NCBI GenBank assembly: GCA_963555825.3
Contig: CAUVXB020000002.1
Span: forward strand, 2,496,001 to 2,560,000
From: Alphaproteobacteria bacterium
GTDB lineage: Bacteria; Pseudomonadota; Alphaproteobacteria; JAAXGF01
Length of the DNA stretch: 64,000 bases
Direction of reading: 5' to 3'
Shown piece after piece: positions 1 to 64,000 of this stretch. Numbering within the stretch: position 1 is the stretch's first letter; the number at the start of each line of letters is the position of its first letter. The notes below the pieces were generated by a model. It ran no database searches. It saw only the letters and a list, made by a program, of their open reading frames with translations, and had not been told where the DNA came from. The position numbers and the translations under genes are program-made.

Positions 1-421
1 TGAGTCGCGCGTCGTCGGGGGTCAGCCCATACCAGGCCGGGTGGACGATGCCGATGAAGGCGCCGGCGGCGGCCGCGCGCCGCGACAGCCCGACGATGTC
101 CTCGCCGTTGGCCGGTGGCGCGAAATCGGGCGGCAGGCCGATGGCGAGCACGTGCCAGAGCTCGTCGACGAGCGTCCGCGAGACGTGCAGCTCGGCGCCG
201 ATCAGGGTGGTGAAGCCGTCGCGGCGAAGTGGACGGGTATCGGTCACCGGCCAGCCGTAGGTCTCGAGGAAATGATCGCTCAGCGTCAGGAAGTCGTAGC
301 CCGCCCCACAATAACGATCGATCACCTCGGCGGGCGGAAAATCGCCGTCGGAATTGGTCGAATGGGTGTGCAGGTTGCCCTTGAAGAAGCGGCCGGGCCG
401 GCCGAACGGCAGGTTTTTCAT
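1..421 (-). CDS. PHP-domain metallohydrolase (CehA/McbA-like), runs off window start
   Basis: Manual translation from ATG at 421: MKNLPFGRPGRFFKGNLHTHSTNSDG...DFLTLSDH...GAELH...HPAWYG. PHP HxH, DH and HP motifs. Absent from the ORF track because it is open-ended. Confidence 0.85.
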   Translation of the reverse strand, partial: MKNLPFGRPGRFFKGNLHTHSTNSDGDFPPAEVIDRYCGAGYDFLTLSDHFLETYGWPVTDTRPLRRDGFTTLIGAELHVSRTLVDELWHVLAIGLPPDFAPPANGEDIVGLSRRAAAAGAFIGIVHPAWYGLTPDDARL

Positions 422-567
422 GTCCGAAAACCCTCGAACTGAACACACTGGCGAGAAGCGGCGGCGATCCTAGTCCAACCGCCGGGGGATTCAAGAGAAA
501 TTATTCGCGCCTGCGCCGGGCCACCGCGCGGTTGCAAAGCGGGCCGATCGGTGGCATGACCGGAGCC

Positions 568-912
568 ATGACGACGACCGCCGCGTTGTGCCGGCTCGAC
601 GAGATCGCCTCGCCCGGCTCGAAGGGCTTCAGCCTTGGCTCGGGCGCCGCGGCGCGCGAGATCTTCGTCGTGCGCAACGAGCGCGGCGTCTTCGCCTACG
701 AGAACGTCTGCCCGCACACCTGGGGGCCGCTCGACTGGGTGCCCGACCAGTTCCTGTCACACGACAAGGCGCGTATCCTGTGCGCCACCCACGGCGCGGT
801 CTTCCGCATCGAGGACGGCCACTGCCTCTACGGCCCTTGCATGGGCAAGAGCCTGGCGCCAGTCGCCATCGAACTCGTCGACGGCGCCGTGCTGCTTGCC
901 GAAGCGGTCTAG
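568..912 (+). CDS. Rieske (2Fe-2S) ferredoxin
   Basis: CPH...CATH Rieske motifs; GGAG upstream of ATG 568. Confidence 0.9.
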   Translation: MTTTAALCRLDEIASPGSKGFSLGSGAAAREIFVVRNERGVFAYENVCPHTWGPLDWVPDQFLSHDKARILCATHGAVFRIEDGHCLYGPCMGKSLAPVAIELVDGAVLLAEAV

Positions 913-1039
913 TACTGAACCCGATCGGTTTCATACGTTCAAATGTTTCCAGCCCGCGACCGCGGGCCGCCGACCGTTCGGCGGAAGCATGCGCGGCGAT
1001 TGAGCGCAGCAAAGCCGTAGGCTTTGCGTCACCAAAAAC
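909..1039 (+). repeat. Family-B dispersed structured repeat, copy 1 (no internal sub-hairpins)
   Basis: ccagcccgcgaccgcgggccgccgaccgttcggc...gcatgcgcggcgattgagcgcag shared with 9316, 14865 and 45920; ends approximate. Confidence 0.85.
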
Positions 1040-1164
1040 GCTTGCCACCCAAGCCGCCTTGCCGCCGGGGGGATTTCTGTCAATAATCGCGAGTGCTTGC
1101 GTCGGCGTTCAGAACCGGCGCGGGTTGGGGAACGCGACACAGCAATGAGCAGGGGGTCATCGTC

Positions 1165-3099
<1,935 letters not shown>

Positions 3100-3111
3100 C
3101 GTTTAGCGAAC

Positions 3112-3140
3112 GTAGGGGTGGGTTTCAAACCCGCCCCTAC
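3112..3140. repeat. GTAG-family REP palindrome, possible bidirectional terminator
   Basis: GTAGGGGTGGGTTT-C-AAACCCGCCCCTAC between convergent genes; overlaps the TAG stop of the SDR gene. Confidence 0.8.
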
Positions 3141-3945
3141 TCGCTGCGCGAATAGAGCCGGTGGCCGACTTCGGCGAGCAACGGCATCGACGGGTAGTCG
3201 GTGATCGCCAGGCCGCCGTCGACGATCAGCGTCTGGCCGGTCACGACGAGGCCTCGTCGGAGGCCAGGAACGTGACCGCGGCGGCGATCTCGCCGGGCGT
3301 GCCGACGCGACCCAGCAATGACGGCGGCATGCCCCACGAGCCGTCGGCGCTGCCCGAGGCGGATTGGTCGGCGTCCTGGTCGGTCGCGATCCAGCCCGGA
3401 CTGACGCAGTTGACGCGCACGCCGCACGCCGCGCCCTCGGCGGCGAACGAGCGCGTCAGCCCCTCGATCGCCGCCTTGGCGACGCCGTAGAGCCCCCAGT
3501 TGCCGTGCAGCGTCGCGGTCGATGAGATATTGACGATGGCGCCGCCGCCCGCCTGCGCGAGCTGCGGCAGCGCGTAGGCCGAGACGAAATAGGCGGCGTC
3601 GAGATTGGGCCCGCGCAGCTTGTCCCAGCGCGCCCCCGGCGCATCGCCCGGCTCGACGCCCGCGCGCCGGCTGCCCAGCCCGGCGTTGTTGACCACCACG
3701 TCGAGCCGCCCGAAGCGCGCCACGACATCGTCGATCAATCGCGCGACCGCCGCCTCCTCGGCCAGATTCGCGGCGAAGAACGCCGCCTCGCCGCCAAGCG
3801 CCGCAGCCTCGGCCTCGACCGCCGCGCCCTTCGCCGCATCGCGCCCGGCGAAGGCGACGCGAGCCCCCTCGCGCAGGAAGCGATGAACGATGCCCCGCCC
3901 GATGCCCGAATTACCGCCCGTAACGAGCGCGATCTTGCCTTGCAT
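3137..3945 (-). pseudogene. SDR family oxidoreductase with a 1-bp frameshift near the C-terminus
   Basis: TGGNSGIG, NNAG, YGVAK motifs; frame breaks at DEAS| and the conserved VTGQTLIVDGG continues in another frame to 3137. Confidence 0.85.
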
Positions 3946-3972
3946 GACATGTCTCCCGGATGGGGCCGGCGC

Positions 3973-4896
3973 CTACCTCGGCCAGAGTTTGCAGTACTGG
4001 TCGCGGGCGCGCAGGGCGTCGCACAGCGCCTCGGCGGACGCGGCGTCGGCGAAGGGGCCGGCACGGACCCGAATCCAGACACCCCTGTCGGCGCCGAGGT
4101 CGATCTCGGCGAGGCTCATTTCGAGTGGGCCCAGCAGATCGGCATGGCGTTCGTTGAGGATCACCCAGGCGGCCTCGGCGGTCTCCCAGTACTGGAACGA
4201 GGCGATGTGGACCCACAGGCCGCGCGCGTCGTCGGCCGAGACCGCCGCGGAGACGGGTGCGGCCACCGCGACCTCGGTCTCGGGCGCCGACGCAAACTCG
4301 GTCTCGGCCGCCGGCACGGGCTCGGGCGTCGGCGCTACTGCTGCGACGGTCTCCTGGCCGCCCGAGCCCGGCGCGATCAGCACGGGTGCTTCGGGCAGCG
4401 CGCCGACGATCCGCTCGGTGCCCGGCGGGCTGGTCGCCTCGGCGCGCCAATTGGCGCCAGCGCGGGTGTACCAGCGCGCCGCGACCTGGTAGTCCTGCGG
4501 CACGCCGAGGCCGTTTTCGTAGAGGTTGCCGAGCTTGAACTGGGCCGTGGTGTTGCCCTGCGCCGCGGCCTTGCGGTACCAGTCCGCGGCTTGCGGGTAG
4601 TCCTGCGGCACGCCGAAGCCGCGCGCATGAATGTCACCCATCGCGGCCTGGGCGGGTGGGTCGCCCTGCTCGGCGGCCTTGCGGTACCAGCGCACGGCTT
4701 CGGCGGCGTCGACCGCGACGCCTGAGCCGGTCTCGTATTTCAGCCCAAGGGCAAACTGGGCCTCGGCGTCGCCTTGGCGGGCCATCTCGTAGACGGTGTC
4801 GTCGGCGGCCATGCCGAGCGGTACGCCGTCGTCGCCGCTGCATCCGGCGGCGAGCAACGGCGCGGCGACCGCGGCAATCACCAACCATCTTCTCAT
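3973..4896 (-). CDS. Lipoprotein with SEL1-like repeats and a C-terminal SPOR domain
   Basis: Lipobox LLAAGC; three AVRWYRKAAEQG-type repeats; VHIASF...RVRAGPF SPOR pattern. Confidence 0.85.
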   Translation of the reverse strand: MRRWLVIAAVAAPLLAAGCSGDDGVPLGMAADDTVYEMARQGDAEAQFALGLKYETGSGVAVDAAEAVRWYRKAAEQGDPPAQAAMGDIHARGFGVPQDYPQAADWYRKAAAQGNTTAQFKLGNLYENGLGVPQDYQVAARWYTRAGANWRAEATSPPGTERIVGALPEAPVLIAPGSGGQETVAAVAPTPEPVPAAETEFASAPETEVAVAAPVSAAVSADDARGLWVHIASFQYWETAEAAWVILNERHADLLGPLEMSLAEIDLGADRGVWIRVRAGPFADAASAEALCDALRARDQYCKLWPR

Positions 4897-4939
4897 CGCG
4901 GCGATGGTAGCACAGCCGGCGGTCCGCGCCACGCGCCCC

Positions 4940-5239
4940 ATACCAAGGATCAGTGATAAAGGCCCCTAGAGATCGCGTCCGCTTTTCGCCGGTGAGGCAA
5001 GGGAGCCGCGGGCGATGCAGCGCATCGGCTAGGCAACCTGGCGCCCTCCGGAGATAAGCGGACGCGACCCGAAGGGCGGCTTCCCGAGGCTCTCGCCCGC
5101 TATCAGATTGGCGGACGTCGTTGCACCCGTCTTGCGATGCCCCTCCTATTGCCATACATGGGCATCGCCGCGACGGGCGCGCCTAGCCGAGAACCACGGC
5201 AAGCCGTCTCTAGGGGTCTTTATCACTGGTCCTTGGTAT
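4940..5239. mobile_element. Family-A MITE, 300 bp, ~33-bp TIR, TA-flanked (IS630/Tc1-like)
   Basis: ataccaaggatcagtgataaaggcccctagaga ... tctctaggggtctttatcactggtccttggtat; close copy at 18098-18379. Confidence 0.9.
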
Positions 5240-5757
5240 TAGCCGCCGGAATCGTCGGTTTCACACCAGGATGCGCGGGCGCCGCCATGGTACGGCCGGC
5301 CGAGACCGGCGGCGATCAACAGCGCCCCGAGATCATCGCCCGCGGCGGTCTCGACGTAGGCCACCACGCGGCCCGCGTACTTGCCGTAGTGCACGTCGAT
5401 TAGCTTCACCGTGCCGCCGCCGATCGCCTCGACGACGAAGGCGCGAGCATGCGCCGCCAACTCGCGCTCGCGCCCGCAGCGGCCGTTGAACTCGGGTGTG
5501 TCGACGCCCGACAGCCGGACCCTGGTCTCGACGTCCTGGCCGACCCAGGTGCGCGCGCGCACCGCGATGGTGTCGCCGTCGACGACCTCGATGACGCGCG
5601 CCGGCACCGGGCCGGGCACGACGTCGGCGCGCCAGCCGCGGTCGGCGCCGCCGACGAGCAGCCAGGCGGCGATCAGCGCGCCGGCCCGCGCCGCCGCGCA
5701 TGCCGCCCGCCAACGGCCCGATGATCGCCTCGTAACTTGCGTCCCGGTCTCGATCAT
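5239..5757 (-). CDS. Thermonuclease (SNase-like) family protein
   Basis: VVDGDTI, VRLSGVDTPE, KYAGRVVAYV motifs; start uncertain. Confidence 0.85.
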   Translation of the reverse strand: MIETGTQVTRRSSGRWRAACAAARAGALIAAWLLVGGADRGWRADVVPGPVPARVIEVVDGDTIAVRARTWVGQDVETRVRLSGVDTPEFNGRCGRERELAAHARAFVVEAIGGGTVKLIDVHYGKYAGRVVAYVETAAGDDLGALLIAAGLGRPYHGGARASWCETDDSGG

Positions 5758-5883
5758 CCCGACCACACCCATCGCATCGCGTCGCGCGTCGCCAGATCGG
5801 TGCGAGCATGCGAAATGTGTTTCACTACTAACAGTAATTATATCATCTCTTGTCTACGCCTTGAAAGTGTAAATCCAAATTTA

Positions 5884-5898
5884 AAACATTTCAAGAAC
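5884..5898 (+). promoter_or_regulatory. Possible alphaproteobacterial LexA box in an AT-rich divergent promoter
   Basis: AAAC-atttcaa-GAAC, one mismatch to GAAC-N7-GAAC. Confidence 0.3.
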
Positions 5899-6007
5899 AT
5901 TTTTCTTGTGCCAGCGCCGGTGACCAGCCAAGATGCCGGGCGCTTCCGGCCGCGCCATCGAGCGACTACCATGGCGCCGGACAAGCCGCGCGGGGAGGGC
6001 GGGCGCC

Positions 6008-7438
6008 ATGAGGCAACATTTCGATCCACTGCTACGCGAGACCGCGGAACTGGCGCTCGACTTCTTCGACGGGCTCGCCGAGCGCCCGGTCGGCCCGCCG
6101 GTCGACCTCGAGGCGCTGCGCGCCGCGTTCATCACGCCGCTACCCGAGGCCGGCGAGAGCCCGCACGCGGTCATCGCCGAGCTCGCGCGCGCCGCCGCTC
6201 CGGGCATCGTCGCCTCGGCCGGGCCGCGCTACTTCGGCTTCGTCAACGGCGGCAGCGTGCCCACCGCGGTCGCCGCCGACTGGCTCGTGACCGCCTGGGA
6301 CCAGGTCGTCAGCATGTATGTCAGCTCGCCGACCGGCGCCGTCGTCGAGGAGGCCGCGGCGCTGTGGCTGTGCGATGTTCTCGGCCTGCCGTCGGGGCCC
6401 GACGGCATGAGCGTCGGCTTCGCCACTGGCTGCACCATGGCCAACCTGACGGGCCTCGCGGCGGCGCGCAACGCGCTGCTCCGGCGCGCCAACTGGGACG
6501 TCGAGGCCGACGGGCTGTTCGGCGCGCCCGCGCTCAACGTCGTCGTCGGCGACGAGGCCCACGCCTCGATCTTCGCCGCGCTGCAGATGCTCGGCCTCGG
6601 CCGCGGCCGCGTCACGCGCATCCCGACCGACGGCCAGGGCCGCATGCGCGCCGACGCGCTCGCCGAAGCGCTCGACGGGCTCGACGGGCCGGCCGTCGTC
6701 TGCGCCCAGGCGGGCAACGTCAATTCCGGCGCGTTCGATCCGCTGGAGCCGATCGGCGCGGCGTGCCGCGCGCGCGAGGCCTGGCTGCACGTCGACGGCG
6801 CCTTCGGCCTGTGGGCCGCCGCCTCGCCCGCGCTGCGCCATCTCGTCGCCGGTGTCGAGCGCGCCGATTCGGTCGCCACCGACGGCCACAAATGGCTCAA
6901 CGTGCCCTATGATTCTGGGTTCGTCTTCGTCGCCGACCGGGCCGCGCATCACGCCGCCATGACGGTCACCGGCAGCTATCTGGTGAGTTCCGAGGGTGTC
7001 GCGCGCGACGGCTTCGACTGGGTGCCCGAATCGTCGCGCCGGGCGCGCGGCGTGCCGGTCTATGCGGCGCTCCGTTCGCTCGGCCGCTCCGGCGTCGCGG
7101 CGATGATCGAGCGCTGCTGCGCGCTCGCCCGGCGCGCCGCTGAACGGCTCGGCGAGCGGCCCGGCGTCGAGATCCTCAACGACGTCGTGCTCAACCAGAC
7201 GCTGGTGCGTTTCCACCCTTCGGACGACGGCGCGGGCGTCGACGACGCGGCCGACGGCCTGACCCGCGCGGTGATCGAGCGGGTGCAACGCGACGGCACC
7301 TGCTGGCTTGGCGGCACGGTGTGGCACGACATGGCGGCGATGCGCATCTCGCTGTCCAACTGGGCGACCAGCGAAGACGACATCGACCGCACGGTCGAGG
7401 TCATCCTCGGCTGCTACGACGACGCGCGTGCGGCGTGA
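6008..7438 (+). CDS. PLP-dependent group II decarboxylase (aromatic amino acid/glutamate decarboxylase-like)
   Basis: WLHVDGAFG and DGHKWLNVPY (PLP lysine). Confidence 0.9.
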   Translation: MRQHFDPLLRETAELALDFFDGLAERPVGPPVDLEALRAAFITPLPEAGESPHAVIAELARAAAPGIVASAGPRYFGFVNGGSVPTAVAADWLVTAWDQVVSMYVSSPTGAVVEEAAALWLCDVLGLPSGPDGMSVGFATGCTMANLTGLAAARNALLRRANWDVEADGLFGAPALNVVVGDEAHASIFAALQMLGLGRGRVTRIPTDGQGRMRADALAEALDGLDGPAVVCAQAGNVNSGAFDPLEPIGAACRAREAWLHVDGAFGLWAAASPALRHLVAGVERADSVATDGHKWLNVPYDSGFVFVADRAAHHAAMTVTGSYLVSSEGVARDGFDWVPESSRRARGVPVYAALRSLGRSGVAAMIERCCALARRAAERLGERPGVEILNDVVLNQTLVRFHPSDDGAGVDDAADGLTRAVIERVQRDGTCWLGGTVWHDMAAMRISLSNWATSEDDIDRTVEVILGCYDDARAA

Positions 7439-7451
7439 CGGCGGCGACGGC

Positions 7452-8666
7452 GTGACGACGCAAACGCTCAGCAACGCCCAGGCGCGTCGCATCGCGCTCG
7501 CCGCCCAGGGCTTCGGCGCGCGCCGGGCGGACGGACGGGCCAACTGGCGCCGGGTACGGGGCGCGATCGAACGCATGGGCCTGGTGCAGATCGATTCGGT
7601 CTCGGCGGTGGTGCGCTCGCACTACCTGCCGGCGTTCTCCCGCGTCGGCGCCTACGATAGGGCGCGGCTCGATACCAAGGCATTCGATCCGCGCCGCCGC
7701 GAGCTGTTCGAGTATTGGGGCCACGAATGCTCGCTGCTGCCGTTCGCGCTGCAGCCGCTGCTGCGCTGGCGCATGGCGCGCGCCGCGCGGCTCGACGGCG
7801 TCTACGGCGAGATCGGCAAGCTTGCGCGCGAACGCCCCGACTATATCGCCCGGGCGCTGGACCTGGTGCGCGAGCGCGGCCCCTTGTGTGCGCGCGAGGT
7901 CGACGACCGCGCCAAGCCGGCGGGCTGGTGGGAATGGCACGACGGCAAGGCCGCGATGGAATATCTGTTCTGGGCGGGCCAGGTCACCACCTCGACCCGC
8001 CGCGGCGGCTTCGAGCGCGTCTACGACCTGACCGAGCGCGTGCTGCCGGCCGCCGTGATCGAGACACCGACGCCGACCGAGGCCGACGCCCAGCGCGAGT
8101 TGACGCGCATCGCGGCGCGCGCGCACGGCGTCGCGACCGAGGCCGATCTGCGCGACTATTTCCGGCTCTCCGCGGTCGACGGCAAGCGCGCTGTCGCCGC
8201 GCTCGCCGAGGCCGGCGATATCACGCCGGTTCGGGTCGAGGGCTGGCGCCAGCCGGCCTATCTCGACGCCGGCGCCCATCTGCCGCGCTGGGTGCGCGGC
8301 GCGGCGCTGCTCTCGCCGTTCGACCCGCTGGTCTGGGAACGCGCGCGCACCGAACGGCTGTTCGACTTCCGCTACCGGCTCGAGATCTACACCCCGGCGG
8401 CCAAGCGCCGCCACGGCTATTACGTGCTGCCGTTCCTGCTCGACGGCCGGCTGGTCGCGCGCGTCGATCTCAAATCCGACCGCGCCACCGGGGTCTTGCG
8501 CGCACTCGCCGCCCACGGCGAGGACGGCATCGACTCAGGCCCCGTCGCGGCGGCGCTGGCCGCCGAGCTCGGTCGGCTCGCCGCCTGGCTCGGGCTCGAG
8601 CGCGTCACGGTCAGCCGGCGCGGCGACCTTTCGGGCGCTCTCGGCCGGGAGATGCGCGGTGCGTAA
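7452..8666 (+). CDS. ycaQ: YcaQ/AlkZ-like (HTH_42) crosslink-repair DNA glycosylase
   Basis: LVQIDSV (QxD), FEYWGHE, LLSPFDPL, YRLEIYTP...GYYVLPFL motifs; GTG start. Confidence 0.85.
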   Translation: MTTQTLSNAQARRIALAAQGFGARRADGRANWRRVRGAIERMGLVQIDSVSAVVRSHYLPAFSRVGAYDRARLDTKAFDPRRRELFEYWGHECSLLPFALQPLLRWRMARAARLDGVYGEIGKLARERPDYIARALDLVRERGPLCAREVDDRAKPAGWWEWHDGKAAMEYLFWAGQVTTSTRRGGFERVYDLTERVLPAAVIETPTPTEADAQRELTRIAARAHGVATEADLRDYFRLSAVDGKRAVAALAEAGDITPVRVEGWRQPAYLDAGAHLPRWVRGAALLSPFDPLVWERARTERLFDFRYRLEIYTPAAKRRHGYYVLPFLLDGRLVARVDLKSDRATGVLRALAAHGEDGIDSGPVAAALAAELGRLAAWLGLERVTVSRRGDLSGALGREMRGA

Positions 8667-9279
8667 GCCCGGCTCGATGCGCGGACTCGAGGACCTCGGC
8701 CGCACGCGCCTCTCGGCCAACTTCTACATGCGCGACTTCCTCTATTCCGAGATTGCCGACTTCTACGGCATCGCCAACATCCCGAGCGAACCCGACCTGG
8801 CGATCGCCGCCGGCCGCCGGCTCTGCGAGACGCTGCTCGAGCCCTTGCAGGAAACCTTCGGGCGCATCGCGATCCGCTCGGCCTTCCGCGCGGCCGAGGT
8901 CAACGCATTCGGCAACGCCCATGGCGGCCAATGCGCGCGCAACGCGGCCAACGCCGCCTATCACATCTGGGACCGGCGTGATGGCCAGGGTGCGATCGGC
9001 GCCGGCGCTTGCATCGTCATCCCCTGGTTCGCCGACCGCTACGCGGCGGGGGCTGACTGGCGCGCACTCGCCTGGTGGATCCACGATCACCTCGACTACG
9101 CACACCTCCAGTTCTTCCCCAAGCTTGCGGCGTTCAACATCCAGTGGCACGAACGGCCACTGCGCCGCATCGACTCCTTCATCGCGCCGCGCGGCTGCCT
9201 GACCAAGCCCGGCATGGCCAACCACGCCGGCCGCCACGCCGAGTGGTACGAAGGCTTCCCCCGGCTGAAGCAGGGCTAA
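8659..9279 (+). CDS. Conserved hypothetical protein with a peptidase M15-like N-terminus
   Basis: RLSANFYMRDF...LCETLLEPL...FGRIAIRSAFR resembles the M15A fold; overlaps the ycaQ stop. Confidence 0.65.
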   Translation: MRKPGSMRGLEDLGRTRLSANFYMRDFLYSEIADFYGIANIPSEPDLAIAAGRRLCETLLEPLQETFGRIAIRSAFRAAEVNAFGNAHGGQCARNAANAAYHIWDRRDGQGAIGAGACIVIPWFADRYAAGADWRALAWWIHDHLDYAHLQFFPKLAAFNIQWHERPLRRIDSFIAPRGCLTKPGMANHAGRHAEWYEGFPRLKQG

Positions 9280-9315
9280 CGCACACTCCAACTGATTGAA
9301 ATCGACCAAAATTTA

Positions 9316-9519
9316 CCAGCCCGCGCCAGTCTTATTGGGACAAGAGGGGGGCCGCCGACCGTTCGGCCAATCCTTGTGGGATCAAGAATGGCCTTATGGG
9401 ATAAAGAGTGGCCTTGCGGGATTAAGAATGGCCTTGCGGGATTAAGAATGGCCTTATGGGATAAAGAGTGGCATGCGCGGCGATTGAGCGCAGGTCACCA
9501 AAGGTGACCGCACAAAAAC
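9316..9519 (+). repeat. Family-B repeat copy 2, containing a 5 x 20-bp tandem array (9371-9470)
   Basis: Units tccttgtgggatcaagaatg, gccttatgggataaagagtg, gccttgcgggattaagaatg (x2), gccttatgggataaagagtg inside the family-B core. Confidence 0.92.
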
Positions 9520-9534
9520 CACCGCACCAAGAAC

Positions 9535-9696
9535 TCAAAAGTCGCTGACCCGGCCGTCCTTCTCCCAGTCGCCGTAGCGTGTCGGCTCGGGACCCTTTTG
9601 GCCGCCGACCTCCTCGGGCCGCTTGGTCGGCTTGCCGGGCGTCTCATCGTCGGGGCACGACGTGTTGTCGGCGTCCGGTTTCTTGTTCTCGGGCAT
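9535..9696 (-). CDS. DUF1674 protein (SdhAF4-like)
   Basis: EVGGQKGPEPTRYGDWEKDGRVSDF signature. Confidence 0.92.
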   Translation of the reverse strand: MPENKKPDADNTSCPDDETPGKPTKRPEEVGGQKGPEPTRYGDWEKDGRVSDF

Positions 9697-9766
9697 GGAC
9701 CCATCTCTAGCCGATATCGCCTTGGACTGTCGACAGGCATCACGGCCTGGGTTACACCGCGCGGTA

Positions 9767-11056
9767 ATGACCGATACCGCACCCGCCCGTTCCGCCGCGC
9801 TCGATCTGCTCGACGCCGTGCTGTCGAAGCGCCGGCCGCTCGACGACGCGATCGCCGACCACGCCGCCCTCGCGCGGCTCGAGGCGCGCGACCGCGCCTT
9901 CGCGCGGCTGCTGGTCGCCACCACGCTGCGCCGTCTGGGCCAGATCGACGCGGCGATCGACCACTGCCTGACCAAGCCGCTGCCGGCCAAGGCGCGCGTC
10001 GTGCGGCAGATCCTCCGGCTCGGCGCCTGTCAGCTCCTGTTCCTCGACACGCCGCCGCACGCCGCGGTCGACAGCTCGGTTGCGCTCGCCGGGTCGCGCA
10101 CCAGCGCACCGTTCAAGGGTCTGGTAAACGCGCTATTGCGGCGCCTCGCCGGCGAGGGGGCGACGCTCATCGCCGCCCAGGACGCGGCGCGCCTGAATAC
10201 GCCAGATTGGCTGTGGCAACGCTGGACCGGCGCCTACGGCGACGCGGTGGCGCGCGCGATTGCGCAGGCGCATCTCGCCGAGCCGACGCTCGATATCACG
10301 GTCAAGGACGACGCCGCCGGCTGGGCGGCGCGGCTCGACGCTTTGCGGCTGCCGACCGGCACGCTGCGCCGACCGCTCGGCGGCCCGGTGACCGGGCTCG
10401 CGGGTTACGACGACGGCGCTTGGTGGGTGCAGGACGCCGCCGCGGCGCTACCCGCGCGGCTGCTTGGCGATGTCTCGGGCGCGGCCGTTTTGGACCTCTG
10501 CGCGGCGCCGGGCGGCAAGACGGCCCAGCTCGCCGCCGCCGGCGCCCGCGTCGTCGCGGTCGACCGCAAGCACCGGCTCGGGCGGCTGCGCGAGAACCTC
10601 GCGCGCCTCGGCCTCGACGCCGAGATCCACGCCGCCGACCTGACCCAATGGCGGCCCGAGCGGCCGGCCGAGCGCGTGCTGCTCGATGCGCCGTGCAGCG
10701 CGACCGGCACGATCCGCCGCCATCCCGACGTCGCGCGGGTCAAACGGGTCGCCGAGATCGGCCGCTTCGCGGCGCTCCAGGAACGCCTATTGGCGACCGC
10801 GCTTGGCGCACTGGCGCCGGGCGGTACGCTGGTCTACTGCGTCTGCTCGCTCGAGCCCGAGGAAGGCCCGGCGCATATCGAGGCACTGCTCGCGCGCGAC
10901 AGCGGCGTCGTCCGCGAACCGATCACGGCCGGCGAAGTCGGCGGCCTCGCCGAGCTGATCGACGCCCGGGGCGATCTACGCACGCTGCCCTCGCAGCTCG
11001 CCGAACACGGCGGTCTCGACGGCTTCTACGCCGCGCGCTTGAAGCGTTTAGCGTAA
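9767..11056 (+). CDS. rsmB: 16S rRNA m5C967 methyltransferase RsmB/Sun
   Basis: NusB-like N-terminus; DLCAAPGGKT and LLDAPCSATG. Confidence 0.92.
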   Translation: MTDTAPARSAALDLLDAVLSKRRPLDDAIADHAALARLEARDRAFARLLVATTLRRLGQIDAAIDHCLTKPLPAKARVVRQILRLGACQLLFLDTPPHAAVDSSVALAGSRTSAPFKGLVNALLRRLAGEGATLIAAQDAARLNTPDWLWQRWTGAYGDAVARAIAQAHLAEPTLDITVKDDAAGWAARLDALRLPTGTLRRPLGGPVTGLAGYDDGAWWVQDAAAALPARLLGDVSGAAVLDLCAAPGGKTAQLAAAGARVVAVDRKHRLGRLRENLARLGLDAEIHAADLTQWRPERPAERVLLDAPCSATGTIRRHPDVARVKRVAEIGRFAALQERLLATALGALAPGGTLVYCVCSLEPEEGPAHIEALLARDSGVVREPITAGEVGGLAELIDARGDLRTLPSQLAEHGGLDGFYAARLKRLA

Positions 11057-11073
11057 GCTGATAGGACACCGCC

Positions 11074-11730
11074 ATGCCGAAGCCGCGCATTGCGCCCTCG
11101 ATCCTTGCCGCCGATTTCGCCCGGCTCGGCGAGGAAATCCGCGCGATCTGCGCGGCGGGCGCCGATTACGTCCATATCGACGTCATGGATGGCCATTTCG
11201 TGCCCAACGTCACGATCGGGCCCGAGGCGGTCAAGGCGCTCAGGCCGCACTCAGACAAGCCGTTCGACGTGCATCTGATGATCTCGCCGATCGACGCTTA
11301 CGTGCCGGCCTTCGCCGAGGCCGGCGCCGACATCATCACCGTCCATCCCGAGGCCGGGCCGCATCTTCATCGTACCGTGCAGCTGATCAAGTCGCTCGGC
11401 TGCCGGGCCGGTGTCGCGCTCAACCCGGGCACGCCGGTCGACGCGGTCGACGGCGTGCTCGGCGAGGTCGATCTGGTGCTCGCCATGTCGGTCAACCCGG
11501 GTTTCGGCGGCCAGGCGTTCATCACCGCGACACTCGACAAGATCGCCGCGCTGCGCGCCAAGATCGACGCCACCGGGCGCGACATCGAGCTCGAGGTCGA
11601 CGGCGGCGTCAACAGCGAAACCGCGCCGCGCTGCGTTGCCGCCGGCGCCGACGTGCTGGTCGCCGGCAAGGCCGTGTTCCACGGCACGCCCGAGGACTAC
11701 GCGGCCAACATCGCGCGTCTTAAGGGCTAG
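11074..11730 (+). CDS. rpe: Ribulose-phosphate 3-epimerase
   Basis: [27 protein letters not shown]. Confidence 0.97.
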
Positions 11731-11736
11731 CCCGGA

Positions 11737-13401
11737 ATGGCCGAGCGCCGCGTGAAGTGGCCCGGGCGCGGGCTCGGCCGCCGTCTGCGCGCCCGCGCCG
11801 GCGCGGCCGTCGAGGGCGCGGTTTACGGCTCGTCGCTGTACCGCTTCAGCCTGCGCGGGCGCCGTCCCGACGCGCTTCGCTTCGCACCGTCCGATCCGAT
11901 GCCCGGCGACGCCGACCGCGGCCGCGCGCTGATCGGTGGTGACTACGGCTTCGGCGGCGAGCATGTGACGTGCGGCCACGGCGTGCCGTGGCGCAACGAA
12001 CGCGTCGGCCAGTCATGGCTCGTCGAGGCGCATGGTTTCGCCTGGCTGCGCGACCTCGCCGCGGTCGGCGGCGCCGAGGCACGCGCCGCGGCGCGCGCCG
12101 CGCTCGGCGATTGGATCGCCGACTGCGGCGACTGGCGGCCGATCGCCTGGCGACCGGACGTGCTGGGCCGCCGCATCGTCGCCTGGCTGAGCCACGCGTC
12201 GCTGCTGCTCGACGACGACAATGCGCTTGCGGCGCTGGCGCGCGCGAGCCTCGCCGAACAGTTGCGTCATCTCGGCCGAACCGCGGCCAACGCCGCCGAT
12301 GGCGAGGCGCGCATCGCGGCACTGATGGGGCTGGTGATCGGCGGGCTCGCGCTCGACGGCGGCGAGCGACGGCTGGCGCGCGGTTTGCAGCTGCTCGACC
12401 AGGAGATCGCCCGGCAGGTGCTGGCCGACGGCGGCCATGTCGAACGCAGTCCGTCGGCGCATCTCGCGGTGCTCCTGGATCTGGCGTCGATCCGCGCCGC
12501 ACTGGTCGCGTCGCAGACGCCGGTGCCGGATACGCTGCAGGGCGCGATTGACCGCATGGCGCCGATGCTGCGGTTCTTTCGCCACGGCGACGGCGGCCTT
12601 GCCCTGTTCAACGACTCGAACGAAGAGGGTCCGGCGGCGATCGACATCGCGCTGGGTCTCGGCGAGGCGACCGGCGCCGCGCCGAAGAGCGCGCCGCACG
12701 CCGGGTTCGAGCGCATCGCGGCGCGTCATTCGCTGCTGATCGTCGATGTCGGCGGACCGCCGCCCACCGACAGCCGCCATAGCCATGCCGGACCGCTCTC
12801 CTTCGAGTTCAGCGTCGGCGCCGCCCGGCTGATCGTGAACTGCGGCGCCCATGGCGGCGACCGTCCCGAATGGCGCGAGGCGCAGCGCGCGACGGCGGCC
12901 CATTCGACGGTCACCGTCGATGATACCAACGCATTCGAGATCGCGCCCGACGGGGCGCCCGCCGCGCGGCGCATCACGGCCACCGGCACGCGCAACGAAG
13001 ATGACGGCAACACCTGGCTCGAGGCGCGCCACGACGGCTATCAGGCGGCCTTCGGCCTGAGCCACGCCCGCCGGCTCTATCTCGACACCGAGGGCACCGA
13101 CCTGCGCGGCGAGGACTGCCTCTCGGGGCCCGGCGGCACCGGCTTCACCGTGCGCTTTCACCTGCACCCCGATGTCAGGGTCTCGCTGGTCGGCGAAGGC
13201 GCCGGGGCGTTGCTTCGCCTGCCGGACGGCGCCGGCTGGCGGTTGCGCGCCGCGGGCGCCGCCATGCGCATCGCCGAGAGCGTATATCTGGGCCGTCGAA
13301 ACGAGGTCAGGCGGTCGGAGCAAGTCATCCTGAGCGGCCCGCTGACCGGCGGCACGACGATCGTCAAATGGGCGCTCTCACGCATCGCGCGGGTGAGCTA
13401 G
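11737..13401 (+). CDS. Heparinase II/III family protein
   Basis: HGDGGLALFN, HAGPLSFEFS, ATAAHSTV, HDGY; usual rsmB-rpe neighbour. Confidence 0.9.
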   Translation: MAERRVKWPGRGLGRRLRARAGAAVEGAVYGSSLYRFSLRGRRPDALRFAPSDPMPGDADRGRALIGGDYGFGGEHVTCGHGVPWRNERVGQSWLVEAHGFAWLRDLAAVGGAEARAAARAALGDWIADCGDWRPIAWRPDVLGRRIVAWLSHASLLLDDDNALAALARASLAEQLRHLGRTAANAADGEARIAALMGLVIGGLALDGGERRLARGLQLLDQEIARQVLADGGHVERSPSAHLAVLLDLASIRAALVASQTPVPDTLQGAIDRMAPMLRFFRHGDGGLALFNDSNEEGPAAIDIALGLGEATGAAPKSAPHAGFERIAARHSLLIVDVGGPPPTDSRHSHAGPLSFEFSVGAARLIVNCGAHGGDRPEWREAQRATAAHSTVTVDDTNAFEIAPDGAPAARRITATGTRNEDDGNTWLEARHDGYQAAFGLSHARRLYLDTEGTDLRGEDCLSGPGGTGFTVRFHLHPDVRVSLVGEGAGALLRLPDGAGWRLRAAGAAMRIAESVYLGRRNEVRRSEQVILSGPLTGGTTIVKWALSRIARVS

Positions 13402-13417
13402 CGCCCCCCTCGCGAAT

Positions 13418-13496
13418 AATTAAGGGGACGTGATACTTAATTCCAACCAAATATTTATACTGTCACCACATAATTAAGTATCACGTCCCCTTAATT
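13418..13496. repeat. Perfect 25-bp AT-rich inverted repeat (REP-doublet-like)
   Basis: aattaaggggacgtgatacttaatt-N29-aattaagtatcacgtccccttaatt. Confidence 0.9.
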
Positions 13497-13523
13497 TGAC
13501 GGACGGCCCGCCCGGTGCACGGG

Positions 13524-14789
13524 CTAGAGCTCCCAGCGGCGCATGCCGGCAGGCAGCGCGGTATCGCGCCACATGCCCTTGACGTCGGCGATCAGCGCGT
13601 CGGGTGCGGCGATGCGCGCGAAGGTCTCGGTGGTGAAGCCGCGAAACGCGTCATGGGCGACGGCGCCGACGACCACGTCGTAGCCTGTCGCGTCGTCGAG
13701 CGCCCCGATCGGGCGCATGCCGTGGACCGACGCGGCCTCCTCTGCATCGGCCAGTGGGTCGTGGACGTCGACCTCGAGCCCGTGTGCCTTGAGACCCTGG
13801 ACGACATCGACGACCTGGCTGTTGCGCAGGTCAGGCACGTTCTCCTTGAAGGTGACGCCGAGCACCAGCGCCCGCCCGTCAACGACGCGGTCGGCGATCT
13901 CGTCGGCGACAAAGCGGCCCATGCCGTCGTTGATGCGTCGACCGGCGAGAATGATCTCGGGGTCGTGGCCCACTTGGCGCGCTAGGTGCGCCAGGTAGAA
14001 CGGGTCGACGCCGATGCAGTGGCCGCCGACCAGGCCCGGCCGAAAATCGAGGAAGTTCCACTTGGTGCGCGCGGCGTCGAGCACGTCGTGGCTCGAGATG
14101 TCCAGCTTGTGGAAGATGCGTGTCACCTCGTTGACGAAGGCGATGTTGATGTCGCGCTGGGCGTTCTCGATGACCTTGGCGGCTTCGGCGGTCCGAATGT
14201 TGCGCGCGACGAACACGCCGCCCGCGGTGATCGCGCCGTACATCGCCTCGAGCGTGGCTGTCGCCTCGGGCGTCTGGCCGGCGACCACCTTGGTGATGCG
14301 CTCGACGCTGTGCTCGTGGTCGCCCGGGTTGATGCGCTCGGGCGCGTAGCCCAGGAGAAAATCCTCGCCGGCGGTGAGGCCCGACGCCGCCTCGATCTCG
14401 GGGCCGCAGATGTCCTCGGTGACGCCCGGATAGACGGTGCTCTCGACGACCACCAGCGCGCCCTTGGCGAGCTGGGCGCCGACCGTGCGAGACGCGCCGA
14501 TCAGCGCGCCGAGGTCGGGCTCGCGCCGTTCGTCGACCGGCGTCGGCACGGCGATCACGAAGACGTCCGAGCCAGCCATCTCGGCCGGCTCGTCGGCGAG
14601 GGCGGCGGTGGTCGAAGCCAAGGCCGCCGGCGCGACCTCGCGGGTCCGGTCGTGGCCGGCGCGCAGCTCTGCGATGCGCGCCGCGTCGTGGTCGTAGCCG
14701 ACCACGTCGAAATAGCGCGCGAGCGCAATGGTCAGCGGCAAGCCGACGTAGCCGAGGCCAACCACAGAAATTCGCGAGGGCGAGGTCAT
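13524..14789 (-). CDS. UDP-N-acetylhexosamine 6-dehydrogenase (TviB/WbpO-like)
   Basis: GLGYVG, ESTVYPG, PERINPG, GGHCIGVDP. Confidence 0.92.
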   Translation of the reverse strand: MTSPSRISVVGLGYVGLPLTIALARYFDVVGYDHDAARIAELRAGHDRTREVAPAALASTTAALADEPAEMAGSDVFVIAVPTPVDERREPDLGALIGASRTVGAQLAKGALVVVESTVYPGVTEDICGPEIEAASGLTAGEDFLLGYAPERINPGDHEHSVERITKVVAGQTPEATATLEAMYGAITAGGVFVARNIRTAEAAKVIENAQRDINIAFVNEVTRIFHKLDISSHDVLDAARTKWNFLDFRPGLVGGHCIGVDPFYLAHLARQVGHDPEIILAGRRINDGMGRFVADEIADRVVDGRALVLGVTFKENVPDLRNSQVVDVVQGLKAHGLEVDVHDPLADAEEAASVHGMRPIGALDDATGYDVVVGAVAHDAFRGFTTETFARIAAPDALIADVKGMWRDTALPAGMRRWEL

Positions 14790-14824
14790 CGATGTCTTCC
14801 TGTTGCGGCGTGAACGTTGATCGT

Positions 14825-15023
14825 CTAGCGCATAATCCGATCGATTGGAATCGATCGGATTATGCCAGCCCGCGCCGATCTTATCCCAACAAGAGGGCGG
14901 GCCGCCGACCGTTCGGCCACCCTTGATCCCACAAGAACGGCTTGATGCCATAAGATTGGCGTGCGCGGCGATTGAGCGCAGGTCATCTTTGACGCGCGTA
15001 ATGATGACCGGACAATGCTCTAG
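14825..15023 (+). mobile_element. Family-B repeat copy 3, bounded by CTAG-containing imperfect inverted ends (MITE-like)
   Basis: ctagcgcataatccgatc ... gaccggacaatgctctag; hairpin ataatccgatcgatt-gg-aatcgatcggattat; family-B core at 14865. Confidence 0.85.
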
Positions 15024-15042
15024 CGCCCCAACCGGCGCGTTG

Positions 15043-16179
15043 TCAATTGGCCGAGAGTCCGAGGCGGTCGAGCTGGCGGGCGATGACGCGGCGTTCGTCA
15101 TAGAACGTAGCGGCCCGTGCGCGGCCCGCCGCGCCCCAGGCTTCGCGCAGCTTCGGGTCGATGACCAAGCGATCGATCGCCGCACCGAGTGCGCGCGCGT
15201 CGGCGACCGGCACGAGCGCCCCGGTCTCACCGGCGACGACTTCCTCGCGCGCGCCGCGAATGTCGGTCGCGACGACCGGCAGGCCGGTCATCATGGCCTC
15301 GATGATCGAGCGCGGCATGCCCTCGCGATGCGACGCGAGCACGAAGACGTCGGCGGCGCGCAATAGCTCGGCAACATCGTCGCGCACGCCCAACAGGCGC
15401 AGCCGCAGCGCCAGTGATGGATCCGCTTGCGCCTGCGCGATGGCATCGTCGATCGATCGCGCGTGCTCGCTCGCCAGGCGCTCGCCGACGACCCAAAGAT
15501 GGGCGTCGACGTCGCGCATGGCCTCGAACAGCTCGGCATAGCCCTTCTCGGCGACCAGCCGGCCGACGCAGACGACGACCACGGCGGCATCGGGCGTGTC
15601 GAGACATTCGCGCAGCGCCCGGCGGCCGGCGCCGCCGTCGGTGGCCGGCGCGAAGCGCGTGACGTCGACGCCGTTGCCGATCGCCTCGATCACGCCGTCC
15701 GGGCACAGATTGTGGCGGCGCGCCGTCTCGGCATCCTCCTCGGCCTGGGTGAACAAGACGTCGGTGACGCGCCCGGCGAGCCATTCGAGCGCGATGAACA
15801 GGGCGCGCTTTGGCCAGGCCATGCGCTCGTGGAAATAGAAGCCGTGCGCGGTGTAGACGATGCGCGGTACGCCGGCGCGCCAGGCGGCGAGGCGGCCGAT
15901 CAGGCCGGCGACCGGCGTGTGCACATGGACCATGTCGAAGCATTCGGCGCGGAACAAAGCGACCAGTCGCCGATAGGCGCGGGCGTGGCGCGCCAGGTTG
16001 AAATCGCGCGAAAATGGCGCCGTCTCGACGCGCAGGCCGGTGTCGCGCACGCGCGCCAGCAGGGGCCCGTCGGCGCAGACCCCGACCACCTCGTGGCCGG
16101 CGTCGCGCTCGGCGAGCATCAGCGGCTCGAGGAAGCGATGGAGCGTGAAGTCGACCGCGCAGAGCTGGCAGATCTTCAT
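15043..16179 (-). CDS. Glycosyltransferase family 4
   Basis: YTAHGFYF, VGRLVAEKG, REGMPRSIIEAM; ATGA overlap with asnB. Confidence 0.92.
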   Translation of the reverse strand: MKICQLCAVDFTLHRFLEPLMLAERDAGHEVVGVCADGPLLARVRDTGLRVETAPFSRDFNLARHARAYRRLVALFRAECFDMVHVHTPVAGLIGRLAAWRAGVPRIVYTAHGFYFHERMAWPKRALFIALEWLAGRVTDVLFTQAEEDAETARRHNLCPDGVIEAIGNGVDVTRFAPATDGGAGRRALRECLDTPDAAVVVVCVGRLVAEKGYAELFEAMRDVDAHLWVVGERLASEHARSIDDAIAQAQADPSLALRLRLLGVRDDVAELLRAADVFVLASHREGMPRSIIEAMMTGLPVVATDIRGAREEVVAGETGALVPVADARALGAAIDRLVIDPKLREAWGAAGRARAATFYDERRVIARQLDRLGLSAN

Positions 16180-18089
16180 GCCGGCCGCGCCGGGGGTTGG
16201 GCCGGGTCGATCCACATGGAGAACCATTGTTCGAGCATCAAAAGCGCCCAGATGCGCGGGTGGTCGAGGTGGCGTCCGGCGACATGATCGTCGAGCAGAC
16301 GGCGCACCGCCTCGGGACGGAACAGGCCGCGTTCGATGGCGCGCGGCGAGAGCAGCGTGTCGTACGCCATCTCCTTCAGTTCATTGCGCAGCCAACGGTC
16401 GATCGGCACGCCGAAACCCATCTTCGGCCGGTCGACGACCGCGCGCGGCAGGCGCTCGGCCATGATCGATTTCAGCAGTGATTTGGTTCGCATGCCGGTC
16501 ATCTTCTGGCTTGCCGGGATGGTCGCTGCGTATGCCATCAGTTCGTGGTCGAGGAACGGCGAGCGGCCCTCGAGGCCGTGCGCCATGGTCGCGACGTCGA
16601 CCTTGACCAGCAGATCGTCGGGCAGATAGGCGTGGATGTCGGTATAGGCGGCGCGCTCGGCCGTGCAGCGCTGGCCATCCAACCACGGTGCGAGAACCGA
16701 ACCCGATCGGCAATCGAGCTGGTCGCGCATGCCGTCACCGTACAGCGCATCCTTTTGGGCGTCGCTGAAATAGGCCATCCAGTTCGCGTAGCGCTCGGCG
16801 TCGGGCGCCGCCGCGTCGACCAGGAACCGGCGGACATAACGGGCGCCGCGGCGCGCGCTGGTCTCGAAGGGAAGCGCGCGGCCGATCGCCGCCATCGCCC
16901 GGCGCGCCGCCGCGGGCAGCGCGTCGAGCCAGCCGGCGGCGCGACACCCGGCGTAGCGCGGATAGCCGAGGAAGCCCTCGTCGCCGCCGTCGCCGTTGAG
17001 CGCGACGGTGACGTGACGCCGGGTGATCTCGGAGACGTACCAGGTCGGCACGGCCGACGAATCGGCGAACGGCTCGCCGTAGTGCCAGGCGAGCTTGGGG
17101 ACGATTGCGACGGCGTCGGGCTCGACGACGAACTCGTGGTGATCGGTGCCGTAACGCTCGGCGACCATGCGGGCATAGCGCCGCTCGTCATACGCCGCGT
17201 CCTCGAAGCCGATGGTGAAGGTCTTGACCGGGCGGTCCGAGGCGCGCGCCATCGACGCGACGACCGATGCCGAATCGATGCCGCCCGACAGAAAGGCGCC
17301 GAGTGGCACGTCCGAGACCAGCCGCATACGCACCGCCTCGTCGAAGCGCTGCGTGATTGCTTCCTTCAGCTCTTCGACCGGCCGCGGCCGCGCCGTTTCC
17401 GGTTCGGGGAGCGACCAATAGCGCTCGCTGCGCGCCGCGCCGTCGCCTTCGACGACCATGTAATGGGCGGCGTCGAGCCGCGCGACGCCGGCGAAGGCGG
17501 TCATCGGCGCGGGCACATACTGCAACGTCAGGTAATGGTGGATCGCGGTCAGGTCGGGCACGCGCGGCATGCCGGGCCAAGCCAGGATCGCCTTGATCTC
17601 GGAACCGAACAGGAGCTTGCCGTCGTGCCAGGCGTAATAGAGTGGCTTCTGGCCCAACCGGTCGCGGGCGAGCAGCAGTCGACGGTGGCGCGCATCCCAC
17701 AGGACGAAGGCGAACATACCGCGTAGCCGCGCAATCACGCCCTCGCCCCATTGCTTGTATCCGTTGACGATGACCTCGGCGTCGCCGCGGCTCTTGAACC
17801 GGTGGCCCCGTTCCATCAGCTCTTCGCGCAGCTCTCGAAAATTGTAGATTTCGCCGTTATGGACGAGGTGAACGATGCCTTCCGAATCGCTCATCGGCTG
17901 GTCGGCCGCCGCGCTCAGGTCGATGATCGCGAGCCGCGCATGGCCCAGCCCGACATGCGCGTCGCGCCAGACGAAAAGACCGTCGGGGCCGCGATGACTC
18001 AAGGTCGAGATCATGCCGCGGACATCGTCGCCCAACGCCTCGCGCGCCACGATCGGCGAGGCTGACCAGACGCCGGCGATACCGCACAT
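16176..18089 (-). CDS. asnB: Asparagine synthase-like glutamine amidotransferase (glycan amidation, WbpS-like)
   Basis: MCGIAG, HRGPDG, NGEIYN, LSGGIDS. Confidence 0.93.
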   Translation of the reverse strand: MCGIAGVWSASPIVAREALGDDVRGMISTLSHRGPDGLFVWRDAHVGLGHARLAIIDLSAAADQPMSDSEGIVHLVHNGEIYNFRELREELMERGHRFKSRGDAEVIVNGYKQWGEGVIARLRGMFAFVLWDARHRRLLLARDRLGQKPLYYAWHDGKLLFGSEIKAILAWPGMPRVPDLTAIHHYLTLQYVPAPMTAFAGVARLDAAHYMVVEGDGAARSERYWSLPEPETARPRPVEELKEAITQRFDEAVRMRLVSDVPLGAFLSGGIDSASVVASMARASDRPVKTFTIGFEDAAYDERRYARMVAERYGTDHHEFVVEPDAVAIVPKLAWHYGEPFADSSAVPTWYVSEITRRHVTVALNGDGGDEGFLGYPRYAGCRAAGWLDALPAAARRAMAAIGRALPFETSARRGARYVRRFLVDAAAPDAERYANWMAYFSDAQKDALYGDGMRDQLDCRSGSVLAPWLDGQRCTAERAAYTDIHAYLPDDLLVKVDVATMAHGLEGRSPFLDHELMAYAATIPASQKMTGMRTKSLLKSIMAERLPRAVVDRPKMGFGVPIDRWLRNELKEMAYDTLLSPRAIERGLFRPEAVRRLLDDHVAGRHLDHPRIWALLMLEQWFSMWIDPAQPPARPA

Positions 18090-18097
18090 GGCGCGTT

Positions 18098-18379
18098 ATA
18101 CCAAGGATCAGTGATAAAGGCCCATAGAGATCGCGTCCGCTTTTCGCCGGTGAGGCAAGGGAGCCGCAGGCGATGCAGCGCATCGGCTAGGCTTCTTGAC
18201 GCCTGCCGGCGATAAGCGGCCGCGACCCGGAGGGCGGCTTGCCGAGGCTCTCGCCCGCTATCAGACTGGCGGACGTCGTTCCGCCCGTCTCGCGATGCGC
18301 TGCATCGCCGCGACGGGCGCGCCTAGCCGAGAACCACGGCAAGCCGTCTCTATGGGTCTTTATCACTGATCCTTGGTAT
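18098..18379. mobile_element. Family-A MITE copy 2 (282 bp)
   Basis: Same TIRs as 4940-5239; one internal hairpin loop is 18 bp shorter. Confidence 0.9.
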
Positions 18380-18404
18380 TGCCGGTTTCGCGGGGAACGG
18401 GCCG

Positions 18405-19430
18405 TCACGCCGGCGCCGCGCCGCGTGCCGGTTCCAGCCCCAGTTCGCGCGCCACGACGCTGTGAATATGGACGGCGCCGACGATCGCGCCGTCCGCATC
18501 GGTACATACCAGCTGGATGATCGCGAGCTGCTCCATCACGCGCAATGCCTCGATGGCGAGCGCATCGCCCGAAATCGCCTTGGGGCCGGTCGACATCAGG
18601 TCGGCGGCGGTGCCGCCGGCGAGACCGTCGACGGCCAAGGCCGCGCGGCGAATATCCCCGTCGTTGATAAAGCCGACGTCGGCCGCCTTCACGCCGGCCT
18701 GCCGCGGCCTGTCGCTGACGATCGCGAAGCCGAGCCCACTGTCGGTTATCGCGCCGGCGACCGCGGCGCTCGGCGTCTCGGGCGCGAGCCAGGCAAGGCG
18801 GTCGAGCGGCAGCATGACGTCCGACACCTTGCGCAGTTTCTGGCCGAGCGCGCCGCCCGGATGGTAGCGATGGAACTGTTGCGCCGAGAAGCCGCGCAGC
18901 GAGAGGCTCGCCATCATCAGCGCGTCGCACAGCGCGAGCGTGGCGGTCGACGACGAGGTCGGCGCGACGCGGCCGATGCCCGCCTCCGCCTCGACGCCGG
19001 TCTCGACGACCCAGTCGACATAATCCGCCAAGGGGCAATCCGCCCGGCGCGTGATCAGAGCGGCCGAGACGCCGAACTGCTTGATCGCGGGGATCAGCGT
19101 CACCAACTCGTCGGTGCGGCCAGAATGGCTCAGCAGGATTGCCAGCGAGGCATGCTCGGCGATGCCGATGTCGCCGTGCAGCGCGTCGGTTGGGTGCAGA
19201 AACGCGGCGCCGTGCCCGGTCGACAGCATGCTGGCGGCGAATTTGCGCCCGATGTAGCCCGACTTGCCGGCGCCGACCACCATGGTAAAGCTGTCCGGCG
19301 CGGCGAGCGCGCGGACGGTCGCCACGAAGTCGTCACCCAGCCGTGCCGCCGCGCCCTCGAGATGCGCCGCGCCCTCGCGTAGCACCTCCGCGCCGGCGGC
19401 GATGATCTGCTGATCGGCCGATTGGTTCAT
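18405..19430 (-). CDS. KpsF/GutQ arabinose-5-phosphate isomerase (SIS + CBS)
   Basis: GAGKSG, HPTDALHGD, APTSS, HPGGALG. Confidence 0.9.
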   Translation of the reverse strand: MNQSADQQIIAAGAEVLREGAAHLEGAAARLGDDFVATVRALAAPDSFTMVVGAGKSGYIGRKFAASMLSTGHGAAFLHPTDALHGDIGIAEHASLAILLSHSGRTDELVTLIPAIKQFGVSAALITRRADCPLADYVDWVVETGVEAEAGIGRVAPTSSSTATLALCDALMMASLSLRGFSAQQFHRYHPGGALGQKLRKVSDVMLPLDRLAWLAPETPSAAVAGAITDSGLGFAIVSDRPRQAGVKAADVGFINDGDIRRAALAVDGLAGGTAADLMSTGPKAISGDALAIEALRVMEQLAIIQLVCTDADGAIVGAVHIHSVVARELGLEPARGAAPA

Positions 19431-19614
19431 GGTGGCGGGCCCCGCGCAACGGTTCGACATCGATTATGGCCTCGGCGTCATCGGCCGATGCGTGGCAAAG
19501 ATACAGGAACGGCGGGCGCTTCTGAACCTTTCTGTGGCGCGGACGGCGGATTGGCGGCGATCCCGGCGCACTGCCTCTTGTGGTATTGCCTCGCTGCGAT
19601 CAAAATGGCCGCCG

Positions 19615-21528
19615 ATGGCTAAAATCCGGCTCAACCGACGGCTGATCGCGGTGATCCACGACCTGATCATGGCCGCGGTATCGTTCGTCCTGGCGCTCTA
19701 TCTGCGGCTCGGCGACGCGACGTTCGCCTTCACCTCGGATTTCGTTGTCGAGGCGACAGTCTTGTTCACCCTGGTCTGCGGCGCGGTGTTCTGGCGCGTC
19801 GGCTTTCATCGGTCGCTGTGGCGCTACGCCTCGTTGGACGACCTCTTGGCGCTGATCAAGGGCGTCACGCTGGCCCTGTTGATCTTCCTGCCGCTGCTGT
19901 TCCTCGCCACGCGTCTCGAGCTCTATCCGCGTTCGGCGGTGGTCATCAACTGGTTCGTGCTGATCGCGCTGTTGGGCGGGCCGCGCTTCGTCTATCGCAT
20001 GATCAAGGACCGCGGCATCAGCCTGGCGTTGAAGCCGGCGAGCCTGCAGCGCATTCCGGTGCTGCTGGTCGGCGCCGGCGACGCGGCCGAGTTGTTCATC
20101 CGCGAGATGGCGCGCAGCGCCGCGACGGCGGACTATGAGGTGGTCGGCGTCGTCGACGATCGGCCCGAGCTGGCCGGCGTACGGATCCGCGGCGTCGCCG
20201 TGCTCGGCACGCTCGACGAACTCGACGCGGTGGTCGACAAGCTCGGTCGCCGTGGCCGCAAGCCGCAGCGCCTGATCCTCGCCGAACGAACCGACGGCGA
20301 GACCGTGCGGCGCCTGTTGGACGCGGCCGATGGCCTCGGCATGACGCTCGCCCGGCTGCCCCGGCTGACCAACTTCGAGAGCGGCGACGACAAACCGATC
20401 ACGGTGCGGCCGATTGCCGTCGAGGACTTGCTCGGCCGGCCACAGACCGTGCTCGACCGCGAAGCCATGCGCGCGCTGATCGCTGGAAAGCGCATCCTGG
20501 TGACCGGCGCGGGCGGCACTATCGGCGCCGAGCTGGTGCGTCAGGCGGCGGCCTTTGGCCCGGCGCATATCACGCTGTTCGACAACGCCGAGTTCAACCT
20601 CTACACGATCGACAGCGCGCTCGCCGCGCAATGGCCCGAGACACCGCGCAGCGCGATGCTCGGCGACGTCGGCGACCGCACGCGCATCGATGCGGTGTTC
20701 GCGCGCGAGCGCCCCGAGTTGGTGTTCCACGCCGCCGCCTTCAAGCACGTGCCGATGGTCGAGGCCAATCCCAACGAGGGCGTGCTGACCAACGTCGTCG
20801 GCACGCGCCATGTGGCCGACGCTTGCCGCGCCGCGGCGGTCGAGGCGATGGTGCTGATCTCGACCGACAAGGCGGTCGAGCCGTCCAGCGTGATGGGCGC
20901 GACCAAGCGTATCGCCGAGCTCTATTGCCAGGCGCTCGGCGCGACGCTCGGGCCCGGCGGCACGCGCTTCATCACCGTGCGCTTCGGCAACGTGCTCGGC
21001 TCGACCGGTTCGGTCGTGCCGCTGTTCCAACGCCAGCTCGCCGACGGCGGCCCACTGACCGTCACGCATCCCGACATGACGCGCTTCTTCATGACCGTGC
21101 GCGAGGCGGTCGAGCTGGTCCTGCAGGCCTCGGCGATCGGCGGCGGCGCGGCCGCGCGCGGTGGCGAGATTTTCGTCCTCGAGATGGGACAGCCGGTGCG
21201 CATCGTCGACCTCGCGCGGCAGATGATCCGGCTCGCCGGCCTGCGCCCCGACGAGGACATCGAGATCGTGTTTTCGGATATCCGTCCCGGCGAGAAGCTG
21301 CACGAGAGCCTGTTCTACGCCACCGAGCAGCGCCTTGCGACCGAACACGACGGCGTGCTGCTCGCCACCTCGCCGCCGGCCGACCTCGCCCGGCTACAAC
21401 GTCAGTTGACCGAGTTGGCGACCGCGGCCGAGGCGCGGCGCACGACCGAGACGCTGGCGCTGATCCACCGCCTGGTCGCCGACTATGGCCCGGCCGAATC
21501 CGGCCAGCGCGCCAGGGCCCGGGCCTGA
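19615..21528 (+). CDS. Membrane-bound UDP-GlcNAc 4,6-dehydratase (CapD/WbpM/PglF family)
   Basis: N-terminal TMs; [31 protein letters not shown]. Confidence 0.93.
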
Positions 21529-21535
21529 GCCGGCG

Positions 21536-23122
21536 ATGACCGACGCGCCGCCGACGCCGATCACCCGCGCCCTCCTGTCGGTGTCCGACAAGACGGGTCT
21601 GGCCGAATTTGGCGCCTTTCTCGCCGGCCACGGCGTCGAGATCCTGTCGACCGGCGGCACGGCGCAAGCGCTGCGCGACGCCGGCATCACGGTCGTCGAC
21701 GTCGCCGAGCACACCGGCTTTCCCGAAATGATGGGCGGTCGCGTCAAGACGCTGCACCCGATGGTCCATGGCGGCATCCTCGCGCTGCGCGACGACGCCG
21801 GGCACCGCGCCGCGATGGACGCCCACGGCATCGCGCCGATCGACCTGGTCGTGGTCAACCTGTACCCCTTCGAGGCGGCGCTAGCGCGCGACGCCGATTT
21901 CGCCACCTGCATCGAGAATATCGACATCGGCGGCCCGGCGATGATCCGCTCGGCAGCCAAGAACCACGCCCATGTCACCGTCGTCGTCGATGCCGCCGAT
22001 TACGCCGCGGTGATGGCCGACATGGCGGCGGGCGGCGGCGGCGTGAGCGGTGCGCTACGCCGTCGGCTGGCCGCTGCGGCTTACGCCCGCACGGCGGCCT
22101 ACGACGCGGCGATCACGCGCTGGCTGGCCGCCGAGACGGGTGAGGCGCTGCCCGAGCGCCTGGCTGTCTCGGCCGTGCGCCGCCAGGCCTTGCGCTATGG
22201 CGAGAACCCGCACCAAGAGGCGGCGTTCTACGTCGGCGGCGACGCGCGGCCCGGCGTGGCGACCGCCGAGCAGGCGCAGGGCAAGGCGCTCAGCTACAAC
22301 AACCTCAACGACACCGACGCCGCCTTCGAGCTGGTCGCCGAGTTCGAGCCCCCGGCGATCGCCATCATCAAGCACGCCAACCCTTGCGGCGTCGCGGTCG
22401 CGGGCTCGCTCGCCGAGGCCTACGCCAAGGCGCTGGCCTGCGACCCGGTCAGCGCGTTCGGCGGCATCGTCGCGGCCAACCGGCCGCTCGACGGCGCGAC
22501 GGCGGCCGAGATCGCCATGCTGTTCGTCGAGGTGGTCATCGCGCCCGACGCCGACGCGGACGCGCGCGAAGCGCTCGCCGCCAAGCGGAACCTGCGGCTG
22601 CTCCTGACCGGCGCGATGCCCGATGCGGCGGCCGGCGGCCTGGTGCCGCGCGCATTGGCCGGCGGCTATCTGGTGCAGACCCGCGACAACGGGCGTATCG
22701 CGCCCGAGGACCTGAAGGTCGTCACCGAGCGCGCGCCGAGCGAGACAGAGCGCGCCGACCTCGTCTTCGCCTTCACGGTCGCCAAGCACGTCAAGTCGAA
22801 CGCCATCGTCTACGCCAAAGGCGGCGCGACGGTCGGTGTCGGCGCCGGGCAAATGAGCCGCGTCGATGCCTCGCGCATGGCCGCCTGGAAGGCGGCCGAC
22901 GCGGCCCGGGCGGCGGGCGCGGCCGAGAGCCCGGCGATCGGCTCGGTAGTCGCCTCGGACGCCTTTTTCCCGTTTGCCGACGGCCTCATGGCGGCGGCCG
23001 AGGCGGGCGCCACGGCAATCATCCAGCCGGGCGGCTCGATGCGCGACGACGAGGTCATCGCCGCCGCCGACGCCGCCGGCCTTGCCATGGTGTTCACCGG
23101 CATGCGCCACTTCCGGCATTAG
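21536..23122 (+). CDS. purH: Bifunctional AICAR transformylase/IMP cyclohydrolase
   Basis: [38 protein letters not shown]. Confidence 0.98.
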
Positions 23123-23133
23123 AGCGGATTTCT

Positions 23134-23248
23134 CGCCGTCGATAGGCGCGTCCGCTTATCGCCAGGTGTCGGGAAGCCTAAACGATGCGCCGCATTGCCC
23201 GCGGCATCCTTCCGACCCGGCGAAATGCGGACACGATCCCTATCGGCG
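23134..23248 (-). repeat. Degenerate internal module of the family-A MITE, reverse orientation, no TIRs
   Basis: gcgtccgcttatc...gcctaaacgatgcgccgcattgcccgcggc...ccggcgaaatgcggacacgatc matches the reverse complement of ~4971-5068. Confidence 0.75.
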
Positions 23249-23268
23249 TTTGTCACAGACCCCCGGTC

Positions 23269-24201
23269 TTAGATCGCTTCGGCGGGCGCCAGACGTTGGC
23301 GCGCGGCGGCGATCGCGGCGGCGTCAGGCAGGCTCGGTTGGGCACCGACCGTCGCGCAGGCGAGCGCGCCGGCGATGCTGGCGGCGTGCAGCGCGGCGGG
23401 CAACGCGTCACCCCGATCGAGCGCGCCGGCGAACACGCCGACGAAGGCGTCGCCGGCCGCCGTGGTGTCGACCGGCTCGATCGCCATCGCGCCGATACGC
23501 CAGGCCGCGCCGCGGTCGAAGGCGCGCGCGCCATCGCCGCCCAGGGTGACGATGGTCGCGACCTCCCACGACTCGGCCAGGCGCCGGGCGGCGTCGACCG
23601 GGCCTCGATGGGCAATCCCCGCCGCGTCGGCCAGCATCGGCGCCTCGATCTCGTTCACCACCAGCACGTCGAGCGCCTCGGCCATGCCGGTGGGCAGCGG
23701 CGCGGCGGGCGCCGCATTGAGCACCACGCGAGCGCCCCGCGCCCGGGCGCGCGCCGCGACCGCCGCGGTCTCGGCGTCATCGACCTCGAGCTGCAGCAGG
23801 AGCGTGGCGCCGGGCCCGAGCAACGTGTCGTCGAGCTGGCCGGCCTTGGCGAAGCGGTTGGCGCCGCTGGCGACGGCGATCTGGTTGCGGCCTTGCGTGT
23901 CGACCGTGATCATCGCGCAGGCGGTCGGCGCGTCGACCTCGACGACCCCGGTCAGATCGACGCCCGCCTCGCGCATCGTCGCCAACGCGGTATCGGCATA
24001 GCCATCGCGGCCGACGCAGCCGACCATATGGGTCACGGCGCCGACGCGCGCGGCGGCGAGCGCCTGGTTGGCGCCCTTGCCGCCGGGCACCGCGACATAG
24101 CTCGGCGCGAGCACGGTCTCGCCCGGCCGGGGCAGCGTGTCGACCCGCACCACGAGGTCGATGTTGATCGAGCCGAAGACGACGAGCCGGGACATGTTCA
24201 T
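23269..24201 (-). CDS. rbsK: Ribokinase
   Basis: GSINIDL, PGGKGANQA, VNEIE, DTTAAGDAF. Confidence 0.9.
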   Translation of the reverse strand: MNMSRLVVFGSINIDLVVRVDTLPRPGETVLAPSYVAVPGGKGANQALAAARVGAVTHMVGCVGRDGYADTALATMREAGVDLTGVVEVDAPTACAMITVDTQGRNQIAVASGANRFAKAGQLDDTLLGPGATLLLQLEVDDAETAAVAARARARGARVVLNAAPAAPLPTGMAEALDVLVVNEIEAPMLADAAGIAHRGPVDAARRLAESWEVATIVTLGGDGARAFDRGAAWRIGAMAIEPVDTTAAGDAFVGVFAGALDRGDALPAALHAASIAGALACATVGAQPSLPDAAAIAAARQRLAPAEAI

Positions 24202-24264
24202 GCCCTAGCCCGTCGTGCCCGGGAATGGAAGCGATTTCCCGTGTGGCTCCCGTCCGCCAGGCTC

Positions 24265-25299
24265 CTAAGCGGCCCAGGGCAGCAGCACGAGGTTGCCGGA
24301 GACCTGGTTGGCCGCAACGAGACGGTGCGCCTCGGCGGCCTGGCTGAGCGGCAGGGCGTGGTCGAGCAGCGGTCGGATCGCGCCGGCCTTGACCCGTTCG
24401 AGGCCCCATTCGAGGTCTTCGATATCGCTCGCCATCGTGCCCTTGAGCCGCTTCTGGGCGAAGAACAGGCTGCGGATGTCGAAGCGGACTTCCGCCCCGG
24501 CGGCGAAGCCGAAAGCGACGACGACGCCCATCGCCTTGACCGCCTCGATGCTCTGGGCCAGCACGTCGCCGCCCAGATTGTCGATGACCACGTCGGCGCC
24601 CCGGCCGCCGGTCCACGCCTTGACGCGGTCGACGACGTCCTCGGTGCGGGTGTCGACGACGAGATCCGCGCCCGCCTCTCTCGCGAAATCGGCCTTGGCG
24701 TCATCGCGAACCGTCGTGGCGACCTCGGCGCCGAGCGCCTTGGCGACCTGGATCAGCATTGAACCAGAACCCGAGGCCCCGGCGTGCACCAACACCTTGT
24801 CGCCGGCCACGACACCGCCGACCGTCTTGACGGCATGGACGGCGGTCGCCAACACCACCGGGAGCGTCGCCGCCTGTTCGGGCGCGAGGCCCGTCTCGTC
24901 CTTGACCGCGGCACGGGCGGGCACCTCGATGTACTGGGCATAGGTGCCACCGACGGCCAAACCGGGCAGCACGAAGCTCGGCGCGGTGACGGTCGGGCGG
25001 TGGTCGATCTCGGCGTCATCGGTCGGGTAACCGGGGACGACGATCACCCGCTCGCCGATCGCGAATTCGGTGACGCCCGCGCCCAGCTCGGCGACCTCGC
25101 CGGCGGCGTCGATGCCGAGGATGTGCGGGAAGGCAAGCTCGGGGACGATCGAGCCTTCGCGGATGTAATGGTCGAGCCGGTTGACGCCGGCGGCGAGCAC
25201 CTTGACCAGCACATGGCCGGGCCTCGGCTTGGGCGTCGGGACGTCTTCGAGCTTGAGCACGGCGGCATCGCCGAATTCGCGGATGACGGCTGCTTTCAT
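24265..25299 (-). CDS. MDR/quinone oxidoreductase family protein
   Basis: AAGVNRLD, HILGIDAAG, HAGASGSG. Confidence 0.88.
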   Translation of the reverse strand: MKAAVIREFGDAAVLKLEDVPTPKPRPGHVLVKVLAAGVNRLDHYIREGSIVPELAFPHILGIDAAGEVAELGAGVTEFAIGERVIVVPGYPTDDAEIDHRPTVTAPSFVLPGLAVGGTYAQYIEVPARAAVKDETGLAPEQAATLPVVLATAVHAVKTVGGVVAGDKVLVHAGASGSGSMLIQVAKALGAEVATTVRDDAKADFAREAGADLVVDTRTEDVVDRVKAWTGGRGADVVIDNLGGDVLAQSIEAVKAMGVVVAFGFAAGAEVRFDIRSLFFAQKRLKGTMASDIEDLEWGLERVKAGAIRPLLDHALPLSQAAEAHRLVAANQVSGNLVLLPWAA

Positions 25300-25325
25300 C
25301 GTCTGTCTCCCGTTTGAATGTTGGG

Positions 25326-26027
25326 TCAGGCGGCCAGCGTCTCGGCGCCTTGGCCGAGCAGGACCGCCTTCGAGTCCTCGGTGACTGTCGGCGTGGTGCT
25401 GATCGCCCTGCCCTTGGCATAGGCAGCGATCGTCGCCGGGCGATTGCCGATCGCCTCGAACCAGCGCCCGAGATTGGCGAACCGGCCGAGGTGGTCGCGC
25501 TCGCGCTGGAGCCGCAGGAGCCACGGATAGATCGCCATGTCGGCGATCGTGTAGTCGTCGCCCGCGACATAGGCGCGGTCGGCGAGGCGTTTGTCGAGCA
25601 CGGCGTAAAGCCGCTCGGTCTCGGCGACGTAACGCTCGATAGCATAGCGGATGCGCGTCGGCGCATAGGCGCTGAAATGCAGGTTCTGGCCGAGCATCGG
25701 GCCGAGCCCGCCGATCTGCCAGAAGAGCCACTGCAGCACCTCGGCGCGGCCCGCCGGGTCGTCGGCGATGAAGCGGCCGGTCTTGTCGGCGAGATAGAGC
25801 AGGATGGCGCCCGATTCGAACAGCGAGAGCGGCGCGCCATCGCCGTCTGGCGCGTTGTCGACGATCGCGGGGATGCGGTTGTTCGGGCCGATGCGCAGGA
25901 AGTCGGGGTCGAACTGGGCGCCCTTCGAGATGTCGACCGGCATGATGTTGTACGGCAGCCCGCTTTCCTCGAGGAAAAGCAAAGGCTTGTAGCCGTTCGG
26001 CGTGGTCCAGAAGTAGACGTCGATCAT
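25326..26027 (-). CDS. Glutathione S-transferase, YfcG/YghU-like
   Basis: WTTPNG, PNNRIPAI, FESGAILLYLA. Confidence 0.9.
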   Translation of the reverse strand: MIDVYFWTTPNGYKPLLFLEESGLPYNIMPVDISKGAQFDPDFLRIGPNNRIPAIVDNAPDGDGAPLSLFESGAILLYLADKTGRFIADDPAGRAEVLQWLFWQIGGLGPMLGQNLHFSAYAPTRIRYAIERYVAETERLYAVLDKRLADRAYVAGDDYTIADMAIYPWLLRLQRERDHLGRFANLGRWFEAIGNRPATIAAYAKGRAISTTPTVTEDSKAVLLGQGAETLAA

Positions 26028-26144
26028 ATCGGGCTCTCCAGATGCGTTCGGTCGCGTGCCCACCATGTAGGCATCGATTGGCTTTGTGATAATTACGATA
26101 AAATGATAAATATTTATGTGAAAACTGCATCAATCCGAGATCGC

Positions 26145-27059
26145 ATGGACGACATTGCCGGCATGCGGGTGTTCGCACGGGTCGTCGACGCGGGCAGCTT
26201 TTCGGCCGCCGGGCGCGAGATCGGCATGTCGCCGTCGGCGGTGTCGCGCCGCATCGGCGAGCTCGAGAATGGCCTCGGCGCGCGGCTGTTCCAGCGCACG
26301 ACGCGCAAGCTCAGCCTGACCGAGGCCGGCAGCGTCTACGACCAATGCGTGCGCGCGATCCTCGCCGACGTCGACGCCGCCAAGCGCGCCGTCGCCGAGC
26401 TCGGCGGCGCACCGACCGGCGTCTTGCGGCTTTCGGTGCCGTCGAGCCTCGCGCGGCGTCACGTCGCCCCGGCGCTCGCCGACTTCCACCAGCGATTCCC
26501 GGCGGTCGAGATCGTGCTGTCGGTAACCGACCGCGTGGTCGATATGATCGACGAGGGCTTGGACATGGCGATCCGCATCGGCCGGCTGAGCGACTCGGGG
26601 CTGATCGCGCGAAAGATCGGATCGGCGCGGCGCATCGTTTGCGCCAGCCCGGCCTATCTGGCGCAGGCGGGCGTTCCGCAGACGCCGGCTGCGTTGGAGG
26701 GCCATAGCTGCGTCACCTTCCGCAGCCATCCCGGCAGCAACGTCTGGGCCTTCCGCGGCCCCGACGGCGAGCACCTGGCGCGCGTCACGGGCCGCATCTT
26801 CGCCAACGACGGCGAGGCGCTATCAGCCGCCGCCGTCGCCGGGCTGGGCATCGTTCTGCTGCCCGAATGGATGGTCGGCCTCGAATTGCGGGCCGGCCAG
26901 TTGCGCGAAATCCTGCCGGGTTTCCGGCCCGAGCCCGACACCACCCCGCTGCATGCCGTCTATCCGCACCAGCGGCACCTGCCGCCCAAGGTGCGCGTGA
27001 TGGTCGACTTCCTGGTCGAACGCTTCGCCGCCCACTATGCGTGGGATACGGCGCCGTAG
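26145..27059 (+). CDS. LysR family regulator (CrgA-like), divergent from the GST/MDR operon
   Basis: GSFSAAGRE...AVSRRIGELE...LFQRTTR; PPKVRVMVDFL; AT-rich shared promoter. Confidence 0.95.
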   Translation: MDDIAGMRVFARVVDAGSFSAAGREIGMSPSAVSRRIGELENGLGARLFQRTTRKLSLTEAGSVYDQCVRAILADVDAAKRAVAELGGAPTGVLRLSVPSSLARRHVAPALADFHQRFPAVEIVLSVTDRVVDMIDEGLDMAIRIGRLSDSGLIARKIGSARRIVCASPAYLAQAGVPQTPAALEGHSCVTFRSHPGSNVWAFRGPDGEHLARVTGRIFANDGEALSAAAVAGLGIVLLPEWMVGLELRAGQLREILPGFRPEPDTTPLHAVYPHQRHLPPKVRVMVDFLVERFAAHYAWDTAP

Positions 27060-27073
27060 CGGGGTCGACCGCG

Positions 27074-27463
27074 CTATCTGGCGCCCTTCGAGGCGCCGCG
27101 CGACAGCTCGGTGGTAATCGAGATCATCGCCGATCCACTCCTGTTGGTCACCCGCGTCCAGCGGTCGCCGAAGATCTCGGTGAGCGTGACGCTGTCGCCC
27201 GCCGCGACGGTGACGCTGCCGCTGTAGTTCCAGCTCTCGATGGCGACTTCGGCCGCGCCCAGCCCGCGATTGAAGATCGTCATCTTGGCGTAGTCGTTGC
27301 CCCTGGCGGTGCGCACCGAGACGGTCTCGCCGGGGCCGGCCTCGCTCGGCCCGCTCATCGTGCTGAACCCGGCGCGCGCGGGCGCTCCCGCAAGGATCGC
27401 AAGAGGCGCCCAAGCGAGCGTCGCAAGGATGTGCCGCCGCGTGGACTGTGGCAACGCTGTCAT
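27074..27463 (-). CDS. Small secreted hypothetical protein with a Tat-like signal
   Basis: GGAGGA RBS; STRRHIL + hydrophobic stretch + ARA cleavage site. Confidence 0.6.
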   Translation of the reverse strand: MTALPQSTRRHILATLAWAPLAILAGAPARAGFSTMSGPSEAGPGETVSVRTARGNDYAKMTIFNRGLGAAEVAIESWNYSGSVTVAAGDSVTLTEIFGDRWTRVTNRSGSAMISITTELSRGASKGAR

Positions 27464-27613
27464 ACCGTCCTCCATGGTCATTGGGCCGAGGGACATTAAT
27501 TGACATAGTGCAATTCGACGCGCCGGCCAGCGCGCCAGCGCCGTCACGCGCCGGTCGCACCCCCGCGCGCGACGGGGTACGATCGACCGCTACGTCCAGT
27601 CACGGGAACACGC

Positions 27614-29305
27614 ATGAACCGCAGCGAGCGGCGACGGCTCGACAAGCAGCGCCGACGGGGCAAGGCCGCCGGCGGCGTGTCGGCACCGGGCGACGACGCC
27701 TTCATCGGTGTCGCGCTGAACGAGGCGCGCGAACACCTCAGGGCGGGCCGCGCACGCGAAGCGCTGACGATTTACCGGCGCGTGATCAAGATCGACGGCC
27801 GCAACGCGCAAGCGCTCAACCTGGCCGGCGTCGCCTATTTCCAGCTCGGCGATCAGCGCCGCGCGCTCAAGCACCTGCGCCAGGCGGTCGCCGGCGGGAC
27901 GGCCGACGTCGACGCGCACAACAACCTGGGCAACGTGCTCAAGGCCGCCGGGCGTCTCGACGAGGCCGAGACGGCCTACCGCCGCGCGCTCGAGATCCGG
28001 CCCGATTACGCCGATGCCCACTACAACCTCGGCATCCTCCTGGAAGCGATGGGCCGGCCGGCCGAGGCCGAGGCGGCGTACCGAAACGCGCTCGACGCGA
28101 CGCCCGGTTTCGTGCTCGCCCGCTTCAACCGCGCCAACGCGCTCAAGGCGCTGGGCCGCCTCGACGACGCGATCGCCGACTACCAAGCGGCGATCGTGGC
28201 CGCACCCGACCTCGCCCAGGCGCATAACAACCTGGGCAGCGCCTTGCACGAACTCGGCCGCTCCGACGAGGCGGTCGCCGCCTACCGCCGCGCCATCGAG
28301 ATCGCACCCGAGTTCGCCGACGCGCACTACAACATGGGCATCGCCCTACAGGAGCAGGCGCAATTCGACGACGCCGTCGCCGCCTATCGCCGCGCCATCG
28401 AGATCAATACGGGCCAGGTCGGCGCGCGCGTCAATCTCGGCGTCGCGCTGCAGCGCCTCGGCCGCCTCGACGAGGCGATCGCCGCCTATCGCGCCGCCTG
28501 CGCCGCCGCGCCCGGCTACGCCGGCGGTCACATCAACCTGGCCGACGCGCTCCTCGAGACCGGCGACGTCGACGCCGCCTTGGCGGTCGCCGACGGCTTC
28601 CTGGCCGACCAGCCGGCCGACAGCGGCATGCTCGCCTTCAAGGCGCTGCTGTTGAACGAGGCCGGCCAGGCCGACGCCGCCGAGGCGCTGATCGGCATCG
28701 AGACGTTCTTCCGCGGCTTGCCCATAGCCGCGCCCGAAGGCTACGCCGACGTCGCGGGGTTCAACGCGGCGCTCGCCGACCATGTCCTGGCGCATCCGAG
28801 CCTGGCCGTCGCGCCGGCGAGCCACGCGACGCGCGCCGGCCGCCACTCGGGCGAGCTGCTGGTCGAGCCGATCGGGCCGATGGCGGCATTCGAGGGCGTC
28901 GTCCGCGCGGCGGTCGACGGTTACATCCGCGCGCTACCGGGACAGTCCGGCCATCCCTTCGCGGCCCGGCCGCCGCGGCGCTACGGGCTCAACGTCTGGG
29001 GCGTCGTGCTCGAGGGCCAGGGCCATCAGGTGCCGCATATCCACCCGGCTGCCTGGCTGAGCGGCGTCTATTACGTCCGGCTGCCCGAAGCGATCGGCGC
29101 GGCCGACGACGGCGCGGCCGGCTGGATCGCCTTCGGCCGGCCGCCGGCGCATTTCCACCTCGCCGCCGCGCCCAAGATCACGCCGGTCAGGCCCGAGGAA
29201 GGACTGATGCTGCTGTTCCCGTCCTATCTCTATCACCACACGATTCCCTTCGAGAGCGTCGGCGCGCGCATCAGCATCGCCTTCGACGTGCTGCCGACGG
29301 CCTGA
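27614..29305 (+). CDS. TPR-repeat protein fused to a putative 2OG-Fe(II) oxygenase (TIGR02466-like)
   Basis: About 8 AHNNLG/AHYNLG TPRs; HIHP..WLSGVYY, LFPSYLYH, RISIAFD. Confidence 0.88.
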   Translation: MNRSERRRLDKQRRRGKAAGGVSAPGDDAFIGVALNEAREHLRAGRAREALTIYRRVIKIDGRNAQALNLAGVAYFQLGDQRRALKHLRQAVAGGTADVDAHNNLGNVLKAAGRLDEAETAYRRALEIRPDYADAHYNLGILLEAMGRPAEAEAAYRNALDATPGFVLARFNRANALKALGRLDDAIADYQAAIVAAPDLAQAHNNLGSALHELGRSDEAVAAYRRAIEIAPEFADAHYNMGIALQEQAQFDDAVAAYRRAIEINTGQVGARVNLGVALQRLGRLDEAIAAYRAACAAAPGYAGGHINLADALLETGDVDAALAVADGFLADQPADSGMLAFKALLLNEAGQADAAEALIGIETFFRGLPIAAPEGYADVAGFNAALADHVLAHPSLAVAPASHATRAGRHSGELLVEPIGPMAAFEGVVRAAVDGYIRALPGQSGHPFAARPPRRYGLNVWGVVLEGQGHQVPHIHPAAWLSGVYYVRLPEAIGAADDGAAGWIAFGRPPAHFHLAAAPKITPVRPEEGLMLLFPSYLYHHTIPFESVGARISIAFDVLPTA

Positions 29306-29308
29306 TAC

Positions 29309-29546
29309 CAAGGAGATCCGCCTGCGCCGCGCCGGCCACATGCCGCGCGCCAACGACCCGCCGGTGAAGACCGTCGCGGCGCGCGCCGGTTTTTCGAGCC
29401 GCAGCTATTTTTTGCGCGCCTTCAAGGCCTTCACTGGCGTCGACCCAGCGACATACCGGGCCAACGCGATCACCGAGGCCGCCCGGTCGGCGGGTGCCGA
29501 TGGCGCGGACGTCCGCGTGCGCGCCGAGGACGTCCGGGACGGCTGA
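29309..29546 (+). pseudogene. C-terminal remnant of an AraC family regulator
   Basis: KEIRLRRA...VKTVAARAGFSSRSYFLRAFKAFTGVDPATYR (second AraC HTH), no N-terminal domain. Confidence 0.75.
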
Positions 29547-29610
29547 TTCCCGGCGCCGGGTGCGCCATACTGCCGCACCGGTTCACCAACGAACGCAGTG
29601 GGGCAGCGCC

Positions 29611-30312
29611 ATGTCAGAACCCGTCGTCGGCATTCTCATGCTCAAGACCGCCTTCCCGCGCCCGCCGGGCGATATCGGCAATCCCGACACCTGGCCGTTT
29701 CCGGTGCGCTACGCGGTGGTCGAGCCGGCGACCGTGGCGCGCGTCGTCAATCCGGACCCGCCGATGGACCTCTTGGAAGAGCCCTTCGTCGCCGCCGGCG
29801 AGCGGCTTGTCGCGGCCGGTTGCGCCGCGCTCACGACCTCCTGCGGCTTCCTCTCCGTGTTCCAGGCGAGCCTGGCCGCGCGCCTCGGCGTGCCGGTCGT
29901 CACCTCGAGCCTGATGCAGGTCCCGATGGTCCAGGCCGGCCTCGCGCCGGGCCGCCGCGTCGGCGTCATCTCGATCGATGCCGGCGCGCTGACGCCGCGC
30001 CACCTCGCCGCCGCCGGCGTCCCCGAGGACGTGCCGCTGGTCGGCACCGAGACCGGCGCCGAGCTGACCCGCGTCATCGCCGGGGACCTCGACACGCTGG
30101 ACACCGCGGCGGCCGAAGCCGACGTCCTGGCGGCCGGCGACGTGCTCGTCGCGCGCTGGCCCGAGGTCGGTGCGGTGGTCCTCGAATGCACCAACATGGC
30201 GCCCTACGCGCGGGCGCTCGAGGCGCATCTCGGCCTCGCCGTCTACGACATCGTCGGCCTGGTCGGCTGGCTCCACGGCGGCCTCGCCCCGCGAAGCTTC
30301 GGCGGCGGCTGA
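29611..30312 (+). CDS. Aspartate/glutamate racemase family protein
   Basis: PGDIGNP, TSCGF, LECTNM. Confidence 0.88.
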   Translation: MSEPVVGILMLKTAFPRPPGDIGNPDTWPFPVRYAVVEPATVARVVNPDPPMDLLEEPFVAAGERLVAAGCAALTTSCGFLSVFQASLAARLGVPVVTSSLMQVPMVQAGLAPGRRVGVISIDAGALTPRHLAAAGVPEDVPLVGTETGAELTRVIAGDLDTLDTAAAEADVLAAGDVLVARWPEVGAVVLECTNMAPYARALEAHLGLAVYDIVGLVGWLHGGLAPRSFGGG

Positions 30313-30374
30313 CGCCGGCGTGACCCCGCTCGCCCCACGGCGCTTCGGCGACGGCTGACGTCGGCGCGACCGCG
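30283..30374 (+). repeat. Degenerate 46-bp tandem duplication of the racemase 3' end
   Basis: ctcgccccgcgaagcttcggcggcggctgacgccggcgtgacc versus ctcgccccacggcgcttcggcgacggctgacgtcggcgcgacc. Confidence 0.75.
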
Positions 30375-30423
30375 GGCCCCACACCAAATCAGTGTGCCGA
30401 GAAGATCGCCAATATCTGTGAAA

Positions 30424-30500
30424 AATTAACGGTGTCAGACACTATTTTATATGATTGATACTATTGATTCACACGAATTAAAGGTGTCTGACCCCTTTTT
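30424..30500. repeat. AT-rich doublet of GGTGTC(A/T)GAC palindromes (REP-like)
   Basis: aattaacggtgtcagacac ... aattaaaggtgtctgaccccttttt between convergent genes. Confidence 0.7.
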
Positions 30501-30541
30501 TGGAGAGATGGCGCGTGTTTGGCTGGATGGTCGGCGGTCGG

Positions 30542-31942
30542 TCAGCGCTTCTTCCTGGTCGGCGCCAGGCCGGCGGGCGCCAGGCCGACCAGGAAGTCGT
30601 CGAGCGCGCCGGGCGCGCACCCGGCGTCCTCGGCGGCGTCCTTGCGCGCGATCGCGCCGCGGATCAGGGTGCCGCCGATGAAGCGGAACGGCTCGGGCGG
30701 GAAGCCACCCTGGGGGCCGCCGGCGAGGCCGTTCATCGACCATTCGTCCTGGCGGCCGAGCGCCAGCGACGCCAGGATGCGCCCGCCGGTATAGGACGGC
30801 CCGACGCCGTTGCCGGTGTAGCCGTGGCCGTAGACGATCTGCCGGCAGCCCGGCAGCCGGCCAAAAAACGGCAGGCCGGTCGCCGTGCGCGTCGCCGGGC
30901 CGCGCCAGGTCGCGGCGAGCGGCACGTCGGCGAGCGACGGATAGTAGCGCAACAGCCGCGCGTGCACCTCGGCCGTGCGCTGCGAGGCGGTGTCGTAGCG
31001 GCTACCCAGCCGCCCTGCGAAGGGAATGCCGCCACCGCCCTTGCCGATGCTGATGCGGCCGTCGGTGGTGGTCCGGTAGTAATCGACCATCATGCGCGAG
31101 TCCGAGATCGCCAGGCCGTCGACCAGGCCAATCTCGGCGAGCCGCTCGGGCATCGCCTCGGTCATGATCGCGTCGACCGCGATCGGCACCACGGTGCGGC
31201 GGAACTCGGGCAGCTCGTGCGCCCAGGCGTTGAGCGCGAGCACGACCGAATCGGCGGTGATCGTGCCGCGCGCCGTCTTCACCGCCGGCGTCGCGGTGCG
31301 CACCAGCCCGGTCATGCGGGTCTGCTCGTGGATGCGCACGCCACGCTCGAGCGCGACCCGGCGCAAGCCCCGCGCCAGCAGCGCTGGCTGCACGGTCGTG
31401 ACGCCGCGCTCGAAGACGCCGGCGATATGGGCCTCCGAGCCGGTGCGCCGGGCGACTTCGTCGGCGGGCAGTTCCTCCAACGCGTGGACACCCAGCTTGT
31501 CGAGCGCCTCGACGGTCTCGGACCAGGCGCCGAGCTGGGCCTCGTTGCTCGCCGTCCACATCCAGCCGTCGTGGCGGAAGTCGGCCTCGATACCGTGCTC
31601 GATGCAGAACGCGCCGATCGCCCTGACGCCGTCTTCGGACGCGCGCAGCAGCCGCACGCCCTCCTGGGCGCCGCAGATCTTCAGGAGCGTCAGCGCCTTC
31701 GACATCCAGGTCATGACAAAGCCGCCGTTGCGGCCGCTGGCGCCGCCGCCGCAGATGTCGCCCTCGACGATGGCGACGTCGATCGCGGGCTCGAACTCCT
31801 TGAGGCGCAGCGCGGTCCACAACCCGGTGAAGCCGCCGCCGACAATGCAGACGTCGGCGCGCGCGTCGCCCGCGAGCGGCGCCGCCGCGGCGATCTCCGC
31901 GCCCTCGGCGCCGAGCGCCTGCTGCAGCCAGAAGCTCCTCAT
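30542..31942 (-). CDS. FAD-dependent oxidoreductase (PuuB/DadA-like)
   Basis: VGGGFTG, GASGRNGG, GYTGNGVG. Confidence 0.9.
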   Translation of the reverse strand: MRSFWLQQALGAEGAEIAAAAPLAGDARADVCIVGGGFTGLWTALRLKEFEPAIDVAIVEGDICGGGASGRNGGFVMTWMSKALTLLKICGAQEGVRLLRASEDGVRAIGAFCIEHGIEADFRHDGWMWTASNEAQLGAWSETVEALDKLGVHALEELPADEVARRTGSEAHIAGVFERGVTTVQPALLARGLRRVALERGVRIHEQTRMTGLVRTATPAVKTARGTITADSVVLALNAWAHELPEFRRTVVPIAVDAIMTEAMPERLAEIGLVDGLAISDSRMMVDYYRTTTDGRISIGKGGGGIPFAGRLGSRYDTASQRTAEVHARLLRYYPSLADVPLAATWRGPATRTATGLPFFGRLPGCRQIVYGHGYTGNGVGPSYTGGRILASLALGRQDEWSMNGLAGGPQGGFPPEPFRFIGGTLIRGAIARKDAAEDAGCAPGALDDFLVGLAPAGLAPTRKKR

Positions 31943-31978
31943 CCCATCCCCCCTCTCCGGGCGTTGCCGGGCGCGCTG

Positions 31979-33286
31979 CTAGCAGTCGAGCGTGTGCTCG
32001 CGCTCCCAGTCGGTCAGCGCGCGGCCGAAGCTGGCCCACTCCTGGAGCTTGAGCTTGACGTAGCTCGATACCAGCTCGTCGCCCAGGCCCGCGCGCACCA
32101 CCTTCGACTTGTCCAACAGGCGGATCGCGTCCAGGAGGTTGAGCGGCAGCCGCTTGATGCGCTTGATGCGGTGGCCCTCCTCGTACATGTTGACGTCGAG
32201 GCGCCGGCCCGGATCGCGCTTGTTCGCGATACCGTCGAGCCCGGCGGCGAACACCGCCGCCTGCATCAGATAGGGGTTGGCGGCGCCGTCCATCAGGCGC
32301 AGCTCGAAGCGGCCCGGATCGGGCACGCGCACCATATGGGTGCGGTTGTTGCCCGAATAGCTGACCGCGTTTGGCGCCCAGGTGGCGCCCGACAGGGTCA
32401 CCGTGCCGTTGATCCGCTTGTAGCTGTTGACCGTCGGGTTGAAGATCGCGGTCAGCGCCTCGGCCGAGTGCATGACGCCGCCGAGGAAGTCGTAGGCGAG
32501 CTTCGAGAGGCCCAGCTCGTCGCGCTTGCCCTCGAACAGATTGGTGCGCCCCGTCTTGTTCCATAGCGAGACATGGGCGTGGCAGCCGTTGCCCGTCAGG
32601 TTGGCGAACGGCTTGGGCATGAAGGTCGCGCGCAGGCCGTGCTTCTCGGCGATCGCCTTGGCCATGAACTTGAAGAACACGTGGCGGTCGGCGGTGAGCA
32701 GACAGTCGTCGTAGTCCCAGTTCATCTCGAACTGGCCGTTGGCGTCCTCGTGGTCGTTCTGATAGGGGTTCCAGCCCAGCGCCAGCATCGAATCGCAGAT
32801 CTCGGTGATGACGTCGTAGCGGCGCATCAAGGCGCTCTGGTCGTAGCACGGCTTCTCCTGGGTGTCGTGCGGGTCCGAGAGCGCGTCGCCGTCGGGCGTG
32901 ATCAGGAAGTATTCGCACTCGACGCCGGTCTTCATGCGCCAACCCTTTTCGGCGGCGCGCGCGATCTGGCGCTTGAGCGCGACGCGAGGGCACTGCTCGA
33001 CCTCCTTGCCGTCCATCCACAGGTCGCCGGCCAGCCAGCCGACCTCGGGCTTCCACGGCAGCTGGATCAGGCTCGACGGATCGGGCACCGAGAACATGTC
33101 CGGATGCGCCGGCGTCATGTCGAGCCAGCTCGCGAAACCGGCGAAACCCGCGCCGTCGCGCTGCATGCCGCCGATCGCGCGCGCCGGCACCAGCTTGGCG
33201 CGCAGCGCGCCGAACAGGTCGACGAAGCTGATCAGGAAATATTTGATCTTTCTGTCCTTGGCGACCTTTGCCAGATCAACCGCCAT
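31979..33286 (-). CDS. gmaS: Gamma-glutamylmethylamide synthetase (GlnT-type glutamate-amine ligase)
   Basis: RAKLVPA, GAGFAGFA, YQNDHEDANGQFEMNW, SGATWAPN; mgd context. Confidence 0.9.
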   Translation of the reverse strand: MAVDLAKVAKDRKIKYFLISFVDLFGALRAKLVPARAIGGMQRDGAGFAGFASWLDMTPAHPDMFSVPDPSSLIQLPWKPEVGWLAGDLWMDGKEVEQCPRVALKRQIARAAEKGWRMKTGVECEYFLITPDGDALSDPHDTQEKPCYDQSALMRRYDVITEICDSMLALGWNPYQNDHEDANGQFEMNWDYDDCLLTADRHVFFKFMAKAIAEKHGLRATFMPKPFANLTGNGCHAHVSLWNKTGRTNLFEGKRDELGLSKLAYDFLGGVMHSAEALTAIFNPTVNSYKRINGTVTLSGATWAPNAVSYSGNNRTHMVRVPDPGRFELRLMDGAANPYLMQAAVFAAGLDGIANKRDPGRRLDVNMYEEGHRIKRIKRLPLNLLDAIRLLDKSKVVRAGLGDELVSSYVKLKLQEWASFGRALTDWEREHTLDC

Positions 33287-33378
33287 CGTTGCCTCCCCTG
33301 TGAATGTCGTTGCTATTGAGTGTCAATCATGACTCGCGATACGCGTCAACCATGCCGCTCGCCCTTGCCGGCCCGCGT

Positions 33379-34008
33379 TCAATCTTGCGGCCCGCGGCCA
33401 TAGACGATGACCGAAAGGAAGTTGATCGGCAGGGCGTCGAGCGTTTCCGGCCCGTGCGGTACGTTGGCCTCGAAGAACAGCGAATCGCCCGGCGTCATGG
33501 CGTAGACCTTGTCGCCGTGGCGGTAGCCCATCTTGCCCTCGATCATCAGCAGGAACTCGCTGCCGGCGTGCTGGAAATAGGGAAACACGTCGGATTCGTC
33601 GGTCAGCGTGATCATGTAGGGCTCGACCGCGATCGCCTTGTCGCGCGAATGGCCCAAGAGCCGGTACTGGTGGCCGTTGCGCGTGCCGCGGCGCTCGAGC
33701 GCAAGGCCCTCGCCGCGGCGCACGAAGGTCGCCTCGCGGCGCTCCTCGTATTCCTGGAAGAATGCCGTGACCGGCACGTTGAGCGCCGTCGACAAGGCCT
33801 TGAGCGTCGACAGCGACGGCGAGGTCAGGCCGTTCTCGATCTTCGACAGCATGCCCGACGACAGGCCGGCGAGGCCGGCGAGATCGGTCACCGTGATGTC
33901 GAGCCGCTTGCGCAGCGCGCGCACCTTGCGGCCGATCGCCGCTTCGAGGTCGTTGTCGCGGTCGCCGGCGAGCGAATGAGGGTCTTGAAAGTCGGTCGTC
34001 GTCGCCAT
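33379..34008 (-). CDS. XRE-cupin transcriptional regulator
   Basis: LSKIENGLTSPSL HTH; FQHAGSE...PGDSLFF...PHG cupin. Confidence 0.92.
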   Translation of the reverse strand: MATTTDFQDPHSLAGDRDNDLEAAIGRKVRALRKRLDITVTDLAGLAGLSSGMLSKIENGLTSPSLSTLKALSTALNVPVTAFFQEYEERREATFVRRGEGLALERRGTRNGHQYRLLGHSRDKAIAVEPYMITLTDESDVFPYFQHAGSEFLLMIEGKMGYRHGDKVYAMTPGDSLFFEANVPHGPETLDALPINFLSVIVYGRGPQD

Positions 34009-34024
34009 TACCGCCGCCCCACCG

Positions 34025-34735
34025 TCAGCCGATTTCCGCGAGGCGCCGGATCGCGCCGAGGCCTACGGGTAAGCCGTCGAATTCGTCCATCGCGTCGCGC
34101 AGGCTCGCCCACATGTAGCTCGCCGATGCACTGTCGGTCAGCAGGTAATAGGCGAGCGTCTCGCCGGCATCGGCGCGCAGCACGATCGCGTTGAGCCGGG
34201 CGATCGAGGTCTGTGCGATGGCGCCGTCGCCGAACTTGTGCGGGCGCAGGTCGACACCGCACAGCTTGGCGAGCATCTCGGCCGCGTGGCGGCCCACAAG
34301 CGCGAACCAGCAGTTGGTGTCGGCGCGCGGCACCGGATAGGTCATCGGGTCGGGCTCGGGCGACCACTCGCCGGCGAGCCGGTCGAACAAGCTGCTCTCG
34401 GCGCCGAGATCGCCGAGCAGCAGCACCTCGGTCGGCGCCAGGCGCGCGGCGCGGGCGCCATCCGCTTGCCGCTCGGTCATGTTGTCGTCGGTGCTCACCA
34501 CGACGCCGTGCTCGGTCAGCCAGCCGATCGTGTTGCGGCCCTTGAAGCCGCGCCGCGGCAGCGCCGACAGGTCCGCGATCGCGAGGTCCCGCGCCTGCGC
34601 GGTCTCGGCCTCGACGTCGCGGCCGCAGGTCATCGCGCAGGCCGTGCCGTTGATTTCGGCGAACTCGGCGTCAAGCTTGACCAGCTCGCGGTAGAGGAAG
34701 CTGCGGCGCTTCAACTCGGGCGGTGCGACGCTCAC
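34025..34735 (-). CDS. mgdD: N-methylglutamate dehydrogenase/sarcosine oxidase gamma-like subunit
   Basis: DLSALPRRGFKG, KLCGVDLR; GTG start just after mgdC. Confidence 0.8.
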   Translation of the reverse strand: MSVAPPELKRRSFLYRELVKLDAEFAEINGTACAMTCGRDVEAETAQARDLAIADLSALPRRGFKGRNTIGWLTEHGVVVSTDDNMTERQADGARAARLAPTEVLLLGDLGAESSLFDRLAGEWSPEPDPMTYPVPRADTNCWFALVGRHAAEMLAKLCGVDLRPHKFGDGAIAQTSIARLNAIVLRADAGETLAYYLLTDSASASYMWASLRDAMDEFDGLPVGLGAIRRLAEIG

Positions 34736-34736
34736 G

Positions 34737-37661
34737 TCAAATCTCCTGGCGCTTGCCGTCGGGGTCGTAGAACGGCAGCGGCACGACCTCGGCGTCGACC
34801 ATCCGCCCGTCGTCGACCCGGATCTGGAAATGCGAACCGATCTCGGCCTGATCGGGCGCCACATAGGCGAGCCCGATGACCTTGTCGAGCGTCGGCGATT
34901 CGACGCAGGAGGTGACCCGGCCGGTGATGTCGCCGGCGCGGATCACCAGATGGCATTCCTTGGGCACCGGCGGCTTCTCGGCGCCCTCGCGCGTTACCAG
35001 GGTGAAGCCGGCCAGCTTGCGCGTGATGCCGTTGGCCAGCCCGATCGCGACCGAGCGCATGCCGACGTAATAGGGCTTCTTGCGCGCGATCGCCCAGGCC
35101 ATGTCGGCCTCGTGCGGGTGGGTCAGCCCGTCGGTGTCCTGGCCGATGATGATGTGGCCCTTCTCGAGCCGCAAGAGGCGCTGGGCCTCGACGCCGAAGG
35201 GCCGAATGCCGGCGTCCTTGCCGGCCGCCATCATGGTGTCCCACAGCGCCTCGCCCTGGCTCGCCGGGACATGTACTTCGTAGCCCAGCTCGCCGACGAA
35301 GCCGACGCGCATCAGCCGCGCCGGAATGCCGGCGACGTGCCCGGTGCGCACGCCCATATAGGGAAACGCCGCGGCGCCGAGATCGACGTCGTCGCACAGC
35401 CTGGCAAGCACGGCGCGCGAGCGCGGCCCGGCGATATTGACGCCGGCATAGGCCCCGGTGACGTTGGTGATGTCGACATCGAGCCGCCATTGGGCGTTGT
35501 TGAACAGCATCGCCTGGTAGACGCCCTGCGCGCCGCCGGTCGTCGCCGTGACGTAGAAGTGCCGCTCGTGCAGCCGGCAGGCGACGCCATCGTCGCTGAT
35601 CACGCCCGACATGTCGGTCATCAGCACATAACGCCCGCGGCCTACCGGCTGCTTGAGATAGGCGAAGGTGTAGACGCGGTTCATGAATTCGGCGGCGTCG
35701 GGGCCGCGGATCTCGATGCCGCCCAGCGTCGAGACGTCGATCAGCCCAACGTTGTTGCGCACGTTGACCGCCTCGGCGCGGCTGTTCTCCTCGCGCGTGC
35801 CGCCGGCGCGGTAGACCGCCGGCCGGAGCCACATGCCGGCGGGCATCATCTCGGCGCCGAGCTCGATGTGGCGCCAATGCATCGCCGTGTAGCGGACCGG
35901 CTCGAACGCGCGACCGGCGAGATGGCCGAAGGATTCGGCCGCGAACGGCGGGCGCGAGGTGGTGGTGCCGGTCTCGTCGACCGTGCGCCCGGTCGCGCGC
36001 GCCGCGAGGCGCACCGAGGTGAGCGACGAGTGACGCCCCTGCGACGGCCCCATGCCGACCGTCGAGAAGCGTTTGACCAGCTCGATGTTGTCGTAGCCCT
36101 CGGCGATCGCGTTCAAGATGTCCGCAATCTGCAGGTCTTCGTCGAAATCGACGAATTCCTTGCCTTCCGGATGCGCGAAGATGGGCCAGGGATGGCTTTG
36201 GCCGACCGTCCCCTTGGCCGATTTGACGGCCGGTTTGCGGCCGACCGCGAGGCCGGCGTCCTTGGCCGCCTGCCAGCCGGCCAGGCGGCCGTCCTCGACC
36301 GCGGCGGCCAGCGCATAGGCGCCGTTCACCGAGCCGGCGGCGAACAGATGCGCGGGCAGCGCGCCGAGCGCGAACATGGCGCTCTCGGTGTCGTAGCCGA
36401 CGCGCACGCCGGCGTGGCTCGCCAGGTTCGCGGTCGGATGGTAGCCGGTCGACATGCAGATCAGGTCGCAGGCGAAGCGGTCGGCGGTCGCGGCGAAGCT
36501 GCCCTCGCCGGTGATGCGCGCGACCCGTGCGCCGGTGACGCCGGTCATGCCGGGCGCCGCGACCGCCTCGGCGATGGTCGTGTTGCGCAGCACCGGGATG
36601 CCGCGCTCGACCACCGCGGTGGCGCGTTCGCTGGCGCCCGGCGCGGCGCGCAGGTCGACGACGCAGGCGACGTCGACACCGGCATCGGACAGATCGAGCG
36701 CAACGCCATAGCCATCGCCGTTGGCGGTCGCAACCACGGCGCGCTCACCCGGCTTGACGCCCCACAGCTTGATCAGGCGCTGCGCCGCCGAGCCGAGCAT
36801 GACGCCCGGCAGGTCGTTGTTGTGGAACACCATCGGCTGCTCGTAGGAACCCGCTGCGAGCACGACCGACTTGGCGCGCAGCTTGTACATGCGGTTGCCG
36901 CGGATGATCGGCAGCCAGTTGTCGCTGAACCAGCCGTTGCACACCGCGTCGCACATGACGCGGATGGTGCCGGCACCGCCGACCGCGGCGGCCAGTTGGG
37001 CGCGCAGCTTGCCGGCGCGCGTCCCTTCGGCGTCGAAGCGGGCGTAGTTGAGCGATCCGCCGAGCTCGGCATTCTCCTCGACCAGGATGACGTCGGCGCC
37101 GCTCTTGGCGGCCTCGAGCGCCGCCGCCATGCCGGCCGGGCCACCGCCGACGACGGCGACGTCGCAGAACAGGTACTGCTTGTCGTAGTAGCCATGGGGC
37201 GTCTCGAGGTCGACCGTGCCGAGGCCGGCGAGGCGGCGGATGACGCGCTCCCACATCGGCCAGGCGAAACGCGGCCTGTAGAACGCCTTGTAGTAGAAGC
37301 CGACCGGCAGGAAGCGGGCCAGGCGGCCGATCAGCGCGCCGCGGTCCTTGTCGAGGCCGCCGAAGACGTTGACCGCCCGCGCCGCGAGCCCCGGCGTGAC
37401 GCGGTGTCGGTCGGCCAGGACGTTGGGGTCGTCGCCGACCTGGACGATCGTGTTGGCGTCCTGCCCGCAGGCCGACAGAATGCCGCGCGGCCGGTGGTAT
37501 TTGAACGAGCGCGACAGGGTAGTGACGCCGTTGGCGGCCAAGGCGCTGGCGATGGTGTCGCCAGCGAATCCGGTGTAGGCGGTCCCCTCGAACGTGAATG
37601 AGACCGGCTCCTCGTGGTCGATCAGCAGGCCCGCCGGGGCGTCGAGGCGGCTCGATCTCAT
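34737..37661 (-). CDS. mgdC: N-methylglutamate dehydrogenase/sarcosine oxidase alpha-like subunit
   Basis: GDTIASAL, SRSFKYHRPRG, GGGPAG, GMGPSQGR, GcvT-like C-terminus. Confidence 0.9.
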   Translation of the reverse strand: MRSSRLDAPAGLLIDHEEPVSFTFEGTAYTGFAGDTIASALAANGVTTLSRSFKYHRPRGILSACGQDANTIVQVGDDPNVLADRHRVTPGLAARAVNVFGGLDKDRGALIGRLARFLPVGFYYKAFYRPRFAWPMWERVIRRLAGLGTVDLETPHGYYDKQYLFCDVAVVGGGPAGMAAALEAAKSGADVILVEENAELGGSLNYARFDAEGTRAGKLRAQLAAAVGGAGTIRVMCDAVCNGWFSDNWLPIIRGNRMYKLRAKSVVLAAGSYEQPMVFHNNDLPGVMLGSAAQRLIKLWGVKPGERAVVATANGDGYGVALDLSDAGVDVACVVDLRAAPGASERATAVVERGIPVLRNTTIAEAVAAPGMTGVTGARVARITGEGSFAATADRFACDLICMSTGYHPTANLASHAGVRVGYDTESAMFALGALPAHLFAAGSVNGAYALAAAVEDGRLAGWQAAKDAGLAVGRKPAVKSAKGTVGQSHPWPIFAHPEGKEFVDFDEDLQIADILNAIAEGYDNIELVKRFSTVGMGPSQGRHSSLTSVRLAARATGRTVDETGTTTSRPPFAAESFGHLAGRAFEPVRYTAMHWRHIELGAEMMPAGMWLRPAVYRAGGTREENSRAEAVNVRNNVGLIDVSTLGGIEIRGPDAAEFMNRVYTFAYLKQPVGRGRYVLMTDMSGVISDDGVACRLHERHFYVTATTGGAQGVYQAMLFNNAQWRLDVDITNVTGAYAGVNIAGPRSRAVLARLCDDVDLGAAAFPYMGVRTGHVAGIPARLMRVGFVGELGYEVHVPASQGEALWDTMMAAGKDAGIRPFGVEAQRLLRLEKGHIIIGQDTDGLTHPHEADMAWAIARKKPYYVGMRSVAIGLANGITRKLAGFTLVTREGAEKPPVPKECHLVIRAGDITGRVTSCVESPTLDKVIGLAYVAPDQAEIGSHFQIRVDDGRMVDAEVVPLPFYDPDGKRQEI

Positions 37662-37978
37662 GATGTCTTTTTACCGTCGTCGGCCGTCGGCGCGGGCGGC
37701 GGCGCGAAATCCATGCGTTCGGTAAACACCTTGCTCGCCGGATAGGTGCGCTGAACTTCGTCGGTCACCGTGTTGCGCTCGGCGATGAACCAGAAGGCGG
37801 TCGGCACGTGGCACCACCACTCGCGCACGACGCCAGCGGTGTTGTTCTCGAAGAAGACGAACTCGGCCCATTCGGCCTGGCTGCAGCCGTGCGGGTCGGG
37901 ATGGGCGACGACCTCGCCGCCGAAGACGAACTCCGAGATGTTGCGCGGGCCGTTGAGCGGGCAGTTCATGAGTTTCAT
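37658..37978 (-). CDS. mgdB: N-methylglutamate dehydrogenase/sarcosine oxidase delta-like subunit
   Basis: CPLNGPRNISEF, EWWCH, ERNTVTDE. Confidence 0.9.
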   Translation of the reverse strand: MKLMNCPLNGPRNISEFVFGGEVVAHPDPHGCSQAEWAEFVFFENNTAGVVREWWCHVPTAFWFIAERNTVTDEVQRTYPASKVFTERMDFAPPPAPTADDGKKTS

Positions 37979-37992
37979 GGCGAGGACCCAGG

Positions 37993-39234
37993 CTAGTGGC
38001 CGACCGAGGCCGCGCCTTTTTCGCCGACCAGCTTGAACTCGTTGAAGCGCGACAGGCGGAAGGGCTCGATCAGGTCGGGCACCTTGCCGGTGGCGATCAA
38101 TTCGGCCATGCGGTTGCCGACCACCGGCGTCGCCTTGAAGCCCCAGGTGCCCCAGCCCGAATCGATGTAGTAGTTCTCGACCGGCGTCTCACCCATGATC
38201 GGGCTGAAGTCGGGCGTCATGTCGGCCATGCCGGCCCACTGGCGCAACAGCTTGACCTTGGAGAGGAACGGGAACAGCTCGAGTATATGCGCCATCAGCC
38301 CTTCCTTGAACTCGAGGCTCGAGCGCGTCGAGTACAGCGGATAGGGATCGGTCGCGCCGCCCATCACCAGCTCGCCGCGCGGCGACTGCGAGATGTAGAC
38401 GTGCAGGCTGCCCGACACCACGATGGCATCGAGGAACGGCTTCAACGGCTGCGAGACGCAGGCTTGCAGCGGGATGGTGCGGATCGGCACGGTGAAGCCG
38501 GCCATCTTGGTCAGCAGCGAGGTCGAGCCCGCGACCATCTGCACCGCCGTACCGCAGGTGATCGTGCCGCGGTCGGTGACGACGCCGTTGAGCCGGCCGT
38601 TCTCGATCAGCAGCCCGGTGACCGCGGTCTTCTGGTGGATCTCGACGCCGCGCCGGCTGGCGACGCCGCCATAGCCCCAGGCGACCGCGTCGTGGCGCGC
38701 GATCGAGCCGGGCGCGTGGTAGAGCGCGCCGAGGATCGGATAACGCGCGTCGCGCGACATGTTGAGCTGGGGCACCAGCTTGGCGACCTCGTCGGCCAGC
38801 ACGAGTTCGCTATCGACGCCCATATGCTTGTTGACCTCGGCCCGCCAGCGCATCGTACGCAGCGCCGCGTCGGTATGCGCGAGCGTAAAGTGGCCGCGCT
38901 CGGAATACATGATGTTGTAGTCGAATTCCTGGCTCAGTTTCCGATAGAGCTGGACCGATTCGTCATAGAAGGCGACGCCTTCGGGCGTCAGGTAGTTGGA
39001 GCGGATGATCGCCGTGTTGCGTCCGGTGTTGCCGCCGCCAATGTAGCCCTTCTCGAGCACCACGACGTTGGTGATGCCGTGGTGCTTGGCGAGGTAGTAG
39101 GCGGTCGCCAGGCCATGGCCGCCGCCGCCGATGATGACGACGTCGTAAGACGGCCTGAGCTCGCCCGGCGCGGCGAAGTGCCGCTTGGCCGGGTGTCCCT
39201 TCGAGAAACCGTATTTCAATAAGCCGAACGGCAT
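37993..39234 (-). CDS. mgdA: N-methylglutamate dehydrogenase/sarcosine oxidase beta-like subunit
   Basis: GGGGHGLA, GNTGRNT, GWGTWGFKA. Confidence 0.9.
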   Translation of the reverse strand: MPFGLLKYGFSKGHPAKRHFAAPGELRPSYDVVIIGGGGHGLATAYYLAKHHGITNVVVLEKGYIGGGNTGRNTAIIRSNYLTPEGVAFYDESVQLYRKLSQEFDYNIMYSERGHFTLAHTDAALRTMRWRAEVNKHMGVDSELVLADEVAKLVPQLNMSRDARYPILGALYHAPGSIARHDAVAWGYGGVASRRGVEIHQKTAVTGLLIENGRLNGVVTDRGTITCGTAVQMVAGSTSLLTKMAGFTVPIRTIPLQACVSQPLKPFLDAIVVSGSLHVYISQSPRGELVMGGATDPYPLYSTRSSLEFKEGLMAHILELFPFLSKVKLLRQWAGMADMTPDFSPIMGETPVENYYIDSGWGTWGFKATPVVGNRMAELIATGKVPDLIEPFRLSRFNEFKLVGEKGAASVGH

Positions 39235-39418
39235 GGCGCGGCGCTCTCTCTCCCCGACGGTTCGGTCGTTTCGGCACGGCTCTAGGCCGGCCTCGACGGA
39301 CCGTACCGAAGCTAACGCAATGTTTACTCTGAGGCAATATTCGTTCATAGAGTTCAGAACATTGGTCGCGCAAATTGCCCCCTGCACGCCGCGCCGCTGT
39401 ACAATCGTCGGCGATGGC

Positions 39419-39692
39419 CCAGCCCGGCTTTCTCACCAAGGACAGGTGCGGCACGGCGGATATCGGACGACAGGCTAGGAAAAGCGTGCGGCGCGATGCT
39501 TGCGCATCGGGCAAGCGCTTTGACGCGGCCTGTCGTCCGAGATCCGCCGCCCTTCGGGTCGCGCCGCCCGGGCCGCCCGCGGCGTCGAAGACCTTGCGCG
39601 TAGCCCAGGCTACGCTCCGCGGCCATCTCCTGGCGGATCGGCGACCGCCCGACGCGATGACGCGCCTGTCCTTGGTGAGAAATCCAGGCTAG
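39419..39692. mobile_element. Family-C MITE-like element (274 bp, 32-bp imperfect TIR, CTAG end)
   Basis: ccagcccggctttctcaccaaggacaggtgcg ... cgcgcctgtccttggtgagaaatccaggctag; internal layout like family A. Confidence 0.85.
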
Positions 39693-39737
39693 TATTTGTC
39701 GGGCGGCACTGGCGGTCGGTCGAGGGAGGATCGTGTC

Positions 39738-42700
39738 ATGACGTCACGCGCGAAAGACCTCAACGACGAACTCATCGAGACCATTGTCAGGCAGCTGCAC
39801 GACCGCGCGCCGCGCGCCGGCGCCGATCAGCTCGAGCGCTTCGTACGCGGCTACTATGACGGCGTCGCGCCCGAGGACCTGATCGGTTTCACCGCCGACA
39901 ATCTATACGGTGAAGCGTGCTGGATGTTCCGCTTCGCGCAGAAGCGCGCGCCCAACACGCCCAACATCCGCGTCTACAACCCGCACCACGAAGAGCACGG
40001 CTGGCAGTCGACACGCACGATCGTCGAGATCGTCAACGACGACATGCCCTTCCTGGTCGATTCGGTGGCCGCCGACCTGAACCGGCACGACCTGACGGTT
40101 CACCTGCTGATCCACCCGATTCTTCGGGTGCGTCGCGACGACAAGGGCCGACTGCTCGACGTGCTCGACCCGAACGACGACGCCGAGGATGCGGCGATTG
40201 AGTCGGTGTTGCACGTCGAGGTCAATCAGCAAACCGCGCAAACCGCGCTGGACGCCCTTCGCGAAAGCCTGGAACGCGTGCTCGGCGACGTGCGCGGCAC
40301 GGTCGAGGACTTCCAGCCGATGCGGGCCAAGATCGACGAGATCATCGCCGAGGTCGAGACCAGCCCGCCGACGCTCGCCGAAGGCGATGTCGCCGAGGGC
40401 AAGGCATTCCTCGAATGGGTGCGCGACGACAACTTCATCCTTCTGGGCATTCGCGACTACACGGTCGATCACGTCGAGAGCGAGGATTTCCTGCGCATCG
40501 TACCGGACTCGGGCCTCGGCATCCTGCGCCACACGCTGCCCGCATCGATCGAGCGCAGCAATCAGGCGCTGAGCGAAGACGTCAACGCGTTCACCCGGCG
40601 CAAGCGCCTGTTGTTCATCACCAAGGCCAACACGCGCTCGACGGTGCACCGGCCGGTCTACATGGACTTCGTCGGCGTCAGGACGTTCGACAAGAAGGGC
40701 GAGGTCACCGGCCAGCACCGTATCCTCGGTCTGTTCACCTCGACCGCCTACAATCGCAATCCGCGCGACATCCCGCTGCTGCGCCACAAGGTCAACAAAG
40801 TGCTGGCGCGCTCGCCATTCCCGAACAACAGCCATAACGGCAAGGCGCTGCTCAACATTCTCGAGACCTATCCGCGCGACGAGCTGTTCCAGATCCGCGA
40901 GCGCGAACTCTACGACGTCGCCCACGGCATCCTGCATCTCGAGGAACGCCAGCGCATTCGCCTGTTCATCCGGCGCGACGACTACGCGCGCTTCTTCTCC
41001 TGCCTCATCTATGTGCCGCGCGAGCGCTACAACACGGTGCTGCGCGAGCGCATGAAGGCGGTCCTGCTGCGCTCGCTGAAGGGCGCGAGCGCCGAATTCA
41101 CCGCGCAGGTCTCCGAAGCGGTGATGGCGCGGCTCCACTTCATCGTGCAGACCCCCGATCATGTGGCGCACGACTACGACGTCGAACACATCGAGGAGCT
41201 GCTCGTCAAAGCCGCGCGGCAGTGGATCGACGATCTGCGCGACGCCTGCGTCGACCACTGGGGCGAAGGCCATGGCATGGAGGTCTACAACCGCTATGAC
41301 GAGGCCTTCCCGGCGGCCTACCGCGACGACTTCAACGCCCAGACCGCCGTCTTCGACATCGACAAGATAGACGCGCTCGACGGCCCCGGCGCGATGGCGA
41401 TGAACCTCTATAACCGCATCGACGCCGCCGACGGCGTGCTCAACTTCAAGGTCTACCACCCCGGCAATCCGGTGCCGCTCTCGGACATCCTGCCGGTGCT
41501 CGAGAACATGGGGCTCAAGGTGATCGAGGAGACGCCCTACCGGGTGGGGCCCGCGGGTGACGAAGACGGCTTCTGGATCCACGACTTCAGCATGATCAGC
41601 CGGCGCGCGCTCGAGATCGATGTCGCCGAGACCAGGGAGGTGTTCCAGGATGCCTTCGCCAAGTCCTGGTATCACGAGGCCGAGGACGACGGCTTCAACG
41701 AGCTGGTGCTGTGCGCGGGCCTGACCTGGCGCGAGGTGACGGTGCTGCGCGCCTATTGCAAATACCTGCGCCAGGCGGCGATCACCTTCAGCGACCGCTA
41801 CATGGAGACGACGCTGACCGACAACGCGCCGATCGCGCGCATGCTGGTCGAGCTGTTCGTCGCGCGCTTCGACCCCGACGGCGAAAAGGGCCGGGACAAA
41901 CGTGTCAAGGAGCTGGAAAGCCGCATCGCCGAGGGGCTCGATGCGGTCGCCAATCTCGACGAGGACCGCATCCTCCGGCGCTTCCTCAATCTCGTTCAGG
42001 CGACGCTCAGAACCAACTATTTCCAGACCGGCGCCGACGGCGGGCCCAAGCCGTCGCTCGCGTTCAAGCTCGATTCGAAGGTCATCGAGGAGCTGCCGCT
42101 GCCGCGCCCCTGGGTCGATATCTTCCTGTTCTCGCCGCGCGTCGAGGCGGTGCATCTGCGCGGCGGCCCGGTTGCGCGCGGCGGCCTGCGCTGGTCGGAC
42201 CGGCGCGAGGATTTCCGCACCGAGATCCTCGGCCTGATGAAGGCACAGCAGGTCAAGAACGCGGTCATCGTGCCGCTCGGCTCGAAGGGCGGCTTCGTGG
42301 TCAAGCGCCCGCCACAGTCGGGTGGCCGCGAGGCGCAGCTGGAGGAAGGCATCGCGTGTTACAAGACGATGATCGCCGGCATGCTCGACATCACCGACAA
42401 TCTTGTCGCGGGCGCGGTCGTGGCGCCCGACCGGGTGGTGCGCTACGACGGCGACGACCCCTACCTGGTGGTCGCCGCCGACAAGGGCACGGCGACGTTC
42501 TCGGACATCGCCAACGGCATCGCCATCGACTACGGCCACTGGCTGGGCGACGCCTTCGCGAGCGGCGGCTCGGCCGGCTACGACCACAAGGGCATGGGCA
42601 TCACCGCGCGCGGCGCCTGGGAATCGGTCAAGCGCCACTTCCGCGAGATGGGCGTCGACTGCCAGACCATCGACTTCACCTGCATCGGCATCGGCGACAT

Positions 42701-44576
42701 GTCGGGCGACGTGTTCGGCAACGGCATGCTGCTGTCCGAGCACATCCGCCTGATCGGCGCGTTCAACCACCTGCATATCTTCCTCGACCCCGAGCCGGAC
42801 GCGGCCAAGAGCTTCAAGGAACGCAAGCGCATGTTCGACCTGCCGCGCTCGACATGGCAGGACTATGACGCCAAGCTGGTTTCGAAGGGCGGCGGCGTCT
42901 ATGACCGCAAGGCGAAGTCGATCGACATCTCGCCCGAGGTCAAGAAGGCGCTCGGCATCAAGGCCGACAAGCTGACGCCAAACGAGCTGATCCACGCGAT
43001 GGTGCTAGCGCCGGTCGATCTGTTGTGGAACGGCGGCATCGGCACCTACGTCAAGGCGGCCGAGGAAAGCCACACCGAGGTCGGCGACCGCGCCAACGAC
43101 GCGATCCGCGTCAACGGCAAGCAGCTGCGCTGTCGTGTCGTCGGCGAGGGCGGCAATTTGGGACTGACCCAGCGCGGCCGCATCGAATACGCACTGGCCG
43201 GCGGCCGAATATTCACCGACGCGATCGACAACTCGGCCGGCGTCGATTGCTCGGACCACGAGGTCAACATCAAGATACTGCTAGGCGCCGTGGTCGCCGA
43301 CGGCGACATGACCGACAAGCAGCGCAACGACTTGCTCGCCAAGATGACCGACGAGGTCGGCGCGCTGGTGCTGCGCGACAACTACCAGCAGACCCAGTCG
43401 CTCAGCGTCGCGCTGGCGCAGGGCGCCGGCATGCTGGGCTCGCAGGCGCGGCTGATGCGCGGCCTCGAACGCAGCGGTGAACTCGACCGCGAGGTCGAGG
43501 ACCTGCCCGACGACGAGGCCATCGCCGAGCGGCAAAAGGCCGGCCGCGGCCTCACCGCGCCCGAACTTTCGGTGCTGTTCGCGTACTCCAAGATGTCGCT
43601 CTACAAGGCGCTGCTCGGTTCGGACCTGCCCGAGGACCCCTATCTCGCGATCGACCTGATGCGCTATTTCCCCGAGCCGCTGCGCGAGCGCTTCGACGAG
43701 ACGATCCGCGGTCACCAACTGCGCCGCGAGATCATCGCCACCTCGGTGACCAACTCGACGGTCAACCGGGTCGGCATCACCTTCGTCAACCAGCTCGCCG
43801 AAGAGGCCGGCTTCGAGCGCAGCGAGATCGCCCGCGCCTACTCGATCACGCGCGACGCCTTCGGTCTGCGTGAGCTGTGGGCCGAGATCGAGAGTCTCGA
43901 CAACAAGGTGCCGAGTGACGCGCAGACCGCGATGCTGCTCGATATCGGCCAGCTCGTCGAACGCTGCACGCGCTGGTTCCTGCGCAACAGCGGCGGGCCA
44001 CTCGATATCGCCGCCTCGATCGACAACTTCACGCCGGGCATCGCCAAGCTGTCCAAGCGGCTCAAGGACGTGCTGAGCGCCGGGCGTCACGACCGGCTGA
44101 CCAAGAAGACCCGGCGCTACACGGCCAAGGGCGCGCCCAAGGCGCTCGCCCAGCGCATCGCCAGCCTCGATCCGCTGGCCGCCGCGCTCGACATCATCAA
44201 CGCCGCGCAGCGCAACGACCTCGCCGTCGAGGCGGCGGGCAAGATCTATTTCCAGGTCGGCGAGCGCCTCGGCCTCGACTGGCTGCGCACCAGCGCGCGC
44301 GGCCTCAGCGCCAACACCCATTGGCAGCGCCAGGCCGTTACCGCCATCATCGACGACCTCTACGTCCAGCAGCGCGCGCTGACCAGCTCGGTCATCGAGG
44401 CCAACGGCGACGGCGACGGCGCGGTCGACGGCGTGGTCAACGGCTGGATCGACGCGAACCGCGCGGCGGTCGGCCGCAACGAGCAATTGCTCGCCGATCT
44501 ACGCAAGTCGGGCGCGGTCGACATCGCCATGCTCACCGTGGCGAACCGGCAAATCCGCGTCCTGGCGGCCGGCTGA
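39738..44576 (+). CDS. gdhB: Large NAD-specific glutamate dehydrogenase
   Basis: DMPFLVDS, ARGGLRWSDR, VAADKGTA, GDMSGDVFGNG; GGAGG RBS. Confidence 0.96.
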   Translation: MTSRAKDLNDELIETIVRQLHDRAPRAGADQLERFVRGYYDGVAPEDLIGFTADNLYGEACWMFRFAQKRAPNTPNIRVYNPHHEEHGWQSTRTIVEIVNDDMPFLVDSVAADLNRHDLTVHLLIHPILRVRRDDKGRLLDVLDPNDDAEDAAIESVLHVEVNQQTAQTALDALRESLERVLGDVRGTVEDFQPMRAKIDEIIAEVETSPPTLAEGDVAEGKAFLEWVRDDNFILLGIRDYTVDHVESEDFLRIVPDSGLGILRHTLPASIERSNQALSEDVNAFTRRKRLLFITKANTRSTVHRPVYMDFVGVRTFDKKGEVTGQHRILGLFTSTAYNRNPRDIPLLRHKVNKVLARSPFPNNSHNGKALLNILETYPRDELFQIRERELYDVAHGILHLEERQRIRLFIRRDDYARFFSCLIYVPRERYNTVLRERMKAVLLRSLKGASAEFTAQVSEAVMARLHFIVQTPDHVAHDYDVEHIEELLVKAARQWIDDLRDACVDHWGEGHGMEVYNRYDEAFPAAYRDDFNAQTAVFDIDKIDALDGPGAMAMNLYNRIDAADGVLNFKVYHPGNPVPLSDILPVLENMGLKVIEETPYRVGPAGDEDGFWIHDFSMISRRALEIDVAETREVFQDAFAKSWYHEAEDDGFNELVLCAGLTWREVTVLRAYCKYLRQAAITFSDRYMETTLTDNAPIARMLVELFVARFDPDGEKGRDKRVKELESRIAEGLDAVANLDEDRILRRFLNLVQATLRTNYFQTGADGGPKPSLAFKLDSKVIEELPLPRPWVDIFLFSPRVEAVHLRGGPVARGGLRWSDRREDFRTEILGLMKAQQVKNAVIVPLGSKGGFVVKRPPQSGGREAQLEEGIACYKTMIAGMLDITDNLVAGAVVAPDRVVRYDGDDPYLVVAADKGTATFSDIANGIAIDYGHWLGDAFASGGSAGYDHKGMGITARGAWESVKRHFREMGVDCQTIDFTCIGIGDMSGDVFGNGMLLSEHIRLIGAFNHLHIFLDPEPDAAKSFKERKRMFDLPRSTWQDYDAKLVSKGGGVYDRKAKSIDISPEVKKALGIKADKLTPNELIHAMVLAPVDLLWNGGIGTYVKAAEESHTEVGDRANDAIRVNGKQLRCRVVGEGGNLGLTQRGRIEYALAGGRIFTDAIDNSAGVDCSDHEVNIKILLGAVVADGDMTDKQRNDLLAKMTDEVGALVLRDNYQQTQSLSVALAQGAGMLGSQARLMRGLERSGELDREVEDLPDDEAIAERQKAGRGLTAPELSVLFAYSKMSLYKALLGSDLPEDPYLAIDLMRYFPEPLRERFDETIRGHQLRREIIATSVTNSTVNRVGITFVNQLAEEAGFERSEIARAYSITRDAFGLRELWAEIESLDNKVPSDAQTAMLLDIGQLVERCTRWFLRNSGGPLDIAASIDNFTPGIAKLSKRLKDVLSAGRHDRLTKKTRRYTAKGAPKALAQRIASLDPLAAALDIINAAQRNDLAVEAAGKIYFQVGERLGLDWLRTSARGLSANTHWQRQAVTAIIDDLYVQQRALTSSVIEANGDGDGAVDGVVNGWIDANRAAVGRNEQLLADLRKSGAVDIAMLTVANRQIRVLAAG

Positions 44577-44587
44577 CGGGGGCCGCT

Positions 44588-45883
44588 ATCGCGCAAGGCG
44601 AGCACCGAACCACGGCCGCGAACCCGGCCCGGCGCCGCGCCATCGCCGCCTGGTGCCTGTTCGACTGGGCCAATTCGCCCTTCCCGACGGTCATCGTCAC
44701 CTTCGTCTTCGCCGCCTATTTCACCGAGGCCATCGTCGGCGACAGCGTGCGTGGCACCGCGATGTGGGGCAACGCGCTGGCGGCGAGCGCACTGGTGGTC
44801 GCCGTGCTCGGGCCGCTGATGGGCGCGCTGGTCGACGCCGGCGGGCGGCGCAAGCCGCTGCTCGCCGCCTGCTCGGCGGTCACCATCGTCGGCGCCGCTG
44901 CGCTCTGGTTCGCCGAGCCCGAACCATCGCACGCCTTGTGGGCGGCGGTCTGCGTCGCGGTCGCCAATGCCGGCTTCGAGCTCGGCATGGTGTTCTACAA
45001 CGCCATGCTGCCCGGCCTCGCCGGACCGGGGCGCGTCGGCCGGCTGTCGGGCTGGGGCTGGGCGCTGGGCTACGCCGGCGGCCTGGTCTGCCTGGTCGTC
45101 GCTCTGGTCGCCTTCGTCCAGGCCGACCCGGCGCCGTTTGGACTCGACGTCGCGAGCGCCGAGCATATCCGCATCGTCGCGCCGCTCGCCGCGCTCTGGT
45201 TCGTCGCCTTCGGCTGGCCGATTTTCGTCTTCACGCCGGACACGCCGTCAAGCGGCGCGCCGGTCGGCGCGACGCTGCGCCGTGGCGCCGCCCAGCTGTG
45301 GACCACGCTGCGCCAATTCCGCGCCCAGCCGACGATCTTCCGCTTCCTGATCGCGCGCATGATCTTCATCGACGGACTCAACACGCTGTTCGCCTTCGGC
45401 GGTATCTACGCGGCGGGCACCTTCGGCATGGACATGGCAGGCGTCATCGGCTTCGCCATCGCGCTCAACGTCAGCGCGGGGTTTGGCGCGCTCGGCTTCG
45501 GCTGGGTCGACGACCGGCTCGGCGCCAAGCGGACGCTTGTCATCTCGCTGATCGGCCTGCTGGTCGCCGGATCACTCGGCGTCGTGGCGCCGTCGGCGGC
45601 GTGGTTCTGGGTCGCCGGCATGGCGATCGGAGTCTTCATCGGGCCGACCCAGTCGGCCAGCCGCTCGATGATGGCCCGTCTCGCGCCGCCCGAACGCATC
45701 AACGAGATGTTCGGCCTGCTCGCGCTTTCGGGCAAGGTGACCGCCTTCGCCGGGCCGCTGTTGGTCGGCTGGGTGACGCTGGCGTCGGGCAGCCAGCGCG
45801 TCGGCATGGCGACGATCCTGGTGTTCTTCGCCGTCGGTCTCGTTCTGCTGCTGCCGCTCCGCGTGCCCGGCGAAACGGACTGA
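44588..45883 (+). CDS. MFS transporter (UMF1/Atg22-like); start codon non-canonical or lost
   Basis: WCLFDWANS, FYNAMLP, QSASRS, SGKVTAFAGP; no plausible ATG/GTG/TTG before TM1. Confidence 0.85.
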   Translation: MAQGEHRTTAANPARRRAIAAWCLFDWANSPFPTVIVTFVFAAYFTEAIVGDSVRGTAMWGNALAASALVVAVLGPLMGALVDAGGRRKPLLAACSAVTIVGAAALWFAEPEPSHALWAAVCVAVANAGFELGMVFYNAMLPGLAGPGRVGRLSGWGWALGYAGGLVCLVVALVAFVQADPAPFGLDVASAEHIRIVAPLAALWFVAFGWPIFVFTPDTPSSGAPVGATLRRGAAQLWTTLRQFRAQPTIFRFLIARMIFIDGLNTLFAFGGIYAAGTFGMDMAGVIGFAIALNVSAGFGALGFGWVDDRLGAKRTLVISLIGLLVAGSLGVVAPSAAWFWVAGMAIGVFIGPTQSASRSMMARLAPPERINEMFGLLALSGKVTAFAGPLLVGWVTLASGSQRVGMATILVFFAVGLVLLLPLRVPGETD

Positions 45884-45885
45884 AT

Positions 45886-46029
45886 CATAATCCGATCGAA
45901 TAGAATCGGCCGGACTATACCAGCCTGCGACCGCAGGCCGCCGACCGTTCGGCCAGTGTTGATCCCATAAGATTGGCATGCGCGGCGATTGAGCGCAGGT
46001 CACCTTTAGGTGACCGCACAAAGGTCTAA
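45886..46029 (+). repeat. Family-B repeat copy 4 (one sub-hairpin)
   Basis: cataatccgatcg...ccagcctgcgaccgcaggccgccgaccgttcggcc...gcatgcgcggcgattgagcgcaggtcacc. Confidence 0.88.
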
Positions 46030-46035
46030 CCCCAA

Positions 46036-46887
46036 TCAGGCGGCGCCGTAGCGGCGGCTGCGCTCGGCCTCGTCGGTCTCGGCGCTGCGGAACAGCACCT
46101 TGTGGCGGCGCCGCGGGATCTCGGCGACCAGCGCCAGCGCCGTCGGATCGAGATCGGCGGCCGGCCGCGCCTCGGGCTCGAAATGGCCGCAGGTGTCGGC
46201 GCCGCGCACCAGCAACGCCATGTCGTTGTCGATCGCGGTCTGGCGCACCTCGGGCGCGATGAACTGGAAGTTGAGGCCGATGCGCCGCTCGTCGGAATGG
46301 CTCGGCTGCGAGCCGTGCACGACGCGGCCGTGATGCAGCGACATCTGACCCGGCGCGAGCCGCACATCGACCGCGCTGTCCTCGTCGATCTCGGCGGTGA
46401 TGGTCTGACCCCGGCTCAACAGGTTGTCGGCCTCGAAGGTGTCGGCGTGCGGCAGGATGTCCTGCGCGTGGCTGCCCGGAATGACGCGCATGCCGCCGTT
46501 CTCGGGGCCGACCGGCGAGAGCGCCAGCCACACCGAGACGACGCCCTCGGCCGGCTCGACGCCCCAATAGGTCAGGTCCTGGTGCCAACTGACGAAGCGG
46601 TCGTCATGGGGCTCCTTGATGATGAAGGCGCCGTCCCACAACAGAAGGTTCGGCCCGATGACGTCCTCGGCCGCATCGAGCAGCGCCGGGTGATGCGCCA
46701 ACTCGTCAGCGAGCAGCATCGTCAGGTACGGCTTCATGGCGTATTTCATCCTGCCGTGCTCGGCCTCGAACGCCTCGAGTCGGCGGCGGCAATCGAGCGC
46801 CTCCCGCGTGCTCAAGATGTCGATTGGAAAGACGCAGCCGTCGTCGTGATAGCGGCGCAGCTCCGCGTCCGACAGATGCTTGCCCAT
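46036..46887 (-). CDS. Phytanoyl-CoA dioxygenase family 2OG-Fe(II) oxygenase
   Basis: WHQD, VIPGSH, HGS...RRIG. Confidence 0.9.
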   Translation of the reverse strand: MGKHLSDAELRRYHDDGCVFPIDILSTREALDCRRRLEAFEAEHGRMKYAMKPYLTMLLADELAHHPALLDAAEDVIGPNLLLWDGAFIIKEPHDDRFVSWHQDLTYWGVEPAEGVVSVWLALSPVGPENGGMRVIPGSHAQDILPHADTFEADNLLSRGQTITAEIDEDSAVDVRLAPGQMSLHHGRVVHGSQPSHSDERRIGLNFQFIAPEVRQTAIDNDMALLVRGADTCGHFEPEARPAADLDPTALALVAEIPRRRHKVLFRSAETDEAERSRRYGAA

Positions 46888-46991
46888 GGCGCACCCCGCT
46901 TGTCCGGCGTCTCTCGCGCCACCGTCATCGAGAGCCGGCCCCGCGTCAACGCAAAAATGCACGCGCACCCGCGGGCGCTATAGTGGTGGTC

Positions 46992-47819
46992 ATGGGCGAC
47001 GGCGATTACACCGAGGCCGACTTCACAGGCCAGCAGATCGTCTGGGGCGAGGGCTACATGTCGCCGGGCGGCGCCGCCGAGGTCGCCGCGGTGGTCGCGG
47101 GCCTCGATATCGAAGGACGCGACGTGCTCGACATCGGCTGCGGGCTGGGCGGCCCGAGCGTCGACCTGGTGGCGAACCACGGCGCCGGCCGCGTCACCGG
47201 CATCGACACCCAGGCGGCGCAAATCGCCTATGCGCGGGCGCTCGCCGATCGCCAAGATGTCGCCGACCGCACCGCCTTCGAACGCGTCGACCCGGGGTCC
47301 CTGCTTTTCGCGAACGCCACCTTCGACGTCGTCTTCTCCATGGGCGCGCTGATGCAGATCGCCGGCAAGCCGGCGCTCTTCGCTGAGGCCTTCCGCGTGC
47401 TGCGTCCGGGCGGCTCGTTCACCGCCAACGACCTGCTCAGGCCGGACGACGGGCCGCTGCCGACCGCCTTGGCCGGTTTCGTGGCAACCGCCGGCCTGAT
47501 CTACCACTGGGCCTCGCTCGCGACGACGCGCGACGCGCTCGACGGCGCCGGCTTCACCGACGTCGCGATCGACGACCGCGGCGCCTGGTACCGCGACCAG
47601 TTGCGCGGCGACATCGCGCGCCTCGAGTCGGGGCCGACGGGTGCACGTCTGCGCGCGGCGTTCGGCGACGACGGCCGCGACGCCTGGATCGATCTGTGGT
47701 CGCGTTTGGAGGCGCTGGTCGCGGCCGGCGACCTCCGCCCGGTCCAGCTGCGCGCCATCAGGCCGATCAGCCCCGGTCGTCGAACGGCGCCTCGGCGATG
47801 TCCTGGCACATTTGGATGA
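46992..47819 (+). CDS. SAM-dependent methyltransferase (N-methyltransferase-like)
   Basis: WGEGYMSPGG, LDIGCGLGG, RVLRPGG; 3' end overlaps the convergent gene by 53 bp. Confidence 0.85.
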   Translation: MGDGDYTEADFTGQQIVWGEGYMSPGGAAEVAAVVAGLDIEGRDVLDIGCGLGGPSVDLVANHGAGRVTGIDTQAAQIAYARALADRQDVADRTAFERVDPGSLLFANATFDVVFSMGALMQIAGKPALFAEAFRVLRPGGSFTANDLLRPDDGPLPTALAGFVATAGLIYHWASLATTRDALDGAGFTDVAIDDRGAWYRDQLRGDIARLESGPTGARLRAAFGDDGRDAWIDLWSRLEALVAAGDLRPVQLRAIRPISPGRRTAPRRCPGTFG

Positions 47820-48927
47820 CGTCGCCCATGTAGTGCTCGTCGTAGCCCGATTCGTCCTCGAGCACGCTGAAGAAGGCGACCGAGACGCCACTCTCGGGGT
47901 CGGCCAGCAGGTATTGCCCGCCATAGCCGCCGTGACCGACCCAACGGCCGTTGGTCTGCAGGTGGCGGCAATAGCGCAGCCACTCGCGCGGCGCGGGGAA
48001 ATGCTTGGCCCGGGCGGTCCGCGCCTCGTCGATGAAGGCGCGGCTGCCGACCGCCTGACCGCCGATGCCGAGGCCGCCGCGCACGAAGATCTGGCCGTAG
48101 CGGGCGAGGTCGCGCGCGGTCATGGCGCCGCCGCCGTCGAGGATCGACATGCCCTCGCGATCGGTCGAGACGTGAAAGCTGTGCTCGAGGCCCGCCGCCT
48201 CGACGATGTCGATCAGGTGGTCGCGCAGCGGCCGACCGCCGGCCAGTTCGGCGATCCAGGCCAGCACGTCGGTGTTGGCCGACTTGTAGAGCACCTCCGG
48301 GCCATCGTTGACGATGTCGTCGCTCTCGATGCCGCAGACGAATTCTCGGTTGGTGATCTCGGCCTGGCCGGGACCGGGCAGGCGCCAGCCCATCGACACC
48401 TCGTGATCGAACACGGCCTCCGCCGGGTCGCCGTAGTCCTCGCCGTAGTCGTTGGCGACATTCATGTCGAGCACGTCGCGCAGACTCGCGCCGGCATAGC
48501 CCGAACCGATCTCGGGAAGGTGATCGCCGACCTTGCTATCGAGATCGATGCGGCCCTGCTCGACGAGCCGGCCGTAGATAAGGTTGACCGTCGTCTTGGT
48601 GATCGACTGGATGCTGTGCGGCCGGTCGGGTCCGAAATCGGCCGCGTAACGCTCGTAAACGAGGGTGTTGCCACGCACCACGGCGAGGCCCGAGAAGATC
48701 GTCGTCGCGGTCATCCGGCGCACCGCGTCCATGTCGGCGATGCGCCGGTCGATGTCGCGCCGCAGCACCAGCACATCGCGCGACCGCAGGCTGAGCCCGT
48801 AGCGGTTGTTGCGATAGAGATTATGGAACCCCCAGCGCCGGTGCTCGGCGGTGTTCCACCGGGTGCGCCGGCCCTCGGTGACGACGAGGTCGGGGTTGGG
48901 CGTGGTGACGATGACGTTTGACGTCAT
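47767..48927 (-). CDS. Serine hydrolase, beta-lactamase/NylB-like amidase
   Basis: SITK (SxxK), YKSANT, MTARDLARYG, HGGYGGQ. Confidence 0.88.
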   Translation of the reverse strand: MTSNVIVTTPNPDLVVTEGRRTRWNTAEHRRWGFHNLYRNNRYGLSLRSRDVLVLRRDIDRRIADMDAVRRMTATTIFSGLAVVRGNTLVYERYAADFGPDRPHSIQSITKTTVNLIYGRLVEQGRIDLDSKVGDHLPEIGSGYAGASLRDVLDMNVANDYGEDYGDPAEAVFDHEVSMGWRLPGPGQAEITNREFVCGIESDDIVNDGPEVLYKSANTDVLAWIAELAGGRPLRDHLIDIVEAAGLEHSFHVSTDREGMSILDGGGAMTARDLARYGQIFVRGGLGIGGQAVGSRAFIDEARTARAKHFPAPREWLRYCRHLQTNGRWVGHGGYGGQYLLADPESGVSVAFFSVLEDESGYDEHYMGDVIQMCQDIAEAPFDDRG

Positions 48928-48985
48928 AATGTGGACCCTCTGCGTTTTGTGTCGCGCCGGCGCGGGTTCGGCTTCGCGGCGCGTT

Positions 48986-49022
48986 ATACCAGGGACCAAT
49001 GACAAAGGCCCAGAGAGACGGC
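48986..49022. repeat. Solo degenerate family-A TIR
   Basis: ataccagggaccaatgacaaaggcccagagagacggc versus ataccaaggaccagtgataaagacccctagagacggc. Confidence 0.7.
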
Positions 49023-49113
49023 GTTACACCGCCGCCGGTTTGGCGTTAGAATTTTGCCTCGGGCCCGGCAACGACCGGAACCGCGCCAGTCGCGCGATCA
49101 GAGGAGACAAGCC

Positions 49114-49416
49114 ATGACCGACATCGATGCCACGCGCCGTGACCTGGTCGTGGCGTTCAATGCGAACCCGGGCGGCCCGCATAGCCCCGAGCTGCAGCGC
49201 CTGGTCAACAAGCTGCGCTTCGAGCCGACCATGAAAGGCAAATACGCGGTGGTCTGCACCAAACCGCACGAGGAATGGACGCTGGCGCAGCTTCCCGGCG
49301 AGCGCGGCAAACCAATTCGCATGCACGAGGACCGGGTCTTCACCAGCCTCGACGATGCCGAGCGGGCGATCTTCAAGCTGCGCTGGGAAGCGCATACCGG
49401 TGAGACGCTGGATTGA
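49114..49416 (+). CDS. dmfA1: N,N-dimethylformamidase small-subunit-like protein
   Basis: NPGGPHSPELQRLVNKLR...GKYAVVCTKPH..W...AIFKLRW; GAGGAG RBS; precedes the large subunit. Confidence 0.75.
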   Translation: MTDIDATRRDLVVAFNANPGGPHSPELQRLVNKLRFEPTMKGKYAVVCTKPHEEWTLAQLPGERGKPIRMHEDRVFTSLDDAERAIFKLRWEAHTGETLD

Positions 49417-49438
49417 CCGGCCGGGCGGAGGACGCGCT

Positions 49439-51652
49439 ATGAGATCACTCTTCGGCTACAGCGATCGCATCAGCGCCCGGCCGGGCGATACGATCAGCTT
49501 CATGGTCAGCAGCCTCGGTGGCACGCCCTACCGGGCCGACATCGTCCAGCTGATCTGCGGTGACGACAGCCCGGCGGGACCCGGCTTCAAGGAGACGGCC
49601 GTCGAGACGGCGATCAATGGCGACTACGAGGGCCGTGCGCAAGCGATCCACGACGGCTCGTATGTGACGGTGCCGCGCGCGCCAGTGCTCGATGGCATCA
49701 CCAGCTTCACCCTGCAGGCGATGGTTTGGCCGACGACGCCGGGCCGGGGCCGCCAAGCCATGCTCGGCAAGTGGCGCGACGACACCGGGGCCGGCTTCGG
49801 CCTGTATATCGACGAGGGTGGCGCTGCCGCGCTGCGCGTCGGCGACGGTTCCGGTCGCGTCGATGTCGTGAGCGTCGGGACCGCCATGGTCGCCCGGGAA
49901 TGGTACTTCGTCGCCGCGAGCTTCGATGCCGAGAGCCGCGAGATGCGCGTCTTTCAGGAACCGTTGGCCGACAGTCCCGGTGTCGGCGATGCGACGTCGG
50001 CCGACGCCACGGCGACGATCGACGGGGCGATGAAGAGCGACGCGCCGTTGCTCATGGCGGCGCAGAGCGCGGCGCCCGACGCGCCCGTCGGCGCCCACTA
50101 CAACGGCAAGCTCGACCGTCCCCGGCTGGCGAGCCGGGCGTTGTCGAGGGCCGAAATCGAGCGCCTGAAGGCGACGACGATACCGGGAGACTTGCGCGCC
50201 GACATCGTCGGCTGGTGGGATTTCTCGTGCGACATCGACGGCACGCGCGTCACCGATCGCTCGCCCAACCGGCTGCACGGCGAGACCGTCAATCTGCCGA
50301 CGCGCGGCATGCGGGGCTTCAACTGGACCGGCGACGAGCAGTGCTGGCGCCACGCGCCCGACGAGTACGGCGCCATCCACTTCCACGACGACGACCTCTA
50401 CGACGCCGGCTGGCAGGCCGACTTCGCGCTCACCGTGCCCGAGACGATGGCGAGCGGGGTCTACTGCGCACGCCTGATCGGCGCCGACGACGAGGAGCGC
50501 ATCCCGTTCTTCGTGCGCCCCGCGGCGGGCGCGCCGACGGCCGATGCGGTGCTGCTGATCTCGACCGCGACGTTCATGGCCTACGCCAACATGCAGTGGG
50601 ACATGAACACGATCTTCGCCGAGCCAAAGAAGGGCGCCATCACGGTGCTCAGCCCGGAGGATGTATTTCTTCAGGAGAACCCTGGCTATGGCCTCTCGCT
50701 CTACGACAAGCATGCCGACCAGTCGGGCGTCTGCTATTCGTCGCGGCTCCGGCCGATCTTCAACATGCGGCCAAGGACCGGGCTGTGGAGTTTCAACGCC
50801 GACACCCATGTCACCGACTGGCTCGCGACGATCGGCCAGGCCTACGACGTGGTCACCGACGAAGACCTCCACGCCGACGGCGTCGCGGCGCTGGCGCCCT
50901 ACTGCGTGGTGGTCACCGGCGCGCACCCCGAGTACTGGTCGACGCCGATGTGGCACGCGATGGTCGCCTATCAGCGCCGCGGCGGCCGGCTGATGTACCT
51001 CGGCGGCAACGGTTTCTACTGGCGCATCGCCTATCACGACACGCTGCCCGGCGTCATCGAGCTGCGCCGCGCCGAGGGCGGCATGCGCTACCAATCGACC
51101 GAGCCGGGCGAGTACTACCAAAGCTTCAACGGCGAGCTCGGCGGGTTGCGGCGCCGGGTCGGCACGCCGCCAAACACGCTGGTCGGCGCCGGCACGGTCG
51201 CGACCGGCTTCGATTCGGCGTCGTACTACCTGCGCACCGAGGCGAGCCACGATCCACGCGCGACGTTCATCTTCGAGGGCGTCGGCGACGACGAGCTGAT
51301 CGGCGACTTCGGCACGCTGCTCGGCGGCGCCGCGGGCGTCGAGCTCGACGGCGCCAACCGCAAGCTCGGCACGCCGCCGCACGCCCTCGTCGTGGCCCGC
51401 TCGGAGGGCCATTCGCAGCTCTACTTTCTGTGCCCCGAGGAGACGCCGTTCCACCACCCGGTGATGAGCGGCGCCGAGAACCCCCGGGTGCGCGCCGACC
51501 TGTTGTTCTACGAGACGTCACGCGGCGGCGGCGTGTTTACCACCGGCTCGATTTCGTGGTGCGCGGCGCTGGCGCATAACGGCTACGACAACAACGTCGC
51601 GCGCATCACCGGCAACGTGCTGAAGCGCTTCCTCGACCCCGCGCCGCTCTAG
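49439..51652 (+). CDS. dmfA2: N,N-dimethylformamidase large-subunit family protein
   Basis: GYSDRISARPG, LamG-like insert, GAIHFHDDDL, AYAN, SLYD.H, HPEYWS, YLGGNGFYW, GVELD. Confidence 0.88.
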   Translation: MRSLFGYSDRISARPGDTISFMVSSLGGTPYRADIVQLICGDDSPAGPGFKETAVETAINGDYEGRAQAIHDGSYVTVPRAPVLDGITSFTLQAMVWPTTPGRGRQAMLGKWRDDTGAGFGLYIDEGGAAALRVGDGSGRVDVVSVGTAMVAREWYFVAASFDAESREMRVFQEPLADSPGVGDATSADATATIDGAMKSDAPLLMAAQSAAPDAPVGAHYNGKLDRPRLASRALSRAEIERLKATTIPGDLRADIVGWWDFSCDIDGTRVTDRSPNRLHGETVNLPTRGMRGFNWTGDEQCWRHAPDEYGAIHFHDDDLYDAGWQADFALTVPETMASGVYCARLIGADDEERIPFFVRPAAGAPTADAVLLISTATFMAYANMQWDMNTIFAEPKKGAITVLSPEDVFLQENPGYGLSLYDKHADQSGVCYSSRLRPIFNMRPRTGLWSFNADTHVTDWLATIGQAYDVVTDEDLHADGVAALAPYCVVVTGAHPEYWSTPMWHAMVAYQRRGGRLMYLGGNGFYWRIAYHDTLPGVIELRRAEGGMRYQSTEPGEYYQSFNGELGGLRRRVGTPPNTLVGAGTVATGFDSASYYLRTEASHDPRATFIFEGVGDDELIGDFGTLLGGAAGVELDGANRKLGTPPHALVVARSEGHSQLYFLCPEETPFHHPVMSGAENPRVRADLLFYETSRGGGVFTTGSISWCAALAHNGYDNNVARITGNVLKRFLDPAPL

Positions 51653-51695
51653 CCGTTGCGCGCGACACTTTGGCGTGGATCGGAGGATAAGTCAG

Positions 51696-52064
51696 ATGTG
51701 GCAAGCGAAAGTCATCAAGGCCGAAGACGTCGTCTTCGAGGATCGCGTCGGACAGCATCCGGTGAAGACGCGCTTCGCGCGCATCGTCCGTCAGCCGCTG
51801 AGCGGCGGCCTCGGCTTCGGAATTTTGGAGGTCGACGACATCGACGCCGACTGGTTCATAAACTACGACGAGATATTCTACATCCTGGAGGGCAATTTCC
51901 GGGTCATCATCGGCGATGAGGTCTTCGAGGGTAACGCCGGCGACACCATCTTCCGGCCCAAGGATACGCAATTGCACTACGAATCGACCGGCAAGGCGAA
52001 ACTGCTCTACATCGTCCATCCCGAGGGGAACGTCCGCTGGCGGCTGCTCGTCGGCCGCGACTGA
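51696..52064 (+). CDS. Cupin domain protein (EutQ-like)
   Basis: YDEIFYILEG...AGDTIFRPK; GGAGG RBS. Confidence 0.8.
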   Translation: MWQAKVIKAEDVVFEDRVGQHPVKTRFARIVRQPLSGGLGFGILEVDDIDADWFINYDEIFYILEGNFRVIIGDEVFEGNAGDTIFRPKDTQLHYESTGKAKLLYIVHPEGNVRWRLLVGRD

Positions 52065-52096
52065 CCGAATTCGCCGACGGTGCGGACCTAGTCTCC

Positions 52097-52159
52097 TCAA
52101 TCGGGCATCGTGAAGGGGTCGGGGTCGAGGAAGCGGCGCACCAAGTTCTCGCTGACCTC
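52097..52159 (-). pseudogene. 3'-terminal remnant of a second DMFase large-subunit gene
   Basis: EVSENLVRRFLDPDPFTMPD* resembles ITGNVLKRFLDPAPL* at the end of 49439-51652. Confidence 0.6.
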
Positions 52160-52175
52160 AAGCGATCTCGTCTGA

Positions 52176-52313
52176 GATGTCGGGTTCCGAGCGATAAGCG
52201 GACCTAGCTCGCGCGGTATCGGAAAATCATGACGTGCACGTCCGCTCACGAGCGGGAAGCGGACCTCGCCGCTGAATCCGCTGGAGGTCTGCCTGTAGCC
52301 AGGACCGGACATT
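52176..52313. repeat. Cluster of three ~30-bp GTCCGC...GCGGAC hairpin repeats
   Basis: Units 52176-52205, 52237-52266, 52284-52313 with spacers of 31 and 17 bp. Confidence 0.75.
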
Positions 52314-52543
52314 AGGTGCTCCGTCACCAACAAGCCGTTGCCCGGCGCATCCTGCGGCCGCTTGACGATCTGCGAACGAGGCCACGTCCAGCATAGGCTG
52401 GTGAGACGGGTGGCAAGGTGAAAACGACGGGAGAGATGCGTCCGGATGGCGGAAAGTTGGGTCATCGGATGTCCGCCGGAGTATTACAGCCTCCTCTGGC
52501 GCCATGTGGTAGGATTCCAATGGATTCAAAGGTTATCTGATAA

Positions 52544-53365
52544 TTGGCGGCCGAAGGGGGCGGCATTTCGTTTACGCCAGACGCCATCGGCCTGATCGTG
52601 GCCGTCTTCATCGCCTCCGCCGTCGAGGTCGTCGAGGCCTTCACCATCGTGCTCGCCATGGGTATGAGCCGGGGCTGGCGTTCGGCGCTGGCGGGCACCG
52701 CGGCCGCGGTCGTCGTGCTGGCGCTGCTCGTCGCGCTCGCCGGCGTCGCGCTGCGCGACTATGTCAACGCGGCCTTCCTGCAATTCATCGTCGGCGCCCT
52801 GCTGCTCGTCTTCGGCCTGCAGTGGCTCAGAAAAGCGATGCTGCGCTCGGCCGGCTTGAAGGCGCTCCATGACGAGGACCTGATCTTCGCCGACGAAGTG
52901 GCGGCGGCCCGCGCCGCCGGCAGCGGTCAATTCTTCGGGCTCGACGCCTTCGGTTTCGTCGTCGCCTTCAAGGGCGTGTTGCTGGAAGGCATCGAGGTCG
53001 TCTTCATCGTCATCACCTTCGGGCTTGGGGCGGCCCACCGCGGCGTCCCCGACGCCATGTTGAGCGCGACGCTCGGCGCCGTGCTCGGCGCGCTGGTCGT
53101 CGTCGTCAGCGGCGTCGTCATCCGGCGCCCGCTGGCGATGGTGCCGGAGAACACGATGAAATACGCCGTCGGCCTGTTGCTCTCGAGCTTCGGCCTGTTC
53201 TGGGTCGTCGAGGGGTTGGGGTTCTTCGGCGCCGGCGGCGAGAGCCTGGCGTGGCCGGGCGGCACCTGGGCCCTGCCGGCGATCCTGCTCGCCTGGCTCG
53301 TCGTCACGCGGGCCACGGTGGCGATTCTGAAGCGCCTCGCACCCAGCCTGGCGGCATCGCCATGA
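52544..53365 (+). CDS. COG4280-type membrane protein (possible metal permease)
   Basis: Internal repeat VEVVEAFTIV / LLEGIEVVFIV; multiple TMs; TTG start. Confidence 0.75.
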   Translation: MAAEGGGISFTPDAIGLIVAVFIASAVEVVEAFTIVLAMGMSRGWRSALAGTAAAVVVLALLVALAGVALRDYVNAAFLQFIVGALLLVFGLQWLRKAMLRSAGLKALHDEDLIFADEVAAARAAGSGQFFGLDAFGFVVAFKGVLLEGIEVVFIVITFGLGAAHRGVPDAMLSATLGAVLGALVVVVSGVVIRRPLAMVPENTMKYAVGLLLSSFGLFWVVEGLGFFGAGGESLAWPGGTWALPAILLAWLVVTRATVAILKRLAPSLAASP

Positions 53366-53592
53366 GATGGCTCACTGCCCCTCTGAAGTTTATCTATGAT
53401 TTGGTCGTCGGCGACTCCTGGCCGCTCACGGCCGCCGTCGTGCTTATTCTAGGCGTGGGCGTGCTGGTCATGCGACTCGATGCGCTGCTGCCCACCACCC
53501 TCGTCTTAGCCATCGCCGCTGGCCTCCTCCTCGGCTCCCCCCTGACGATCCTGATCGAAGTAAAGAGACACCTGCGGCGCACCTCGGAATGA
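53362..53592 (+). CDS. Small 2-TM membrane protein coupled to the COG4280 gene
   Basis: MRWLTAPLKFIYDLVVGDSW...; ATGA overlap. Confidence 0.7.
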   Translation: MRWLTAPLKFIYDLVVGDSWPLTAAVVLILGVGVLVMRLDALLPTTLVLAIAAGLLLGSPLTILIEVKRHLRRTSE

Positions 53593-53731
53593 GCACAGAG
53601 CGGATGGCCCGACCTGATCGGAAAAGCCTCTAGCCCGGCCGTTCGACGCGTGTCAGGAAGGCATCCAACGCCAGGGACATGGTCACATAAACTAAGCCAA
53701 ACTACATCACGCGTGAGGGCCGCAATGGGTC

Positions 53732-55417
53732 CAGCCTGTGTGAGAACGTTTGCTGCTATTTCTGTGTGGCGCGTCTTTGGGTTTGGATGATCAGTCGGGA
53801 CGTGTTTTCCGGGATTATGGATTTTCGCCGCTCGTGCGGGCTTTTCGGCCGGCTGGCGCCGTTGTGAGCCGCGATGTGGCCGGGTATAGGCGTAATTGTC
53901 GGCGCAGGGGCGCCTATGCCGTCCTGATCGCCGCGATCAGCGGGTCGATGCCCATGATGTTCATGACGCGCTTGAGATTGTAGGCCAGCACGTGCAAGGC
54001 CATCTCGGTCCTCACCCGCTTCAGCGTCTTCATCTGGAAGTGCGTCGCGCCCATCCAGGCCTTGAGGGTGCCGAAGGGATGCTCGGCCGTCTCGCGCCGC
54101 CGACGCATCGCCTCCGGGTGCTCGTCGAGCCGCCTCTCGACGGCCTCGAGAATGTGTTCGTGCTGCCAACGGGTGATGCGGCGCTGCTTGGCCGTGGTGC
54201 AGCGATGCTTGATGGCGCATCCCTGACAGGCGTTGGTCCAGTAGCGCCGCATGCTCAGCCCCCTCTCCTGGCTGGTGAAGCGGTAGACCAAACGCTCGCC
54301 GGCCGGGCAGCGATAGACATCGTCGGCGGCCAGATAGACGAAGTCCTGTTTGCCGAAGCGGCCCTTGGCCTTGGCTCCAGAGGTCAGCGGCTTAGGCAAT
54401 GTGACGGTGATGCCGGCCTCATCGCAGGCCAGAATCTCCTTGCCGTTGTAGTAGCCGCGATCGGCAACGACATCCAACTCGTCGGTCTCCAGAGCCGCCT
54501 TGGTCCGCTTCGCCATGGCTGAGAGCTGGGCGCGGTCGGTGCCCTGATTGGTCACCTCGTGGGCGACGATCAGGTGGTGCTTGGTGTCGACGGCGGCCTG
54601 AACGTTGTAGCCGACCACGCCGGAACCCCGGCCGCTCGTCGCCATCGAGCGGGCATCGGGATCGCTCAGAGAGATCTGCTGGTCCGGGCTCGCACGCCGC
54701 TCGACTTCAAGCGCCTTCAGGCGCCGCATCTCCTCCTTGAGGATCGCGATCTTGTCGGCCAGACGAGTCGTCTTGGTCGTGCGCGCCAGCGACGGCTCTT
54801 GCCGGTCGGCGCTGTCCAACTGGTCCAGATAGCGCGCAACGCTCTCCTCGATCTGCGCCACCCGCCGCGCCATCTTGGCCCGCGTGAAGTTCCTGTCCCG
54901 GCTGTTGACCGCCTTGAACTTCGAGCCATCGATCGCCACGCTCGCCTCGGCGAACAGCCCGAGTTGCCGGCACAGCGCGACGAACCGAGCGCAGACCTTG
55001 CGGATCGCAGAACCGTTGTCCTTGGCCGAAGTCGGCGATCGTCTTGTGATCCGGCACCAGCCGACCGACCAGCCACATCACTTCGACGTTGCGCCCGGCC
55101 TCCCGTTCGAGCCGCCGGCTCGACTGAACCCGGTTCAGGTAGCCGTAGATGTAAAGTTTCAACATATCCGCGGGATGATAGCTCGGCCGGCCGGTCGCCA
55201 GCGGCTCGACCCGGTCGAACCCGAGGCCGCCAAGATCGAGCTCATCGACGAAGACGTCGATCGCCCGAACCGGGTTATCATCGCCGATCCAGTCTTCCAG
55301 GCGCTCCGGAAACAACGTGCCCTGGCTGCGATCGACACCCTCCACAAAACGCTTCATCAGACCCTCCCGCCAAAGCACGAGAGAATCATAACACCATCGA
55401 CGTTTTCACACAGGCTG
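53732..55417 (-). mobile_element. IS1182 family element with 4-bp GGTC target duplication
   Basis: TIR CAGCCTGTGTGAGAAC / GTTTTCACACAGGCTG; GGTC at 53728-53731 and 55418-55421. Confidence 0.92.
53914..55357 (-). pseudogene. IS1182 transposase, frameshifted at ~55025
   Basis: MKRFVEGVDR...PDHKTIADF| then KDN...AIDGSKFKA...EHPFGTLK in another frame. Confidence 0.9.
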
Positions 55418-55450
55418 GGTCATATGCAGACAACGGCGGCATGATCGCGC

Positions 55451-55480
55451 GGGGCCCGCTTCCGAGCGGTAACCGGATAA
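55451..55480. repeat. ~30-bp hairpin repeat unit following the IS1182-split unit (53715-53731 + 55422-55434)
   Basis: ggggcccgcttccgagcggtaaccggataa resembles the 52176 and 63977 units. Confidence 0.65.
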
Positions 55481-55587
55481 TCAGTGTGCCCGTCCCCGCA
55501 CCCGACCCGCAATCCATGCTATGTTTGCCGAAAGCGTGGGGAACTCATCCCAGGGACACGTCCGCTCAAATTAATCCCGGTTGGATA

Positions 55588-55770
55588 ATGTACATCACCA
55601 AGCCCAAGCCCAATTTCAGGCAGCGCAAGATGCGCGCTTGCTTAGGGCCGCACTGCAGGGGCAAGAACAAGTTGTTTCTCAGCGATCATCCCGGGCACCG
55701 GCTGTGCCCACGTTGCGCGGCCCAGGTAGAGAGCATCTCGCGCAGTTCAAGCGGGGCGACGGCCGCCTAA
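55588..55770 (+). CDS. Small Cys-rich putative zinc-ribbon protein (60 aa)
   Basis: RACLGPHC...F.S..PGHRLCPRC. Confidence 0.55.
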   Translation: MYITKPKPNFRQRKMRACLGPHCRGKNKLFLSDHPGHRLCPRCAAQVESISRSSSGATAA

Positions 55771-55806
55771 GCCAGCCCTTTCGGTCGGCCGGGTGGCGGG
55801 AATAGA

Positions 55807-55829
55807 AAGGCCCGCCGGGGGCGGGCCTT
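55807..55829. terminator. Hairpin terminator between convergent genes
   Basis: aaggcccgcc-ggg-ggcgggcctt. Confidence 0.65.
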
Positions 55830-55855
55830 CCATGGATTGTCGTCGTGTCGGTGCG

Positions 55856-56065
55856 TCAGTCGATGAGCTTGAGGTTCGCTGCCGCGGACTTGCCGTTCTG
55901 GCCACTCTGCAGTTCGTACTCGACGCGGTTGCCGTCGCTCAGGCCCATGAGCCCGGCGCGTTCGACGGCCGAGATATGGACGAAAGCGTCCTTCGAGCCG
56001 TCATCGGGGCTAATGAAGCCATAGCCCTTGACGGTGTTGAACCATTTCACGGTTCCTTGGGTCAT
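55856..56065 (-). CDS. cspA: Cold-shock protein
   Basis: GTVKWFN..KGYGFI, AFVHISA; AAGGA RBS. Confidence 0.96.
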   Translation of the reverse strand: MTQGTVKWFNTVKGYGFISPDDGSKDAFVHISAVERAGLMGLSDGNRVEYELQSGQNGKSAAANLKLID

Positions 56066-56371
56066 GTAGTCGTTCCTTGGACGTTGTGTTGCAACCGGCC
56101 GCGCCCTTTGCGCGGCCGAGTCTCAGCTCATCGAAATCCTTGGGGTATTGTGGCTAGGTCGGCGTGACGAAGCGGGATACGCCGGGCCTTCGAATACTGA
56201 TGGCGGTCATATAGCGTCGAACTCACAGGAATGCAATGGCGCCTGACGGGCGGTCTATACTGGCGCCCCGGTGTGAGAGCCGGCGACGGAGGTTTGCGAT
56301 GGCCTCCGCAAGGCGGGGCTCGACGTGTGAGCAACACCGGCAAGCTCATCGCGTTGCCAATGTCCGGTTAG

Positions 56372-58321
<1,950 letters not shown>

Positions 58322-58325
<4 letters not shown>

Positions 58326-58753
58326 CGCCGCGACCTCCGCCGCCCCAAAGGGCCGGACGTCTCCGTCTTGGCCTCCAGCAGTTCCACCTGCATGATCAAC
58401 TCCCCGATCCGCTTCATGGCGATGTCCAGTTCCGCCTTCACCGGATCGCCCTTGCGTTCCTTGAGCGAGGCATCGATCCCGGCGATCGCCTTCTCACGCC
58501 ACTGCTCGAGCCGGAAAATCTCCACGCCCAACTGCCGCGACAAAAGTTCCACCGGCTCGCCACGCAAAAGCCGCAGGGCAACCTCACGCTTGCGCGTCAC
58601 CGTCCACCGCTGGCCAAGTCCCAGCGGGCCTGCCGGCGAAACCTGGCCCGGGGAAAACGTGGACGAGCCAAGCTCGCCCTCGTTTACCACAGGCCCATCA
58701 ACAGCAACTTTGTTCTCAAAATTGTCGGTCATGTTCCGGTCCTCCTTGGACAC
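58322..58753 (-). CDS. Transposase OrfA (HTH + coiled coil)
   Basis: RWTVTRKREVALRLLRGE...LSRQLGV; ATGA overlap with OrfB; start may be ATG 58732. Confidence 0.85.
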
Positions 58754-59043
58754 TTCGATTAAGCCAATTCTGTGTCCAAGGAAATCGGGGCCGACTCACG
58801 AGGAGTTGAAGACGCTGAGGCACGTGCTCTACAACCGGTTCGAATTCTGAACGATTGGGAACCTTATTATGGTGTAAGCCGTGAGGCGCACTCGCTTACG
58901 ACGTTACTATCGGCTTCGTCCTCGCCGGGCAGTACCGCCCACTTTTCGGCAAGATCGCGCCGACTGGTCCAGTCCTCAAGCACTCCGCGATAGCTTCCGT
59001 GGGATAGCGCGCCGCGCTATGTGATCCGCGACCGGGGCAGCGT

Positions 59044-60084
59044 CTAGGGCACGGCGCCCGAGCCGCCCATCCGGTTGTCGATCAACACCTTGTCCATGTC
59101 GCGCATTATGACCTTCATGGTCTCCAGGTAGATGCGCCGCCTGGTGACGTCCTTCTGCTGCAGGTACTCCGCGTAGACCGACAGGAAGCGCTGCGGCTCG
59201 CCGGTGGCGATGGCGATCTTCTGCTCCTTGTAGCCCTCGGCCTCGTTGACGATCTTCTCGGCCTCGCCCTCGGCGCGCGCCACCACCTCGTTCAGGTAGG
59301 CCGTCGCCTCGTTGACCTTGCGCTCCTTGTCGGCGCGCGCCGCCTGGACGTCGCGGAAGGAGTCGAGCACGATGCCCGGCGGGTCGATCTTCTGGAGCTG
59401 CACGTCGGTCACGTCGATGCCGGAGCCGTATTGGTCGAGGATGCGCTGGACCAGCTCCTGCGCCTCGACCTCGATGCGGACGCGCCCCTGGGTGCGCGCG
59501 AACTCGAACCCGGACTTGCCGATGATCTCGCGCAGCGCGCTTTCCGAGGCGTCCTTCACCGTTCGGTCGGGGTTGCGGATGTTGAACAGGTACAGCCCGG
59601 CGTCCTTGATCCGCCAGAAGGTGACGAAGTTGACGTCGATGATGTTTTCGTCGCCGGTCAGCATCAGGCTTTCCCGGGGCACGCTGCGCACCAGTTCCGT
59701 GCGCCGCTCCTCGCCGCCCGAGGAAAAGCCTACTTCGGTGCGGTTGATACGCGTCACCTTCGGTCTCTGCACGTCGCCGATCGGCGTCGGCAGGTTGTAA
59801 TTGAGGCCCGGCTGGGTGGTGCCGACCCATGCGCCGAAGATCAGCGCGACGCCCTGTTCCTCGGGCTGCACCCGGTAGAACCCGGTGGCGAGCCAGCCGA
59901 GCAGCACGACGACGATGATGACCAAGATACCGCGCGCGCCGCCGACGCCGCCGGGGATCAGCCCGCGGACCCGGTCCTGGCCCTTGCGCAGCAGCTCCCC
60001 TAGGTCGGGTGGTTGCGGCCCCCGCGGGCCGCGGCCCCAGGGGCCCTGGCCGCCGCCCGGCCAGCCGCCTTGATTACCCGACAT
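59044..60084 (-). CDS. hflK: HflK (FtsH modulator) orphan copy, both ends altered, no hflC
   Basis: GPWG..PPDL, SPFH domain MLTGDENI, TRRRIYLETM; stops at GAVP* before the usual YLPL. Confidence 0.8.
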   Translation of the reverse strand: MSGNQGGWPGGGQGPWGRGPRGPQPPDLGELLRKGQDRVRGLIPGGVGGARGILVIIVVVLLGWLATGFYRVQPEEQGVALIFGAWVGTTQPGLNYNLPTPIGDVQRPKVTRINRTEVGFSSGGEERRTELVRSVPRESLMLTGDENIIDVNFVTFWRIKDAGLYLFNIRNPDRTVKDASESALREIIGKSGFEFARTQGRVRIEVEAQELVQRILDQYGSGIDVTDVQLQKIDPPGIVLDSFRDVQAARADKERKVNEATAYLNEVVARAEGEAEKIVNEAEGYKEQKIAIATGEPQRFLSVYAEYLQQKDVTRRRIYLETMKVIMRDMDKVLIDNRMGGSGAVP

Positions 60085-60335
60085 TTCCCATATATTCCCA
60101 GATAACCGTCATATCGACTCCGACAGTACCCAATTTTCACCGGTCATTGGAATCGTTTCACCTCCGCAGCCGTCTGACAGGCAGGTTTTGGTGAATTGAC
60201 CGGTGTTCGCAAGCCCATTTGGTCCAGTTTTTCGTCACCCAGACGCACCTCTCCCGTCAACCGACATGTTCCCAGGCTCCCGTTCAGCATCGTGGTGGTG
60301 GCCTTGGCCGCAGACCATCGATCAGGCGCGGGATT
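60078..60335 (-). mobile_element. Probable IS1380-family right-end remnant
   Basis: IPRLIDGLRPRPPPRC* (stop at 60284) and the end ...gggaaatgtcgg resemble IS1380 termini as I recall them. Confidence 0.55.
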
Positions 60336-60998
60336 TACCGGTAGGCCAGCACCGATTGCACGGGAGATGTGAGGGTGGGACCGGAGCCCAGAGTTTCCCG
60401 CAGGACTGTGGCGGGGACACTTCGAATTCTTGCCACTCCACGGCGGAGAGTGTAAGGTTCGACCGTAAGGGGTGCATCTCTACTCCCCTTGCCACAACGG
60501 TTTTCAAGAAACGACTCGCCGAGCGAACCGCATGGTCCGCCACGAATCAGCCGAGTGGAACCGTGTCTACGGGGTCTGGTCGCTGAAAGAATAGTCGGGA
60601 AGGGCAATCCCCGGAGGGGCTGCCTTCCCCCGTATTCGCGACATCACCGTTGTGCTTTCACGAAACTGCGGCCGCTCCGGCTCGTTCGTGCGAGCTACGC
60701 TCGATGCGTCGGTGCGTAGCGGTCGCGATCCCGGCACGAGGTGGGTTTGCGGCTCGGACTCACGGATACCAGACGATCCGTTTAGGCATTGGCTTTTTGG
60801 CTGGTGCGAACGGTGGAATATTGTAGGGTGTTCGCTGGCACCACTTTTATGCTGATTTCCACCCAATATCGCTGATGGAAGAATAGATCTAATATAATAT
60901 TCAATTTCGTCGAAGGTTTTTCCAATCATGTGAACTTCTTGTGTGCGGCATTTTAGACTTTTCCGGCGGAGCTCATTGCGTCTGAAGGAATGCGTTTC

Positions 60999-61619
60999 AT
61001 GTCAAGCAATGGAAACACAAAGACAACCACGGCACCCGAAAACTTCGAGGAAAAAGAATTCCTTTTGGGAGAGTACGAGGCACTTCGTGCGGAACAATTA
61101 CACAATTTTCGATCGGTTAATCAATTGCATGCGCTTCAAATAACTGCAACAAGAGCGTTCTTAGGCGTTGCATTTTCCATTACGCCACTAAACTCATATA
61201 TTTTCCTTTTACCAATTTTATTGTTAATTCCTATTGCTTATCGTTTACTAAATTATCCGTTAGCAATACTAAGAATAGGAACATATATTGAGGTGTTTAT
61301 CGAACCGAAATTTGCATCATTTGGATGGGAGCACAGGGTTGAAGATTTTTGAAGTTCAAATAATTTAAATAATAAACCTTTCATATTTCTTAAACTAAAA
61401 CTTGCAGTGCAAGACTATACCATATTAACTTCATGGGTAATAATTGTTATCTGCCCATCATTATCTTATATTTATTGGACAGATGAGTTGTGGTATTTGG
61501 TTGTGATCATTGCTTTGTCAGGGACGACTTTGATCCCGGTAAGTTACCGATTGTCCCGTCTTGGAAAGATCAGATCAGAATTCAAGGAAAGGTGGAATCA
61601 CCTTGGGGAACAAACATGA
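60999..61619 (+). pseudogene. Low-GC multi-TM membrane protein with one in-frame TGA (61350-61352)
   Basis: ORFs 60990-61352 and 61407-61619 share a frame with an open linker; EYEALRAE, RIGTYI; AT-rich. Confidence 0.65.
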
Positions 61620-61776
61620 AAAGAACGTCTCGCTACAAAGTTCCGCTCACAGTTCCCACAGTTCCGCAGACGGTATACCGATCTCGGAGTTTCCCGAGCG
61701 AACCGAGTCATGTTGAGCACGTTGCCAAACGGCACGGTCGCCTTTGAGAAGATAAGTGTACTGTCCCCGAAATTGA

Positions 61777-62184
61777 ATCATCGACGGTTGCGATGGCGAG
61801 ATCGCCCGGCTGAAACATTCCCAGAGCGAGTTCGGCGGCTGGTTCGACGCGGTCCTTGATCGGTATGCCGACGCCGTCCTGTTGTTCGGCCTGATGTGGC
61901 ACGAATTCGCTGCGACCGGCACGACCATATCCGTCGTGTTGGGGTTCGTGGCGATTGTAGGGTCGTTCCTAAACAGCTATACGGCGGACAAGTACGACGG
62001 ACTGATGGCTCGAAGGTTGCGAGGCGCCTCATACTTTCGGCTGGGCCGTGACGTTCGGGTTTTCGTCATCTTCCTTGGCGCCATCTTAAACCAGCCGCTA
62101 TTCACACTGCGTGTCGTTGCATTGGCGATGAATTTGGAAGTGGTTCGAAGGATCGTGATTTACAGGCGCGCTGCAGTGTTTTAG
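61777..62184 (+). pseudogene. 5'-truncated CDP-alcohol phosphatidyltransferase (DIPP synthase-like)
   Basis: IIDGCDGEIARLK...GGWFDAVLDRYAD signature right after an in-frame stop. Confidence 0.8.
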
Positions 62185-62346
62185 CGGGCGAATGCCTGCT
62201 CTATTCAGCAGGACGCTGCTCAAGCATGACCGCTACGCAGCGTCGCTACAATCGAACCGTCAGCGCGCCGCCAGACCCAACCGAACCCTGTTCAATTTTC
62301 CGAAGGCCTTCACGTGCCCCCAATGTCCTGTGTGGATGGCTCCCGC

Positions 62347-62591
62347 GTTGCAAGGACTTTTTTCGGCGTAGCGACCTAGTCAGGTACAGTCTTGTGTCCG
62401 GCCTGTTGATGCGGTTTTGTTGAACCGCTGGCCCTGATGGTATCCGTGGATCGGGTCCCTATCTGCTTAGCGGGCTCGAACACCCAGGACATTCGTCGGG
62501 TTGTCCCGATCCCCGGTCTGACCGGTTCGCCATCACGTCTCGTCGTCCTTGCAATCGTCGAAAGGCGTTGTGCCTTCGAGAGATCAATTGG
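62347..62591 (-). ncRNA. Putative bridge/seek RNA of the IS1111-type element
   Basis: Segments match the target (62488-62493, 62462-62468) and the donor junction (62436-62440, 62390-62397), each pair separated by a hairpin; RNA ends unknown. Confidence 0.75.
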
Positions 62592-63626
62592 TCATGCGGT
62601 CCCCTCAGTTGCGGGTCGGTGAGCGCGGTAGGCCTCGCCACGGGTCATGATGACCCAGGCGATCCGCGCGGCCTTGTTGGCCATGGCCACGGCGACCAGC
62701 TTGTTGGGCTTGCTTACCAGCAAGTTGGTGATCCAGGGGTGAACCTCGGGCTTGCGCCGTGCCGATTGAAGCTGTGATGTCATGCCGATCACCAGCAGAC
62801 GGCGAAGATAGCGGTCCGCCATCTTGGAGATGCGTCCCATGCGATCCTTGCCGGCGCTGGAATCGGCCTTGGGCGTTAGCCCGAGCGAGGCGGCAAACTG
62901 GCGAGCCGATGTGAACCGGTGCGGATCGGTGACCGAGGCCGCCAGCGCCGAGGCGGTGATGTAACCAATCCCCGGAATGGTCGCGAGCCGTTTGGCCAGG
63001 TCGTTGCCGCGGAACCAGGTCTTGATCTCGCCCTCGATCATGGCGACCCGGGCTTGCAACTCGCGGATCTGCTCGGCCAGGGCAATGACGATCTTGCATG
63101 CCAGCGGGGGAATGTCCGGCACCACTCCTTCGACAAGCTGATCGACGAGCCTCAGCGCGTGATGAATGCCTTTGGCCAGCACGATGCCCAACTCGGCCAG
63201 CTGGGACCGGATCATGTTGACCAGCTGGGTGCGCTGGCCGACCAGTAGATCCCGTGTTCGGTGGAGCGCCAGGACCGATTGCTGCTCGGCCGACTTGATC
63301 GCGACGAACCGCATCGTGGGGCGCGTCACCGCCTCGCAGATCGCCTCCGCATCGGCGGCGTCGGTCTTGCCGCGCTTGACGTATGGTTTGACGTAGATCG
63401 GTGGCATCAATTTCACCTCGTGCCCCAATGCCTGGAGCTCGCGGGACCAGAAGTGGCTCGTGCCGCACGCCTCGATACCGATCAGACACGGTTCCAGCTT
63501 GCCGAAGAACGGCATCATCTGGCGCCGGCGCAACGATCGGCGGACGATGACCTTGCCGGTGCTGTCAATGCCGTGGACTTGGAAAACGTTCTTGGCCAGA
63601 TCGAGGCCGACAGTGGTAACTTCCAT
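62592..63626 (-). CDS. IS110 DEDD recombinase, intact
   Basis: GLDLAK, IEAC, KTDAADA; C-terminal LGLTP..DSSAGK serine loop. Confidence 0.95.
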   Translation of the reverse strand: MEVTTVGLDLAKNVFQVHGIDSTGKVIVRRSLRRRQMMPFFGKLEPCLIGIEACGTSHFWSRELQALGHEVKLMPPIYVKPYVKRGKTDAADAEAICEAVTRPTMRFVAIKSAEQQSVLALHRTRDLLVGQRTQLVNMIRSQLAELGIVLAKGIHHALRLVDQLVEGVVPDIPPLACKIVIALAEQIRELQARVAMIEGEIKTWFRGNDLAKRLATIPGIGYITASALAASVTDPHRFTSARQFAASLGLTPKADSSAGKDRMGRISKMADRYLRRLLVIGMTSQLQSARRKPEVHPWITNLLVSKPNKLVAVAMANKAARIAWVIMTRGEAYRAHRPATEGTA

Positions 63627-63721
63627 GGCGGATAGCTCCTCTTGCTCGTGGTTGATAACAACCACCACTTTGGCATCTCGGTGCCGGGAGCGGGAGCCAT
63701 CCACCCCATCTGCTTCGGGTT

Positions 63722-63882
63722 CAGACTGTGTAAAAACGTCATTCAATTCAGTTTTTCGAGTAAATCTGCTTGATCCCTGAAGATTGCAGCCTGCTAAGTA
63801 ATTGGTTTCATAAACACTGAAAATTCAACGAATGGGCTGAGATCACATTTCGAGCGATTCTCCGACGTTTTTACACAGCCTG
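63722..63882. mobile_element. 161-bp non-autonomous IS1182-type MITE
   Basis: TIR CAGACTGTGTAAAAACGT / ACGTTTTTACACAGCCTG; flanks GGTT and GGTC. Confidence 0.85.
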
Positions 63883-63886
63883 GGTC

Positions 63887-64000
63887 AGGAGCAAACATTG
63901 CCGGCGTAGGCGCGCGGCGTCCGCTTTGTCGCGGGAAGCAGACATTAGTGGTCAACATTGGGATTTCCTCGCCGGCGGGGTCCGCTTCCGAGCAGACAGC
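63887..64000. repeat. Continuation of the ~30-bp hairpin repeat cluster
   Basis: ...aggagcaaacatt, ggcgtccgctttgtcgcgggaagcagacatt (63916-63946), ggggtccgcttccgagcagacagc (63977 to window end). Confidence 0.75.

What the first reader, a model, noticed from the sequence alone, without database searches (positions are those of the whole stretch)
52176..64000. Hairpin-repeat mini-arrays bracket cargo genes: candidate cassette system
Seen: three clusters of ~30-bp imperfect palindromes NNNGTCYGC-N12-GCRGACNNN with 16-17 or 30-31 bp spacers: 52176-52313; 53715-53731 joined to 55422-55480; and 62322-62327 joined to 63711-64000 once the IS are removed. The two clusters that follow + strand cargo begin with a unit whose loop is GGGTCA. 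The cluster preceding cargo ends with a TAGCCA-loop unit. The COG4280 two-gene module sits between such an end unit and a start unit. I saw these repeats only in the accessory island. Inference: polar recombination or cleavage sites of an integron-like or REPIN-like gene-capture system whose enzyme lies outside the window.
Basis: partly seen in the sequence, partly recalled or inferred. Interest (0 to 1): 0.75.

Follow-up and report, generated by a model that had tools for sequence, protein, structure and literature searches.

The report
Palindromic repeats used as IS landing pads
The hairpin clusters are copies of a dispersed non-coding palindromic repeat, of the REP/BIME kind, that several insertion sequences use as a preferred landing site, not the borders of a gene-cassette system.

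Summary
The repeats are real, but they are not confined to this island. The full unit is a polar mosaic of about 157-215 bp. It holds a palindrome with a GGGTCA loop (U1), two 25-nt hairpins GTCCGCTT-N9-AAGCGGAC spaced 61 bp apart (U2, U3), and a palindrome with a TAGCCA loop (U4).

A profile search finds 61 loci on both contigs. 60 of 61 lie outside confident gene calls, often just past a gene's 3' end. Related units occur in other genera, where they sit between ordinary genes.

In the window, three mobile elements sit inside U1 units:
- an IS1182-family element at 53732-55417, with target duplication GGTC;
- a 161-bp MITE derived from it at 63722-63882;
- an IS110-family element at 62328-63710.

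Genome-wide, 20 of the 28 IS1182 copies with that end intact abut an array, all in one orientation. A second IS1182-family element and its MITE use the TAGCCA loop. An 82-copy IS3 element shows no such link.

No integron integrase or Cas1 was found. The RAYT-like genes are not flanked by units. A 94% paralog of the COG4280 module has no flanking arrays. The cassette reading is therefore not supported.

One pattern remains unexplained: arrays cluster and are co-oriented (25 of 27 neighbouring pairs).

The parts
52097..52155 (-). Relic 3' end (last 19 codons and the stop) of a dimethylformamidase-beta-like paralog. It is cut exactly where array 1 begins.
   Evidence: 87% identical to window-equivalent 64199-64298. 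The intact 745-aa paralog ends ...SENVVRRFLDPDPFTMPD, and the relic ORF ends ...SENLVRRFLDPDPFTMPD.
52145..52318 (+). Array 1. U1 is reduced to its right arm GCTGAC. U2 is at 52179-52203, U3 at 52240-52264, and the complete U4 (GTCTGC-CTG-TAGCCA-GGA-CCGGAC) at 52284-52313.
   Evidence: Covariance model 126 bits, E 5e-25; nhmmer 1e-23; sequence read. Logan contigs of three other studies cover 52114-52603 or a part of it with 0-1 differences (table 8).
52544..53592 (+). The two-gene module between array 1 and array 2: a 273-aa OFeT_1/GDT1-like membrane protein (52544-53365) and a 75-aa ORF (53365-53592). These are neighbours of the arrays, not part of the repeat.
   Evidence: Pfam. Paralog of 52486-53612 at 94% identity at C2:2394190-2395316, without flanking arrays.
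53715..53731 (+). Left arm and left part of the loop of the U1 unit of array 2 (GGCCGC-AAT-GGGTC). Its last four bases, GGTC, are the left copy of the target duplication.
   Evidence: The same junction ..GTCYGC-NNN-GGGTC|IS is seen at most copies.
53732..55417 (-). IS1182-family insertion sequence (1686 bp) with ends CAGCCTGTGTGAGAACG.. and ..CGTTTTCACACAGGCTG. In this copy the transposase is split into two frames (341 aa and 223 aa), against 487 aa in other copies.
   Evidence: Pfam DUF772, DDE_Tnp_1_6 and DDE_Tnp_1. Plasmid records annotate relatives as IS1182 family. 28 copies of at least 90% length. Flanks.
55418..55488 (+). Array 2, truncated after U2. GGTCA-TAT-GCAGAC is the right half of U1 and carries the right GGTC copy. 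It is followed by a linker and U2 at 55454-55478.
   Evidence: nhmmer model positions 1-71, E 6e-9; covariance model 52 bits. 98% identical over 60 nt to C1:766838-766897.
62322..62327 (+). AATGTC, the first part of the left arm of the U1 unit of array 3.
62328..63710 (-). IS110-family element (1383 bp) encoding a 344-aa DEDD transposase, with an 84-nt 5' and a 264-nt 3' non-coding region. It is inserted in the arm AATGTC^YGCT.
   Evidence: Pfam DEDD_Tnp_IS110 and Transposase_20. All five full copies sit at AATGTC|..|TG(C/T). The 3' non-coding region holds CGAATGTC and TAAGCAGA, which match the two target halves.
63711..63721 (+). The rest of the U1 left arm and loop (TGCTTCGGGTT) of array 3.
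63722..63882 (.). 161-bp MITE with the same terminal inverted repeats as the IS1182-family element (CAGACTGTGTAAAAACG .. CGTTTTTACACAGCCTG), inserted in the GGGTCA loop.
   Evidence: Inverted repeat I9. Its ends match the IS ends. Five further loci have the same IR next to U1 without a full IS.
63883..64000 (+). Array 3: right half of U1 (GGTCA-GGA-GCAAAC), U2 at 63919-63943, and U3 starting at 63979. It is cut by the window end and continues to 64039 in the genome.
   Evidence: Covariance model 63 bits in the window and 119 bits for the full copy.

Best explanation
The clusters are copies of a dispersed, non-coding, extragenic mosaic repeat of the REP/BIME kind.

A full copy reads T_G (palindrome AATGTCYGC-NNN-GGGTCA-NNN-GCRGAC), linker, hairpin, 36-nt spacer, hairpin, linker, T_A (GTCYGC-NNN-TAGCCA-NNN-GCRGACATT). 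Its outer parts are inverted copies of each other, so the whole can fold into one long imperfect hairpin. Half copies (one end palindrome plus one hairpin) also occur. These usually sit just past a gene's 3' end with the hairpin nearest the gene.

The end palindromes are preferred, orientation-specific insertion sites for the genome's mobile elements:
- One IS1182-family element and its MITE cut the GGGTCA loop and duplicate GGTC.
- A second IS1182-family element and its 160-bp MITE cut the TAGCCA loop and duplicate AGCC.
- Two IS110-family elements insert in an arm or a loop. At least one probably uses a guide RNA that matches the arm.

Repeated nested insertion turns these sites into IS nests. 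This makes the arrays look as if they bracket 'cargo'.

Shown: the repeat family and its extragenic position, the insertion junctions and target duplications, the specificity compared with IS3, and the presence of the family in other genera.

Inferred: recognition of the palindrome by the transposases, RNA guidance of the IS110 element, any role of the repeat in the host (3'-UTR hairpins), and how the repeat itself spreads.
For: Family and extent:
- The refined unit gives 75 genome hits against 2 in the reversed-genome control.
- nhmmer gives 70 hits, which reduce to 61 loci on both contigs.
- 60 of 61 loci do not overlap confident gene calls, which cover about 63% of the genome.
- By my count, checked against, 10-11 of 15 3'-half copies lie within about 160 nt behind a co-directional gene. 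10-11 of 17 5'-half copies lie within about 100 nt of a convergent gene.

Insertion sites:
- Of 30 IS1182 copies over 1400 bp, 28 keep the end next to the array. 20 of those 28 have an array profile hit that starts at the IS end on the same strand, and 22 of 28 have the GCRGAC arm at the expected spot.
- Left flanks carry only ..ATGTCYGC-NNN-GGGTC, and right flanks start with GGTCA.
- Unoccupied U1 units exist in this genome (for example C2:2930211, C1:946615, C2:3440148) and in G001. They carry a single GGGTCA, so GGTC is a target duplication.
- 25 of 43 loci with U1 have an IS1182-type end in it, and 7 of 34 loci with U4 hold the second MITE.
- That MITE and its 452-aa IS1182-family parent (C2:1011458-1013037) follow TAGCC.
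- All five IS110 copies sit at AATGTC^YGC.

Specificity control: an exact half site lies within 25 nt of 19 of 28 IS1182 copies and 4 of 82 IS3 copies. Random places give 5.5%.

Other genera: full arrays in G029 (140 bits) and G004 (108 bits), and a 96-nt one-hairpin form T_G-H-T_A in G001.

Literature:
- REP sequences are known targets of IS of five families (PMC1525189, passages read).
- IS1182-family members are reported to target palindromes and hairpins (PMC5678879 and PMC4923244, passages read).
Against: - No covariation supports the hairpins. About 81-82% of cells pair in either the local-hairpin or the long-hairpin model, which is no more than in column shuffles. Selection for structure is therefore not shown.
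- How the repeat itself multiplies is unknown. No RAYT gene is flanked by units.
- The strong clustering is not predicted by a simple REP model. 77% of loci have a neighbour within 15 kb, against 26% for random placement. 25 of 27 neighbouring pairs are co-oriented (binomial p 6e-6). Only about three of those pairs are trivial: one split array and two tandem or overlapping cases.
- 8 of 28 IS1182 copies show no array at their end.
- My gene calls come from a home-made GC3 rule, not from a validated gene finder.
- The orientation test looked only for the one arrangement. One copy (C1:499827) sits in a TAGCCA unit at the other side of an array.
Confidence: 0.8

Rival explanations
1. REPIN-RAYT type system. 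In this reading the arrays are non-autonomous elements copied through single-stranded DNA by one of the genome's RAYT-like Y1 (HUH) transposases acting in trans. Strand-specific insertion relative to replication would then explain the local co-orientation. This rival concerns how the repeat spreads. It is compatible with the arrays also being IS targets.
For: - The genome has three Y1_Tnp genes above the Pfam cut-off.
- The array is an overall imperfect palindrome built from two inverted half modules, and half copies also exist.
- The two ends carry distinct, conserved loops, as the ends of HUH-mobilised elements do. That comparison is recalled, not tested here.
- Array orientation is opposite to the local GC skew in 24 of 32 clusters with 50-kb windows (p 0.007).
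Against: - None of the three Y1 genes has a GTCYGC-type unit within about 1.5 kb. Only chance-level matches at 1 mismatch were seen, and no array hit lies within 20 kb.
- The skew bias is weak and depends on window size: 22 of 32 at 25 kb and 20 of 32 at 100 kb.
- In G001, four of five contigs whose units all lie on the + strand have positive skew, the opposite trend.
- The two inner hairpins are direct repeats, not inverted ones.
Confidence: 0.12
2. One reading: an integron-like gene-capture system. TAGCCA and GGGTCA units would be polar recombination sites that bracket mobile gene cassettes, served by a recombinase encoded elsewhere.
For: - At least 9 clusters read [..U3-U4(TAGCCA)] - 2-13 kb - [U1(GGGTCA)-U2..] in one orientation.
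- 25 of 27 neighbouring arrays are co-oriented.
- Several gene-sized segments near arrays have 88-94% paralogs elsewhere in the genome.
- Units on one contig of G001 are co-oriented (7 of 7 neighbouring pairs by my count from the strong hits).
Against: - No integron integrase: the best match is 79 bits against a cut-off of 265.
- The content between arrays is mostly transposases of many IS families.
- The COG4280 paralog has no arrays at its borders, and paralog borders do not coincide with unit borders.
- In G001 the genes between units are ordinary operons of both orientations.
- Contigs from four other studies show array 1 and its junctions unchanged.
Confidence: 0.04
3. The arrays are part of the IS1182-type element (long sub-terminal structures carried along on transposition), or they are orphan mini-CRISPR arrays (25-nt repeats with 36-nt spacers).
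For: - The array is attached to the same IS end in 20 of 28 copies. Two copies share a 98% identical 60-nt flank.
- The repeat and spacer sizes resemble CRISPR dimensions.
Against: - 18 of 43 U1-bearing loci have no IS1182-type end.
- G001 units are unoccupied.
- The U1 left arm lies on the far side of the IS.
- The spacers fall into three conserved subfamilies rather than being unique.
- No Cas1 in the genome, and no Rfam family hit.
Confidence: 0.02

Closest known systems
REP / BIME elements of enterobacteria and pseudomonads as IS targets (Tobes and Pareja 2006, PMC1525189; IS1397, ISPpu9/10, ISPa11, ISRm19/22)
   Same: Short imperfect palindromes in mosaic clusters, extragenic and often at 3' ends of genes, with tens of copies. 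IS of several families, including IS110, insert inside the palindrome, so that joining the flanks rebuilds it.
   Different: The sequence is unrelated. The mosaic is fixed and polar, with two distinct end palindromes conserved across genera. The main user is an IS1182-family element, a family not among the five listed in that paper. Copy number is modest (61 loci). No REP-flanked RAYT was found.
REPINs (inverted REP doublets mobilised by RAYT; recalled from Bertels and Rainey 2011, not read here)
   Same: Two inverted half modules separated by a short spacer, able to form one long hairpin. Single half copies look like decayed remnants.
   Different: The inner hairpin loops are in direct orientation. 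The three Y1 genes are not flanked by units. No evidence of recent replication of the repeat itself.
Br-REP1 of Bradyrhizobium (PMC5082802, passages read)
   Same: An alphaproteobacterial repeat made of three palindromes in 3' UTRs, about 200 intergenic sites, with abundance varying strongly between relatives.
   Different: A different consensus (CCGGAATCTCGAGATTCCGG). No IS targeting is described in the passages I read.
IS1272 / TnSha1 (IS1182 family) hairpin targeting in staphylococci (PMC5678879, PMC4923244, passages read)
   Same: IS1182-family transposases choose inverted-repeat or hairpin targets, often terminators.
   Different: In staphylococci the target has no sequence consensus, the hairpin is deleted or replaced, and no target duplication arises. 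Here the site is a specific repeated palindrome, the cut is in its loop, 4 bp are duplicated and the orientation is fixed.
Integron attC sites and gene cassettes
   Same: Imperfect palindromes with polarity that lie between genes in co-oriented series.
   Different: No IntI. No one-gene, co-oriented cassettes. The intervening DNA is mostly IS. A paralogous 'cargo' lacks the sites. In a relative the units sit among ordinary operons.

Membership tests
REP/BIME-type extragenic palindromic repeats | Short imperfect palindromes repeated many times in one genome | tested here: met
   75 hits of the 25-nt unit against 2 in the control. 61 array loci.
REP/BIME-type extragenic palindromic repeats | Extragenic position, typically near 3' ends of genes | tested here: met
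   60 of 61 loci lie outside confident gene calls that cover about 63% of the genome. About two thirds of half copies lie within 160 nt of a gene's 3' end. Gene calls come from my own GC3 rule.
REP/BIME-type extragenic palindromic repeats | Mosaic combination of palindromes with conserved linkers | tested here: met
   The order U1-linker-U2-spacer-U3-linker-U4 is conserved in 20 aligned copies, with three spacer subfamilies.
REPIN/RAYT system | A RAYT (Y1 transposase) gene flanked by the same REPs | tested here: not met
   Three Y1_Tnp genes. None has a unit nearby beyond chance-level matches at 1 mismatch, and no array hit lies within 20 kb.
REPIN/RAYT system | Two REPs in inverted orientation forming a hairpin | tested here: inconclusive
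   The outer halves are inverted, and minimum-free-energy folds pair them in many copies (z from -4.7 to +1.4). The inner loops are direct, and no covariation was found.
Integron (attC / cassette array) | An integron integrase IntI | tested here: not met
   For TIGR02249 the best match is 79 bits against a cut-off of 265.
Integron (attC / cassette array) | Single, mostly co-oriented promoterless genes, each followed by a site | tested here: not met
   The content between arrays is mostly IS. In G001 it is operons of both orientations.
CRISPR array | Unique spacers and cas genes | tested here: not met
   Spacers are conserved in three subfamilies. No Cas1.
IS1182 family (element 53732-55417) | DDE transposase with DUF772 and DDE_Tnp_1_6 domains, terminal inverted repeats, about 1.3-1.95 kb | tested here: met
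   Pfam; relatives annotated as IS1182 family; inverted ends and 1686 bp. The size range is recalled from ISfinder.
IS110 family (element 62328-63710) | DEDD_Tnp_IS110 plus Transposase_20 domains, specific target, long non-coding region that encodes a guide RNA | tested here: met
   Domains. One target for all five copies. A 264-nt 3' non-coding region holds two 8-mers that match the target halves. Whether it makes an RNA was not tested, and no Rfam match was found.

The most novel reading that the evidence does not exclude
The T_G...T_A-bounded elements could be more than passive targets. They may be polar sites of a strand-specific mobilisation or recombination process, run by a RAYT-like Y1 enzyme or by IS1182-family transposases acting in trans. 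Such a process would lay them down in co-oriented series around genes, and could move the DNA between a TAGCCA unit and the next GGGTCA unit. That would be a REP-based gene-bracketing system conserved across genera.
Probability: 0.06. Interest if true: 0.75.

Novelty: new member of a known kind. Interest (0 to 1): 0.35.

Why it matters
It explains the layout of this IS-laden genome. A single family of about 60 palindromic repeats channels where most IS1182- and IS110-type insertions go, which spares genes and builds IS nests.

It also gives a clean natural example of three things:
- IS1182-family elements with loop-specific, orientation-specific insertion into a defined repeat.
- Two related transposons that divide the two end palindromes of one repeat between them.
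- An IS110 element whose non-coding region appears to match a REP-like arm.

For annotation, it warns that such arrays beside variable DNA are not cassette borders.

Tried and rejected
- Tandem Repeats Finder does not report the arrays.
- Rfam at E up to 1 over 50000-64000 gives only two chance hits, neither on an array.
- RNAalifold on 20 copies finds only two 3-bp inner helices and no compensatory pairs.
- Counting pairs for the local hairpins and for the long hairpin shows no excess over shuffles.
- An exact degenerate U2 pattern in genome contigs returned only 18 loci in a few alphaproteobacterial and other MAGs. This says little about distribution.
- Earlier notes of this scan returned nothing.
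- Logan contigs of four studies laid on 50000-64000 show no listed joint that removes an IS or an array. Contigs break at repeat borders, and 76 joints were not shown, so absence of empty sites or circles cannot be concluded.
- The flanks of the COG4280 paralog show no units.
- TnpB-type domain: a single locus at C1:1306059, not followed up.
- 45 tyrosine-recombinase matches in the genome. By comparing their places with the array list, one broken copy (C1:766046-766543) lies about 200 nt from an array and I saw no other beside one.
- GC-skew explanation of the co-orientation: weak and dependent on window size.
- My looser gene-calling rule produced spurious calls, for example the ORF 52097-52465 across array 1. 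It was used only for the gene-strand count.
Full report
OBSERVATION

The window is G000:C2:2496001-2560000 of a 6.04-Mb genome with 65% G+C, held as two contigs.

The refined inner unit GTCCGCTT-N9-AAGCGGAC is strongly enriched in the genome. It gives 75 hits at up to 2 mismatches against 2 in the reversed genome, on both contigs, and many hits come in pairs exactly 61 bp apart.

Printing those pairs with their flanks and aligning copies gives the full element:
- U1, or T_G: AATGTCYGC-NNN-GGGTCA-NNN-GCRGAC.
- A linker of about 22 nt.
- U2, a 25-nt hairpin.
- A 36-nt spacer, which falls into three subfamilies.
- U3, a second 25-nt hairpin.
- A linker of about 24 nt.
- U4, or T_A: GTCYGC-NNN-TAGCCA-NNN-GCRGACATT.

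A covariance model of 20 copies finds three + strand copies in the window, at 52145-52299, 55418-55535 (truncated after U2) and 63883-64000 (cut by the window end). Nothing else in the window scores above 16.9 bits.

WHAT INTERRUPTS THE UNITS

The element at 53732-55417 is an IS1182-family element. Pfam gives DUF772, DDE_Tnp_1_6 and DDE_Tnp_1, and relatives on plasmids are annotated as IS1182 family. In this copy the transposase is split into two frames.

The genome holds 30 copies over 1400 bp. In nearly all of them the left flank ends ..ATGTCYGC-NNN-GGGTC and the right flank begins GGTCA-NNN-GCAGAC, followed by the rest of an array. Of the 28 copies that keep that end, 20 have an nhmmer array hit that starts at the IS end on the same strand. 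22 have the arm at the expected place.

Unoccupied U1 units carry a single GGGTCA, both in this genome and in the relative G001. GGTC is therefore a 4-bp target duplication.

The element at 63722-63882 is a 161-bp MITE with the same inverted ends, sitting in the same loop position.

The element at 62328-63710 is an IS110-family element. All five full copies sit at AATGTC^YGC, the left arm of a unit. Its 264-nt 3' non-coding region contains CGAATGTC and TAAGCAGA about 20 nt apart. One matches the target left of the insertion point on one strand, and the other matches the target right of it on the other strand. This fits the guide logic of bridge and seekRNAs. I know that logic from memory; of PMC11208160 and PMC11187229 I saw only the search listing and the start of the abstracts. 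Short matches of this kind are only mildly unlikely by chance, so this step is an inference.

A second 160-bp MITE, with ends GAGGCTGTTGAAAAAGTC, and its 452-aa IS1182-family parent at C2:1011458-1013037 follow TAGCC of U4-type units with an AGCC duplication. A second IS110 type interrupts U4 loops.

In all, 25 of 43 loci that include U1 carry an IS1182-type end, and 7 of 34 that include U4 carry the second MITE.

The link is specific. An exact half site lies within 25 nt of 19 of 28 IS1182 copies but of only 4 of 82 copies of the IS3 element at 57379-58800. The random level is 5.5%.

WHERE THE ARRAYS LIE

nhmmer gives 70 hits, which reduce to 61 loci on both contigs. 60 of the 61 do not overlap confident gene calls, although those calls cover about 63% of the genome. 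The gene calls come from a GC3 rule of my own, which is a weakness.

About eleven loci are 5' halves (U1 plus U2) and about nine are 3' halves (U3 plus U4). By my count, about two thirds of these lie within 100-160 nt of a gene's 3' end, with the hairpin nearest the gene.

Array 1 abuts a relic. 52097-52155 holds the last 19 codons of a dimethylformamidase-like paralog whose intact copy lies just beyond the window end. A rearrangement therefore ended at U1 there.

TESTS OF THE CASSETTE IDEA

- The genome has no integron integrase above the cut-off and no Cas1.
- Three RAYT-like Y1 genes exist but are not flanked by units.
- The arrays match no Rfam family.
- The COG4280 module between array 1 and array 2 has a 94% paralog at C2:2394190-2395316 with no units at its borders.
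- Genes between clustered arrays are mainly transposases of the IS1182, IS3, IS110, IS630, IS256, IS4-like and Mu-like kinds, with a few ordinary genes. The outer neighbours are ordinary metabolic genes.
- Relatives also carry the element. Full arrays occur in G029 (another family, 140 bits) and G004. G001 has at least 18 copies of a 96-nt form T_G-linker-hairpin-linker-T_A, none occupied by an IS in the copies I read.
- On five G001 contigs the units lie between ordinary genes and operons of both orientations. These include an ABC transporter operon, aminotransferase, IspA, a protease, amidases and aconitase-like genes, with no transposase.
- Logan contigs from four other studies carry array 1 and its junctions with 0-1 differences. 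They show no variant, but contigs cannot prove that none exists.

STRUCTURE

Single-sequence folds often pair the left half with the right half into one long hairpin, with z from -4.7 to +1.4 against mononucleotide shuffles. On the alignment, neither the local hairpins nor the long hairpin shows more pairing or covariation than column shuffles. The palindromy is conserved sequence. Selection for an RNA or DNA structure is not shown.

WHAT REMAINS UNEXPLAINED

The arrays cluster. 77% have a neighbour within 15 kb, against 26% for random placement. 25 of 27 neighbouring pairs are co-oriented (p 6e-6). Only about three of those pairs are trivial.

G001 shows the same co-orientation on contigs with several units.

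Orientation is opposite to the local GC skew in 24 of 32 clusters at 50 kb. The figure is only 22 at 25 kb and 20 at 100 kb, and G001 contigs do not follow the trend. A replication-strand bias is therefore possible but unproven. This pattern is the main reason to keep a small probability for a more active role of the units.

COMPARISON WITH KNOWN SYSTEMS

- The behaviour matches REP sequences as IS targets, described for five IS families (PMC1525189, passages read; its supplementary PDFs were not seen).
- It also matches the hairpin preference reported for IS1182-family elements (PMC5678879 and PMC4923244, passages read). Here, though, the site is sequence-specific, the cut is in the loop, 4 bp are duplicated and the orientation is fixed.
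- Br-REP1 of Bradyrhizobium is an analogous three-palindrome repeat in 3' UTRs with a different sequence (PMC5082802, passages read).
- My three literature searches and the passages I read showed no description of this consensus. That is a narrow search, not proof that it is unpublished.

VERDICT

This is a new sequence family of a known kind of element, and the window shows a textbook case of it being used as a landing pad. The cassette interpretation is not supported.

Noticed in passing
window 57379-58800 (- strand) and genome-wide: An IS3-family element (143-aa orfA and 303-aa orfB) is present in 82 copies of at least 90% length. The genome is extremely IS-rich, with at least eight IS families near the arrays.
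   Followed up: partly
window 52486-53612, 56378-57378, 59045-60329, 61777-62194: Gene-sized segments have 88-94% identical paralogs elsewhere: at C2:2394190, C2:3156224, C2:3190401 and C1:2241778, and C2:37738. The borders of these paralogs do not coincide with repeat units.
   Followed up: partly
window 55427-55774 and G000:C2:1506486-1506820: The truncated array 2, the 74-codon ORF 55581-55805 and its upstream region recur at 83% identity. The second copy also lies behind an IS1182 copy.
   Followed up: no
window 62328-62591 (3' non-coding region of the IS110 element, - strand): Two 8-mers, CGAATGTC and TAAGCAGA, lie about 20 nt apart around a small stem and match the two halves of the element's insertion site. 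This may be a seekRNA or bridge-RNA guide.
   Followed up: partly
61 array loci of G000; G001 contigs C170, C119, C130, C104, C285: Arrays are clustered, and 25 of 27 neighbouring pairs are co-oriented. I have no firm explanation. The link to GC skew is weak.
   Followed up: partly
window 49355-51652; 52097-52155; genome just beyond the window end (about 64240-66480, - strand): There are two dimethylformamidase-beta-like paralogs, 55% identical as proteins. A 19-codon relic of a third copy is fused to array 1.
   Followed up: partly
window 51600-53731 in public runs: Near-identical DNA (82-99% of sampled words) occurs in runs of eight studies, among them sponge metagenomes. Only three holders are on record as RNA, each with a small share of the words.
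   Followed up: no
G000:C1:28173-30732: Two inverted copies of about 110 nt of an array flank a 2.3-kb segment with identical outer ends (..GTTTTTCAACAGAATTA|GGTCA..). This is probably another IS whose insertion or long inverted ends involve U1.
   Followed up: no

What the first reader, a model, noticed from the sequence alone, without database searches (positions are those of the whole stretch)
62322..63716. Intact IS1111-type bridge recombinase with all four RNA guides readable
Seen on the element strand: left junction aagcaGAtgggg and right junction cacagGAcatt. So the target is AAGCA-GA-CATT and the circle junction is ACACAG-GA-TGG. The downstream non-coding RNA reads AAUGUC (complement of the right target), hairpin, AAGCAGA (left target), then CCAUC (complement of the right donor), hairpin, ACACAAGA (left donor, one mismatch). 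This fits the established bridge/seek-RNA mechanism. The programmed target is the stem of the island's hairpin repeat, and an unoccupied exact site AAGCAGACATT lies at 63936-63946. It is a candidate new programmable recombinase with a GA core.
Basis: partly seen in the sequence, partly recalled or inferred. Interest (0 to 1): 0.8.

Follow-up and report, generated by a model that had tools for sequence, protein, structure and literature searches.

The report
IS1111-type insertion sequence with bridge RNA
This is a complete RNA-guided insertion sequence of a known family (IS110/IS1111) whose own small RNA spells out both its insertion site and its ends, so it is a good but ordinary example, not a new kind of system.

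Summary
A 1383-bp element lies on the minus strand (62326/62328 to 63708/63710). It has a 344-aa IS110-family RNA-guided transposase, 15-bp subterminal inverted repeats and a 3' non-coding region. Five copies at 99-100% identity in this genome fix the ends. Among 52 distinct homologues from other genomes, the left-target, right-target and left-donor guides covary with the flanks or ends (0 of 10,000 shuffles reach the observed match). The consensus fold places the guides in two internal loops.

It is a new member of a known kind: the IS1111 group with a seekRNA/bridge RNA that targets a REP-like hairpin arm.

Three corrections apply.
- The crossover dinucleotide is more likely RG (AG in the target) than GA.
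- All five local copies carry SA where 80 of 80 homologues carry the conserved SG next to the catalytic serine.
- Exact target sites are rare: four in 6 Mb.

No RNA, circle junction or activity was shown. Relatives in the same genome carry tandem re-duplications of their 3' ends at pseudo-targets.

The parts
62326..63710 (-). Whole insertion sequence. It is 1383 bp when one copy of the shared dinucleotide is counted: 62328..63710 with the left GA, or 62326..63708 with the right GA.
   Evidence: Five copies at 99-100% identity have flanks that diverge at these points. Contigs of other runs diverge at 62318-62327 and 63712-63716.
62592..63626 (-). Transposase / bridge recombinase gene, 344 aa, ATG start with GGAG upstream. 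The motif GLTPKADSSAG carries SA where relatives carry SG.
   Evidence: Pfam PF01548 and PF02371. NCBIfam NF033542 at 325 bits. PDB sequence hits to ISCro4 and IS621. SA in 5 of 5 local copies, SG in 80 of 80 homologues.
63690..63704 (-). Left subterminal inverted repeat GTGGATGGCTCCCGC.
   Evidence: Perfect 15-bp inverted repeat with 62332-62346. Conserved in the homologues.
62332..62346 (-). Right subterminal inverted repeat GCGGGAGCCATCCAC.
63704..63715 (-). Left junction: AAGCA (left target, 63715-63711), GA (63710-63709), TGGG (63708-63705), then the first base of the left inverted repeat (63704).
   Evidence: The same junction is present in 51 of 52 distinct homologues.
62322..62332 (-). 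Right junction: CACAG (the last base of the right inverted repeat at 62332, then ACAG at 62331-62328), GA (62327-62326), CATT (right target, 62325-62322). The base at 62328 is G here and A in copies L002, L004 and L005.
62386..62525 (-). Predicted bridge/seek RNA module: a 5' hairpin, a target-binding internal loop and a donor-binding internal loop. The RNA ends are not known.
   Evidence: RNAalifold on 31 sequences gave 40 pairs, 9 with compensatory changes. The single-sequence fold has z = -3.45.
62488..62493 (-). Right target guide AAUGUC, complementary to the top strand GACATT. It lies on the 5' strand of the target loop.
   Evidence: RT/RTG covariation: 266 of 416 matches against 206 in shuffles, reached by 0 of 10,000.
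62462..62468 (-). Left target guide AAGCAGA, same sense as the top strand so it pairs with the bottom strand. It lies on the 3' strand of the target loop.
   Evidence: LT/LTG covariation: 319 of 416 against 263.5, reached by 0 of 10,000.
62436..62440 (-). Right donor guide CCAUC, complementary to GATGG at the left end. It lies on the 5' strand of the donor loop.
   Evidence: GATG is invariant in 52 of 52, so no covariation can be seen.
62390..62397 (-). Left donor guide ACACAAGA, against the right end ACACAGGA. It lies on the 3' strand of the donor loop.
   Evidence: The C/G position covaries in 52 of 52. The mismatched A is present in 51 of 52 guides, against G in 36 and A in 16 right ends.
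62348..62353 (-). TTGCAA, nearly invariant in the homologues. It lies 17 nt before CAGGAT, a hexamer that would form across the circle junction, so it is a putative -35 box of a junction promoter.
   Evidence: Conservation in alignment A1. No promoter-like site was found in the integrated element. The promoter itself is inferred and was not tested.
63718..63887 (.). MITE-like element of about 170 bp that abuts the left target. Its terminal repeats (CTGTGTAAAAACGT / ACGTTTTTACACAG) match the ends of a 1.66-kb IS5/IS1182-type IS.
63919..63946 (+). REP-like hairpin GTCCGCTT-N9-AAGCAGAC followed by ATT. The unoccupied exact site AAGCAGACATT is at 63936-63946.

Best explanation
The element is a complete IS1111-group member of the IS110 family. 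It has a DEDD/serine recombinase gene, and its 3' untranslated region encodes a bridge (seek) RNA with two internal loops.

[quoted passage not shown] The element is expected to excise as a circle that joins ...CCACACA-RG-ATGGGG.... This junction may assemble a promoter, TTGCAA-N17-CAGGAT. The circle is then expected to insert by RNA-guided strand exchange into AAGC-AG-ACATT, one arm of a REP-like hairpin (GTCYGCTT-loop-AAGCRGAC).

The exchanged dinucleotide is most likely RG: AG in the target, and GG or AG at the right junction.

Shown here: the anatomy, the copy boundaries, the guide/flank covariation and the conserved fold. Inferred only: the RNA itself, the circle, the promoter, activity and the exact cleavage register.
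For: **Protein.** Pfam PF01548 and PF02371. NCBIfam NF033542 'IS110 family RNA-guided transposase', 325.3 bits against a cut-off of 140. The C-terminal domain aligns to IS621 and ISCro4 structures, with the serine of GLTP....S in register.

**Ends.** Five copies at 99-100% identity sit in four distinct contexts, all flanked by (A)(A)(G)CA-GA ... GA-CATT.

**Family signs.** There is a 15-bp subterminal inverted repeat and a long NCR downstream of tnp. The guide complementary to the top strand lies 5' of the bottom-strand guide, as reported for IS1111 seekRNAs.

**Covariation.** 80 homologue loci were fetched and 69 had both inverted-repeat motifs at the expected spacing. 58 rows were aligned, including the window. 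55 were kept after dropping L014, L058 and L063, and 52 of these were distinct.
- LT/LTG: 319 of 416 matches against 263.5 in shuffles.
- RT/RTG: 266 of 416 against 206.
- LD/LDG: 276 of 416 against 249.4.
- Each value was reached by 0 of 10,000 shuffles.
- Examples: LTG CAACAGA with flank CAACA-GA (L036-39); RTG rc GACGTACC with flank GACGTACC (L079).

**Fold.** The guides lie on opposite strands of two internal loops closed by helices with compensatory changes.

**RG register.** IS1111 extensions are reported as 7 bp on the left and 3 bp on the right. That equals ACA | RG | ATGGG here. The sister families B1 and B2 in this genome have cores TG and TA at exactly that position. The three right junctions that lack GA still have RG: L020, L048 and L008/9.
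Against: - No RNA ends, no co-purification, no circle junction and no empty site at this exact locus were observed. Only contigs were available. RNA-library contigs that cover the NCR do not prove transcription.
- Rfam has no match.
- All five local copies carry SA instead of SG beside the catalytic serine. The seekRNA paper reports that SG was required for the related Piv invertase.
- RDG shows no covariation (209 of 364, equal to the shuffled mean).
- Within this genome the guides do not track their own flanks at the polymorphic positions. L004 and L005 have RTG AACGUC but the flank GACATT. Action in trans would allow this, but it is not positive evidence.
RTG and RDG would read only the G of an RG core.
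Confidence: 0.88

Rival explanations
1. The element and mechanism are the same, but the exchanged core is GA exactly, with extensions of 4 nt (TGGG and ACAG) on each side. The G/A difference at the base before GA would then be an ordinary donor polymorphism that the LDG tolerates as a mismatch.
For: GA is present at both junctions in 50 of 52 distinct homologues. All four guides contain GA or its complement. The 4/4 geometry is symmetric about the inverted repeats. Natural non-canonical guide pairs are known in IS621 (passages read).
Against: - A 6/4 extension (core counted on the left) is not among the geometries reported for IS1111 elements, which are 7/3 or 6/3.
- In sister family B2, a 4/4 register gives different 'cores' at the two junctions (AA and AG), whereas the 3/5 register gives TA at both, in 4 left and 2 right junctions.
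- In B1, 7 of 7 pseudo-target joins share TG, and the next base varies (G, A, A, G, T, G, C).
- The base before GA toggles between G and A among copies that are 99% identical. The target carries A there. This is easier to explain if that base lies inside the exchanged region.
Confidence: 0.3
2. The local copies are catalytically weakened or dead relics because of the Gly-to-Ala change beside the catalytic serine. Their spread would then be due to segmental duplication or mobilisation by another transposase, so this is not a usable recombinase.
For: SA is found in 5 of 5 local copies and SG in 80 of 80 homologues. SG was reported to be required in Piv. L004 and L005 share flanks, so they are one duplicated segment. 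The genome holds related IS1111-type transposases with almost the same inverted repeat.
Against: The SA allele sits at four different, target-like sites (L001, L002, L003, L004/5), so the change predates at least three insertions. All five reading frames are open. TA is reported at this position in some IS1111 transposases. The sister families' donor guides do not match this element's ends.
Confidence: 0.15
3. The guide-like strings are chance matches, and the protein alone or the hairpin structure of the repeat selects the site.
For: Each string is short (5-8 nt). The 11-mer site alone is not significant in the window.
Against: All four strings occurred together in 1 of 200,000 shuffles. Position-specific covariation holds across 52 homologues. 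The strings lie in conserved internal loops. Several copies sit at sites with no recognisable hairpin.
Confidence: 0.02

Closest known systems
IS1111-family elements with a seekRNA: ISEc11, ISPa11, ISKpn4, ISPst6 (Siddiquee et al. 2024, PMC11187229; sections 6, 9 and 13 and passages read)
   Same: - DEDD transposase of 330-350 aa.
- Subterminal inverted repeats.
- Long NCR downstream of tnp.
- The top-strand-complementary segment lies 5' of the bottom-strand one.
- No true target duplication.
- 7/3 terminal extensions, if the core is RG.
   Different: - Different target (AAGCAGACATT) and a different clade: alphaproteobacterial, at most 66% aa identity to any plasmid-borne relative found.
- SA instead of SG/TG next to the serine.
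- RNA and activity are not shown here.
IS621 bridge RNA system (Durrant et al. 2024, PMC11208160; Hiraizumi et al. 2024, PMC11208158; passages read)
   Same: - Two-loop RNA with LTG/RTG and LDG/RDG.
- LTG and LDG pair with the bottom strand, RTG and RDG with the top strand.
- The core is included in the guides.
- The target is a REP sequence.
   Different: - IS621 belongs to the IS110 group: its RNA is in the left end, upstream of the gene, and the guide order is reversed.
- Its core is CT.
- It has a 2-3-bp rather than a 15-bp subterminal repeat.
- Only the C-terminal domain aligns by sequence (E 1.3e-9).
ISPpu9 and ISPpu10 of Pseudomonas putida (PMC12288879; abstract and outline read)
   Same: IS110-family elements inserted in REP sequences, with a small-RNA module downstream of tnp. 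Modules are found separately in the genome.
   Different: In ISPpu9 the Ssr9 RNA was not required for transposition and moves as its own circle. Here the RNA carries all four guides. The extra 3' modules seen in the sister family B1 are tandem re-duplications, not dispersed copies.
IS4321/IS5075 (Partridge and Hall 2003; seen only as a cited reference)
   Same: IS1111-family elements with subterminal repeats that insert in one orientation into a short conserved sequence belonging to another mobile element's inverted repeat.
   Different: Their target is the 38-bp repeat of Tn21-family transposons. Here the target is a REP-like arm that, in the window copy, happens to abut a MITE end.

Membership tests
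IS110 family (RNA-guided DEDD transposases) | N-terminal DEDD/RuvC-like domain | tested here: met
   PF01548 at aa 6-145, E 1.1e-16. NF033542 spans aa 5-331. GLDLAK, GIEACG and KTDAADA motifs are present. Assigning these to the catalytic D-E-D-D is from recall plus the alignment.
IS110 family (RNA-guided DEDD transposases) | C-terminal Tnp domain (PF02371) with the G--P----S(T)G motif | tested here: inconclusive
   PF02371 at aa 212-286, E 7.4e-23. The serine aligns with that of IS621. The following residue is Ala in all 5 local copies and Gly in 80 of 80 homologues. TA variants are reported.
IS1111 group | Subterminal inverted repeats of about 11-13 bp (7-17 bp) | tested here: met
   Perfect 15-bp repeat at 63690-63704 and 62332-62346.
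IS1111 group | Long non-coding region downstream of tnp | tested here: met
   264 nt from the stop codon (62592) to the right end (62328), against 82 nt upstream of the ATG.
IS1111 group | Asymmetric terminal extensions: 7 bp (or 6) on the left, 3 bp on the right | tested here: inconclusive
   Met if the core is RG (AGATGGG on the left, ACA on the right). The sequence alone equally allows 6/4 with GA. The sister families B1 and B2 fit 7/3.
Bridge / seek RNA | Guides for both target halves and both donor halves, on opposite strands of internal loops | tested here: met
   Consensus structure from 31 sequences. Guide coordinates.
Bridge / seek RNA | Guides covary with target and donor across relatives | tested here: met
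   For LTG, RTG and LDG, 0 of 10,000 shuffles reached the observed match. RDG could not be tested because its partner is invariant.
Bridge / seek RNA | The RNA is made, binds the transposase and is required for transposition | not testable with these tools
   Only assembled contigs of RNA libraries were available. These cannot show transcription or RNA ends.
IS110/IS1111 life cycle | Circular intermediate with a junction promoter | not testable with these tools
   No back-joined contig was reported. TTGCAA-N17-CAGGAT across the inferred junction is read from the sequence. No promoter-like site was found in the linear form.

The most novel reading that the evidence does not exclude
In this clade the exchanged dinucleotide is RG, and most resident copies carry a deliberate core mismatch: GG at the right junction against AG at the left junction and in both LTG and LDG.

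IS621 cleaves the top strand 3' of the core. With that polarity, an excised circle would be a heteroduplex. Its bottom strand, the one the LDG reads, would carry the left junction's AG. That would explain three things: the 'mismatch', the invariant left junction, and the G/A toggling at the right junction. It could also act as a lock that disfavours excision.

In addition, the sister family's tandem 3' re-duplications show that the recombinase uses DNA encoding its own guides as pseudo-targets. This is a possible natural route to arrays of bridge-RNA modules.
Probability: 0.2. Interest if true: 0.6.

Novelty: new member of a known kind. Interest (0 to 1): 0.3.

Why it matters
It is one more natural bridge/seek-RNA recombinase, from an alphaproteobacterial clade, with a clearly readable RNA. 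Its practical value is modest.
- The clade offers about 50 natural guide/target pairs that share one scaffold. This amounts to a free specificity data set for engineering IS1111-type systems.
- The local allele (SA for SG) is a natural test of how strict that motif is.
- The family-wide mismatch at the first core base, and the self-targeted tandem arrays in the sister family, bear on two open questions about this family: how the direction of the reaction (excision versus insertion) is set, and how off-target recombination occurs.

Tried and rejected
- **Rfam**: no family matched at E up to 1, so no curated RNA model covers this RNA.
- **Single-sequence MFE fold**: it pairs the region differently from the consensus. 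I relied on the alignment fold.
- **First repeat search**: it was too strict and found only one relative. It was redone with a shorter motif.
- **Whole-window repeat search**: it gave no family containing the target. The 'hairpin repeat' had to be found genome-wide, and it is small: 22 GTCYGCT-N11-AGCRGAC and 15 AGCRGAC-N22-GTCYGCT on one strand. Only four exact 11-mer sites exist in 6.04 Mb, against 0.6 expected.
- **Public runs**: only Logan contigs were served, no raw reads. No circle junction and no empty site for this locus were seen. Contigs of two RNA libraries cover parts of the element, including the NCR, but this does not show transcription. Parts without cover mean nothing.
- **Promoter/terminator scan**: nothing found in the integrated element.
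- **Tandem 3' arrays in the 80 homologue loci**: none within the 1.2-kb flanks. Only L014 and L068 have a second repeat motif, and it lies far away.
- **Literature search** for IS1111 + tandem + 'right end': six papers held all three terms and four were listed. None of the four describes such arrays by title or abstract.
- **ISfinder** could not be consulted, so I cannot say whether this IS already has a name.
- **Supplementary files of papers are closed.** Supplementary Table 5 of PMC11208160 and the target logos of PMC11187229 may already list this clade and its target.
- **Not run:** structure prediction, complex prediction and the large protein searches. The family assignment was already unambiguous.

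**Rows dropped before the covariation count**:
- 11 of 80 loci lacked both repeat motifs at the expected spacing.
- 12 more had flanks cut by contig ends.
- L014 has its left flank cut.
- L063 has a left end that is not GA-TGGG.
- L058 has a right flank shorter than 10 nt.
- Three exact duplicates were collapsed.
Full report
**What is there.**
On the minus strand of the window lies a 1383-bp element. It runs from 62328 to 63710 if the left copy of the shared dinucleotide is counted, or from 62326 to 63708 if the right copy is counted.

Its single long gene (62592-63626, ATG start preceded by GGAG) encodes 344 aa.
- It matches Pfam DEDD_Tnp_IS110 (aa 6-145, E 1.1e-16) and Transposase_20 (aa 212-286, E 7.4e-23).
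- It matches NCBIfam NF033542 'IS110 family RNA-guided transposase' end to end, at 325 bits against a cut-off of 140.
- By sequence, its C-terminal domain aligns to the solved ISCro4 (9t56) and IS621 (8wt6) recombinases, with the serine of GLTP....S in register.

A perfect 15-bp inverted repeat, GTGGATGGCTCCCGC, sits a few bases inside each end (63690-63704 and 62332-62346). The long non-coding region is downstream of the gene. These are the marks of the IS1111 group as described in PMC11187229 (sections 4 and 6) and PMC11208160 (passages).

**Checking the ends.**
The assembly that holds the window (two contigs, 6.04 Mb) has four more full-length copies at 99% identity. Two of these share flanks and are one duplicated segment. 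There are also truncated copies.

On the element strand the flanks read as follows:

| Copy | Flanks |
|---|---|
| Window | cccgAAGCA-GA-[IS]-GA-CATTggg |
| L002 | catAAGCA-GA-[IS]-GA-CATTcga |
| L003 | actAGCA-GA-[IS]-GA-CATTcaa |
| L004/5 | attACA-GA-[IS]-GA-CATTcgg |

Contigs from other public runs also leave the window sequence at 62318-62327 and 63712-63716, carrying the flanks of those other copies.

**Checking the guides.**
In the 245 nt between the stop codon and the right repeat, the four strings occur in the order given:
- AATGTC at 62488-62493
- AAGCAGA at 62462-62468
- CCATC at 62436-62440
- ACACAAGA at 62390-62397

In 200,000 shuffles of that stretch, all four occurred together once.

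Their senses fit the published rule. LTG and LDG have the sense of the top strand, so they pair with the bottom strand. RTG and RDG are complementary to the top strand (PMC11208160). The top-strand-complementary target segment lies 5' of the other, which is the order reported for IS1111 seekRNAs (PMC11187229 section 9).

One scan of the species-representative genome collection found 526 relatives. The best 80 (61-92% aa identity, almost all Alphaproteobacteria) were fetched with flanks.
- 69 had both repeat motifs at the right spacing.
- 57 of them had enough flank and were aligned with the window.
- I dropped L014 (cut flank), L063 (aberrant left end) and L058 (short flank), then collapsed duplicates. 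52 distinct guide/flank sets remained.

Most share the target (A)AAGCA-GA-CAT. Sub-lineages differ, and their guides differ with them:

| Loci | Guide | Flank |
|---|---|---|
| L036-39 | LTG ..CAACAGA | CAACA-GA |
| L022, L048 | LTG ..AACCAGA | AACCA-GA |
| L047, 54, 66, 70 (L071: ATAGCA-GA) | LTG ..TTAGCAGA | TTAGCA-GA |
| L079 | RTG complement GACGTACC | GACGTACC |
| L055/56 | RTG complement GACATCAA | GACATCAA |
| L074 | RTG complement GACAGGC | GACAGGC |

Matches between guide and own flank, compared with shuffled pairing:

| Pair | Observed | Shuffled mean | Shuffles reaching observed |
|---|---|---|---|
| LT/LTG | 319 of 416 | 263.5 | 0 of 10,000 |
| RT/RTG | 266 of 416 | 206 | 0 of 10,000 |
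| LD/LDG | 276 of 416 | 249.4 | 0 of 10,000 |

In LD/LDG, one C/G position agrees in 52 of 52. RD/RDG shows nothing (209 of 364 against 209) because its partner GATG never varies.

The informative span is about six bases left of the core and five bases right of it.

**Structure.**
RNAalifold on 31 diverse members predicts the following:
- A 5' hairpin.
- A helix (GGAUCGGG/CCCGAUCC in the window) with 6-11 compensatory sequences per pair, closing an internal loop. The 5' strand of the loop is the RTG and the 3' strand is the LTG. The loop is capped by a hairpin with 11 compensatory sequences at one pair.
- A second internal loop with the RDG on the 5' strand and the LDG on the 3' strand, around a GGCC/GGCC helix and a hairpin with 8 compensatory sequences.

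This is the two-loop bridge-RNA plan. Rfam holds no model for it.

**The target.**
Genome-wide, GTCYGCT-N11-AGCRGAC occurs 22 times and AGCRGAC-N22-GTCYGCT 15 times on one strand. This is a small REP-like family of alternating inverted arms.

The free exact site at 63936-63946 is the 3' arm of such a hairpin (GTCCGCTT-tgtcgcggg-AAGCAGAC, 63919-63943). Its match to the guides is as good as that of the occupied site.

The occupied site is the opposite-strand arm of a neighbouring hairpin. The loop of that hairpin is filled by a 170-bp MITE-like element (63718-63887). However, exact sites are scarce: four in the genome against 0.6 expected. Copies L003 and L004/5 also sit at imperfect sites with no visible hairpin.

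**Correction 1: the core.**
Three lines of evidence put the exchanged dinucleotide one base to the left, at RG.
1. IS1111 elements are reported to have terminal extensions of 7 bp on the left and 3 bp on the right (PMC11187229 introduction). Here that reads ...CCAC-ACA | RG | ATGGG-GTGG....
2. Two sister families in this genome (57% aa identity, nearly the same inverted repeat) have unambiguous cores at exactly that position. B2 has TA at four left and two right junctions, whereas a 4/4 register would give AA against AG. B1 has TG, shared by seven of seven distinct pseudo-target joins, and the next base varies.
3. The base before GA at the right end is G in 36 and A in 16 of the 52 homologues. 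It toggles among the 99%-identical local copies: G in the window copy and L003, A in L002 and L004/5. The LDG has A in 51 of 52, and the target also has A there.

The three right junctions that lack GA (L020 GT, L048 GG, L008/9 GC) still have RG.

It is a family-wide feature at the first core base.

IS621 cleaves the top strand 3' of the core (PMC11208158 passages). With that polarity, the right junction inherits the donor's top-strand core and the target's bottom-strand core. This would produce exactly such a G/A polymorphism on the right only. That last step is inference. I give RG about 0.7 and GA about 0.3.

**Correction 2: 'intact'.**
The frame is open, and both domains and the serine are present. 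However, the residue after the serine is Ala in all five local copies and Gly in 80 of 80 homologues. PMC11187229 reports SG, TG or occasionally TA at this position, and states that SG was required in Piv. The SA allele sits at four different target-like sites, so it has probably transposed. Activity is nonetheless unproven.

**Correction 3: novelty.**
The family is already named as RNA-guided by NCBI, and the mechanism is established for IS621 and for four IS1111 members. Bridge RNAs were predicted in 93% of ISfinder IS1111 entries. REP targeting is known for IS621, ISPa11 and ISPpu9. This is a new member, not a new variant. I could not consult ISfinder or the closed supplements to see whether it already has a name.

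**What remains unshown.**
The RNA and its ends, the circle, the junction promoter, and recombination itself are all unshown. The promoter TTGCAA-N17-CAGGAT is read from the sequence, TTGCAA is nearly invariant, and no promoter was found in the linear form. The public runs that hold the element are served only as contigs.

**Side observations.**
- Downstream of four of five B1 copies, the last 25-873 bp of the element are re-duplicated in tandem, up to about ten times. Each unit ends at the right end and restarts at an internal TG. Restart sites include the DNA that encodes the LTG and the LDG.
- Three truncated copies of the reported element carry a 45-nt tandem duplication of the target loop.
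- A 1.66-kb IS5/IS1182-type IS (about 25 copies) and MITEs with the same ends sit in the loops of the same hairpins.

Noticed in passing
L094 (G000:C2:2096400-2099700), element end at about C2:2097960. Also C1:168900-170315, C1:2233300-2234804 and C2:1402300-1404136.: Downstream of four of five copies of a sister IS1111-type family (B1, 57% aa identity), the 3' part of the element is re-duplicated in tandem. Units are 297, 140, 135, 97, 72 and 25 bp, and one is 873 bp. Each unit ends at the right end and restarts at an internal TG. Restart sites include the DNA encoding the LTG (GCTTATGA) and the LDG (ACACATGG). This looks like right-end-by-pseudo-target recombination that produces arrays of bridge-RNA modules. 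The tail of the longest array is noisy and could include assembly error.
   Followed up: partly
window 62852-62857 (codons for Ser-Ala of GLTPKADSSAG), and the same position in L002-L005: The conserved SG next to the catalytic serine is SA in all five local copies. It is SG in all 80 homologues from other genomes.
   Followed up: yes
window 62328 (element strand: the base before GA at the right end): This base is G or A among copies that are 99% identical in this genome. It is G in 36 and A in 16 of 52 homologues, while the LDG has A in 51 of 52. The left junction has A in 51 of 52. No explanation was tested. I propose a heteroduplex core.
   Followed up: partly
window 63718-63887; full-length example L093 (G000:C1:337900-339800): A 170-bp MITE-like element shares its terminal repeats (ACGTT(T/C)TTACACAG...) with a 1.66-kb IS that encodes a DUF772 + DDE_Tnp_1_6 transposase (IS5/IS1182 type). 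51 such ends exist in the genome. Their outward flanks read nnnGCAGAC(A)T(T), so they sit in the loop between two inverted REP arms.
   Followed up: partly
L007 (G000:C1:945995-946521), L008 (C1:1262874-1263402), L009 (C1:1714256-1714799): Three 5'-truncated copies of the reported element all begin near the same internal point (cttcgccgtctgctgg, which resembles a REP arm). All carry a 45-nt tandem duplication of the target-binding loop. The first LTG copy reads AAGCGGA, and the two RTG copies differ at a known polymorphic base. L008 and L009 share flanks.
   Followed up: partly
G000:C2:525380-525420 and C2:1017000-1017050: Copies of sister families B1 and B2 lie tail to tail, right end against right end (…CCACACATAGCCATGTGTGG…). 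Each one's right flank is the other's end, and each RTG matches that flank over 6-7 nt.
   Followed up: no
window 27949-28551: Six tandem 102-nt units at 61-76% identity to the reference copy, within a coding-looking region. The pattern suggests protein repeats such as TPR.
   Followed up: no
window 9372-9492: Five to six tandem 20-nt units (CCTTGTGGGATCAAGAATGG-like). A flanking sequence recurs at 14942-14990 and 45959-46007.
   Followed up: no
window 4924-5240 and 18082-18380 (also 48978-49024): A repeated element of about 300 bp with 33-nt inverted ends (ATACCAAGGATCAGTGATAAAGGCCC...), 89-97% identical between copies. It is MITE-like.
   Followed up: no
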